Origin: Psilocybe cubensis
Taxonomy: Eukaryota
Assembly (NCBI GenBank): GCA_017499595.2
Contig: CM039001.1
Span: forward strand, 3,224,001-3,288,000
DNA: 64,000 nt
Direction: 5' to 3'
Part shown: piece by piece, positions 1-64,000 of the stretch
Layout of the letters: each line of letters begins with the position of its first letter
Numbering within the stretch: the first letter of the stretch is position 1
Notes under the pieces: model-generated
Database searches by the model: none
Seen by the model: the letters and a program-made list of their open reading frames with translations, nothing else
Told to the model about the DNA's origin: nothing
Translations under genes and position numbers: made by a program

Positions 1-1067
1 AAAGCAGTGCCAATTCTCAACGTTTCTAGATGTGGCAAAACGAACGACGGATGCGATCGAGGATGAAAGTCTAGTGACAATGACCGCAGCTCCAACGTGT
101 GCAGTTTCGAAGTGGTTAGATACTTTAGCAACCATTGGGCACCGTAAGTGGTTATGTCGCTGATTACCGTGAGTTGTTCGATGCTCCGTGATGCGACTGT
201 TGGCACCAGTGGCCGCAGTAGGCGCGCGTCGCCTGTCCATTGCAGCGATTTGAGCTTTGGATACACCTCGGACGACCTAACAGAACCGTTGTCAAGGGCT
301 ATAGCCGATATCAAAGCCTCTACATTAGGTCTACTTGACACGTGTAGACTCATAGGGAAATTCAAAGAAATGGATTGAATTGTATCCCCATAAACGGCCT
401 CGAACCAATGCAGAAGCCACAAAACAGCTTTGTATGGTTTTGCAGCAAACACATGAAAAAGGTCGGCGGAGTCTGTAACAACAAGTTCCAGACTAGAAAC
501 CTTTGTATCGTCTTTCCAAGACCCAAATTCACAGTTCATTTCTTCAGGAGAGGGAGGTTCCATACCCCCGATTGTGACCCGCAGCGTTTCGGTGTCTTCC
601 GAATAGTTAATAATGGCGGTTGATGAAACGAGGGCCCAAAGGTCAGCTGGTATGGTCTGGTATAAGATTTCCTTCAAGCAAGGAGCACTCTGTTGTTCGG
701 AGTCGCCAATTGAAGAGGGTATTGATGGGGGAGAAAGATCTTGGCTCAGGAGAAGAAGAGACTCTTGAAAGTAACCTTTGCTACGGGCCACGGTGGAAGC
801 CAGGAAAGTAGCGTTGTCGCCGTCTGCATTATTATCTTCAAAGGATGGAAGCGCATCAAGACACAGAGCGTCCGTCTCCGGAGAACAGTCAACTGAAAGT
901 TCTTTTGGCAGAATTATTGGGATGGTAGGCGAAATCAAATCGGACGCATTGGTGCATGTGTACGCAAGCTTCGAGGTTGGCGTCCTGAGCACAAAGTTCC
1001 TTTTGGGAGTATATGTCAATGACTTGCGCGGAGACATGGAAGTGGCATTGCTGGCTTGTTTTGACAT
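1..1067 (-). CDS. Agaric LRR/RNI-like protein (F-box-associated type), running off the left edge
   Basis: Manual translation from ATG 1067 gives a stop-free frame to position 1 (>350 aa), absent from the ORF track because it has no stop. It has LRR-like units such as YPKLKSLQW, SIEQLTV, KLHTLELRSL and LPHLETLRI. Confidence 0.6.
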   Translation of the reverse strand, partial: MSKQASNATSMSPRKSLTYTPKRNFVLRTPTSKLAYTCTNASDLISPTIPIILPKELSVDCSPETDALCLDALPSFEDNNADGDNATFLASTVARSKGYFQESLLLLSQDLSPPSIPSSIGDSEQQSAPCLKEILYQTIPADLWALVSSTAIINYSEDTETLRVTIGGMEPPSPEEMNCEFGSWKDDTKVSSLELVVTDSADLFHVFAAKPYKAVLWLLHWFEAVYGDTIQSISLNFPMSLHVSSRPNVEALISAIALDNGSVRSSEVYPKLKSLQWTGDARLLRPLVPTVASRSIEQLTVISDITTYGAQWLLKYLTTSKLHTLELRSLSLDFHPRSHPSFVLPHLETLRIGTA

Positions 1068-3137
1068 TTTTGACGGGTGGGTGGCTGCGTGAAGTTGACA
1101 ATGTCTATGCAACAAAGAGAAAGGAAGAAAGGATAAAATAACCAAAAAGTACTTATTCAACGCTTTTATACTTCTCAATGCTTGATGGGTGCCACATAGT
1201 AATGAGTGCCATTGCTAATCGTGATGGGCCAACATGGGGACACAGCTGGCCCGCGCTTAGTCTAAGACTTACGCAAGAGTGGCACTTAAAGAGGCTAGCC
1301 GGGCAATATACAAACCGTTTTTTTGGCGGCATAGTCAATTATTAAAGACATATACACACAAATGATAAGGCTTACGATTTGTTAAGTCAATCGTGCGTAT
1401 GTGGTCATTCGGATACGTCCTGGCCCCGTCCTCCACGTTGGAGGTGGGCCCACAAATTAGATAGTAATTGATATACAACTATTTTTTGGAGTTAGTGGTG
1501 AATTCAGAATTGTTATACGCACTCGACCATGATTTAAACGCTCAAGTTGGAGATTCCGCTCGAAGTTGACCATGATGGTTGAGGTTAAGTCGGCATCGGT
1601 GATTACATTTACCGATCCTGGGGATAAGGCCTATTATAGTATTAAATCACATGACCTTGATGCAAGGCGCCTCTGGCCCCTGTATATATATAGACAGCGT
1701 GAGAGGGAAAAGTTAAAGATATGCTGCATGTAAGGATTTTCGAGAACAAACTTATCTATAACACTGCACAATTAGCTCTATAAGTCAATAGAGTATCCGT
1801 AAAAAGCTTCCTAATTAAATTTAAAATTGAATGGGAGCGATACATGCACAGTCTCGACTTTGTCAAGTCAACTCCATCAACCATTGACGTACGGGCAACT
1901 CGAAATATACGATGCATGGCTAGCGGGGGCAGTATCTATCTAAATATGCTATAGCTGTGCTCCTCGGCCTCCGTATTCTGGAGATACTTTCTCAGCCTTA
2001 TCATTCAACAAAAAACGCTCACATCGGGACCGTTTCCCATTTGTTGGGTCGCAGCACAATGATGGTATAAGGTGTATTTCACTGGACACAATTAAAGTCA
2101 TTATATCGATTCTTTTATCACCGACTTTACACTTGCGCCTCACTATCATGTCTTTACAGTCTTGCATTCATCAGACCGTTCCATAAACGTTAAGAGTTCA
2201 AGAACGACTCCAACGCTGGCATTCACGTCCGAGTCAATCGCGTCGATCTATGGATGCTATGTAATATTTATGTCAAATCAAGTCCTAATCTCCACATGCG
2301 CCGAGTCATGGCCGACCTCAGCTGATGGGCTATCCGCCTCATAGTATACGCCGGACAGTGGCGAAAAGGCCCCGTCGACATCTTCACAATTTGTGCGTTC
2401 GTGCGGGAAAGTTGCACACGTATTAGCATGCAGGGTTTCGTTATTTTCTCTCGAGTACCGCTTAAATGTGACATGGAAGGCGGAAGCAGATTATTTTGTA
2501 CGTGGTGTATTTATATTCTGCTGCATCTGCCGCGGGATAGATATCGTTTATTATTGTAGCTATTACATTTAATTGTGGCGATGGGTAACTTCAACGCTCA
2601 GAAGGCGGATTGTAAAATCTTCGCCGAGACTCCACCGGCACCTCTTATGTGGTCATCGCCCAGGGAGCACGTCAGGCGAGAGACATACCAGCTAGAACCA
2701 CCTTAACCGTTCTCTCTTGGTTCTCTCTCCAACCTCTAACAATGCAGAGTGAATAATCGTCTGTTAACAATCAAACGGTTCCCTGAAGCTAGAAGTTCCG
2801 TTAATTTTCTCGATCCCATCCTGTGAGGAGCGAATCAAACCGCAATCACACAGGGTCTGCACCAGCAGCTGACCTTTTTATACCAGTGTTTCACCCACCT
2901 TATCACACGCTTGTGAGATATCTTACGTCCTTGTAGAACCCTCGCTACTGTTTGCTTCCTCAACGGGCCCGCGACAGCTGAAAATTCATGATTAATCAGT
3001 CGAATGTCATTATCAGGACAATGAAGTGCGAAAATCATATAAATATTGGGATGGAGGACCTGTCCAACCTAACCTGCTTCTGTTTGTTTTCGCAGCATCT
3101 GCATACCTATTACCTGCTACACTCTACCACCGTTACG

Positions 3138-5656
3138 ATGTCAGGGCTGCTCTCCAAAGCGTCCGCCATCTTCATCACGTACCCTGTATATACCTTTGTC
3201 CTAGGCACACTTGTATATGCACTCGTTGTGAAGATCCTCTTGGGGAAATCGCGGTACCTCAAACGCAACCCCCGCAACCTCCCCCTGCCGCCGGGCCCCA
3301 AGGGGTACCCGATCATCGGCAACCTGTTCGATGTGCCGAAGGATAAACCGTGGGTTGGGTACAGCGAGTGGACGAAAACCTATGGTGCGTGACTTGCATT
3401 TTTTCCACTTTGTTATTGGCATGACGTTGCTCGTTGCGTGCACCGTGCTCGATGTCAATGGGATAGCGGTTAAATGATGTTCGTGTGTGACAGGGGACAT
3501 GATATATTTCGAAGTGCTCGGTCAGCCTTTCATCGTCCTGAACTCTCTGCAGCGCACAATCGACCTTTTTGACAAACGCTCCTCGAACTATTCGGACAGG
3601 ATGCGTATGCCCATGGTGCTAGAGCTGTAATAATTTTTTTCTTAATTGCCCCTCCCTTATCCTTTTTCTGACAACGATCTGGAAAAGGATGGACTGGGAC
3701 TACAACATGGCTATGCTCCCGTACGGGCAATGGTGGCGACGCCACCGCCGCGCGTTCACCGAGCACTTCCACCACAACATCGTGTGGAAGTACCAGCCGA
3801 CCCAGCTTCGCGAGACGCGCGCGTTCCTCCACCGCCTGCTAACCACACCCGAGAACTTCATGCACCACATCCGACAGTAAGCCCTTTCCCTCATCCTACC
3901 GAATACCATGTAATTTTTTGACATGGTTTTCAACAGCACGTTTGCAGCGACGATCATGAGCGTCGCATACGGCATTACGATCAAGGACACCGAGGATCCG
4001 TACATCTCCAATGCCGAAGAGGCACTCATGGGCCTTGCGGAGGCAGGCATCCCAGGATCCTTCCTCGTCGACCTCATGCCCTGGCTGAAGTACATTCCCG
4101 CGTGGTTCCCTGGAGCGGGCTTCCAGCGCAAAGCCGCACATTGGCGCAAAGTCAACGCGGACGTCGCGCAGAAGCCGTTCAAATTCGCTGAAGAGGAACT
4201 GGTTCGTGTCGTTCATTTCGTTTTTCGTTTTTCTTTAGTCGCTATTTTGAAATTTTGCAGTGTTTTTGTTTTGCTTTTGTTGGCCATTTATTAACATTTT
4301 TTGGTGGTGCAGCAAAAGGGAACAGCAGTGCCTTCGCTTTCATCCACGCTAATAGAGAGATTACCGGACAAGAGCGATCCATACTACGCCGAGGAGCGTA
4401 AAATCGCACAGGACACCGCAGCAGTCGCATACGTCGGTACGCAGCCCTCCTAATACAAATATGTCCACTGACGGCGAAATGCTGACAATACACCACACAG
4501 GCGGCGCAGATACCGTAAGTTCCGCATCATCTCGACGTCCTCTCACCTTATTTTACCTCATTTCATTCTACCCAATTTCACCCCTGCGCGTAGACTGTAT
4601 CAACAGTACAATCCTTCTTCCTCGCTATGGCGCTTTACCCAGACGTACAAAAAAGGGCACAAGCAGAACTAGACGCCGTCGTAGGCCGCGGACGGCTACC
4701 CGAATTTAGCGACCGCGACGCGATGCCCTATGTTAACGCGCTAGTCAAGGAGAGTGTGCGTTGGAATCAGGTTATCCCGCTCGGTGAGTAGCTCTAGCTC
4801 GCAATTTTTGTTCAGAGCAGCGAGTACCAGATATAGCATGATTTTTTCTGACTGTGTCTTCTCCTTCTCGCCGATTTCAGCTGTGGGACATATGGCGACA
4901 GAGGATGATGAGTACGATGGATATTTTATCCCGCGTGGGACAGTGGTTATGGGAAACGGGTGGTGCGTCTTCATTTTCTTCGTAGCTTTCCTCAGGCTAC
5001 CTTTACTTATGCATCATAACCTCAACCAAATCCATAACAACCCGAATACATAGGGCAATACTGCACGACCCAGAAGTGTTCGAGGACCCGATGGAGTTCC
5101 GCCCTGAGAGATACTTGAAGGACGGCCAGTTAGACCCGGACGCGCGTAATCCAGACTGCGCAGCGTTCGGGTATGGAAGGCGGTACGTGTTTCTCATGCT
5201 GGTCTCTCTCCTCCTCCCATTTGCTCGACGTAACAGAGAGCGGAGAGTTCATCGATTCGTTGGTGATCATGGAGCTGACTGAATGAATGAATTTTTAATA
5301 CGAACAGCAAATGCCCTGGAAGACACATGAGCGACAACGCACTTTACTCTATTGTAGCCTCTGTATTGTCTGTGTACGATATCACACCCCCGCGCGACGA
5401 GTCGGGGAAGATGGTACAACTTAAAGCGGAGTTTACGAGTGGGCTGTTGTCGTGAGTATTCTGACTTTTTTTTGGTTGCCCATTCTGTTTCTCTTTGTCC
5501 TCTTTCTCTCTTTGTCGCTTATGTGCCATTCGAGGTGTGGATACATCGCCTGACCAATTATTTTTGCGTGGCTGTAGGTACCCTGCGCCGTTCGAATGTG
5601 TGATCAAGCCCAGAAGTCCAGAGGCGGAGGCATTGATTCGGGACTGTGTCGAGTAA
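3138..5656 (+). CDS. Cytochrome P450, multi-exon (CYP64-clan type typical of agarics)
   Basis: N-terminal TM helix, then PPGPKGYPIIGN. I-helix AYVGGADT with a 14-nt microexon (4501-4514), ExxR (KESVRW), FRPERY, and heme motif FGYGRR|KCPG across an intron. Stop TAA at 5654-5656. Confidence 0.95.
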
Positions 5657-6354
5657 AGGAGAATAGAGGAATCTATAAAGAGATCATTGGCGGTTCCGAG
5701 GTGCCAGGGACGTGTGGTGTGGTGCGATGTGGCGTCGCATGTTGTATTTTCTCCACATTATTCGTCTCCATCTCCGAGTCGACAGTCAAGAAGCAAGAGC
5801 CTAGAATCCAGATATTTTTGCGTAATTTCCAAGTCTTGAAGCTTGAAGGACAGCGGACTTGTAGATATATCATCACCAATTGGCCCCACTGATCACTTTT
5901 GGTACACTTAGAAATACAGTGACTTGGTAAATCATCTGTAGGTAGTTTTGCCATGTGCCAGTTCAAAGTTCGATATAATCACTAGCAAGCCTAGAAGATG
6001 TTTTGAGTGTAGGTTTGTGACTTCAGCAAGACGTACTTAGCTACTAGTAGCAGTGGATTGTCGTTCGTTGATTTGTTGTTGATGTCAAAGACAAGATTCA
6101 ATGATCATGATGGTACACAAGCACAACGCCCCCCGATCACAACAAGTTCAAATAAATGAGCGCGCGTAGCGAGACGCGTCAGCTCTTTAAAACAATCCAA
6201 ATCCAAATCTCATCTCATCCTCACACCCCAGAACACAATACCCGTCCCAGCTATAACTCGGATTCTCCACACGAGACAGTAAAGACAACTTGAAAAGATA
6301 CCAAAATCCAAGAACTTATCAAGATAAAACCGACCCAATACCAGCTTGCCCAAG

Positions 6355-7709
6355 ATGCCACTAGAAGCGACGATGCTGATCATCGACAACTCGGAGTACA
6401 TGCGCAACGGTGACTACATGCCAACGCGGTTCGATGCGCAGGCGGACGCGGTCAACATCGTCTTTCAAACCAAATTCGATGCGAATCCTGAGAGCACAGT
6501 AGGCATTATGACTATGGCTGGCAAAGGGCGAGTTTTGGTTTTTGTATTGTATTTAATTGAACCACGCCGGCTGACGTTCTCTGTTAATCTTATACTGTTA
6601 TATTGTTCTTGATGCTATTGCGATCTATGCAACCTACAGCCCTGAAGTACTGGTAACACACACACGCGACCACGGGCCCATCCTCAATGGCGTTCTCGCC
6701 GCTCGCACGAAATCCGGTGGCCTCCCCTCGCTCCCTACCGCACTTTCCGTCGCCCAATTGGCACTCAAACACCGAGAGAACAAGAACTTGCGCCAGCGCA
6801 TCGTGGTGTTCGTCGGCTCACCTGTGGACACAGACGAGGCGGAGATGGTACGTCTTGCAAAGAAGCTGAAGAAGAATAATGTGGCGGTGGATGTGGTTGC
6901 GTTTGGGGATGGGCTAGAGGAGGGTGCGCCTGCAAGGGTGTTGAGGGCGTTTGTGGATAATGTGAATAGTGGTGATAACTCGTGCGTGCCCCTTTTCTTT
7001 CCTTCTTTATTTCTTGTTGTGCGATTAACTGATATTTGGTTTTCTTGATCGCAGGCATTTGGTGACGGTCGCTCCTGGGACACATCTCCTCTCGGACGCA
7101 CTCATCGCGTCGCCGATTCTCTCTGCGGACAGGAGCGCCTCGCTGCCCGAGGAGCTGGGTGGCACCGGGGCCCCTGCTGCTGGCGGATCGAGCGCGGCGA
7201 ATGACTTTGAGTTTGGCGTTGACCCCAGTCTTGACCCCGAGCTGGCGATGGTGAGTTAACAGTGCTTTTATTTGTTTTTTTGGTTAATGTTCTTTGTTCG
7301 TATGTAGGCTTTGCGGATGTCGATGCAGGAGGCGCAGGCGAGGGAGGCGGCGAGCGCGGCTGCGGCTGCGGCTGAGTCGTCTGCGTCGTCGGGAGCGACT
7401 GCATCTGCTGAGACGGCTGCTCCTGCCACGATAAGTGTACCTGCTGAGCCTACGGATGACGAAGAAGAGGCACTTTTGCAGCAAGCGCTGGCAATGTCGA
7501 AAGAAGAACACAATGCAACAGAAGACGCGGACGGTGACGTGGAGATGGACGACGACGACGAAGAAGACGATGATGATGAGGAAGATGAGGACGAGGATGG
7601 CGAGGAGGACGAAGAAGAAGACGAGGATGCGGCGATTGCTCGCGCGATTGAGATGAGCATGCAGACACAGGAGGAGGAGAAAGGGAAGACTGCGCCGAAG
7701 AAGAAGTAA
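6355..7709 (+). CDS. RPN10: 26S proteasome regulatory subunit Rpn10
   Basis: vWA domain [21 protein letters not shown]...[20 protein letters not shown], then [21 protein letters not shown] and UIM motifs. Three GT-AG introns. Confidence 0.96.
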
Positions 7710-8749
7710 TCATCAAAAGTTTTATAAGGACGGAGTTTGTTTTTTTGTATGATTTGCATCGTATGTGTTTGGATTTTTTTTTCTGTGTGTCTATTCTTTC
7801 TTGAAACGATATGTTAGAGGAATCATGGACAGTATCACTACTCATGAGTTTGGCGCTTGCAGACATTGGGCCCGTATCACGAACTTGAGGCGCAACTTAG
7901 GAAAAACATCCCATGCTGCAGCTGCATTGGTGGAGGGTCCTCTTTGTCGTCCTCCGAATAGCTGTATTTCTGAGTTACAACTTCCATGCTTTCGCAGCTA
8001 CTTCGGAAGGTAACAACAAAGATTTCATAACTGCAACTTGGTCGCAATTCTGTTGTCAATTAAAAAATCGAATTCAAACTCTAATTCTGTGTGTTAACGC
8101 GTCTAGTTGATCAGTGCTATGTACCTTCATCGAACCTATGCTGCACGCGCATCCCTCCCCAAAGGTTTTACCCTCGCGCATAGCTCCTTCAAGTACCTTT
8201 TACTCGAGGGTGTCAAAGAAAGGTGAGTCTGGGGGAAACACCCTTTGTCCCAAGCCAAGCTTGATTGTTTAGCAAGGCGAAGGCGTAGCTGCGTGCGGTA
8301 TTATATAACTTGTCGTTGAGTTATCGCAATTGGAACAATAGGTATGTCGGTAGTAGTTGCATTTACGACTCCGTTTCGTCGTTTCCTATTTTGGCACAGC
8401 AATAAATTGACGCGACGCGACGCGTTCGACACGCCAGCTTACCCCCATAGTTTACAATTACAATGGAAAGGTGATCTGGAAACACAAAGCGTCCGTTGGG
8501 CTACGTGTTACATAAAAACGGCATCCGAGAACACATGCATACCGATGGAAAATAGCAGCTTACAGCAGTGTCTGGACCAAGTGGTCATTCATTTTTTGTA
8601 TAAGACATTTTTTAAGTTTTCCGGAGTCTCCAAGTTTCAGGGCCTTGGAGGCGGCCGGGGGACGGCAGGCATCCTGTCCGAAAACTGCTTTCCTACCTAC
8701 CAAATGTTACATTCTAAAAAGGTTTTGAAAGATTTGTAAGACACCTGGA

Positions 8750-10293
8750 AACACTGCCGGCGACGACTACTGTAAGTTGAACAAACAGCCATTGTTTTAC
8801 ATGTTTTATGTAAGTTCAGCTGTAATTTCAACATACAGCCTACTTACACTCAAATAATTTCCTTTATGGAAATTATTTGAGTGTAAGTCATGATGCCATA
8901 TGTCGAACTTACAGCTGAACTTACATAAAACATGTAAAACATGGAAATTATTTGAGTGTAAGTAGGCTGTATGTTGAAATTACAGCTGAACTTACATAAA
9001 ACAGGATTATTCTATTCAGAAACCCCAGAAACCCCTAGAAACCCCTAGAAACCCCAGGGGTTTCTGAATAGTCCTCGAAGTAACATTCTAAACCCCTGCT
9101 TGAACATGCATGGGAGGTTTAAGGTCCGACCTAGCTTTGCTGGTCTGCCGTGTCGTGCCGTCGTCGTCGCCTTTGAGTCAATAGTTGATCGTCTTCATGT
9201 GAATATATTCAATTGTTCAATTTCTGTACGCTAACGTCTCTAGTGCAAGCAATAGTGCCAATGAAACTCAACAAACCCATTCAATGAGCTTTAGAGTCGT
9301 TCAATGGTTATTTATTCAAAGGGATATCATATTTGATGTTTATGAACACCGAGGTAGGGCATCCAGAGTACTAGAGAGTATAGTAGTGGTTTTAGGTACA
9401 AGAAAATACATTATACAGAGGTTTCAGGCTTTTACGTAGTTCTTTTACTGCTTTTTTTATTTTCGAGCGAAGTTGCGCCTACGCACCCGAGTGGCCACTT
9501 GAAACGGCCCGCATGAGAATACAAGCTCCTACTTAATCCGCCGAAGCGGCATTCTGAACATTCATCACACCTTCATCTATTCAGAAACCCCAGAAACCCC
9601 AGAAACCCCATAGAAACCCTCAAAATTCATAAAATCGTTATGAATGTTGTGATGAAGGTGTGATGAATGTTCAGAATGCCGCTACGGCGGATTAAGTAGG
9701 AGCTTGTATTCTCATGCGGGCCGTTTCAAGTGGCCACTCGGGTGCGTAGGCGCAACTTCGCTCGAAAATGAAAAAAGCAGTAAGTGAACAACTTAAAAGC
9801 CTAGAAACCTATGTATAATGTATTTCCTTGTACCTAACACCACTGCTATACTCTCTACTTCCTGTATCTTATAGTGCTCTGGATGCCCTACCTCGGTGTT
9901 CATAAACATCAAATATGATATCCCTTCGAATAAATAACCATTAAACGACTCGAAGGTTCCTGAATGGGTTTGTTGAGTTTTATTGGCACTATGGGTTTCA
10001 TTAGAGACGTTAGCGTACCGGAATTGAACAATTGAATGTATTTACATGAAGACGATCAACTATTGATTCAAAGGCAACAACGACGGCACGACACGGCAGA
10101 CCAGCAAAGCTAGGTCGGACCTTAAACCTCCCATAAATGTTCAAGCAGGGGTTTAGAATGTTGCTTCGAGGACTATTCAGAAACCCCTGGGGTTTCTAGG
10201 GGTTTCTAGGGGTTTCTGGGGTTTCTGAATAGAATAATCCCCTGTAAACAATGGCTGTTTGTTCAACTTACAGCAGTCATCGCCCGAAGTGTT
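8750..10293. mobile_element. Outer palindromic MITE-like element, interrupted by an inner foldback element
   Basis: Left end AACACTGCCGGCGACGACTACTGTAAGTTGAACAAACAGCCATTG is the imperfect reverse complement of 10248-10293. The left arm (to about 8872) is inverted in 8877-8940 and again in 8941-9003. No TSD identified. Confidence 0.7.
9004..10240. mobile_element. About 1.24-kb non-coding foldback element
   Basis: Arms 9004-9577 and 9651-10240 are near-perfect reverse complements (GGATTATTCTATTCAGAAACCCC...GGGGTTTCTGAATAGAATAATCC) around a 73-bp spacer. Subterminal AGAAACCCC(T) repeats also recur in the spacer. Confidence 0.88.
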
Positions 10294-10579
10294 CGAAGAA
10301 CTAAATCATTTTGGTTTGGCTTTGTTTGTCAGCAGTTTTCATCTTTTTTTCTTCTTTTCTTCCAACCTGCTCCTCGATTTTTTCTCTTCACATATGATTT
10401 CTACCTGTGTCTCCACAGGTCTCTACGAATCTTTTGGTGGCTTTCACGAATCTGAGTACGTTCTGTAATCAGGTTTTGAGCTCCTAAAGAACGTTGTGAG
10501 CGAACGGGAGCATCATTGTCAGATACAATGCAAACACCTCACCTCGGCGGCCGTCGCGCCTGGCATGCCTGGCAGCTGG

Positions 10580-10810
10580 GCTAGGTAGGAACTCCCAGAC
10601 GTTGGTGTATGACCAGTTGATAATGGGGTTTACACGTTCGGCTAGGCATGATGGATCTGCACGCCCTGACTTGGGACGCGCTCCGACGCGTTGATCCGTC
10701 CTCAGCTCAGGGATCTCCATTCAGTAACTTTATGAGCGAAGCCTTCCCGCTCGCAGTCGCGCTGCCCGGTTCGTATATGCGCTCCACCTTGATGACATCT
10801 GCGAAGGGTT
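10580..10810 (-). pseudogene. FAD synthetase (FAD1 / PAPS-reductase family) gene fragment
   Basis: Translation RTDQ...ADPSCLAERVNPIINWSYTNVWEFL resembles the FAD1 motif R.NPI..W.Y..VW.FL. The fragment is frame-broken and lies between two mobile elements. Confidence 0.6.
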
Positions 10811-10979
10811 GTCCGGAGGTGTGGTGATTTGGTGAACACGAAATTGAATTTAGGAGGAGGGCCTTGGTGAGTTGTGCATTTTTCATTGGCAATTGTACCC
10901 CACATGACGAGTGCCAAGACGCCTCCAGGTCTTGTGTACATTGAAGGGAGGGTCCAGTCACTTTTTCTGTGCTGACACA

Positions 10980-11366
10980 CAAGGGGGTACGGAAATTAAG
11001 ATGCCGGACACCGGCTAGGTAGGTAGGTTGGCCGCCAGGCCGCGAAAAAAAAATTTAGATATCGTTACATCGTGACTTTTTAGTCACAAATTTGACATTT
11101 TGGAGCAGATAGTCATTGCCCAAAGCAAAATATTTTGCTATGATGACCTTATTCAATCGATTTGGGGGCCATTTTAACTTGATATCAATTGACGCCAATA
11201 ATGTGCCGAGGTAGCGCAAAGATCGGTTGATGAATTTTGAGTCGGAGAATTAAAATGCTTATGTAAATTACTATATATAGAAGGTAGAGGTAGGTAGGTT
11301 GGGCAAATTGCCCTCAAAAAAAAAAACCAACGTCGTGTCCGATTTTTGAAGACCGGTACCCCCTTG
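10980..11366. mobile_element. 387-bp MITE with 11-bp TIR and 8-bp TSD
   Basis: TIR CAAGGGGGTAC/GTACCCCCTTG. Direct repeat CTGACACA at 10972-10979 and 11367-11374. Internal AGGTAGGTAGGTTGG followed by an A-tract occurs twice. Confidence 0.88.
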
Positions 11367-11699
11367 CTGACACATTCAATCTCAAAATAGCCCGCGGTCT
11401 GAGAAGGAAGCGTTTATAAAAAGCAGATCAGGAATCACATCTCACGTCTCCTGGGCTCCTGATTAACGTTTTCACATTTCACCGCATCTTCCTCTCGTTC
11501 GCTCCGAAATAGCACTCGGACCACATTTGCACTTTATCTGACAGCTCTGCGTTGACCCAGAGATCGCTTCGAGTCGCCGAATAACCGGATAGCAAGCGGT
11601 GTATTAAAAACGACGCAAAGTAGTCTTAGATTCTTAACGGCCAACCTCAACTCCCAGCCCCCAATTTAAACACCCATCCACAATTGAGAAACGAGAACT

Positions 11700-14344
11700 A
11701 TGCCTCTACCTCCAGGTCCGGCGTACTTGCTACAGAACCTGCCCTCGCTCTTGTTTCCCCCAGCTAGTGCAATCCTCGCAGCCAAGCTTCTTACACACCA
11801 CGGCGTTGCTGTACCCACCTGGGCGCTCCTCCTCTCATGCGTGCTTGCCTTCCCAACAGCCGTCTTCCTGCGCGTGCTGTACAGGGATGTGCGCGACCGC
11901 CGTGCTGCGGCAAGGCATGGTGCGGTATTGCCTCCCGCGGTGTATGATCGCTGGCCGGGAGGTGTGACGCTCCTGGCAAAGACACTGGACAATTTCAGGA
12001 ATGGATATCCTGGTGCGTTTGGGCTGGTTAACTAACGTTGAGGAGGGTGCTAACGGAGCGTTCCAAGGCGATATGTTTGTCGAGTGGTCGGAGAAATATG
12101 GACATACGTGGAATTTACGGGTGCTGTTCGAAAATAGGGTGAGCATGTTTTTAAATGTTATGTGGTCAATTTTGATATTTTATACGCAGTTCTTTACGAC
12201 GGAGCCAGAGTATATCAAAGCTATCCTCGCGACACAATTCGAGAACTTTGAAAAAGGTCAATATCGCGTGCTGGAATTCAGGGTTTAGATATTGACGTAC
12301 GGATAGGCCCTCTGTTTAATGACCAGATGCGGTCGGTGTTGGGAACGGGCGTGTTCAACTCTGACGGTACGCATATTTCTCTCCACTACATTCATTATAC
12401 TCATCCATGTAACTCACAGGAGAAATGTGGAAGTGAGCTCTTACCCTCTTCCCCTTCTTCACTCTTCTAACCCACTTGTAGATTCCACCGCGCAATGACC
12501 CGCCCCTTCTTCAGCAAAGACCGCATCACGCACTTTGACATCTTCGACCGGCACGCCTCGGACGCCCTCTCCCAGCTCCGCACGCGCTTGCGACAAGGTG
12601 CACCAGTCGACATCCAGGACCTTGCGTCGCGCTTCACGATGGACGCCGCGACAGAGTTTCTGTTTGGGAATGACGTGAGATCGTTGGATGCAGGGTTACC
12701 TTATCCATTTTACTGCTACGAGTCCGAGTCTGGTTCACACTCCATGGCAGACGCAAGCTTGGTATCGGCTGCCCGTGCATCCCTTCCGCACCAGCAAGCC
12801 CACCCCGCGACGCTCTTCTCCAAAGCGTTCGACGAGGCGCAGAGGCTCATCGCGCTGCGCTCGCGTCGTGGAGTCAATTGGCCGCTCGCAGAATTTTGGA
12901 GGGATGAAGTGAGCGTGCAGATGGAAGTTGTAAATGGGTTTGTGGAGCCGATTTTGAGAGCGGCAGTGGAGAGGAAGCGTGCGGCTGTTGCGGCGGGGGA
13001 TGAGAAGGGTGTAGGTGAGAACGGGGAGAAGGTTGCATTGACGGCGGATAGAGAGGTGAAGGATGGGGAAAGTTTGTTGGACCATTTGATCAATTACACC
13101 GAAGGTGAGCGTAACTTTTTTGAGCTTGGTGTGTATATTGAATGTATTTTGTGCAGATGAGACGGTCCTTCGGGATGAGATTTTGAATATTCTTTTAGCC
13201 GGGCGTGATACTGTAAGGGTGTTTTTTCCGACTGGTCCATTTCCGTCCAATATTTACAACACGCAACACAGACAACAAATAGCATCACCTACGCCGTCTA
13301 CATGCTCGCCGAGCACCCCACTGTGCTCCACCGCCTGCGCGCAGAGATCCTTGACAAAGTCGGTCCAACGCGCCGGCCAACATTCGAGCAAGTTAAAGAG
13401 ATGAGGTATCTCCGCGCGGTGATTAATGAGACCTTGAGGCTTTATCCTGCTGTGTACGTACACTGTTTTTGCTTGTGCGGGAAAAGGAAACGGTTCTGAC
13501 TTATGGGGTTATTCATCACTAATTGCGATTACGACTTTGTCCCTTTTGGCTTGTTGCTTGAACAGGCCGTTTAACATCAGGTCTACGGCGCACCCTGTCA
13601 TCTTACCGGGCAAGTATGGAAACAAACCGTTTTATCTCCCGGCAGGCAGCAAGTGCGTTTCACTCTTTCTTTTGAAATGGTATGTTGAGAATGTGAACTG
13701 ACTTGTAAATGGATGGCATGTGTAGAGTACCGTATAGCGTGTTGTTGATGCATAGGCGCAAGGATTTGTGGGGGCCCGATGGTGCGTTTTTCTTTTTCTA
13801 CGAATTTTCCTGGGTGTTATATTGTGAATTTTATTGATATGTTTTCTGTTTTGTGTGTTTGTAGCGGACGTGTTTGACCCTGATAGGTTCTTGGATGAGA
13901 GATTGAAGAAGTATGTCACGCCGAACCCGTTCATCTTTTTACCGTTCAATGCGGGGCCGAGGATATGTCTTGGGCAGCAGGTGTGTATTAATATTCTTTT
14001 CCTCTTTCCCTCCCATCCCCTTTTCTCCATCATCGATCATTTCTGACAACTACATCTTCCGCATCCCCTCGTTCCGACGAATACAGTTCGCATACCACGA
14101 GACGTCCTTCTTCCTCATCCGACTCCTCCAGCAATTTTCGAACATCACGCACGCGTACGATGCACAGCCGCCTGCATCGCGCCCACCTGCTGATTGGCTT
14201 GCGGGCAGTGAGGGTCCGAAGGGAAGGGATCGGATAAGGATGAAGAGTTACATGACGATGAGTGTGTTGGGTGGGTGTTGGGTACGTATGGAGGAGGCAA
14301 GGGGGTGGGAAGGCGGGGAAGGGGAGGGGGAGGATGTTGTTTGA
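11700..14344 (+). CDS. CYP63: Cytochrome P450 of the CYP63 family (CYP52 clan), multi-exon
   Basis: Motifs [55 protein letters not shown] and heme motif [10 protein letters not shown]. 13-nt microexon at 12420-12432. Confidence 0.93.
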
Positions 14345-14624
14345 GGGGTATAGAGTGAGGGAGGGGGAGTGTATTTTTATGTTGTATGTGATGTGTACTT
14401 TTAGTCTTCTCGTTTTTACAACGTTCTGCAAACAAGTTCGTCCTTCGCGCGGTTCGTGGTTCGGAGAACCGACATATCTGGCCGGCCGACGAGATGCCCT
14501 CTCAGAGTCTATGGGTTTTGGACTCCGCTCTAAACTAACGCCGGGGATTGCCCTTTCCCGCAGTTGTGAGAAGCAGCCGGCTTGTCTCTCTAACCGTCAT
14601 AAGCGCCGTAATGATGGACGACGA

Positions 14625-14957
14625 TATAGCTGCATCTGCAAATGCGTCGCCAGCTATGTAGGAACATCGTCCTGTGCGGTGGAATGACTCTCCTCCCGGG
14701 CTTCGCTGACCGGCTAACAAAGGAGCTCACTACAACTCCTCATTTACTGCTTCCTCACAAATTCCATGTCCGTGTTCGTCCTGAGAGAAAGGACACCGTG
14801 TGGATAGGAGGATCTATCTTGGCATCGTTGAGCACCTTTGATACGATGTGGGTTATGAAGAGGGATTATGAGGAGTTTGGATTAATTGGAGTGAGTTGGT
14901 TGCTTTGGTATTTGTGCGATCTTGACAGTACTTATGTTTTTACTAGAATGTCTTTGA
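14625..14957 (+). pseudogene. Actin relic (3' end only)
   Basis: [23 protein letters not shown]...[20 protein letters not shown]. Retains the last intron (GTGAGT...TAG) and an out-of-frame AA TGT CTT TGA remnant of the K-C-x terminal exon. No room for the 5' part after the CYP63 stop. Confidence 0.85.
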
Positions 14958-15139
14958 GCTGGTGTTAATAATTAAATAACCCGATACCTACTTTCCCTGG
15001 GGAATGGCAGCATCTTCGTCAACCATGAGTATATACGTCACTTTACTTTCTGTTTTTTACGTACTAGCTATTTGCCTCACGTGGTGGCAATTTTCACATT
15101 TCCGAGTGCTTTGTTGACTTTGGTTAATTGCAATTCACC

Positions 15140-15420
15140 ATGCCACGAAAGCGAAAAGCTACTATAGCCAGGATAAATAATCTTCGATCTGCAAGGCGCC
15201 GCTCTACTCCCACAAAGATTACAAATCCAACTGATCAAGAAGTCAAAGAACATCAGGTAAATGATTCAGAAAGAAAACAATTTTTTTACCGTAACCACGC
15301 TCTGAAAAAACTATAGCAGAAGATACATGCAGGTGACAATGAAGACGATGAAGCGGAAACAGAAGGTCCTATCACAATTGTCCCACTGGAACACCAAGAG
15401 GATATTCAAACCGGTCTTAG
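15140..15420 (+). mobile_element. Possible DNA-transposon ORF relic (basic N-terminus, then acidic tract)
   Basis: MPRKRKATIARINNLRSAR resembles N-termini of agaric transposon ORFs. The frame breaks after about 60 codons and no DDE core is visible. Confidence 0.25.
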
Positions 15421-15804
15421 AAGCCCTGCACCCAGCCTAGAGGGCGGTCAATATACCTTTCGAGCTTCTGTGGACACAGGTGCGCTACAGGGGAGACCAC
15501 ACGAGCAAGAGGGCGTCTTCCTTGAATGGTCTGCGTTTCCCAATGCGATGGGCAAAGTCGATGGCTCCAATAGCACAGCAGTACCCAACCCCTTTCACAC
15601 TTGTTCCTCCAATCCCCAAGCACAGCAATAGTTTATTATTTTCTACATCTGCTGTTTTAGCTGACAGCAATACTATCAGTATCACTGATTGATATTATAA
15701 AAGAAGGAACCAAATGTTTTATCAGCTAGTTGGTTCAAGGTCTGCCTTTGGGCTGTTTTGGCGTTTTGCGTTAATCGAATTGCCCAAGGTAAGACATTGA
15801 ACAA

Positions 15805-15884
15805 TCGGATATGGTGTAACGGCTAACATTGCCGCCTCTCATACCAGATCGCGGCAGCTCGGGGTTCGATTCCCCGTATCCGAA
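15805..15884 (+). tRNA. tRNA-Glu(CTC) with 8-nt intron
   Basis: Acceptor stem TCGGATA/TATCCGA, anticodon stem GCCGC/GCGGC with loop CT-CTC-A[TACCAGAT]C, T-arm CGGGG-TTCGATT-CCCCG. A T-run Pol III terminator follows. Confidence 0.93.
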
Positions 15885-16481
15885 ATTTTTGACTCCGCTT
15901 TAATATCTTTATACTATATCGCCATCGGCGATCGCTGGCAGGATTTACCAAGTTAAATAAAGATATAGATTGTCGGGACGTCGGCCACCTTTTTAATTTG
16001 TTTTACGACGTCTGGAAAGCCTCGAACTTCGAAGCGAGAGAATCTTGGTCACACTTTGGTCACGGTCACTGGTAATTTGTTACAGTGGGCGCCGCCGCCG
16101 ACCCCTACCTCCCTCACCACCATCATGTTAAGGACTCACATGCCAACTTGATCTCCTATATCTTGGTTGCTGCCTCTCAGTCGACCGCTTATCTATAAAA
16201 AATACCCTTGGCCCAATGGGCGAGTTCCGAATAGCAGTTTGACACAAGTTTGACGAGAATGGACAACGTCTGGCAGCTGGCATCTTCTAGACTGTGCACC
16301 TCCCACAGTCACTCGGCGACTCTTTGGGAGGAGCTGGTTTTATAGCACATAAATGCCTCGAGGCTTCAGACAATGCCGATTATTCCGTCACAAAAGATCA
16401 ATCTCTTCTTCGCCATACTACCCTTTGCATTAATTGAATAAAAACTTCCAAGGTTGGTGATAAATTGCAGAGGGCATTCAG

Positions 16482-18007
16482 ATGGACGATGGTACAGCAG
16501 CTGTGGTGAGCACGTCGATGCTCGATTGTACAAAAAATCATTTATAGACACAGGTTATGGACAATGGGACCGGTATGAGCAAAGCGGGACGTAAGTTTTT
16601 TTCATTGTTGAAAAGAGTGGTGTTTCATCGTTGACATCTATGTTCTGCGGTCGCTGGTGACGATGCACCTCGTGCTGTTTTCCCGTGTGTATACAGGGCT
16701 GACATTTAACGAGTATTTAAAAAGTTCATTCTCGTCTGTAGTTCGGTTGTTGGTCGACCACGGTTTCCAGGTGTCTTGGCTGGAATGACTATCGAGGACA
16801 CATACGTTGGGTATCAATAATTCGATGCATATAAGAAACGTCAAACTAAACTGAACCATTTCTGCTTAAAGCGAACAAGCGCAGGCGAAACGTGGTATGC
16901 TGACCTTGCAAAACCCTGTCGAATTCGGAATGGTTACCAATTGGGCCAACATGGAGAAACTCTGGCATCATGCTTTCTACAACGAACTTTGCGTGGTCCC
17001 CGAGGAGCACCCTGTGCTTCTGACAGAGGTCATCCACAATCCAAAAACCAACCGCGAGAAGATGATGCAAATAATGTTCGAGACGTTCCACGTCCCCGCG
17101 TTCAATGTGTCTGTCCAGGCCGTGTTGTCGCTTTTGGCTTCTGGTCGGAGAACAGGCATCGTTCTCGACTCTGGAGATAGTGTTTCGCATATGGTGCCTG
17201 TCTACGAATGTTTTTCTTTGCCTTATGCAAGCCGCCGTCTTGATATTGCTGGAATTGACATTACACAATATCTGGCTACGATTTTGACAGAGAGCGGGTA
17301 TGTGTTCGCGACAACTGCTGAACGGGATATTGTGCGTGACATCAAGGAGAAATTCTGCTACGTTGCCTTGGATTTTGAAAAGGAGATGCAACTTGCTAAT
17401 GAATCTTCTGGCAGTGACATACGATATGAACTTCCAGATGGGCATACTATCGATATTAACAGTCAGAGGTAATACTTTCGCATTTTTCTTTGCTTAGTTG
17501 GATAATATCAATTTGACGTCCCAGGTTTCGTGCTCCTGAAGTACTCTTTCGACCGTCTTTACTGGGCTATGAGTGGCCCGCTGTTCACAAAATGTTGTAT
17601 GTATGAGTTACAAACCATGAATTATTTCTTATGCTGTTGTCAGAGACATTTCCATATCAAAATGCGACGTCGATATGCGTTTGGACCTCTACTCGAACGT
17701 TGTTCTATCTGGTGGAACGACCCTTTTCCCGGGAATAGCTGAACGTCTCAGCAAGGAGCTGGCGGAGCTGGCCCCGAAAGGCAGCAAAGTCAATGTCATT
17801 GCTCCTCCCAAGCGAAAATATTCCGTCTGGATTGGAGGGTCGATTCTAGCGACATTGAGTACATTCAAGAGTGTATGCATTTCAAGAAGGGAGTACGACG
17901 AGCATGGCGCTAGAATCATCCATCGCAGTGAGTGTTTACATCAGCAGGTGTTGAATGATAAAGCGTCAAGTTTCCAACATCCCTGATTTCTGTTAGAATG
18001 CTTCTGA
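16482..18007 (+). CDS. Divergent actin paralogue A (7 introns; one acceptor is non-canonical)
   Basis: Spliced translation [39 protein letters not shown]...IIHRKCF with no internal stops. Intron positions match actins C and D. The intron-2 acceptor reads GG at 16649-16650. Confidence 0.85.
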
Positions 18008-18308
18008 TCAGCAGGTATTGACGTCTGAAGATGGCATGGATAGCAAAGGATTATCATCAGTCTCAAGCTGCGCTCTGGTCATTGGTCACTGCATAGCTAA
18101 TTTGGATCCCCGTGCATACCTTGGTCTGACAGATTGGCAGATTGCCGTGAAATCGATGCTCTGCACATTTGTCATTGGCATCATCATTTTCTTTAGTAGG
18201 ACATTCAAATTTTGAGGCTATGCTTGCCTCCATGCTTCATAAAGAACTTAACAACTTTGACTCGTTTATAGTTCCTCCCGAGGTCGTCTAACATTACAAC
18301 GTCTGGAG

Positions 18309-20027
18309 ATGGATTACTCTGAAGACACACCAGCCGTGGTGAGTATAATTTAACCTAAGATTATTTTATCTAGGATCCTCATATGCGCGCATTCACTGTC
18401 AGATTATTGACAACGGATCGGGTACTTGCAGGGCGGGGTGTAAGTTCCAAATAATTTAGGGCTTTTTCCAATTAATGATTTACCAGCTATATACGTTTTG
18501 TTGACAAATTGTAGTCGCCGGTATGTCTGCAGCATTATTGATAACAGTCATTACCTTGACTTGCAATCAGGAAACGATGCACCACATGCTAGCATTCCGT
18601 ACGTGTTCCCTTTTGGCACTATTATTAGTGTTAGGTTAATAAATTACTGAATTTATACATGTTATAGAAACATTATTGGGTATCCACGATACTCTCTCGC
18701 GGGCCCACCGACGCTGCTTGGTTCCGGAAGCCCCAAAGACAGATACATCGGGTATGTGGTTTCTGTCTCTCCCCATCCACCCCACGCTCGTTCCTCACTG
18801 TTGAAACCATTCACAAAAATCTATCCAAATCTTTAAGAATCGATGCCCAAACCCGACGTGGTATCCTAAACCTCAGATACCCCATCGAGCACGGGGTCGT
18901 CAAAGACTGGGAAGGGATGGAAGCGATGTGGTCGCACCTCTTCTCAGAACAGCTGCGTGTTGACATGGACGCCGACCCTCGCCCCGTCTTACTGTCTGAG
19001 CCCCCGCTTAATCCGCGCACACAGCGCGCCAGGGCAGCGGAGGTGCTTTTCGAACGCCTGCATGCGCCTGCGATGCATATGCGCTGCGCGCCGCAGCTGG
19101 CGCTGTACGCTTCCGGGCGGGCGTCGGGACTGATGCTCGATGTAGGCGATGGGGTGGCACATGCGGTGCCGATATACGAAGGTTATTCCCCCGTTGCGGT
19201 TCCGGGAGCGATGAGGAGGTGGGATTTTGGCGGGAGGGATATTACAGACTTCTTGGGTAGGTTGTTTAGGGAGAAGGGGTATGCATTGAGTGCCGGGGAA
19301 GGGGCGACAAGAGAGGTAGTAAGAGAGGTGAAGGAGTTGCGAGGATATGTTGCACTGGACTACGATAAGGAGATGACCAATCTCAGAGAGAAGGGCGAAG
19401 GTATTACTGAGAAGACGTACGAGCTTCCGGATGGGCTGTCAATCGTCCTTGGGAATGAAATGTAGGTTGACAGTGGGCTGTTGTGAGCCTGTAATGACGC
19501 CTTTCAGGTTTAGAGCGCCTGAGGCCTTGTTCCAACCGACATTGGTCGGAGAAGAGGGTCCTGGCCTCCATGAGATGGTGTAAGTTCTTTTCCCATATTT
19601 GTCCATAGCCTCGTTCAAGCAATGAAGCAATGACGCCAAATTTTGTTTTACTCAAAAAGCTGGGCGTCAATTGCCAAATGCGACATTGATCTCCGACGTG
19701 TCTTGTACCGGAACATAATACTCTCCGGAGGATCAACGAAGTTCTACGGATTTGTCCGGCGTCTACAGAAAGAGCTGGATAATCTGACGCCCGGTTCAGG
19801 AGTGGAGGTTAAAATTGTTGATATTCCAGAACGCAAATTCAACGTGTGGATTGGCGGTTCCATTCTTGCGTCTTTGAGTACGTTCAGACGGATGTGGGTC
19901 ACCAAACGGCAGTGGGAGGAATTTGGGGAAGAAATCGTGCACACAAGTGAGCGTGATTTTCACTAGCCTTTGCCGCGCGGTATGTTCATGGCTACGCTTT
20001 CTGCCATGTTTTACAGAATGCGTTTAA
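18309..20027 (+). CDS. Highly divergent actin paralogue B (8 introns)
   Basis: Spliced translation [29 protein letters not shown]...YPIEHG...DVGDGVAHAVPIYEG...[14 protein letters not shown]...IVHTKCV. All introns are GT-AG at the same positions as in C and D, including a 6-nt microexon at 18515-18520. Confidence 0.9.
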
Positions 20028-21242
20028 AATAGCACGGCATCAGATCTGAGGACTGTCAATGTGGGGAAGCAGACATATTTAGATGGCGTATGTGTGGGTT
20101 CCGAAGGCATCACACTCAGGCTCGTTTTAAAATGAAAACAGTTTACATATGGCTATCCTCCTACCTTGGGAGATGGTATTTCTCGATTCGCGAAGCCAAC
20201 AGAGAGCCATCAAGGGCACAGAGAACAATCAAACATCACTGGCTTTCAAGTTTGCATTGCAACTGTGGTGAGTTGTCAGATATTTCTGAGTTGGAATCTG
20301 CGGCGCCACCATGAGGCTGAGGACATGATTGTTGAAAACGTTGCAATTTTGAAGTACCGCTATTCGGAATCCGGAGAAGCGAGCTCGTCACCGACGCGGA
20401 TACCGAGGTGTTTATATATTATTATCGGACGCTACCTATCAGGAGTCTAAATCGACAAGTAAAAGATGCATTCATTATTGAGTCTGTGTGAGGATAGCTG
20501 ATGCATTCAGTGTTGAACTGAAGGATAAAACGCGTCGTGAGGTTCCCATAGCCGTGACAAAGCTCTTCTCATCCTCGCCATGATGCATTCAAACTTCCAT
20601 ATTCTCCTCCTTTTAATTAATACGGCTGAAGGTTTTGCACACGAAGAACGCCGCCGGACAGCTTCATTCTCCTTTTCCTTCCGTAATGAATCATGTGAGG
20701 AATTCATAGGAGCTCGACATCGATCTCAAGTACGTGAACACGCGTGTAAACCGTTAGCACAGGGCCCGCAAACGAAATTTGTCGCATATAGTGATATAAT
20801 TACTTCCTACAGATCCCAGGAAACATCTATCCTCACCAGAAACAGTCAAAAAGTGTGGCACCCTCGTTTTTACTACGAAAGAAATGAGGACTTCATAAGT
20901 TGATTCGATGGGCGTTCCTTAATAGGAGTGTGAAATGCGAGACGGAATAACGGGCGCTTATCGAAGTCACGCGTTGAGACTTGGCCTGCCTTCAGAACTG
21001 TGAGCGTGCTGCTCATATGTCGGTTTTTTATATGCTCTTCCAGAGAGCGCGGCCTCTTCAAGGCGTTTCATTTTTTTGGCCTCATGGTCGCAAGCTGATG
21101 CCATAGACCTTGGACGACTCACCTGTTAAAATTGACGTCCTTGCCAGTTTGTATATCTCGCTGCCACTTTCTGTCTTTGCCCTAATTTGCTACTTCTTGT
21201 ATCTAGGCCCCCTTCTTCGCTCCCACTTCATTTGGCTTCGTT

Positions 21243-22862
21243 ATGGACTCGCGCGCCGAGCTTGGCGACGACTCGACACCGCACAGAACGATTTGGACGA
21301 TCGTCCGCACCTGCCTAGCCACCATCATTGCTTGCACATGGGTCGCTGTACACCCCAACATACCGGGTCCTAAACATGGACTCCTCAGAATACTATTTAC
21401 GCGACTGGGAATAATGTTCATGGTACTCATCGCCCCCGAAATGATCATTACTTGGGCGGCCCGTCAGTATCTTGCGGCACGGGAGATTCAGAGGGATTTG
21501 GGTGACTTGGACAATTCGTCGGATAATCTGCCTTGGTATAAACGCAGTACGTACAAGTTGCGCACTGAGGCACATATTCAAGTATGTTAACGCTGATTGG
21601 TCTTAGTCGGACGATTTTTCCTCCATCTTTGGCACTCCTTCATCTTCTGGGTGAAGGGCCTTTTTGATGGAGAGTTCAAGGTTGACAGTCGCAGTATGTC
21701 GTATTTCATTGTCGTTATCGCAAGATATTAATCACTTTCAAACCCCTTTACAGAAGAGTGGACCATAGTTCACTCATATTTTCTGTTAATGGGAGGCTTT
21801 GCAATACACGACCAGCATGATAACTCCGTCAAGACACTCGACTTGCAAAAAATGATCGAGCTGAAGAAGAAAAATAGGATCAGACAGTGGCCACCTGTCG
21901 CAGAAACCGACCTCACAGACAAAAGCAAAGGAGACTTCTTCTCAAAAGGTGTCGTTATTGTTCAAATTTCGTGGTTCGTCGTGCAATGCATCGTTAGGAA
22001 ACTGCAGAGGTTGACGCTTACACAGTTGGAGATTGCCACCCTTGCCTATGCACCACTTACTTTGGCACTGTATGTACTTTGGTGGGACAAGCCCCTCGGC
22101 GTCAGACACCCTGTTGTTGTGGAACTCACTCAAGAATATCATTGGATAAGCCCTTTGTCAATCCATGAAACCAGGCCAACTCCGAGCATGACCGATGCAC
22201 TTGATTGGTTTGAGGAAGGTGCCAGGGTTAAGCTTTGCAGACTTTGGTCAAGTCTGGGAGTTTTCCAAAGGACAGCAATAATCTGTCTGGTTCTCCTTCT
22301 GTCACCGTTGATTATACCTATGTTTACGCTCGGTGTAGCCTTACTTCTGATCATGGCGGGTCTGGCAATTTCCGTCCCCATTCTCCTGTTCCAGAGAACC
22401 GAGATCGCGGCGGAGGGTGACCATGTTCCTGCCCTTTACGCTCCTATGATCGCCAGCGAAAAATGGAGAACATTTTGCCAATACGTGTGCCCGGCGATAG
22501 TAGGTTTCATATTCGGAGGTATCCACGCCTTTGCGTGGTTTGCCTCTTTCCCAACGACGTTCGAAAAGTGGGCGTGGAGAGCAGCGACAATCACGATCGG
22601 CACGTTCTTCGGGTGGAGGATATATAGGTTGTTGCTGAAATTATTCAAGGACGTGTCGGAGAAGTGCACTTGTGGTGTTCTTTTTGTCGGTCTACCTGGA
22701 TTTTTGAGTGGTCTTCTAAATGCGTGCTTCTTGTGGTTCCTTTGTACGGTTTTCGTGCCTGCTCGTATTGCACTTTTGGTTCTGCCTTTCACTTCTCTCA
22801 GGGCACTCCCTGCTGGAGCGTTCCGAGATATCGATTGGGTATCCATTATTCCTCATATATAG
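21243..22862 (+). CDS. Multi-pass membrane protein of a widespread uncharacterised fungal family (2 introns)
   Basis: Family motifs RTIWTIVRTCLATIIACTWVAVHPNIP, APE, MGGF, DKSKGD, QISWFVVQC, LEIATLA, WWDKP, FGGIH...FPT..E..WR, with many hydrophobic segments. Confidence 0.85.
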
Positions 22863-23893
22863 ACAGAATCAACCTACATCATTGTCGTTCGTAGTACAAC
22901 ATTATGTAGATCCTGTATTTAGTTAGTGGGTTTCTTCTTACGACAGCTGTGCCGTCTTCTGCGTAATTTATTTTGGATCCTAATTTTTTTTGAGTGTGGT
23001 ACCCAAACGACGGTGATTTGCGTTTTCCCAAAAAGGTAAAGTTCCTCCCTAAGTACTACGCCGGGACAGTCAACGGCATAGGCGGGATATTGTTGGTCAA
23101 TCTTACACTGCATGTACATGTCCTTGTGATGCATATTGAAAAATATCAGCAGTTGGGCCAAGGCGTAATGAGTTTATTCTTTCCAGACCTCGTATACTTT
23201 TTGGGTTTTTAGACACTCGGAGGTTGTTCCTCGAAGACACATCGTTCAAGGCACGAGGCAGCGGGTTCTCTGGGCTCCGAGTTGAAAATGTGGAACTAAC
23301 ATCCAGCGGCTGACCTATGACTGGTAATCTGGCCCAGGTGAGACGTGACCGTAAGAAACGATGCTACAAACCATCGATCCACGGAACTCGTAAATCGATA
23401 CGGTACTTGACAACAATCGCGCTCATCACCGCGCAAATCTTGTGGTTCTTTCTATTTTAGAGGGTGAGGTGATGTGATTGGTATTTTTGGACCATCAGAT
23501 TCGGAGTGGTCCAGGTGGTAGTAGTGACGCGGTGAAGGGTTGGAGAATGTTGATTGTCAAGAGCACATCGATAAGAGATCATAGATGGGGGGTTCTATGG
23601 AGCTAGTGTCTCCAATCACTAAAGCCATGATCACCAGTGGACGTCTAGGACGACGACACGATTACTCCAGAGTCCGAGTCCGAGTCCAAGAGAATAAAAA
23701 ATGGCACATGAGCGCAAAAGAGGCGATGTTATGCTAGATGAGCGGTCGTAGAGAGACAAATGACTGGTCTCGCAGGCCGCAGTGAACAGGTTAAATAGTA
23801 CGCAGACTTGTGCGCAGCAGGAGCATCATTCAAGGACTGCGGACGGGCCAATAGGAAGTGCTTAGTCATTGTGATGGCGCCGTCGGTCATCGA

Positions 23894-23900
23894 TATAAAA
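23894..23900 (+). promoter_or_regulatory. Probable TATA box of actin C
   Basis: TATAAAA about 160 bp upstream of ATG 24059, preceded by CCAAT (about 23849) and followed by a CT-rich leader. Confidence 0.5.
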
Positions 23901-24058
23901 CGGGCGGGATCGATGGGTGGGGGGGTTCCTGAGAATTGTCTCACCCTCCTCTCGTTGGCTATCACAACTCCCACACCCCTCTCACCTCTTCTCCCACCAG
24001 CCTCCTTTCAGCCCCCAAGCCCTTTTTTCTTTAGCTCTTTTCGCACTACTCTACAGCC

Positions 24059-25706
<1,648 letters not shown>

Positions 25707-27036
25707 GTGATTACGATGGTGATGATGATGATGATATCATGACATCTTGCAAAGATTTAATTAATGGAAACTGGGACCCGACATTGCGAAAGAAGCGTTT
25801 TGAGCGTTTTTGGACTTTTTTTTTACAATTTAGAAAGAAAAACAGAAATTTTGGCGGGTGGGCTGTCGAGCGCGTTGGTAGTTTCGGTTCCGTTCATTCA
25901 TTTCGTTCATTTCGTTTCGTTTCGTTGTTGTCGTGGGATCCCTATTTCGGCTCGAAATTATACAATTTTTTTTTGTTTCGTTTTATCCTCGGTCTCGGTC
26001 TCGCTCTTTTCTTTTCTCTTTTCTCTTTTCTCTGTTTTTTTTTTTGGAAGTTTCCGTAACCCGTTTCCGTCTCTTGAACCCTGAATGGGTAAGTACTTAA
26101 GTTGGCAAGTTGGCAAGTTGGCGGTGTGAATGGTTTGAGTGGGTTATTGCCTGAATGGTCGTCCTGGGAAGATTTTTTTTTGTCCAATGTTGTCAATGTG
26201 TCATTTTGCGAAGCGGATTCGGATGCGGGAATTTTTTTTGTTTTTTTTTTTTTTTTTGGAGTTGTGGGTCCATGTGTCTCTCCCGTGCGCTGCGCTGCAT
26301 ACATGGGTGATATAATAATATGTGAGACTTTTAAGCTTTTTAGTGAGTACGTATGAATGCTGTACATAGTTTTCTGTTGGACTCTGGAGGAAAGGGTATT
26401 AATTTATTGAAGAAGGCTCAGGAGGCCTGTGCCAGGCCCCCTGAGTCATGGTTGGACTTGGACGACTTGGATTCGGAAGTAAGCAACGGGAGCAGCCTGA
26501 GCAGCCTGAGCAGGGCAGAGGGCCGGGAAAGGAAATTATTACCTGGAAATTCGTGTCAGCGTCACGTACTTGGTTACATTGAAGTTTTGAATAACCGTTT
26601 AAGCGTTTATTAATTTTTTGTTTGTTTGTTTGTTTACACATGTTGGTCGGGTTGATGTTGTTACGCCCATTTTCTCTCTTTTTTTTCTTCTTTTTTTCAA
26701 AAAAAATATTGCAGTGGGGTGGAGTGTGGTAACACTGCAATTTGCGAGGATTAGAGCGCGTTTTTAGTGTTTGACTCCACGATTTTCTAATTTTTATTTA
26801 CTTATGTACATGTACCCAGACTTTAATTTACCCCTGTTGTGATGTGATGTGACACCGACGCTGACGGTTGACGACCCCTGTCGACGCACGCAACGCACGC
26901 AACCCCTGTGTTTTCTTTTTTTTTTTTACTCTCGAACTTTTTTTTCGGCGGGCAGGTTGTACTCTCGCTTGCGCTCTCTTACACTCGCTCTTATACTCGC
27001 ATTCTTATTAACTGAACTTACCTTGAACGCGAAGCC

Positions 27037-28856
<1,820 letters not shown>

Positions 28857-30101
28857 GCGAAACGAAAAAATCGATATTCGAATTCGACTCGAACTCGGAG
28901 TCGAACTCGAAGATATCACATTAATACCCCATCACCCCATCATTGATTAAACTAAACGTAAAGGTCATTTGGACCTTTCATTTCTCCATCTTCATATTCC
29001 GAGGCGAGATGAAAGATGAAATGAAATCGATCGAGATCAAGAAATTCAAGGTGTCAATGAATTAATTAATTAATGAAGTATTCACTTGCACGCACATACA
29101 CGCAGATGCATGTTATGCGCAGTTAAACTTGGAGTAATAACATATACTGTGGTGTCTATTTATACTTAGGGTTTATGTATATGCAGTGCAGTGTGCAGGA
29201 TGCAATGTGATTCAGAATCTCAGGCACCTCCTCACCGGAACCGCGCGCGTGTCTGGCGGACGAGGAGGGGCATGTTGTGGGCGTGCGTGGGCAGGACGCG
29301 TCGGGAAAATGGCGTGGTAAATATATGAACGCACCAACCTTGTGCATGAGGTCTGGCTTGTAATTTGCAGCTTGTCCGCTCTCTGGCTCATAGTACCTGT
29401 ATCTGTACTTGAAAAAGTGGATAGCTTCGTCTGCGCACGCCATGCACTCGGACTTGCAGTGGTGATGTGTAAGGCAAGTGCCAGGACATCGTGCTACCGG
29501 GCGCCTAATCACAGTAGTTGGCCAGCAATCTTTCAAATTTCAGTCTTTCCTTACCATTATACTACTCTGTATCCAACGGGAGCATTGGTATCAATAATAC
29601 AGAAAGCTTTCAGTGCTCAGTGGCTACTAATGTAATTGACGCGATTAATCAGCACTGTTAATATTACTTTACTTATTCAAAAAACAAACACCAGCCAGCG
29701 GGAATGAGACCTTCGTTGAGGGAGTTGTAATTAGCTGATCAAGGTAATATTTAAAATTTAGATTTACGGTTTGTATGCAATTCCGAGTCTTTTTATAAAG
29801 GAAAGAAAGGGATCATGATCAGATTGGAGTAGTAGTATACGAACTTCATTGATTGAATTATGATAGTCAGTAACTGAGATCGACTTGAAGTACAGATTCA
29901 GATATACCGTGACAGTTTGTAAGCGGTTTGTTTCTATAATACGAGAGAAAGGGGTGTTGAGGTAGTACAGGTAACTATTTGTGCTTTCATACTAATACAT
30001 AATTTACAGTGCAGTGCAGTGCAGTGTGATTTGATTCGATTCGATTTGACCACGACGGTAGGGATCCAGGGACCAAAACCAGGATTTGTCAAAGGATTTC
30101 T

Positions 30102-30809
30102 TCAATCAGCCCGAATAAGGCCCATGATTCGTTTACGACGCGCTACATCCGCATAGTGGGGTGTCGCAGCACTAGCACTGACATAACTCGCATCATCATC
30201 ATTATACACCAACCGTGGAAGAGAAGGAGGAGGAGGAGGAGGAGACGAATCAGCGCGGGAGTCCTGCATTGCCGGACCCCTCGAAAACATCCGACGGGGC
30301 CACTCATAAATCCTCCGCTCCATATCGCTATGAAGCGCCGCCAGCGCACGGCGATGCTGCGCTCGCGCGGCGTCCCTTTCCTTGCCCGCCGGGATACCCC
30401 TCAGCGCGAGGTATTCGCTGAGCCGATCGATGTATTTGGCAAGTATGAGCATGGGTACGGTTGTGAGGTAGCAGAGGGAGATAAGGGTGATGAGGGTGGA
30501 AAGGGGGAAGGGTAGGGGGAGGGGAAACTGAAAGAGGAGGGCGGCGGTGAGTTGGAAGAAGAAGGGGTGTTGGATGTAGCGAGGTATGCTTTGGAGAAGG
30601 TTTTTGAGGTTACCTGCGCGTGAGGGCTCGGGCTTGGGTGGAGAAGAGTCCGACTCCGACTCCGACTTTGACTCTGAGTACGAGTATGCGACGAGTATGA
30701 GCATAGGTGAGGGCAAGTATGAGTATTGTGAGCGTTGTGAGCGGCGTGAGCGTGTGCGTGGGTGTAAATGTGAGCGTGTGGCGAGTGGGAGGTTTGCCGC
30801 GTTGGGCAT
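30102..30809 (-). CDS. Hypothetical low-complexity protein with a hydrophobic segment
   Basis: 235-aa ORF with no recognised domain. It contains microsatellite-derived tracts and one probable TM region. Confidence 0.4.
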   Translation of the reverse strand: MPNAANLPLATRSHLHPRTRSRRSQRSQYSYLPSPMLILVAYSYSESKSESESDSSPPKPEPSRAGNLKNLLQSIPRYIQHPFFFQLTAALLFQFPLPLPFPLSTLITLISLCYLTTVPMLILAKYIDRLSEYLALRGIPAGKERDAARAQHRRALAALHSDMERRIYEWPRRMFSRGPAMQDSRADSSPPPPPPSLPRLVYNDDDASYVSASAATPHYADVARRKRIMGLIRAD

Positions 30810-30957
30810 GCTGGCTAGGACTGCTGAAGCTGAATGTTAAAATTGGATGAGGAGCAAGTTCCTCGTATCGAGAGGAGGACGATTTGTTTATTATTATAAA
30901 GGGAACAGACTCAAAGGGATCAGCGGGATCTGAATAGAGATCGATGTGAATAGATAA

Positions 30958-31045
30958 AAGTCCCTTTTATCCCTTTGATCCCTTTTATCACCCTTTTATC
31001 CTTTGAACCCTTTGAACCCTTTTATCCCTTTGAGCCCTTTGAGCT
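30958..31045. repeat. Degenerate tandem repeat of about 9 bp (CCCTTTGAT/CCCTTTTAT)
   Basis: About eight imperfect units, with reverse-complement AAAGGGA units just upstream. Confidence 0.7.
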
Positions 31046-32094
31046 CATTGTTCCCTTTATAACATCGTAATAAAGCCTCTTCTCGATATACGAGGCTGGA
31101 TGAGGAGGGACGATCGCTTGATCTACTTGTAGAACAAAGAACAAGGAGTGTGAGAATAGTAATTTCTGGGCATATACATGGCATGCACTTGGAGTTGGAG
31201 TTGGACTTGGACTTGGTGCTGAGTAAGAGTGAGAATGTTGGCAAGTCAATTGGGGCGCCATCCAACCCTAACAAGTGTTAGAAGTTAGAAAACAACTGTG
31301 CTACAACTGTGCACACTTCACACTTGGATATCTTGAATATGCGTTGAATAATTTTATGAACGTGAAATTGATACTACTGTGTGGTCGTGAGCTAATAATA
31401 TTTAGTAGAAATGCTAGTGGACGAGTCACACAAGATTTGATCGCCACGCCGACGGCGTTTCATCCAAAAGAAAATGATTCAAACGCGGCTGGCACGGGCG
31501 CCTAATTACATCACTTCGACCTTCAATCTTTCCATACCATTCATATCTGTTATATCGGACTGAAGTTATGTTTCGCCTTCAATGAAGTAAGATTATGATG
31601 ATAATCGAATATCCCAGCATCTCCAAGATAAATTCCACTTATACGGGAATAAAGATGAGATAGGCATCCGGTTGATGTCCATGGGGTGTCTTTGGTGCTG
31701 TGTCGGAAGTGAAATAGCATTTTAAATGAGAACTGTGTGTCCATTACTTGAATTTAATCTCCGCTCAAAGCATTCTGCCGATTGATCGCCGGATGATTAG
31801 TTATCTCAAATTTTTCGGCAGAACCATTGCCATATACTTAAAACAAGTATCTCAGAGAAGTAATTTTAAACGTGATATATAAGGCATGAACAATATATAG
31901 TGTTTTTAGCTTTGCTGATTTTATATTTGAAACCATAAAAGCAGTTTTTCGGGTCGGAGTCTGCTTCGGCTATGTCCAGCGCAAGTGACGTGACCTGTGA
32001 TCAAGATCACGCTGCACGCAGTTGGTTGTCACCCTATTTATACCTTCTTGAACATTTTCATCTTGCACTTTCACTGTCTCCTCGGTCTTCCCTT

Positions 32095-33052
32095 ATGGCT
32101 ACAAAACCAGGAGATTCCAATGATTCTAAGTTGTGTGTATACTACTTACGTTCAAGAAAAACATCAATTAATAGCCTTCTCAAGAGGCTCACTCAATTTC
32201 CAGGTGCCTTGGTTCCCCGTTCGCGAGCTTACAGGTTTCAAGCTTTTCAGATTCGAGCTTGGTCAGCGCCTCAGCTGGTCTCTGCCCACCTGGCGCATTA
32301 TAAACTTTATCACCAACAAAATCAACAACAACAGCAAGAAATTCATCAAGTGCGGACCGCACGTGCGCGTGCAAGAAGCGCTCACGATGGAATTTATCGC
32401 GCGGACAACAACGATCCCCGTCCCGCGCGTCCTCGACGTGTTCAGTATCAAGGAAAACGTGTATATTGTCCAAGAGCGGATAAAAGGCCCGATTCTTGAG
32501 GATGTATGGTACCTTCTCTCACCAGATGAACAGCGGAGCTGTATGCTGCAGATCAAAGACTGCTTTGATCAACTGCGCTCGCTCACACCCGCGGCAGGCT
32601 CGGATTCAGAGCGCGTACAAGCTGTCGACGGGTCAGGTCTGATTGACTCCCGTGTTGGACAGGGTGTATGGGGGCCATTCGAAAACCACGATGAATTTCA
32701 TCGGCATCTCAACCACCCCATCCTCCGCGAGTTGCATGAGAGGTATCCCGCCCTCCAAGAGCCGCTAGCCAAAGTCGCTGGTAAGAAGTACCGGAGTGTC
32801 TTTTCGCATGGTGATTTTGGGCCGCATAATCTTATATGGGTGGACGGGAAGGGGAAGGGGAAAGGGAAAGGGAAGATTGTGGTTATCGATTGGGAGAGGG
32901 CGGGGTGGTTCCCGGAGTATTGGGATTATACGAGGGTGTATGCTGCGCGTTGGTATATGAAAGAGTGGTGTGATCTGTTTAGTGCGGTGGTGGATCGCTA
33001 CGATGACGAGTTGGAAGTCCAGGACAGAATTGATGAATACTTTGAAAGATAA
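32095..33052 (+). CDS. Aminoglycoside phosphotransferase/choline-kinase-like (APH) protein kinase-like enzyme
   Basis: EALTMEFIARTTTIPVPRV, catalytic HGDFGPHN, IDWERAGWFPEYWDY. The start is uncertain (probable short first exon at ATG 32095 and an intron ending at 32174). Confidence 0.88.
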
Positions 33053-33407
33053 AAATGTGTATATAATATATATCAAGTGCGTTTTTCATTACCCATTACA
33101 TAAATAATTTTTCAACTGGAAAGGTTACCGATTATACGTAGATGAAATAGAGAACTCTTTTTCATTGGCATGCGGACCCTTCACGACAAACTGTCAGGTA
33201 TCCCCAATTACAATGGCAAAAATGTGTGCCATTTGTTCCGTACATTACGGATCCCCACTCAAATTTAAATACGAATACATGCAACAAACCTTTGACATTC
33301 GCTTTATGATTTGGAACCTAGCCATCACTGAAGAAGCAAGACAAACCAGATTGTATATTTCAATATCAGTCTAACTAAAATTTGGAGTAGCTTTTACTCA
33401 GGTCAAC

Positions 33408-34042
33408 TTATGCAGAATACAAGGGCCAAATTTCGCTAGAGATTTCTTTCCCGGATGTATCGCATGTAAACAGCCACTCAGTACGAACCGGATATCCGTT
33501 TACTGTGGCCGTTTTACCTTCGATAAATTCACGACCTGTGTTCCAAAGCTCATGAACGGAAGTGGGGAGTGCTGGTATGACATTCGCTGCCGCCAGGTCC
33601 TTCAAGGAAAACAATAATAGGTTAGCTTGAGTTGGTCAAATGAATCTAAACATGACCATTTACTCGCCTCTATAGCTTGCAAGGCCCAGTGCCTGCAACG
33701 CCATTTCAGCTTGTTTGCCTCTTCTTAAGTTGGAACATAGATCTTGCCAAGTATTTCCTCAATACTTTCAACCGTACAGGATGGCGGGACTTTGCCAAGA
33801 AGCATAGCGCCAGCAAGCATATTGGTTCTGGGTTCAGACCGAAGGATCTCAAACTTCCAAACCTCAGTCTTCGTAGTTGGATCAACTACATTGACCGCAT
33901 GGTACCTCCTGGCACTTTGCACAGTATTATTCCCGGGTTTCTTGGGCACCAGCAAGAGGCCAATGTGATACTTCCCAGGATTTGCACCTGATTATTTCCT
34001 CCTCCAGTAGCCTAAATACAATCTGAGTTTATTCCCGGTCAT
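33408..34042 (-). pseudogene. DUF6914-like fungal protein gene with two in-frame stops
   Basis: MTGNKLRLYLGY..*..KYHIGLLLVPK...RYHAVN...WKFE...VPT*...WRCRHWAL. TAA at 33992-33994 and 33725-33727. A probable GC-AG intron precedes the last exon. Confidence 0.7.
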
Positions 34043-34783
34043 TTCTGTTCAAGTCGAAGATGAGTTCTTTTGCCTCTAGAGAAGAGAATCGACAGCATCT
34101 CACAGTTAATATTCAAGGGAGTCCGAATGGGGTGGGTAGAATTTTTCAGTCCAATGTGAGATGACGGTGCAGTGTGAAGGTAGAATAAGGCGAACAGGTA
34201 CGCTTTAAATATCTCTGCGAGTGTGCGTGTGTATGTGTGTGTGGCTTGTGTGTAAGCGCGATATATGGAGTAAGGCACCGTACACACAACGAAAGAAGAT
34301 GATAAGGTGGGTAAATACTATGGTAGATCATGATTGCTTCCAATCCTCCAGCAGGCCGCCGTAGTTGTGAGTCACATTTGACTTAATTTACTGGCCTCTA
34401 TTATACCTGCTTCTTACTCGCGTGTATAGTAAGGCAGGCCTATTAATCACATACTGAGTCATCATACAAAGGATCAGACATGGACACGGCGAGTCTTAAA
34501 TACAGTATTTCCTAGCGCTGAAGTCTAATCCAATAAAACAATGACTAGTGGCCATAAGAACTATTCAAGACTTTCTCTGCTACTGCGGGCAGTTTGAAGG
34601 GAATAAGGTGTTTACACTCTTTGGACTCGGGTACGAAAGGGCCATTGCATGGTGTATCCCGTGCCTGTGCCACTGGTTGGGAGATGGCATGCTTATGACT
34701 CTTACGATGTGGGAAATCCCCTGGTATTTTCACATTTTATGCTCCAAGGGTAGTCCTCGTATCCAGTGGCACCGGGAAACACT

Positions 34784-37700
34784 TTAGCCTGGGTGCTGCA
34801 CCTTCCTCTCACTCTCACTCTCACACCCACACTTCCACTCCAACCCACCCCTCCCGGCCACATGCACACTAGGATGCATCGCCTTCCGCACATCCTCTCT
34901 CACCCCCACCCCGACCCTTACCTTCCCACTCCCACTCGCAACCCCGTCCACACCCCCATCATCAGGTGGAACAAGCGCCGGATGAGGCGGCCGCACAGGC
35001 GGCTGCCCATTCAAGTTACCAGCAAAGGTGCCTACGAAGCGCGAGAGCCGTTTGCTTATACCCACGCCTGTCGAAGAGGAAGAGAAAGAGGCGGATGAGG
35101 AAAAGGAGGCGAATGAAGAGAAAGAGGAAGAGGAAGAAGACCCGCAGAGCGTGTACTCGATCCTGAACCGCTCACGCCACGCTTTACACGTCTCCTCAAA
35201 CGCCAACACCATCTTTCCCCCGATTCCGTGTCCCCTTTCTATTTTATTGCCGTCGCTGCTTAACAGCGTCAGCAGTGGTTGAACTTGGAGGGAAAGGTGA
35301 GAGAACACCACTGACTGGTCATGATCAACGAACAGCTCCACCAGAGTTTTACAGTCCCCAGCATACTTCTCCGGAGTAAGCTGATGCGTATGCCACACCA
35401 AATCAATATCCAGCGTCGGAATGAACGATGATGACGACGACGATGTAGGCGACAAAGCCGTCAAATCCAAAAACCTACAGAAACAAAAACAATTGGAATG
35501 AAAACCTCAGTTACCTGCGAGTGAACTGAATGATGTGATGAAGGAAGGTACGTACGCGTGGTATCGCGCGATAGCATACCGTAACACGCGCTCGTTCCGC
35601 GGACTATCAAAGTACCCGGGCACCGTCCATCCTAGATCGTGTATCTTCTTTACAAATGCATCTTGTCGAAGAACCTTGATAGATAAATAAGTTATAAAAA
35701 AGTGAGCCTCCTAAAAATGAAGCTTTGAAGCTTTGAAGACTTGAATTTCCAAGCGACGTACCGCAGCGACAAGATCGACAGAGTAGATTTTATCATCCAC
35801 ATACGCGCTCATAATCCTGTCCACCCTATACAAAAACAACAAACAAACAAACACCACTCATCAGCACACACACACACACCCAAAATCCCAATCAAAGTTC
35901 ATCCAACAATCAACAAAAAAAAACAGAAAAAACGAAAAAAAAGAAAAAGAAAAAAAAAAAACACTCACACATCAACCTCCCCACACTCCCCAACCATCAT
36001 CTCCCTCAACCGCCCCATCGAATATGAACAATAGCGCATCACAGCGCTCGACATTTCGCGTTCGTACTCTGGGGTGCCGTACGTGTACGTGGGGGCGGGC
36101 GTCGCTTGCTTTGCACTGCTCGAGAAAGAACTTGAGGAGAAGAACACCTTGGACTTGGCTTTATCGCATAGCAGCCGTTTAATCTTGTTCCCCGCCTCCG
36201 TGTCGGATGTGGATTGTGTGAGGAGTGTCCCTCTATGCACGAAAAATAAAGGTTGTAATTAGTGTTTTTTCTTTGCTTTTTCCAATAAAATAAAACGGAA
36301 AAAAGGAAGGAAGGAAGGAAGACAAGGAAGACGAGAAAAAAAAGGAAGACAAGGAAGACAAGGAAGACAAGGAAGACAAGGAAAAAGGGAAAAGGGAAAA
36401 GGGAAAAAAGAGATCCCAAACACGCACGCTAAATGCGAGCTCCGCTCGACATACGTCGGATACGCGCGCGCTGCGATATCATTTGCGAGCTTGCGGAGTG
36501 CGAGCTGTTCTTTGTTGATTGTTACACCCGTAGCCACTTCCTTCCCCTTACCTACACACACTTCCTTACCCACCGCCGTACCCGCGTTGACACCCACACC
36601 CGCGTCTGTCTTTGCGCTGGCGTTTGTGCTGGTGTTTGTGCTGGTGCTGGTGCTGGTGTTCGCGCTGGTGTTGGTGTTGGTGTTGGTGCCGGTGACCGCG
36701 ATCGAATCGCACCCATCAGGCGCACGCGGACACGTAGTGAAAAAGTTGGACTGGAAGTATCCCGTCCCTTTATCATTCACGAATTCTGGGATAATCACAA
36801 GTATAAGCATAAGCATAATCATAATCAGCATAATCGTAGATATAACGATAATCAAGCAGAAATAACTTGAAGAAAAGAAAAAAAAAAGAGAAGACGCACC
36901 GACCCAGATATCGCATCCGCACCGCGGACACGGGACGTTCTTGCCTTTCCCATTCATCCCATTCCTCTTTCCCTTTTCCTCCTTCTTCTTCTCCTTCTCC
37001 TTCTCCACCCCCTTCTCTATCGCTTCCTTCTCACCTACCTCCTTACCAAACTCCATCCCCATTCCCTCCTTCACCTCCTTCATCTTCTCCCCTTTACCAA
37101 ACTCCTTCCCCTCCTTCACCCCAACCCCCAACTCTGATCCCGACCCCACTCCCACCCCAACCCCCAATTCTGATCCCACACACATCCCCCCACATTCGAA
37201 AAACACAAACGGATCAAACTCCACACCCGTACGTGCGCACCATCGTTCTTCGCGGAGCTTTGACTGTCGGGGCCGGGCTCGTGTTCGTGTTCGGGGTCGC
37301 GGTCGGGGTCGTGGGGGAGGTTGCTTATCGTATCGCTTCTCCCCAGCTTCCTCTTCCTCTTCCTCGTCCTTGTAGTTGTAGTTGTAGTTGGACTTGGAGT
37401 CGGGATTGAACTTGGCGTCGGAGTCGTCCTTGTAGTTCCAGTCGTCCTTGTTCCCATGATCGTCCTCGTCCTCGCTGTTGTAATCGTGGTTGTAGTTGTA
37501 TTTGTCATTAGAGTGAATCTCAAACTCATAATCGTACTCCAAATCAGACCGAACAAGATCCACCACCCCAGTATCACACAGCATCTCAGCAAACTTTGAC
37601 TCGCAAAGTTTGAGAATTTGACAGGTGCGGATGCGTGTGGTGTCTTCTGCGTACCATCTGCGGAAAGAGGGGAGTGAGAAGAGAAGGGGGTAAAGGCAAG

Positions 37701-39016
37701 GCAATGGGAGGAGGAAAAAGGCAAAGGGAATGGGAATGGGAAAAAGGGAATAGAAATGGGAATGGGAGAGGAGAGTTTTGTTAGGTGAAATTAGGATCAA
37801 CAGAATGAAGAAGGAAATAATCGAAGCAGTCGATAACAGCAACAGCAACAGCAACAGAATACAGAATAACAACAACAACAAGACACATACCGCGGATTAA
37901 GCATATACGCATGCCACACCTATTCATTCATTCATTCATTCATTCATCCATCCCATCGCCTCACTCAACTTTACTTCAATCAAATTAATTTACTCACCAT
38001 AAGTACATCCACAGGCGGCAAAAAGACGTCAATAGGCGTATGCACGTCCCCTGGCTCGAGTGTGCGGCACCATATATCGAATCTGTGTGGTCATGATCGA
38101 AATCGTAGTTGTTAGTATATTCAATTTAGAGAGGGAGAAACAGGAGAAGAAAGAGAGAGAAACTAGAGAGGAAAGAGGAAGAGAAAGGGGAAAGAAGGTA
38201 GAGAGAAAAGGAGGGAAGGGAGGGAGAGAGGAAAGATGAGAGCACACAACACACACATACGCACCGTTCAACAGCCAACGCAACGAACATCCTCCACCTC
38301 TGCTCCCCCTCCTCCTCCTCTTTTTGCTTCTGCTTCCCTTTGCCCTTTGCCTTCCCCTTCTCTTTTTCTTTCCCCTTCCCTTTCTCTTTCTCTTTCCCCT
38401 TTCCCTTTTCCTTCCCCTTCTCTTTCCCCGTACCTACCTCCCCCAACCCAATCCCCCCCATCTCCAAACCCCTCACCCCCTCCACCCACATCAACCCCTC
38501 CCCCCTCCCCAATCCTAATCGAACCCGCCTCCTCACCCCCCCAAACACCCCCAAAAGTGCTAAATACCCTTTCACCTCCCTAGTGCTGACGAGAGGCGCG
38601 GTGAGCTTCGTGTGGCCTATTGGGAGGATTTGGTGGATTGGGATATCGGCGTTGACACTTGGTTTTTCCAGATTTGGGGTGAATGAGGAGGGGGAGCGGG
38701 AGGGGAAGGATGGTGAGGTGCGGGAGGGGAAGGGTGAGGAGGAGCGGGGGGATAGTGAAGATGTGGGGAGTGTACTGTGCGGTGTGAGCGCAGACACAGA
38801 TGTAGATGTAGAGCTGCTATAGCTCGGCGGCGGCACATCCAACTCATCCAACGTACCCAACGCATCTACACTCGCATTCCCATTCGCATCAATGTCGCTG
38901 TCGAAGTCAATGTCAATACGGGGTAGAGTGCGTCGTAAACTCGGAGTGTCTCTGGGTGTAGAGTTACAGTTAGAGTCAGATACGCGGGTGTATGCTGGTG
39001 GGGGGGCGTCTGTCAT
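34784..39016 (-). CDS. Glycine-rich-domain-containing-like protein (GRDP/DUF1399 family), copy 1, microsatellite-expanded
   Basis: Exons encode FVALAVER|FDIWC...PPVDVLM|VWHAYMLNP|WYAED, CPRC, GTGYFQSNF, DLVAA|VLRQ, ARYH and IPTLDIDLVWHTHQL. The 3' end is uncertain. Confidence 0.8.
36298..36410. repeat. Intronic polypurine tandem repeats (GGAAGACAA)n and (GGGAAAA)n
   Basis: Directly visible tandem units within an intron of GRDP copy 1. Confidence 0.8.
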
Positions 39017-39970
39017 TGGAATTTGAGCTTGAACTTGAATGATGATATAGTATCTCGTCGTTCAACGTCGGATTTCAAGTTAGATACAATATGAATCTGA
39101 TGACCAGTGAGTGGTGTAGAATGTAGTGCAGGCAAGCTTCAAGGGTAGACTGAGAGTGTAAAGGAGACAATTAATTGGAAGTGATAAGAAGACCAGAACA
39201 CCAGAGCAGAGTCCGGTTCTTGAGGATATATTTCTAATCCGTAATCTCAGGCTGGCTGGAAGGGGTAAAGCGAAAAGGCAAAGACAAGACAAGACAAGAC
39301 AAGACAAATACGCTTTAAGCTTTACCTGGACCGTATGTAAGGCACCAAAGTTCAAAACGTCCATTGTCCAAGCAAGCCCAAGGTCGATGATGGATGATGA
39401 CGATGACGCGTAGCACCAAGTACCCGGCAACATGATGAATCGATGAAGCCCCAGACCCGCACTTACTCAGTACTCAGCGCTCAGCACTAGCACCGAGTCC
39501 GTGCCCAGAAGTACAGCAGAAACCAAGCGCTGAGGCTGAGGCTGTACACATTCTCAAACCCAAGTCCACCAAGTCCAAGTTCAAGTGTACGAGTCTACAA
39601 GTCCGAGTCTGTAAGCCAGAGAGAGCAGACTCAGACTCAGACCCCAAGCAAAAAAGAGTCGAGAACTCAGCCTCGTGGGTTCAACGCGGTCGTGGTAATA
39701 GTCTTAGTTTAACATCATTCAGCGTCGGAATGCGCGGAATGAACGCTGCAGATCCAATTCTCACGCCCCTGACTGTATTCTCTTCCCCACCGTCGAGTCT
39801 CCCTCCCCTTTCACCCACTATACACACGCACTCTCAAATCCTTCCGGTGACTCGGGCAACGCGCGGCAATTCTGGGCGCTGCCGCCTGCGGAGGGAGTGG
39901 GCGCTTGCGATTGCATCTGCGTTTGCATCGTCAGGAGAGGACTTCGTTTCGCGCGGGGTTGGAGAGGTGG

Positions 39971-40168
39971 GCCTTCTCAAGAGGCTCACACAATTTCCAG
40001 GTGCCTTGGTATCCCATTCGCGAGCTTACAGGTTTCGAGCTTTTCAGATTCGAGCTTTGTCAGCGCCTCAGCGCGTCTCTACCCTCCTGGCGCATTCTAA
40101 ACTTTATCAACAACAGCAAAAAATTCATTAAATGCGGACAATACGTACGCGTGAAAGAAGCGCTCACA
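39971..40168 (+). pseudogene. Truncated duplicate of the APH gene 5' region
   Basis: Clear nucleotide similarity to 32174-32388 (FSRGSHNFQVPWYPIRELTGFELFRFEL...EALT). It ends before the catalytic motifs. Confidence 0.88.
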
Positions 40169-41686
40169 ATCACCTTTTGCCAACGTTTCTTTGCCGTGCA
40201 TTTCTTGACCGTGCATGACCTTCACATCTCTGAAAATTCAAGTGGTATTGTGAGTACTAGTCAATCGTCGTACGACTTTTGGGGTTCTCTAGGCGTTCAA
40301 ATTCTCGTGCCATCTCTACTACTATCTTTTGAAAGAAACTGAAAGCAATGCCACAAATCGACCGCTAATGGAGATATATGCGCTTTTTCATTCCACATAC
40401 AACACCTTACGGGGATGTTTATATAGAGATGTAATCGGATCTATGGAATAGGTGCTTGCCATTCACCTGTGATCATCGCAATCGTCTGCACTCTTTTAGC
40501 ACTCAGCTCAGGGCCTCAGGTTGGCGGGGTAGTGGTGGTCATTCACAACTTCGCACTGCTTCAGGTGGAGTATCTTGATTTTTGTCATTGTTTTGTCTAT
40601 TCTTGGATAGATACCTAGTGGAACAAGTCAGAAAGCAGAAAAGCTGGTGTGCAATCAGATGAGGTATGTTTTCTTCATGTGTAGTCTGTTGATGTACTGA
40701 AATGTTTTTTTCACCAGATCAGACGGGATGGAATTTACACCTCATCAAACTTGTGTTATGAGATGCGAGTATGCGATCATGTGAGAAAGGAATGGATTGG
40801 AACTCTAACAATCCAAGTTACGTCGAGTTTTATTTTGAGTTCCTTTCCTAGATATTGATCTTTTCTAGAAAAATGTAGGTTCCAGACGACTTGATAAGAT
40901 GTATTTTATTGAGAGAAAAACTAACTGCGGACGAGGCTGTGGTAAACTTTTCTATCACAGACTACGCCGAATAAACTATTTCACCAGCACTATACTCCGA
41001 TATCGGAGGTGAAGACGTCAATTATATGGGATCTGGGCGTGTAAGTGGACAGTTACTTTAATTTACTTACTTACTTACTTACTCAAGCCACTTTTTTTCA
41101 AGCTTGATCGTTGGTACAGTACAGTAAAAAGGCGAGTTGAGAAACTGTACTGGTTATTATTGTCTTCAACGACGTATGGTTGCTCTTTAATTGTGGCAGT
41201 AAAGGTAAGCATCGGGGTTTCAATGATATTTTGGGGGATCCATATACATACCTTTAACAGGATAAACTCCATGGGCAGATCGAAGAGATGGGACCTCAAT
41301 CCCATCGTCCCAAGTTGAATGAATTCCAGTCGCATCTCGATATGCTAATGCCTGCTCGAAGTAATCCCTCGAAGTCCCCGTTCACTCACTACAAATACAA
41401 ATGCTCTGCAGCCAGTTCACGGAACATTTCAATTTTCCAAGTACTACTTACTCTTAAAAGTCAAAAGTCAAAGTTCAAACCACGAGATCCGAGATTATGA
41501 TCATGATCATACTACAGGTTTAGATGTGGACAGCCTCATTCGCAGGATTTTCCGATTTCATCTGATCATCCGCAGAAATTTACTTATATAAACGCAGCAG
41601 CAATCCTCCGGAGTCCGGACGAGTTCATATTAACAAAGACTTGTCCCCTTTGACTTCGAACTTGGCATTGGAATTGGAATACCGAA

Positions 41687-44637
41687 ATGTCTGATACATT
41701 CCATCTCCCTCCTCCTCCTCCTCCACCTCCACCTTACATCAATAATACCAGTACACCCACTGCAAATGTAAATGCAAACGTAACCAACCACAACACCTCT
41801 CCCAATCCCAATTCCAATGTAACAAACTACAACTACGTCATCGGCAACACACCCCTAACCGACCCTCTAGTCAAACTATCCCACGTCAAAGGACATCTTG
41901 TGCTCTTACGCTCTTTTTCTGAGTTGAAAGCGAAAGTTGAAGGGTTTGATTTTGGGCGTTTGTGGGTTCCACGACACCAAGATGAAGATAAAGAGAGGAA
42001 GTGGAAGTGGACGTTTTTTGTTGGGTTGGCTGTGGAACGGTACGTCTTTGTCTGTGTCTGCAGTACAAGTACAAGTGTTGGGAATTGCATTTTTTGATTT
42101 TGATTTTGATTTTGATTTGGGGTAGGTTCGATGTTTGGTGTAGGAGTATCACTGAAGAGGATTGTATGAGATCGTTGTACTCCATTATTCCTCCTGTGGA
42201 TGTTGTAATGGTGCGTCCATCTCCACCTCCATGTGCATAATATCACAGAAATCACAGTACGTGATTGCTTACTTTCATCAATCTAATGGATATCTTCAAT
42301 GTTCAGGTCTGGCATACCTACATGCTTAACCCTCTGTACGTTACATTCATAGACCATGTATCTAAAATAACAGCCCTGATTGATCATCCTCACAAACTCT
42401 GTATATATCTATTTGAATTTAGGTGGTACAAAGACGATTGCGCTCGAATCGACGTTTGTAGAAAGATGAAGAGCTTGGAAAGGCATTTTGAGCAGCTTTT
42501 GCTCGACCCGTCGATAATGACTTCAAATCCGCCTGCTAAACCCCGAGTGGACCATTGGGAGTTTAATACGAGGCTAGGCTTTGACTTGTTCGATGATGCG
42601 CGGAATATGGTTATGGTTAAGAAGGCTATATCGTGTCCTATGTGTGATGCGGTGATTCAAGTTGGTAAGTCATTTTTTGCGTGATAGGATTTAACCGCTG
42701 CTTTCAGTACTTACTAGGCAAAAAATTAGATTATGTGAATGATGAGGGGACGGGGTATCTCCAGTGGAATTTCAAGACGGCGTGTTTTAATCAGGGGTGT
42801 ACGTTTGGAGAGATTGATAAGGAGAAGTTGGCGCTTGGAAAGCTTTCGAGGGACTTAGCACGGCCGTCGGATAGTGATAACCCTGCGAACCATCTTCCGT
42901 GAGCTCAGCTTTTCTATATTCTCATTATCTTTATCGTTAAAGTTACGCATGTTTATATCAACACCTTCTAGCGGCATAATGCAGTCTTCGTCCTTTGGCG
43001 AATCGCAGGTGAAGGAGAGTCGAAGGATAAAGGATTTAGTTTGTCAAGCTGCCATGAAGACGGCGAAGGCGAATGACAACTTACTTCAAGGCGATGGGAA
43101 GGAGATCACTTATCGTCAGATGTATCTGGCAATTATGGAGGTGTGCAAGTATTCTATGGATATGCTTAGAAGGAGAATGGGGTTTTCGTACCAGCCTACG
43201 TTGTACGTCCACGAGTTCACAAGTTCACGAGTTTTACCAGCTTCTGCATCCATTTTCGTCGCATTACTAATGTGATTTTTCTCTTCAGGGTAGGGAGAAT
43301 TGTGAGCGCTTATAATGATGATAAAGTCTATTCAATCGATCTAGTAGGAGCGGTGAGTGGCTTTTTTATTGGATTGATTACTTGAATCGAATGAGCAGCA
43401 CTCATACTCTCAATCCACAGGTCCTCCGTCAGGGATCGTTTGTGAACAAGATGCGCGAGCTCGGATGGACGTCTAGCCGATTTTTCGACGGGTCAAGTAA
43501 TGAGTTGGCACTGCAGCACGCTTTATCTCGGTATCACGCGTTAGTAGTTGTTTTTTTACTCTACTAAGTGTTGTACCAGCCGTGCTGACAGATACCTAGA
43601 TTTTTGGATCTGATGGTGTCGTCTACTTCGTCCACCCTCTCGGGATCATCCTCCAAGTTTCTCGTTCCGACACTTGACATTGATTTGATTTGGCATACTC
43701 ACCAGCTGATACCCGCGAAATATGAGAGCGATTGTACGATGCTCTTGAAGAGGTTTCTTGACCAGTAAGCTTGCTTGCCTTACTTATCGATTATCATTCA
43801 CTTCACCAGTGACGCATATTTTCTGAAAGTGACGACAAGGTCGAGGGACTGAGGTTATCTTCTGCGTTTGATATCACTGCGCGCGCGTGGAAGGATCGGT
43901 TTGGGGTTCAGTATACGTATTGCGGGTGTCCTACGGTGGGAGATACCATCGGCGAGCGGTTGTTGCATGCCATTGAGCACAAGTCCAAGGCCAAGGCGAA
44001 ATCTACTACTCTTCTTATCCCGCCCACTGATCAGCCAGATGCGCTATCGGCTACTCATCCGAGTGATCATAATTCTGTCCGGTTTATTGCGCATGATGAA
44101 CGGGCGAGAAATGAGAAAGCGAAGAGGTATGATAGTCTTATTGAGAAGAAGGAGAAAGAGCGTCAGGCGGCTGTGAAAAAGGCTGCTGCTAAAGCTGCAT
44201 CGGTCAATGGGTCTGCTACTGAAGTCACGGTTAGTATTTTTTTAATCATCTTTTGAACAAGATTAATGACTTAATACATTGGCATAATTCGGTATTTGAA
44301 GCGCGACCGTGACAAGTCAGTCAACTGTGGCTTCAACACTGCATTTTTGTTTCCGTTGCCGTTAGAGTTTGCGAAGGGCGTGTCGAGTCCAACTGCCATT
44401 GCCAGTGACGGGTGCATCGATTTGGATGGGTCCGTCGTTGTCTCCGTTGCAGGGGTACGTTTTATGTTCTACTATCTCCTTAATACTCTTGTTTGAAGCG
44501 ATCACCTCATACGCTTTTATGCTCAGTGTGGCAGTGGGTGCGGAGGGAGCGGGTGTGGGGGAGGTATTGGAGGGGATGGGAATGGTGGACCAGGCCGATC
44601 TGCCTATACGTACCAACTTTATCCGAAGATTATGTAG
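41687..44637 (+). CDS. Glycine-rich-domain-containing-like protein (GRDP/DUF1399 family), copy 2
   Basis: FVGLAVER|FDVWC...PPVDVVM|VWHTYMLNP, CPMC, GTGYLQ, SIDLVGA|VLRQGSFVNKM, VPTLDIDLIWHTHQL, DHDDKVE, ATHPSDHN and a C-terminal CGSGCGGSGCGGG tail. TATATAAA at about 41585. Confidence 0.88.
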
Positions 44638-44716
44638 TCCGTGGTCGAAGTTTTGTACGACAGGATAATGCCTCGCAATTGATTTACTCTCATTGCTACT
44701 ACTAGCACAAGTAATC

Positions 44717-46363
44717 TCAGTGTAAGAGAACTATCGCACCGGCTCCAAACAAGATGGACCACATTGCGATCAGCGAGTATTGTGGGACGTTAAGTTTCCC
44801 GGCACTACTTTTGCTTGATTGCGGAGCGGTGGAAGATGAAGACGAAGTGCTAGAATGGGAAGTCGCATTCGTCTCGCTCGCAGAACTCGCCGTTTTCGAC
44901 ACCGTTACCCTCCCGCTCAGACTGTCTGATGGCGTAGGTGTAGCACCAGCACCAGCACTGGTAGCGGCACCAACCGCGAGATTGACGCCGTTTGAAATAG
45001 ACGCGGTCGTGACGCAATTGGACGATCTGGGCGTCGTATAGGCGCCGGTGGGTGTTGCGAGGTCGCCGATGGTGTATGCACCGCCGTTGGGGAGTGTGCC
45101 GGTGTATCGCTGGGCAAAGGTAGAGAAGACGGGGGTTCCGTTGACGGTTGCGGTTGGATACCAGCCTGGAGGGTCTGTTGTGGCCCGGAACAGGAATCAG
45201 TTGGACACAGACTTGGAATTTTTTTGTCGGAGAAGGAGACGCGGCTTACATGCTACATCGGCATCACAGGATTCACTGGGTGAGAAATTAGAAAAGACAA
45301 TTCATGGGTTGAGCTGAAGGGGGTAACGTACAATGTGCCATTGATGTTATAGTTTCCTGGCATAACGAATCCACAACCAACTTCGTCTAGCTCGTGCCAG
45401 CACATATGGGCTGCATCGTAAGTCGAGTTTGCGTTTGTGCATACGCGAAGGCAAAATTGGCCGTTACCCTAATTCAAACTGTTTGACAATAGTGCGATAT
45501 CATCGAAGCAAAGAACATGGCTCACAATATACAGCTGGCTCAAGTGAATTAGAAATACAGTTCGCCACTCGATATAAATTTATACTTACCATCCATTCAG
45601 CAAAGTTCTCATCATCGCCTGTTACGTTGGATGTAACATTTCCACCGATTGGGTTCCCAGTACCATAAGCACCATGCGGATCAAGTTCTCTGTTTCGAAA
45701 CGAATAATTAACTATCCATAGGAGACATCCGAGATTTTAACACTAACCCTCCAAAGTCGTTTGCTGGAATATTCAACTTGGTTAAATCGCCATAGCCGAT
45801 GACTTGGACATAGAAGTCTAATCAATTGCAACGATGTTTCAATTAGTGTGGCTGCTGCATAAAAGTCAAACGGAAAAAGCATACCTGTCTTGAGGAAGGA
45901 GACTCCTGTAATAGTTCCATCGGGAATTAGGCGCGCGTTATTCCGTGGCTTTGTGCACCAAGCCACTTCGATGGTCTATTCATGGAATCAAGCTTCATTG
46001 TTAGAAATTTTATCAGGCGTGACCTAATTTAATAAGATGTATACCTCAGAATTAGCAATTGGTTGAAGGGTAGGAGGTGCAAAAAGACAAAAGTCCTAAA
46101 CCATCCAACATCAGCCAGTTAGATACTTGTATCAACCCCGAACGTTGTACCGAAGTAAGTAGTTGAGAAGAATACAACATACATCAATGGAATTGACGGA
46201 CAGGGAGCCGAGCCATACTGTTCTGATTGATAGCTGTACCTAGCGTAGGCTTCGGTGGATTCGTTACTCCCATCGTTCCCGTCCCAAGTACACCAGGAGG
46301 GAAGTCTTTGGCAGCGGTAAATCCCAAGATTGGGAACACAGTAGCTAAGAGTACTGTAAACAT
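44717..46363 (-). CDS. Secreted GPI-type mannoprotein (MP88 / 'macrophage activating glycoprotein'-like), with an apparent frameshift in exon 1
   Basis: Signal peptide MFTVLLATVFPILGFTAA. Exons DFCLFAPP, EVAWCTKPRNNARLIPDGTITG, GGELDPHGA..GNPIGGNVTSN, CWHELDEVGCGFVMPGNY, then an S/T-rich stalk and hydrophobic C-terminus. One extra base at 46203-46205. Confidence 0.8.
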
Positions 46364-47080
46364 TGCAGAGAGTCAAATGTTGATTTTCTGTTGTGTTGTT
46401 TAAACTCGTGTTCAAAACGATAAGAAGTAAATGAGTGGCAGAATGTCGGTACTACCCCGTAATAAAAGCTGTAAGATCTAAGGGCGAGGACAAAGAGGGG
46501 GAAATTTAAGGATGGCCATTGAATTTGAATGCAACGACTTTATACAGGGTTAGCCGGTGGATAACAAGTGTATTGCGGTGTAACACGGGGCTATAGATAC
46601 GAAAAACAAGTCTATTTTTAGATGGTGTAATGACAAAAATAGATGTCAGTATGAGTTGCCCCTTCCATGTTTATGCAAACTTTCGTAAGACGTATATTAC
46701 AAACTAGAAAATTAAGATATGCATTGGAAAGCGAACTCATAAAGTAGTAACTAGTTGAGGTTATCAAGTCGATATAATTTTTTCAGGGGTATGTTGGTAG
46801 TAAACAAGTTTATTGGCTAGCGGCGTGATTTGGCCGCTTTCTACAAAACCTCGATATACATTTCGTTTATTCAGGAGAAGATTCTAACCATGAGAGATCC
46901 GCATTGGACTGAAAGGAGTCAGGGTATCGCGCGACAACGCAGTTCTCGCTTCGAAGCAGATATATAAAAAACCAAAAACGCGTCTTAACCTTCCCTAGGT
47001 CAAACATATCATTAAAAATTATACTCAAAACATAACACAGAATTTCCTACTTACGAAAGATCTAGAAAAATACAAAACAT

Positions 47081-47686
47081 CTAGAGAAGCGAGAAAGCAG
47101 ATGCACCAATGCCGTAGACCATGTAAAGCCCAACAGCAAGCACTGAAATTAGATTGAAATCCGGACTCAGTTGGGCAGCGCTGCTAGGCTGGGAACTGGA
47201 TGGCGCGTCACCCCCGATGCTTGAAGAAGCAAGATTTGCACCGATAGCAATTCCACTGCTCGTTGTAAAGACAGCGTCTGATGTGGTTCGTGTTGTGGTC
47301 TTTGTAGAATTGGCAATCGAGACAGCGGAGTGGTTGCTAGTGGTGGGAAGCGGTGAAGGTGAAATAGTCTTGCTGGTTGTAATTATGCGGTCGGTGGTGG
47401 ACCACTGGCTTGTGGTGATGACACGATCGGAGGTAGGTAGTTGACTGGTCGTGATAATAGTGTCGCTGATACTCCTTTGGCTGGTTGTAATAACGCGGTC
47501 GCTGGTACTCCATTGACTCGTTGTGATAACTTTGTCACTGGTACTCCATTGACTTGTTGTGATAACGCGGTCTGTAGTGCTCCATCCACTTGTCGTGTAG
47601 ACATTATCTGTGGTACTCCATATGCTGCTGGTGTTAGCTGACACCAGAGAGCCCAGGACGGCAACGAAGACGGATTCGAGAAGCAT
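47081..47686 (-). CDS. Small secreted Ser/Thr-rich repeat protein, probable GPI anchor
   Basis: Signal peptide, seven 12-aa repeats, SSAA omega-like site and hydrophobic tail. TATAAA about 95 bp upstream. Confidence 0.85.
   Translation of the reverse strand: MLLESVFVAVLGSLVSANTSSIWSTTDNVYTTSGWSTTDRVITTSQWSTSDKVITTSQWSTSDRVITTSQRSISDTIITTSQLPTSDRVITTSQWSTTDRIITTSKTISPSPLPTTSNHSAVSIANSTKTTTRTTSDAVFTTSSGIAIGANLASSSIGGDAPSSSQPSSAAQLSPDFNLISVLAVGLYMVYGIGASAFSLL
47369..47620 (-). repeat. 7 x 36-bp coding tandem repeat (WSTTDRVITTSQ)
   Basis: Repeat units are visible in both DNA and protein. Confidence 0.9.
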
Positions 47687-49185
47687 AGCAAGTTAATGAG
47701 TTCCAAGGCGTCAAGAGATACTGGGTGGATCGATAGAGAATAAGAACCTTTATCCTGCCAGTGATCCGGGAGGCTTTATAGGTAGCTCAATGGGCGCGTA
47801 GGTCCTCCTTGGCACACACTTGTGGACTACACGGGTAAGGACTGCGAGGGGCAGCAAGCGAAGATACCTCAACCCAAATCATCTTGGCGTAGAGTTGGCA
47901 ATGAAAGATATTGTCTAAAACGGGTGTGGATCATATATGTGCTATGCATCCATAGAGAATGCGTTAATTCAGGTCAATTGACGACAGGACTGCTTGTGCA
48001 TATGTAAAGTAATATTTAGATATAAGGTAACTCAAACAGTCAAGGATTAAGTATATATATAATGTTATGGGGATGCTACTGTGTTGCAATAGCAGTTCAC
48101 AAAACCTTCAATTTCCGACCAAACGTCAGCCCAAGCACTTAACGGTCAATTTTGTCCATGTTTCTCACATGTATGACCGGAGAACTTGACCGAGCGTTGA
48201 AATCAATGAATTGCCTATTTATCGGTATCCCTCCACTACTTGAAGAGTACCTGTACAAGATGTGTGATGGCCAGCGAAACCAAGGCAACACCGAAACACT
48301 CTGACGCAAATCAACCAACATAACGCGGATCCCTACCAGTCCCTTCCGGGAACAAATGCCCTATCCGAGATTACGCTATGCATTGTACCTATGTATATGA
48401 TGTGCTCAAGCGGCAAAATGACATGTATGATAATTCAGCAGACATCCCGAGAGCGAAGGTAGTAACCACAAGATGCATTAGAATTAGTCAAACTAATGTA
48501 AGTCAACTGGAAAAACCATACCATAGAAAGAAAATAGTATAACAGATATTTCCGCTAGTTATCAACTATTGATCTGTACAAACTCACGGGTATAACGGTA
48601 TGAGTCAATGAGATCGGGTATAATAATGTTGTCAAAAGCAACAACAAAATGTAGTGGGAGTAGGAGTCGCCGCGCACGCTCGAAACCATCACCTTGCGAA
48701 GTTGCCGAAATTCGATGCCAAAAGAATCAATGAAACATGGATATAGAGCGCGTAGCTGGAATCTGAATGCAAGTAAGCCGTCCTCGAATCCGGCGCACTC
48801 TGTGGGTATACCAAGAAAATTAGTGAAGGTTAGGGTGTTCACTCCGTTGGTCACCACATTGGTGTCCATGTACCAAGCGTAGGCGGAGTCCAATGGCAAG
48901 GCGTCCGTGACATTGTCCATGCCGTCCACGACGCATGTACAGCAGCCCAATATGCGTGCCATGCGTTCCAAATATTTCGCGATGCCTGGCAAACTACAGG
49001 GTGGCCATGCTGATCAAAGAATGGAGGAGAGGTTTCTTCATGTTCTCGCGAGTTCGAGAGGGATTGCTCGAAAGAGACAAACTCGTCATCTGGGAGAGCA
49101 TAGGAGAGAATGGGAAAGGGCAATGAACAACCTTCTGAATTTATAGCTTTAGAGTAAAGGCATCAGCATATGAATGGTACACCGG

Positions 49186-50327
49186 TTATAGAATATAAGC
49201 AATACCGTTATGGTCACCCCAGTGCGAAGGGTGGGCAGGGTCAGTTGAATAGTAAACTTTCGTCTCGGGCTGGCAATCAGATTCCTCGACGATGGTCAAA
49301 GTGATTGATGCAGCCAAATTGTCAAGCCGATTAAGAGACACTTCAAGATCTTTTATTCTTTTTTCAAGCCTATTGAGGTTTGCTTCGGAGTCGCTGTGAC
49401 ATTTCGATCGGATGAAAGGCCTCTCAATGGGCTGGGGCCCTATACTACTCTTTTTGCGAGCAACGCGCGCAGAAGACTTTGATTTTGACTTTGGAACCAG
49501 AGGAGTGGAGGATGACATAACAATGACCGTATTTTTATGCTCGTGGTGGATATAGTCTCTTGCAACAGAGACAAAGCTTCCGCCGCTTATGTCCAGATTA
49601 CTAGAGGATTCGAACATTTTGATTGAACCGGGTTGTTGCCGCTGCGTTGGCGTATCTTTCTCTTGCCTAACTGCAATTGAGTCTTGATTCACAGCACAGT
49701 TTTCGTCAGGGTAAGTAAAATGCACAAAATTGCTGTTGTCATTGACACAAGCTGTTCCGCCGGCATTATTGTGTTTGGTTGTATGAAGACCTTTTGGAGA
49801 TGTGTGAGCACCGTCACATGTAATCCTGCTAGATAAAGTATTGTGCATGTAAAGTAAGCTTTCGTTGGCCCACTCATGTCAACAGTAGTTCCAGATCATG
49901 AAGTTCACCATTCTTTGCTCCAAACGACAAAGTTGTTGCTGAAAAATTGGCGTAAGCGAGCAGACAAGCCTAAAAAGAGTATATGAGTCAGATAATACAT
50001 AGGGTGGTGATGGAAATGAAAAAAAAAAGAAAGAGGCGCACTCTAGTATGAGTAAGAAACACGTCCCCAAGTGGGCGCTTGGGAGATTAATACATAAAAC
50101 AGAAGCGCACCACAAACATTACATAGAGGTCTCCCCGTCCCTAGTTTATTTCTCCACAAGGGTGACTCCGTTGTTTTGCAGTGCGCACAGCAGCACTTAT
50201 CGTCTTGAGGAGCTATCCTAGCTTCCATCAGATCGCACCCGGCCCTAGAAGAGTTTGCTGCAACCCCATCAAAAGTCGCTGAAGATCCTCTAGGCTTGTG
50301 AACAGCTATGCCAGTATTGTTAGACAT
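49186..50327 (-). CDS. GATA-type zinc-finger protein (C-X2-C-X18-C-X2-C), probable 3-exon gene
   Basis: CAHCKTTESPLWRNKLGTGRPLCNVC|GLSARLR. GT-AG introns 50110-49970 and 49908-49826 join the finger in frame to ORF 49186-49848. Confidence 0.65.
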
Positions 50328-51198
50328 GTGTTGGAGAAGACCAAAAACGTCTACAGAGAGCCAAGCTAGAGAAGTAGAGATGACGCGTGTTTCCGTTCAC
50401 GTCTAGAAAAATCGAATTACAGACAAAGACGGAGAAAGGGACACCGTCACCAGCGAGACGCTGAACTTTGGGGAATAGAGAGCAGGGTCAGAAACGACCA
50501 CGCCAGTCCGTTTGGATGACTTTTATATACAAGTACGCCTATCCCAGAAATGCAACGCCTTCCAGAAATAATAGGATAGTAGGCAGTGCTGCCTGCTTCC
50601 ATAAATAAAAGCCACGGATGCAGGCACTCGACTCGTAGGGACATATGCTATGCATCAACCATAAGCCCATACTGCAAAAAATGATGTTGAGTGTCACCCA
50701 AAGACATCGCCAAACTTCTGAAGCCAAACAATGGTAAGCTCGGAGAAAGCTGTCAATGGCGAGGCACGTCATGTTGAATCATGACAGGCCATATAGTTAC
50801 GTCGATTGCTTACTGTAGTGACGGTCTCCGTACCATACCTTGAAGTTGTGAGAAGGGGACAAGAGAAGTGGACTCACCCTCGTGGTACAGAAAAAACAGA
50901 CGTGAGGCTGACTAAGCGCGAAGTGCAAAGCCAATAACGTGCTTTAACTCTCAACTCAGTGGATCAGATATAGAAAGTGCGATTATAGGTAGGTATAGCG
51001 ACAAGAAAGCACTGAGAGTTCTACGTTACATAACAGATATCTAAATTAACATCCCAAACAAATACCTTCCAGCCAAGGGTATAACAAAATACTCGAGCAC
51101 CTGCAAGAGAGCAACATGGTGCATCCAGACGAGCATACCGTGAAACATCAAGCTGGTATGTTGATTGAGGATGGTACTTTTGGCTTTGACCTCACTAA

Positions 51199-53088
51199 TC
51201 ACTGAGGAGGAGGCACGAACTTGTCCACAGAAGGTGGCAAGACAAAGTTCTTTTCCGAAACAGGGGTACCTGTTGCGCTCCCGTTACCATTCTCAGCGGG
51301 CTTTTTCGCGCTCCTAGGAGGAGGGAGAACGCCCTTCTTCTTCTGGAGCTTCCTGAAGTACGCCGTGCCACCAGCGTAGAAGAATATCAAACTTCCAAAG
51401 ATGATGATGTGCCCGTACCAACCCAGAGCCTTCCATGTTGTGATCGAATCGCGGCCTGATAGGATTATGAAGGCCGATGCAGAGTAGTTGAGTATCATAG
51501 CGGAGAGTGCGATAGAGCCGATATCATAGATGCGCTTGATCAGCGTGGGCGGGGGAGGAGGAGTATTGGGGGCGGTGGGTGGAACGAGGAGAGGGCGGAA
51601 GTTAGCGCGTGCCTGTCGGGCAGCGGCTGTGATGAAGCCTCCCATTATGAAAGTGAGATAGTATCCACTTGCAATGCCGTGCTGGAGGAAACGTTAAGGC
51701 TCGTTTTTGTACAAAGATGCGTTTTACTTACCCAGAAAGCACTGGTGAAGAATGTGATCATCTGGCTGAGATTGCCTGGCTTTTTACCCTTGGGGGTGAC
51801 ACGCTTGTATACGCACTCCCTTAGCCACACGTTTGTCTTCATGTTCCATGCGTCCAAGAGCACCTTGAAGTTGCTCGGGAACTCAATAGTCCACACTTTG
51901 ACATTTGCTGCCCTGTCCCAGTTGGGTTTGCCATGGAGACCAAAGTCAGTGAATCCTAGCCCAGTGAGCACACTGGCACCTTCTGTTAGGGTCCAGATAG
52001 CATAATATTTGGCACGCTCAATGGGGCCACCCAATTGGAAGACGAGGATACTGCAAGGCGTCAGTTTGGTATAGAGTAACTGGGGTAAAACAAAACCCAC
52101 CGCTTCCACAAAGGCATATCAGTGAATCCTGGTTTCAAGGCAACAGAGAAATTGTAGGTTGGTCCAAGAAGGACGAATGCACCAAGGTAGACAAGGCCCA
52201 TGAACATTTTGGTGTAAGCAGCGCGTTTACGGCCGGGAGGAAGCCTGTGGCCGTCCTTGAGAGCTGCTTTGACGTGGGCGTGCTGGAACATGGTCTCGTT
52301 GATGAGTTCCATGTACTCAGGATAATCGAGGTAGGGCCCGACAAGGATTCCTGGGAAGTAGAATCTTCTCGTTGTTAGATTTTAGTATCACTGAGCTAAA
52401 TTCCTCAAACTCACGAGTATCCAAGGAATTCAAGAAGAGAAGGGTATTGGGTAATGCGCTTCGAAAGCTGCCATTTGTCCAACTCCTCTTCCTTGCGGCG
52501 TCCGTCGTATACGTTCCAGGCAAAGGTGGTCAACTTCATGGTGAGAACCATCTGGGGACCGGTAACCTCCATGGTCTCGTAGCTGAATCCGTAGATGGCA
52601 CGGATTACATGGCTATATCACAAATTCAGCTCGCCATATCAACTATACAGGGGGTTCATGTAGCTTACTTGACTGTTAGGTGTCCCATAACGATCCTGCC
52701 CTGCTGTTAGTTGCAAATACATGCCAGCACATAACTTGACGTACGTAAACACAACCCATGGCATTCTCGAGCTCTTATCATACTTGGTCACAAAGTACGT
52801 CGCCAAAATACTGCCCAACAGTTGAAAGAATGCAGAGTATATCTGCAGCACCGGGAAGAAGAACAGGAGGGCGACGACGATGCTGTACAAGTGTCTGAGG
52901 GCCGGTTGGGAGCTCGGAATCCGGACAAAAATGCTCGCGAGAGGGTAGGCAATAAGCAGACATGAAATAAGCTGGAGGTTGGGATGTGGAGTATTAGATT
53001 TGTCTACGAAATATGTTCCAAGGCTCACCTTTATTTGGTCCACACTGGCACCGACGGCGTTAGCCAGCGGCATGAATAACGCGTCCAT
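51199..53088 (-). CDS. ALE1: MBOAT lysophospholipid acyltransferase (Ale1/Slc4)
   Basis: QMVLTMKLTTFAWNVYDG, FPGILVGP, KYYAIWTLTEG, AWNMKTNVWLRECVYKR and SAFW|HG..GYYLTF (MBOAT catalytic His). Confidence 0.93.
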
Positions 53089-54862
53089 GTCTGAGTCACC
53101 CCAAGCTCTTGTTAATATACGTGAGTTCGACGACAACGACAACGACGAAACGGACAACACTTACGAAGATGGTCTGAACGAAAGCAAATTTTGCCAGATC
53201 ACCGAAGGATTTTGTTTCTTTGGGGCTCCTTCCTTTTTTGGTTCACCCCAACATCGCCGAAGCGCGCCATCACTCCATCATCCAATCATCATGACGGTCA
53301 TTTATTAAGTATTAGGAGGCTTTAGTGGATTTAAGAGTCTGGGGGATTAACAAACTACGAGACAAATTGTTAGGGAGCGCCGAGAGGCTACAGTTTCATA
53401 CAGTTTCTCGCCCCGAAACAAAGATATTTGAGGTGGGAACGATTTCTCTTTGCCGCTACAAGTAAAATTCAGACCTGCGTCTAGGAGTTGATGTTTAGAT
53501 GTTGATTTCAAAGAAAGCATAGCCTCCTGAGTCTTCACTCATAACGTATTAGTACATACCATTCTAGTAGCTTATTCAAAGTTTGCTATCAACCACGACA
53601 ATCGACGGTATATTCATGGAAATGGATAACCATGGCAAACTCACATTTTTGGAACTTCTCTTTCGATATCCTGGACTATACGAGTCTATCAGACCCCAGC
53701 AATCCTCGCGGATAGTGGCCGGCGATGTTAAAACCGCAAGAGAGCACCCCATAATCGTGTCATCATCTTCGGTAGGGAACAAGAAATCTATCCTGCGGTC
53801 TACCCCCAATGTCATTTCATCAATAATTGAACCCAATACTCCACTAGCCAACGGTATTTGAACCGCCTTCGAATATGTTGCGTTAGAGACAGCAGAACGA
53901 ATTTAACGGGTTTTTTGAAAAAAAATTAGGTCACTCGGAAGGAACGCAGTCCGCCAAACAATCCATCCCAATAATTGACAATGGAAGAAACCTAGCCTCC
54001 GAAAATTCATGCGGAGGCGAAACTGAAGCAACATCACTTCATAACGAACTAGATCCTACGAAGTCAACCACTTCCCTACCCGACAAAACGGACCATCTTG
54101 ATAGAAATAATGTTGATTCCGAATCACCAAATTTTCAGTCCTCAGATACGTCCTGGATCACGCTGATGCAAAAGTACGAGGAGCAAAATAGGACGATGGA
54201 CAGGTTACAAAGGGAGCTGGAGGACATAAAAGAATCGATTGTGAAGATGTGCTCAAAGATCTAGGGTAGCGCTTTGAGAAGTAATTAGATGGTGGTGGGA
54301 AATTCTCAAAGAGTAACTTGTGCATGGATCTGAGATTTTTGGCTGTATGCTGTTTGCACCTGGAGGGTCGAGGGTCAGTGATAAATCCATGAGCAGTGAT
54401 TTTTAGAACTACTGTAACGGCCTGTGTTAGGAGCATGTTAATTAAAAAGATAAAAATATGATACCAAGTGTAGACATGGGCTTTCTTGATTTTCGTGTGT
54501 AAACTAGCAGTCGTCTTAATAGACGACACAGGCATAAAACAACACAAGTCAGGCAAAGCTTCGCTTTTGCCCGCCTTTTCGCATATTCAATTCACGCCAA
54601 AGGAAAAGTTAGTCTACCAAAGCCTTAACAGGTGCAGAAGGTCCAAGCTCAGTGGGCGGACCTGTCGAAATTGCGGAGAACCAAATAGACGTCAACGAAT
54701 TCAGACCATATTAACATCGTTAATATATAAGTAACAAGCCTCGCCTCGCTTCGCTTCGGCTTGTAATATCTGATAATACAACAAGAAATACGTAATACAG
54801 GCAATGCAGGTATACACACAAGAATCCACTACCAGTGGGTACAACAGTAAATTTACTAAATA

Positions 54863-56575
54863 CTAAAAAGATCCTTCTTTCGCCTGATCCTTCGCGGGTA
54901 CTTCAACCATCATTCCAGCAATTTTTTCTCCTATAGTTTCGACAGATGGGTCATCGTAGACCACCTCGATTCCCAAGCTGGATGAAAGTTCGAGATACAC
55001 GACTGACACTCCATCTTCTAATTCCGGATGGTCGATAGCGTCAGACGGACCTGCTCCACCTTGTAGCGTCCCCTGCATTGCCGTACCCATGCCAGGCCCT
55101 TTTTCAGCAGGTTCCTCTTGAGAACCCTCTTCAAGCCCTTCCACAAGATTACAGATGCGAATGTACTCCTCCTGTACCATCGTGCGATACCTGATATGTT
55201 TTAGAACAGGAACAAATAGAGGCACCTCGGGAACACAGACGCCCAACAGTTCCCCCGTCGCAGATTTAAAGGCCTTGATGTATCGCTCGTGATGTTGCAA
55301 CAGGTGTGTCAGAATTCTCTCCGCTGTGAAACCACGCTCCGAAAACAATGTTGCGCCCAGGTCAAGGTGCAGCAAACATGGCAAATTTGAAAGCATAGAA
55401 AAGAGTACTTTGTCCGAGAGCGGAGCGATAAACGTCATGTGCTGCACGTTGCCGCCCGAGCGATGTAGAAAGTCGTAAAATGTGGGGAGAAAGTCACCTC
55501 GTTGTACGTTGATATGTAGCATGTTCAGACAAGGGAAAGTAATCAGATTGTCAGCGCAAAGCCACTTGAGCGCGCTTGTGCGGACATCGATAATTTTCAG
55601 GAAACGAAGATGTTGGTGGGTGATCGTGGTGGCCCATGCATTTTGTATCGAGTAATTGTCACAAATGACACACTCCAATTCGAAAAACTCCAAACGAGTC
55701 GCTTGCTCCAGTATATCGAAGATATCGAACATCGAAATATGCCTTCCAGTAACTCGAGTAAGTTTTGCCCACGACGCGTCGATCGCCTCAAACTGCACGC
55801 GGGAAATAACGAGGATTGTCGGAGTCGGTTTCTCTTCGTCATTCGTTTTCGTAGCGAGTGCAACATAGTCGTTATAATATGGCTCAGGAGTGGTACTGCC
55901 CACGCAAATCATTTCGAGCTTTTTGGGTCGGCCGACAAAGTTGCTCAGTAGGGCACCAGGTACCCTAAGATCCAGGCAATTCCAGCGGTCAGAACAGGCG
56001 TTAATCACGTCGCTGAATTTACGGAACTCTGAGATTTTTTCGTTGTCCTTTGCGGTCCAATCGATCTCAGGATCGTGGGGAATATATATATTGATTGATA
56101 GCGGGAGGCGACCAGTTCGCGAAAGCCAGAGCTTGGCTAAGGCGGTAGCGGACCCCAAATTATTGGCGGTAAAGACAAGAGGAACGAGGTTCCACAACCA
56201 GCGTGTCCTAATGATAATCAATCGCCATCTGTGGCAGACTGTCGCCAGCTTCAATAAAGTCGTCCTGTAAAGCTTGAGATACATTTCTTGATGAATATCG
56301 TAAAACGAATCATGTTCTGGTGCGGTAGGAAGAACTAGCTTGTAAATCGTTGTGCATATGTCCACAGGAAGCTGTGCGGTCAGATCAAATATTTCATTAT
56401 ATCTCCTGGAATCGAGAATATCTTTCGCCGACCGATACATGCTGTGAGTCGGATGTGCGATGGTAGATGGTGGCTGCGGTTTATCTAATCGCTTTGTCGT
56501 GGGCAAGATCTCTTCGTCTGGGCATAAGTACACCAGCTTGGTTTCGTCTTCGTTGAGTCCAAGAAATGGTGCCAT
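54863..56575 (-). CDS. F-box protein with LRR-like C-terminal region (single exon)
   Basis: LPVDICTTIY...LATVCHRWRLIIIRTRWLW F-box signature, WLSRTGRLPLSINI and LRR-like units. Likely start is ATG 56575. Confidence 0.85.
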   Translation of the reverse strand: MAPFLGLNEDETKLVYLCPDEEILPTTKRLDKPQPPSTIAHPTHSMYRSAKDILDSRRYNEIFDLTAQLPVDICTTIYKLVLPTAPEHDSFYDIHQEMYLKLYRTTLLKLATVCHRWRLIIIRTRWLWNLVPLVFTANNLGSATALAKLWLSRTGRLPLSINIYIPHDPEIDWTAKDNEKISEFRKFSDVINACSDRWNCLDLRVPGALLSNFVGRPKKLEMICVGSTTPEPYYNDYVALATKTNDEEKPTPTILVISRVQFEAIDASWAKLTRVTGRHISMFDIFDILEQATRLEFFELECVICDNYSIQNAWATTITHQHLRFLKIIDVRTSALKWLCADNLITFPCLNMLHINVQRGDFLPTFYDFLHRSGGNVQHMTFIAPLSDKVLFSMLSNLPCLLHLDLGATLFSERGFTAERILTHLLQHHERYIKAFKSATGELLGVCVPEVPLFVPVLKHIRYRTMVQEEYIRICNLVEGLEEGSQEEPAEKGPGMGTAMQGTLQGGAGPSDAIDHPELEDGVSVVYLELSSSLGIEVVYDDPSVETIGEKIAGMMVEVPAKDQAKEGSF

Positions 56576-58371
56576 GCGAAGATTTGTCGACGCTTCCGCA
56601 GGATGGAGAGCTAGTGGCCAGTGGCGCAAGTCAGTGACAGATATTTACATGGCTTTAGAGGAAGTATCAACGCACATTGTTCAGACATCTTGATCTCTAT
56701 AACCTCAACGTTGAGGTAGTGGTAGCTATTTAGAGTCGAGTCGGACTGCCGCTTATGGTATTGGTTGAAAAGTTGGTGTGGCACTGATGGAATACCAGCA
56801 CGGTTATTATTTTGTCCGCTTCACGTGTAGTTGAGCATCGGACATGGGTGCCACTGCCACAAAGTCTTAGAAACTTGGAGAATGTCAAAATTTATGAACA
56901 GAATCAAAGGCCTAGAAAAAACATACCTAGGTATATAGCATAGAGTTCGTTATCTTACAGTGGTTTCATCTGTCTTGAAAATATACGACGCCAATTAAGT
57001 CCCTGTTGATTAGTTAACATCATAATAGCGTCAACGAATGGATTGTATCGAAAAACGAAGGGCAGCATACCAAGGTGAATTGACCGACGTAGAGGATGAT
57101 TAGTCGTTCCATTTTGTTGCTAATACACACCACTGAAAGTCTCTGGAAAGTCACACCGATGGAACAGATTGTCAATACCCCATTATGGACTATGAAATAA
57201 GGCAAGGTGAAGAGGCCATAGCGAAATAAAAGCAACTACAAAAACCGGATGCCTGAAAGAATTGACAGAGCCAAAGTATAAACACACTGTTCTTACCTAG
57301 GATTGTAGGATTATACGACAAGGATTTCTACTCTTCCATACAGATTTCCAAATTCAAAGTCAAACGTCTGGCTTCAAAACCTGAAAGGGGGTATCAGCAA
57401 GGTGTCCAAATGAGACGAAAAAAATACCGAGATGGCCTGTTTCACAAAAGACTTGGTTGACGATGGATCCATCCCAGACAGGTATTTGACTCGGCCGGAA
57501 TCCTGGACTTCGGTCAGCGTAAACAAACATAATGCACGAACTTGGACCAAGAATCGTAGTAAAACGGCTTGACCCTATCTGTAGAAACATGTGGATAATT
57601 TCCAGCTCTGTACCATGAATATTCAAAACCTGCCGAATGACCTGATGTCGACACTGACCAACACAGTCAAGAGTCAAATAATCCATAAAAGATAAAATCC
57701 AGAGCATAATATGAGAATAGATCAGCGCATCCCAAAAGTACGAGTCATTCGTGGAGATGATCCACGGAACTATAGACCAGATTTCAACGGATAGCCAAAA
57801 AAATCTTGTAGAACTATAAATGAGGAAATCGCCTGGGACGTTATCCCTTGTTGCTAGAGACGTTCGTGTTATTCGATCGCCCAGTCCAGCATTTAGCGAT
57901 AATCCATAAACGTATGGATTCAAACATAGCCTGAAGAGAGAATGTCTTCGGGGAGGCCATAAATGCACAAAGAAACAGACAAGCAGGTAGAGAGCAATGC
58001 CATGATGCTACACTTAATACATGAGCCTGGCTGAAACAAGAGGACACACGAAACCCGAGTTATATGCGCTGTAGCCAACGAAAACATTCACGTACCTCCC
58101 AAGAAAAGGCTCAGATCCTCCTTCACAAAAGCGTACCCGAATACCGAACAACGTTGATTTTCTCATGCATGTCATGTCATATTTGGATGGAAAAAAATGC
58201 ATATGCGACAACAAGTCGTTGAGTAGGCGAGACACATAGTGCATATAAATTCGACATCGGCCCACACCAATCCCACATAAACCCGATCCAAGAGCTCGCC
58301 AAAACTGTTGTGACACCTGGCCGAGTACCTCTTCGGCAAATCGTAAATTTTGATTTGAAGAAACAAGGTAT

Positions 58372-59158
58372 TTAGACCTTGAAACCTCTCGACTTTCGGC
58401 GACCACGACCTTGTTCGAACTTGCGGCCTTTGGATATTGTGTAGGGCTTCTTGTTCTTGTGGGGACCTGAAATCACGATGAATAAAAACGTCTATATAAA
58501 AAGATAGAAAGCTCACCCATGCCGAAGTGCTTGTAAGCCTCACGAGCGGTCTTGACACCTCTCAGGAGAACGGTGTTGGAGCCCGTCGGAGCGCGGAGAG
58601 CAAGCTGGTCGAAGGTGAGAACCTCACCACCAGCAGCAATGATGCGCTCCTTGGCAGACTGGGTGAATCGCAGAGCAGCGACGGTGAGTTTTGGGACGGT
58701 GGTTAGACGGATATCATCGGTGACGGTTCCAACTTGGACAATGATCTTGGAGGCGAGATCGGGGGTGTTGGCGGTCTCCTTAACGATGCGGGAGAGGGAA
58801 AGGGGGGCACGGTTGTTCTTGGAGAGGAAGAGGCGGTGGAGAATGACCTGGAATAAACATACAGAAATTAATTGTAAGGTAATCTCTAAATTGCAAGATT
58901 GCGACTCAAGATACCTTGTTGAAGTTGGCGTCTGTGCGACGGGCAAGGAAACGGTACAACTATCCCAAAGTAATGTTCAAAACCTAATTTCGTCGAAATA
59001 CAGGGTCATAATCACCTTCACGAGGAGCAGCAGATAGGGATCCTCAGACTTGGGTGCAGTGCGGCTGCCCTTCTTGACGTGGTGGTGGGTGATGTCGATA
59101 CCCTGGAATCACGTATCAGTACTGTTTTCGACGCCGGCAGCGACGACGAGCTCACCAT
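58372..59158 (-). CDS. RPL18: 60S ribosomal protein L18 (eL18)
   Basis: [55 protein letters not shown]...[12 protein letters not shown]...[11 protein letters not shown]. Four introns. Confidence 0.97.
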
Positions 59159-59490
59159 CTTGGTGGTTGCCGGAATATGGTGTTTGGGCTTGTTGTGTGC
59201 GAGGACTGAGGCTGAATAAACTGTACAGACGAATGATTGAGTTCAAGCTCCGACTGAATGGACTTATGATATCTCTCTCATTTGCACCGTATGTTCTTGG
59301 GAAAATGCGGACAATTTTTAGATAGTTTTTTCGGAGGGCCTGCCGGCTTCTGTCTCCATATACTCAGCGCCCAAAAAGTGCGAAATCTGAGATATCTTTG
59401 GCCCTGTTGTGGTGCTGCACACAACCAGCGCCCTTGTAAGGATGAATTTTGAACCAAACAACACACAACAGCTTCTCTTGTTGAACCACC
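59159..59490. promoter_or_regulatory. Probable bidirectional promoter between RPL18 and TRA2
   Basis: The two start codons are head-to-head and 332 bp apart. Confidence 0.55.
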
Positions 59491-60611
59491 ATGGTGAGTC
59501 TGAGTCAGCACGAAGTCCGTCCCCGTTGTGCTCAACGTTTTGCTCGTTTTATAGTACAACGACTCTGCTACTGCTCCAGTTGACCCATACTCTGACGCGT
59601 ACAACGCCCCTCCGGCGCCTGCTCCCTCTGAGCGCGACCCTCTTCCGCCACGTGGCAGGTCTCGTTCCAGGAGCCCTCCTCGGAGGGATACCAATGGCAA
59701 CGGTGCCAATGGGGACTCTGGTCGCTACAGGAGTCCCCCTCCATACCGTAGCAGAAGGTCCCCTCCACCTAGGCGCTCCCATGCTCCGCTTGTTCGTTCT
59801 TTTTCTTGCCATTTTAGTCAATTTTTTGCTGATAAGTTCGACCAGCAACCAAACCCGTCTAATGTATTAGGCGTGTTTGGATTGAGCATTCGGACACAAG
59901 AGCGTGACTTAGAAGATGAGTTCAGCAGATACGGCCGCGTAGAGAAGGTTACAATAGTCTACGACCAACGAGTGAGTTTAAAGATTTGTTCATGTTTGTA
60001 GGCCACGATGCTAAACATGTGTTATGTTAGTCTGATCGATCTCGTGGCTTTGGCTTTATTCGCATGTCTACTGTCGAGGAGGCTACGAAGTGCATTGAAA
60101 CGTTGAACGGCATAGTAAGTTCTTAATGCATTTTACTCGACAGGGTTCATCTAACCGAAAACCGTGTCAGGAACTGAACGGTCGTCGCATCCGCGTTGAC
60201 TACTCTGTTACCGATCGACCGCATGCTTCCACTCCTGGTGAATACATGGGTCACCGTCGGTCTGGAAGAGATGCTCGTGATCGTGACAGGGACCGCGACC
60301 GCGACCGCGATTATCGTGACCGCGACTATCGTCGTGATCGGGATAGAGACTATAGAGATCGCGACCGTGATAGGGATCGCGACAACTATGGTCGCGACCG
60401 AGACTGGAGGGACAGGCGCAGTCCGCCCCCGTCCAAAACCGGCCGTTACTCGCCTGAATATCGCCGCAGACGTAGCTATTCACGGAGCCCTCCTCCTCGA
60501 GGCAGCAGCCCGCCCCGCCAGCTCAATGGAAATGGCAGGGACTATGACAACTCTGTAGCGAATGGAGCGCCCTCTGCTTCTGCTGGGGAATCAAATGGCA
60601 ACCGGTGGTGA
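59491..60611 (+). CDS. TRA2: Transformer-2-like SR/RRM splicing factor
   Basis: RS-rich N-terminus, RRM PSNVLGVFGLSIRTQERDL...YDQR|SDRSRGFGFI...LNGRRIRVDYSVT, Tra2 signature TPGEYMG, and an RD/RS-rich tail. Confidence 0.92.
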
Positions 60612-63600
60612 ACGTCTCATGCCTTCTCTGGCTGGTTCAAGTCCTATCGGTTTGACTGGTGCGATATGTCATGCATGTTGTTTCATCTCAATGTCTTTCC
60701 CATTTCCATTTCCATTTCTTTTCCTTTCTTTATTCCTTGCATTTGCGCTTTGCTTTCATCTGACTGTTTTCTATTGTTCCCTTTCCTCTTGTCATCGCAA
60801 ACATTGTCGCCACCTTTTGGTCGTCAAGTCGTATCTCGGTCACGTTCAAGGGAACAGAAGCCAGAAGAAAGGACATTCGAAAATTTAATACACTTATAAT
60901 TCGGGCAAAAAAAAAGTTAATGAAGCGTCTGGCGCTCTGCAAAACTTCAAAAAGAAAATTCCTTTCGTTGCCTTCTCCAGTCGTCTACCACTCTTCCTCC
61001 AATTTTGCTCCAGTCGTCCGTCGTCGCTAGTAATATGTTTGCAAGTACAAGATTATATCTGCTGCATCTTCAATTGTTCAAATCACAAGGCTGTAAAGAA
61101 AGCACTATCTCTACCGCATGGTCTGTTCTTTAGGTCGATGTTGGATCACTATCTTTTGTGTAAATGGTGCTCAGGTATGTCAGTGGACATTTGTAGTGCT
61201 GGAGTTTGATCGGGTGGACAGTGGCGACCGAGCGAAGGAAACCTTGTTCCTTTGTTGGCTGACATCCCACGGCCACCTTCCCTGCAGGTGCAAACGATAA
61301 AATTTTAATCCATCCGATCGCATATAGGTTACCCGAAAAAGATCATATTAAACTGGGTTGGGCAACCTTGGAAGTTTCAGGGGGAGGCTCCAGAGTTCGC
61401 CGTCTGTCCAATCAAAAGCCTGGTTCTCGTTCCTTTCTGGGAGGAGTTAGGCGCCCACAACGCAAGTAGCCGAGATTCCTTTTCTCGATTTGACGCTTTT
61501 ATCCCGTTTGTTTTGTGGGTGTACGCTGATGCAATCTTTGAGATGCAGGGTCCACCCTTGTGATAAAGCCTAAGTGGCCTTCTTTCCGTGTTCTTTTGAT
61601 GATAAATGGACAACGTTCCCTTTCTTTGGGCCTTATCGACGATTCCCAGCCCTGCCTTTGTTCCTCTCTAGTCAACTCCAGTGCTTCGGATTTGTGGCTC
61701 TTTTCTTATCACTCATTTGCACGGGCCTTCGTTTACTCCCAACCTTCCGTTGAAAATGTCTGCCCACTGGGCAGATTAAAACGCGAGCGTGGGCTGCCGG
61801 CATTTCATTGGGGTTACGTACCAGCAAACGACGCCACTTGACAAAATAGACACAGGGATGTCATACATGCACGCCTAAACGTATGTTTTAGTTTCTACCC
61901 ACGTTTCACTCCTTTTGTCATGACTCATGTCATTATTTCTCTCACAGCTAGCACCCGTACTTACTGTTGGCTTGCGGGATGAGTCATGAATTCTCCGTGC
62001 ATAGGCAACGTTATAGGTACTTGAAGGTGCCGTTGCTTCTGGCCTGATTACGAATCGTCGCCTCCGTTGTCGCTTGGAACTTGACCTTCCCATGCCTACA
62101 TCTAGGACAAGTAACTCTAGCTCCGGACAGAGTGGGTTATGTTCATTCATCATACTGCGCCTGAAAGCTTCGGCAACTCTCTATTCCCCGGATTGGTCTA
62201 CTAGCTTCAATTTTCGCATGGACAATGGGACATGGGACCATGGTCGTTCGACGCGAATCAGGGTCTTTTTATTTTTGATTCTGCGCTAGGAGATATATCG
62301 ACGACGTACATGCTCCAGTCGTGATCATGTTTCGTGGATGTTACACGCTATCGATATCATGAATGATATCGATAGAACACAGTAGGACACCTTGATTACA
62401 TTTTTAGTTCTTGTTCATATATTACACTTATGCATGTCTGTTATCGACATCGTTGTTGTGACGTTACATAAATGTTGATGATGTATGTCTCCTTGCTCAT
62501 TTGAGTTGTTATTGTAGCGTCCATATAGGTTATGTTCAATTGCTACGAATATGCTAAAAGCACCCTGTTGAATTAAGGCCATATCCCTCGGGTACGTGGG
62601 TAGATGTTCAATTTTATTCACAGGCCAATTTCTGACAATCCTGGTTAGGTTAATTAGTGTGAGAAGATTTCTTATGCAGGGTCAAGCCTTTCTGCAACAT
62701 CACTCTCGGGAGTCGGGCGTTTGATGCCAAAATTTGTTCACGGAAAAGCCCTAATGAGTTCACAGCCATGTCGCGTTTCGTTTCATTGAAAAATCCATCT
62801 CGACGATTAGCAACAGACCACGACGCCTAATCCCATCATAGATATCCTTATACTACTACTGCATAGTATCTTTTGAGGGGCACAATGTGTACTGGACCTT
62901 GCTGGAAGTCTGTAATCGCCGCCGTTCAGGGTGTCAGGCCCTTGTCTGCACTTCTTTGTCGTAAGTAGAAGGCGTTGATTTTTCTGATATCCGAATTGAA
63001 TTTGACACGCCTCAAATCACAATCACAGAATTTCGTTCTCCCATCCCACGACTTGGTTCACCGTGTAGACAACGCAATAAACATCTACGTACCTTTGCAT
63101 TTAATTAATGTCACCTGTAACGTATTGAAGATCTACCTCTTGCACCATCCATGATACAAACTTTCTGGAGGCATATAAAGATCGTACAACTGCAGGTCAA
63201 ACCATATTGCATGTGTCTGCGACATCAACGCTTCGACAACCGTCTAGACTCTACATACATGTATGCACACCAATGTAGAAACGATAATGGTTATCGACGA
63301 CATGATCTCGAGGATTACCAGCTCGCCCGTCGGTCAAATTCTTGGTACCAGAACCCAAGAACTACGTATTAATTTTCTGACAGTTGACTCATTCAACCAA
63401 TTTTTTTGCGCATCATTTGTTGTATTTACTGTGCAACTCCTTTTAAGAGTGATCAATGTCGGTTGAACTACGTTAATCAAAATCTTGGAATGACATTTGC
63501 GCACAGCTTGATTAACAGTGTGCATTACAATAACCACTAGTATTTGTACATAATATTGTCATCGTTGTGAGTGATTTTCCATTTGTAATTTTAATCACAA

Positions 63601-63657
63601 TCATAGTCCATATAATTCATGAAGTTCGTAAAAAGTCGCCAATTGTCAGTCACCAAC

Positions 63658-64000
63658 TCACCGCACGGTTAACGTATCGATAGAAATATTCTTCCCTTCA
63701 ACCCTCCACTGCGTGTTTAAAGCCTGAACAGCATCTAAAATAACTTTCATAGACAGTATCCGGAAGGATTTCATCACCGACATCCTATGAAGGACAGTGG
63801 AAGGATCAATATCATAATTTTGACAGGTCCTGGAACGGAGGAATGCGACAAGAGCGGCAGAGGTGTAACCCGCTCCGTGGCATTCAAGATTGCAATGCTT
63901 CAATCGGGGAAGCAAAAACTCAGTCGGACTCTCTGCGGTGGCTTCAGTTGACGGAGTGGTGAACGTTCCGGCGGAAAAGAATTCGTCGGTGATGGGATCT
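63658..64000 (-). CDS. C-terminal end of an agaric F-box/LRR-type protein (start beyond the window)
   Basis: The frame is open from the right edge: DPITDEFF...FLLPRLKHCNL...ALVAFLRSR, typical of C-termini of this family. Confidence 0.55.
   Translation of the reverse strand, partial: DPITDEFFSAGTFTTPSTEATAESPTEFLLPRLKHCNLECHGAGYTSAALVAFLRSRTCQNYDIDPSTVLHRMSVMKSFRILSMKVILDAVQALNTQWRVEGKNISIDTLTVR

What the first reader, a model, noticed from the sequence alone, without database searches (positions are those of the whole stretch)
18309..20027. Intact actin paralogue B lacks catalytic Q137 and has remodelled filament-contact loops
Seen by manual alignment: [12 protein letters not shown] becomes MHMRCAPQLALY, i.e. 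Q137A, A138P, V139Q. The D-loop is replaced and 5 aa longer (YPRYSLAGPPTLLGSGSPKD). There are in-frame insertions near residues 97, 169, 201, 232 and 323, and residue 295 is R. Phosphate loops (DNGSG, DVGDG), H73 and H161 are kept. All indels preserve frame and all 8 introns are canonical, which suggests selection. Known: Q137 positions the hydrolytic water, and V139M plus A295D confer cytochalasin B resistance in human beta-actin. Inference: an ATP-binding but hydrolysis-impaired actin, possibly cytochalasan-insensitive or non-polymerising/capping.
Basis: partly seen in the sequence, partly recalled or inferred. Interest (0 to 1): 0.75.

Follow-up and report, generated by a model that had tools for sequence, protein, structure and literature searches.

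The report
Divergent actin paralogue lacking Gln137
A magic-mushroom genome carries, beside its two normal actin genes, an expressed and apparently selected actin copy that has lost a key ATP-splitting residue and changed its filament contacts; it is one more lineage-specific actin offshoot, and its function is untested.

Summary
Window 18309-20027 (+) is an intact 9-exon, 392-aa actin gene of Psilocybe cubensis. All 8 introns are GT..AG, and it carries Q137A/A138P/V139Q, a D-loop 5 aa longer, five further in-frame indels and R295. DNGSG, DVGDG, H73 and H161 are kept.

It lies in a tandem actin array: a relic exon, divergent A, B, then canonical C and D. B shares all 8 intron positions with C and D, including a 6-nt microexon.

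Spliced contigs of two runs show transcription. Six introns are confirmed exactly and the microexon form is seen in one contig. A frameshifting alternative acceptor and retention of intron 5 also occur.

Only one relative exists in the protein libraries (64% and 74% identity over two exons). It keeps A137-P138 but has L139, and K at 295. There are 46 shared derived residues, and open frames in both relatives are unlikely under neutrality (8 of 2000 simulations).

Best reading: a selected, actin-derived "orphan Arp-like" protein that binds ATP, hydrolyses it poorly and does not polymerise canonically. The biochemistry and the cytochalasin link are untested. This is a new member of a known kind, of moderate interest.

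The parts
18309..20027 (+). Actin paralogue B, CDS span (9 exons, 392 aa plus stop)
   Evidence: Built by coordinates. Pfam Actin PF00022 scores 145 bits on exon 6 and 113 bits on exon 8.
18309..18338 (+). Exon 1 (start codon; N-terminus 2 aa longer than canonical)
   Evidence: The intron 1 joint 18338/18403 is seen in spliced contigs of X1 and X2.
18403..18439 (+). Exon 2 (phosphate loop 1, DNGSG; K18->R)
18515..18520 (+). 6-nt microexon (exon 3)
   Evidence: An X1 contig joins 18439 to 18570 with the microexon letters in between (tables 5 and 5c). The same 6-nt microexon is present in canonical C (24246-24251) and D (27293-27298).
18487..18514 (+). Extension of exon 3 when the alternative acceptor at 18486 is used; shifts the frame and gives a stop at codon 41
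   Evidence: Joint 18439->18487 in X1 and X2; translated.
18571..18598 (+). Exon 4
   Evidence: Joints 18520/18571 and 18598/18668 in X1 and X2.
18668..18751 (+). Exon 5, encoding the replaced D-loop (84 nt against 69 nt in C and D, +5 aa)
   Evidence: The D-loop keeps 4 of 15 positions. The spliced 18751/18838 joint is not among the listed joints. Intron 5 is retained in X2 record 9. An X1 contig starts at 18837, as expected if both forms exist.
18838..19461 (+). Exon 6 (actin residues about 56-254; H73; insertions near 97, 169, 201 and 232; DVGDG; H161; R177)
19088..19096 (+). Codons GCG CCG CAG = A137 P138 Q139 (canonical Q-A-V)
   Evidence: The relative P0121 has A-P-L.
19508..19579 (+). 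Exon 7 (hydrophobic-plug region, 6 of 13 positions kept)
   Evidence: Joints 19461/19508 (X1) and 19579/19660 (X1, X2).
19660..19946 (+). Exon 8 (R295; +1 aa near 323; groove residues 341-355 kept)
   Evidence: The relative P0387 is 74% identical with K295.
20017..20027 (+). Exon 9 plus stop codon
   Evidence: Joint 19946/20017 in X1 and X2.
18196..18271 (+). GT..AG intron in the leader between A's stop and B's start codon
   Evidence: Joint in X1 and X2 contigs that also carry A's last exons.
16482..18007 (+). Neighbour: divergent actin paralogue A (8 exons, 375 aa, 65.6% identical to D; keeps Q137, lacks H73)
   Evidence: Introns 1-4 and its last intron are seen in RNA contigs.
24059..25706 (+). 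Neighbour: canonical actin C (9 exons, 375 aa)
27037..28856 (+). Neighbour: canonical actin D (9 exons, 375 aa, 94.4% identical to C)
14636..14881 (+). Relic of one actin exon (equivalent of exon 8; R at 295, B-like tail)
   Evidence: Pfam Actin 89 bits. No other actin-like piece is found upstream of it.

Best explanation
B is a real, transcribed, selectively maintained offshoot of the conventional actin gene. It arose by tandem duplication inside the Psilocybe cubensis actin array and has since evolved fast.

Shown:
- The exon-intron structure is intact and identical to that of the neighbouring canonical actins.
- Spliced RNA exists.
- One sister sequence in another record shares 46 derived residues, including A137-P138.

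Inferred:
- The protein still folds as actin and binds ATP-Mg. Both phosphate loops, D154, H161, K213, E214, G301-G302 and K336 are kept.
- It splits ATP slowly or not at all, because the Gln that holds the attacking water is replaced by Ala-Pro.
- It cannot make the normal pointed-end and lateral filament contacts. The D-loop is replaced and 5 aa longer, the plug is partly de-hydrophobised, and insertions lie in the W-loop and subdomain 4.
- The core of its barbed-end groove (I341, I345, L346, L349, T351, F352) is intact.

It therefore most likely acts as an actin-derived, Arp-like accessory protein. It would be either a poor self-polymeriser that binds groove ligands or conventional actin, or a minor copolymer subunit with a long-lived ATP state. 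It is unlikely to be a bulk filament former.
For: Gene model and shared intron positions, including the 6-nt microexon.

Tandem array of five actin-derived units at 14.6-28.9 kb.

Transcription. RNA-type contigs of X1 and X2 skip introns 1, 3, 4, 7 and 8. X1 also skips intron 6 and carries the intron 2/microexon form. DNA contigs of X3 and X4 are collinear and show no indel in B.

Key residues. The alignment around 137 is ungapped. Q is present in at least 90% of a 48-row alignment, with D154, G156, D157, H161, R177, R183, K213 and E214 invariant, B included.

Sole specific relatives. Only P0121 and P0387 appear among 5.8 billion and 1.84 billion library proteins. They have A137-P138 and K295. 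B and P0121 form a clade with 100/100 support.

Constraint:
- Of 235 canonical-invariant sites covered by the relative, 124 are unchanged in both, 46 are shared derived, 23 are changed in B only, 19 in the relative only, and 23 are changed differently in each.
- pN is 0.299 against pS 0.749 versus D.
- A neutral simulation to the observed identity gives a mean of 4.8 stops, with none in 8 of 2000 runs.

Literature. Q137A actin has low ATPase yet still adopts the F-form (PMC10062479).
Against: No protein-level evidence exists, and there is no assay.

Non-productive transcripts:
- Both RNA runs hold a contig that uses an upstream acceptor (18486). This shifts the frame and gives a stop at codon 41.
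- X2 retains intron 5, giving a stop at codon 90.
- The spliced form of intron 5 is not in the listed joints (3 joints were not shown).

Contigs bridge from A's last coding exons into B. B may therefore sit on a read-through transcript with three upstream ATGs.

The listed strain polymorphisms in B are 4 non-synonymous, 3 synonymous and 1 intronic (25 more differences in the laid stretch were not shown). This gives no clear signal of constraint within the species.

Q137A alone does not stop polymerisation. The Q137A crystal structure keeps the attacking water in place (PMC10062479).

Only one relative was found, from an unnamed record, so I cannot exclude that it is a second paralogue rather than an orthologue.

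The functional residue lists used are recalled, not taken from a tool.
Confidence: 0.55

Rival explanations
1. B is still a true filament-forming actin isoform, for example stage- or tissue-specific in the mushroom. It would polymerise or copolymerise essentially normally, and Q137A would only slow hydrolysis.
For: Engineered Q137A cardiac actin polymerises and adopts the F-form (PMC10062479). Groove core residues, H73, H161, R177 and the C-terminal Cys are kept. Divergent actins such as Chlamydomonas NAP1 do form filaments (PMC12444908).
Against: Only 54-55% identity to the canonical copies. The D-loop keeps 4 of 15 positions and is 5 aa longer, the plug keeps 6 of 13, there is a 3-aa insertion inside the W-loop, and the lateral-contact set keeps 6 of 15.
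Confidence: 0.22
2. B is a decaying or neutrally drifting duplicate that happens to be transcribed, partly by read-through from A, and makes no useful protein.
For: A frameshifting alternative acceptor is seen in both RNA runs, intron 5 is retained in X2, and contigs bridge A and B. Upstream ATGs lie in the leader. The listed SNPs are 4 non-synonymous to 3 synonymous. A relic actin exon lies nearby at 14636-14881. GC3 is lower than in C and D (0.59 against 0.70-0.72).
Against: 392 codons over 9 exons remain open with all splice sites canonical. There is no indel or stop in B in two DNA runs. There are 46 shared derived residues with the relative. The frames of both relatives stay open in only 8 of 2000 neutral simulations. 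pN is far below pS. The productive microexon form is present in RNA.
Confidence: 0.13
3. B is a toxin-insensitive back-up actin. It would be either self-resistance to a cytochalasan-like product or protection against competitors' actin toxins, in the manner of NAP1.
For: Positions 139 and 295, whose joint mutation gives cytochalasin B resistance in human beta-actin, are both changed (PMC2289332 abstract). A basic residue at 295 is shared by B, the relative and the relic exon. The W-loop at the rim of the cytochalasin site carries a 3-aa insertion in B. Divergent toxin-resistant actins are documented (PMC12444908).
Against: Residue 139 is not conserved (Q in B, L in the relative) and the W-loop insertion is absent from the relative. 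The substitutions differ from the published ones. Y69, the residue changed in latrunculin-resistant actins, is kept. No PKS/NRPS-type gene was found among the 10 largest of 34 long ORFs; only a P450, an APH-type kinase and a GRDP-like domain were seen. A back-up actin would be expected to keep its filament contacts.
Confidence: 0.07

Closest known systems
Conventional actin (Pfam PF00022), here the window's own genes C and D
   Same: Same fold family. Same 8 intron positions and 6-nt microexon. Same phosphate loops, H73, D154, H161, R177 and groove core.
   Different: 54-55% identity and 392 instead of 375 aa. Q137A/A138P/V139Q. The D-loop is replaced, there are five further indels, and the plug and lateral contacts are changed.
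Engineered Q137A human cardiac alpha-actin (PDB 8GT4/8GT5)
   Same: Ala at position 137. That mutant has low ATPase (PMC10062479, passages read).
   Different: The mutant is otherwise wild type and polymerises. B carries about 175 further differences and a Pro at 138.
Chlamydomonas NAP1 and other lineage-specific divergent actins (sponges, nudibranchs)
   Same: A divergent actin coexists with a conventional one in the same genome (PMC12444908, passages read).
   Different: NAP1 forms filaments, is induced by latrunculin and is changed at the Tyr that contacts latrunculin. B keeps that Tyr, and nothing is known about its induction.
Non-canonical 'orphan' Arps (for example Drosophila Arp53D; mammalian testis Arps are named from recall)
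   Same: Young, fast-evolving actin-family duplicates restricted to one lineage, with unknown or specialised roles (PMC8291977; only the start of the abstract was seen, in the listing).
   Different: A different kingdom. B is demonstrably derived from the adjacent conventional actin genes. No localisation or phenotype data exist.
Cytochalasin-B-resistant beta'-actin of KB Cyt 1 cells (V139M + A295D)
   Same: The same two positions are altered (PMC2289332 abstract).
   Different: Different residues (Q and R). Residue 139 is not conserved in the relative. No drug data exist.

Membership tests
Actin family (Pfam PF00022) | Score above the Pfam gathering cut-off (27 bits) | tested here: met
   Exon 6 scores 145.2 bits and exon 8 scores 113.1 bits. 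The public fused models P0001 and P0002 carry PF00022.
Conventional actin | Very high identity to other conventional actins and a length of about 375 aa | tested here: not met
   54.4% and 55.0% identity to D and C; 392 aa. About 50% identity to solved actins over exon 6.
Conventional actin | Catalytic Gln137 | tested here: not met
   Ala at 137 in an ungapped alignment. Q is present in at least 90% of the 48 aligned rows.
Conventional actin | Phosphate loops, D154, H161, K213/E214 and G301/G302 | tested here: met
   There are changes at K18R, S155V, T303S and M305K.
Conventional actin | Polymerisation and polymerisation-stimulated ATPase | not testable with these tools
   This needs purified protein. 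The fragment model was too poor to use.
Ancient conserved Arp families (Arp1-Arp10) | Orthology to one of the conserved Arp clades | tested here: inconclusive
   All 60 best solved-structure hits shown are named actin. B shares all 8 intron positions with the adjacent actin genes, which argues for a recent actin origin. No verified Arp sequences were placed in the tree.
Toxin-resistant divergent actins (NAP1 type) | Substitution of the latrunculin-contacting Tyr (Y69; Tyr71 in precursor numbering) | tested here: not met
   Y69 is kept in B and in the relative. The residue's role is taken from PMC12444908.
Toxin-resistant divergent actins (NAP1 type) | Resistance phenotype or induction by the toxin | not testable with these tools
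   No data.
Self-resistance copy inside a biosynthetic gene cluster | A core biosynthetic gene (PKS, NRPS or hybrid) next to it | tested here: inconclusive
   10 of the 34 ORFs of at least 170 aa were scanned. A P450 (below cut-off), an APH and a GRDP-like domain were found, and 6 ORFs had no family. Small-exon genes were not scanned.

The most novel reading that the evidence does not exclude
B-type actin founds a new, fungus-specific Arp-like family. It would be a naturally ATPase-impaired actin whose intact barbed-end groove and rebuilt pointed face let it seed, cap or stabilise conventional actin filaments in Psilocybe and its near relatives.
Probability: 0.12. Interest if true: 0.6.

Novelty: new member of a known kind. 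Interest (0 to 1): 0.4.

Why it matters
Conventional actin is among the most constrained proteins known, and in the 48-row alignment here Gln137 is replaced only in B and its relative. A natural, selected actin derivative with Ala-Pro at 137-138 would be a ready-made experiment on two questions: what ATP hydrolysis is for, and how new actin-related proteins arise from actin by tandem duplication.

The locus shows several stages side by side: two canonical copies, a moderately divergent copy, a strongly divergent copy and a dead exon. Practically, the two public protein models fuse A with B and misread B's N-terminus, so B is invisible as a gene in current annotation.

Tried and rejected
- Whole-genome search: no genome is held for this window.
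- Earlier findings: three look-ups returned nothing.
- RNA runs: no RNA holder is listed as such. X1 and X2 are labelled only as guessed RNA. I treat them as RNA-derived because their contigs skip GT..AG introns that the DNA runs carry.
- Structure: an AlphaFold2 model of the exon 6 fragment with a 48-row alignment was poor (mean pLDDT 54.5; residues 85-135, which include 137-139, below 50). It was not used and no fold search was made. On sequence the flanks are ungapped, and i+2 in a helix faces the other side (inference).
- Metagenome scans: the first found 0 relatives among 213 pattern matches. The second found 22 loci, the best full-length match at 49% identity and one 23-residue match at 70%. 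None was B-type and they were not used further.
- Self-resistance context: no supporting gene was found.
- Literature: 'cytochalasin + V139M + actin' gave 0 papers. For 'Psilocybe cubensis + actin', 85 papers hold both terms. Of the 10 listed, none deals with actin genes by title or abstract start, and the rest were not opened. A search on basidiomycete actin paralogues listed nothing relevant to fungi. The Agaricomycete fruiting-body review has one occurrence of 'actin', on arp9, in the 300,000 characters held. Supplementary expression tables of Psilocybe transcriptome papers were closed and might show when B is expressed.
- Complex prediction was not used, because filament-type pairs pass by likeness and full-length B cannot be supplied.
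- Depths of contigs were not used to rank genes or isoforms.

Full report
WHAT IS THERE

The window is from Psilocybe cubensis. The large exon at 18839-19459 is 100% identical to two public proteins named 'Actin [Psilocybe cubensis]' (P0001, 574 aa; P0002, 797 aa).

Reading the three frames and joining exons by coordinates gives a 9-exon gene at 18309-20027 on the + strand. The CDS is 1179 nt, giving 392 aa. The 8 introns are 46-86 nt long and all are GT..AG.

Both public models fuse this gene with the upstream actin gene. P0002 also reads B's first exons in wrong frames. No correct model of B was among the library hits.

HMMER against solved actins aligns the region around 137 without a gap. 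MAFFT against the window's own canonical actins does the same. Both give Q137A, A138P and V139Q (codons 19088-19096).

In a 48-row alignment of diverse actins that column is Q in at least 90% of rows. D154, G156, D157, H161, R177, R183, K213 and E214 are invariant, B included.

Compared with canonical C, exon sizes differ by +6, 0, 0, 0, +15, +27, 0, +3, 0 nt. This corresponds to:
- a 2-aa longer N-terminus;
- a D-loop longer by 5 aa and kept at only 4 of 15 positions;
- indels near residues 97, 169, 201, 232 and 323.

Residue 295 is R. DNGSG, DVGDG, H73 and H161 are present.

CONTEXT

B is one unit of a tandem actin array, all on the + strand:
- A lone relic of the exon 8 equivalent at 14636-14881, just after a P450 gene.
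- Paralogue A at 16482-18007 (375 aa, 65.6% identical to D). It keeps Q137 but has F at 73 and N at 69.
- B itself.
- Two canonical 375-aa actins, C (24059-25706) and D (27037-28856), which are 94.4% identical to each other.

B is 54.4% and 55.0% identical to D and C, and 46.9% identical to A. B shares all 8 intron positions with C and D, including a 6-nt microexon. A has lost the intron behind the microexon. B is therefore an actin duplicate born in this array, not an ancient Arp.

Synonymous sites are saturated between all pairs, even C against D (dS 1.5), so the duplications are old.

Of the 34 ORFs of at least 170 aa, the 10 largest were scanned. They showed a P450 (below cut-off), an APH-type kinase and a GRDP-like domain. 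No polyketide or peptide synthase was seen.

EXPRESSION

Four runs were laid on 14300-20300. X3 and X4 are genomic: their contigs are collinear and show no indel in B.

X1 and X2 carry contigs that skip GT..AG introns, so they derive from RNA:
- The joints match my introns 1, 3, 4, 7 and 8 in both runs, and intron 6 in X1.
- One X1 contig joins 18439 to 18570 with the microexon letters in between. This is the productive form of introns 2 and 3.
- Both runs also hold a contig using an acceptor at 18486. This lengthens exon 3 by 28 nt and gives a stop at codon 41.
- X2 record 9 runs collinear over 18668-19060. Intron 5 is therefore retained there, giving a stop at codon 90.
- The spliced intron 5 joint is not in the listed table (3 joints were not shown).
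- An X1 contig begins at 18837. That is where a graph would break if spliced and unspliced forms both exist (my inference). The intron's position is the same as in C and D.
- Contigs also run from A's last coding exons, through A's terminal intron and a further intron (18196-18271), into B's first exons. This means either read-through or overlapping transcripts. Contigs cannot tell which.

SELECTION

Only one specific relative exists in the libraries. It consists of P0121 (exon 6 equivalent, 64% identity over 207 aa) and P0387 (exon 8 equivalent, 74% over 89 aa). Each comes from a Logan contig whose longest length is 3339 bases.

The exhaustive search of 1.84 billion representatives shows no other cluster above the general actin background. 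B and P0121 form a clade with 100/100 support on a long stem. The position of that clade among actins is unresolved.

The relative has A137-P138, L139 and K295. It shares the insertions near 97 and 232, but not those at 169 and 201.

Of 235 sites that are invariant in three canonical basidiomycete actins and covered by the relative:
- 124 are unchanged in both;
- 46 carry the same derived residue in both, including Q137A and A138P;
- 23 differ only in B;
- 19 differ only in the relative;
- 23 differ in both, but differently.

Against D, pN is 0.299 and pS is 0.749.

I mutated B's 296 covered codons neutrally down to the observed 67.6% identity. This produced a mean of 4.8 stops, and none in 8 of 2000 runs. 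Indels were ignored, so this is conservative.

Within the species the listed differences in B are 4 non-synonymous (all conservative), 3 synonymous and 1 intronic. A further 25 differences in the laid stretch were not shown, so this says little.

Caveat: the relative comes from an unnamed record. I cannot prove that it is an orthologue rather than a second paralogue. Either way, two independently evolving copies keep the derived state.

LIKELY FUNCTION

The residue lists used below are recalled from the actin literature, not taken from a tool.
- Nucleotide-site set: B keeps 19 of 25. The changes are M16T, K18R, Q137A, S155V, T303S and M305K.
- Catalysis and phosphate-release set: 9 of 11.
- Barbed-end groove set: 12 of 17, with I341, I345, L346, L349, T351 and F352 intact.
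- D-loop: 4 of 15.
- Plug: 6 of 13.
- Lateral-contact set: 6 of 15.

Engineered Q137A actin has low ATPase although the attacking water stays in place, and it still takes the F-form (PMC10062479; abstract and passages). That paper cites the biochemistry to Iwasa et al. 2008, which I did not see.

I therefore read B as an ATP-binding, slowly hydrolysing actin derivative. Its pointed and lateral faces no longer fit a canonical filament, while its groove can still take ligands or a conventional D-loop. That makes it an orphan, Arp-like accessory protein or a minor copolymer subunit. Everything from 'binds ATP' onwards is inference.

THE CYTOCHALASIN IDEA

The published resistant beta-actin needs both V139M and A295D (PMC2289332, abstract). 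B has Q and R at those positions, and its relative has L and K. Canonical fungal actin has G at 295. The link is weak, and there is no cluster context. Natural toxin-resistant divergent actins such as NAP1 are changed at the latrunculin Tyr (PMC12444908), which B keeps.

NOVELTY

Lineage-specific divergent actins and orphan Arps are known in algae, animals and protists. I found nothing on such a gene in Psilocybe or other mushrooms in the searches, which are limited as stated under Tried and rejected. B is a new member of a known kind. It is noteworthy for the conserved natural loss of Gln137 and for the stepwise series of actin copies preserved at one locus.

Noticed in passing
window 16649 (intron 2 acceptor of paralogue A, 16591-16650): In the window the acceptor dinucleotide of A's intron 2 reads GG, whereas the DNA contigs of X3 and X4 have A at 16649 (AG). 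The RNA contigs of X1 and X2 splice exactly there. The window strain may carry a splice-site variant in A, or a base error.
   Followed up: partly
window 16482-18007: Paralogue A is itself an unusual actin: 65.6% identical to canonical, with H73F, Y69N and changes in the Pro-rich loop. It keeps Q137 and the canonical length and is transcribed.
   Followed up: partly
window 18515-18520, 24246-24251, 27293-27298: A 6-nt microexon lies at the same position of actin genes B, C and D. It is fused to the next exon in A.
   Followed up: yes
window 17751-18439: RNA contigs link A's last coding exons to B's first exons through an extra intron at 18196-18271. This indicates either read-through or overlapping transcripts. 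The spliced leader holds three upstream ATGs.
   Followed up: partly
window 14636-14881: An isolated, open, actin exon 8-like relic lies just after a P450 gene. It has R at 295 and a B-like tail. A low-depth X2 contig covers part of it with 10 differences.
   Followed up: partly
window 16482-20027 versus P0001/P0002: Both public protein models fuse paralogues A and B. P0002 also reads B's exons 1-5 in wrong frames.
   Followed up: yes
window 24059-28856: There are two canonical actin genes 1.3 kb apart, 94.4% identical in protein but with dS about 1.5. This is an old duplicate pair held nearly identical at the protein level.
   Followed up: partly
window 14880, 15785, 16089, 16121: Strain-specific insertions of 10, 36, 12 and 4 nt relative to the window are seen in the contigs of other runs, all outside B.
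   Followed up: no
window 12471-14250; 31994-33052; 34784-35506: Other genes seen: a cytochrome P450 (+ strand, heme-motif region near 13940), an APH-type phosphotransferase domain and a GRDP-like domain.
   Followed up: no
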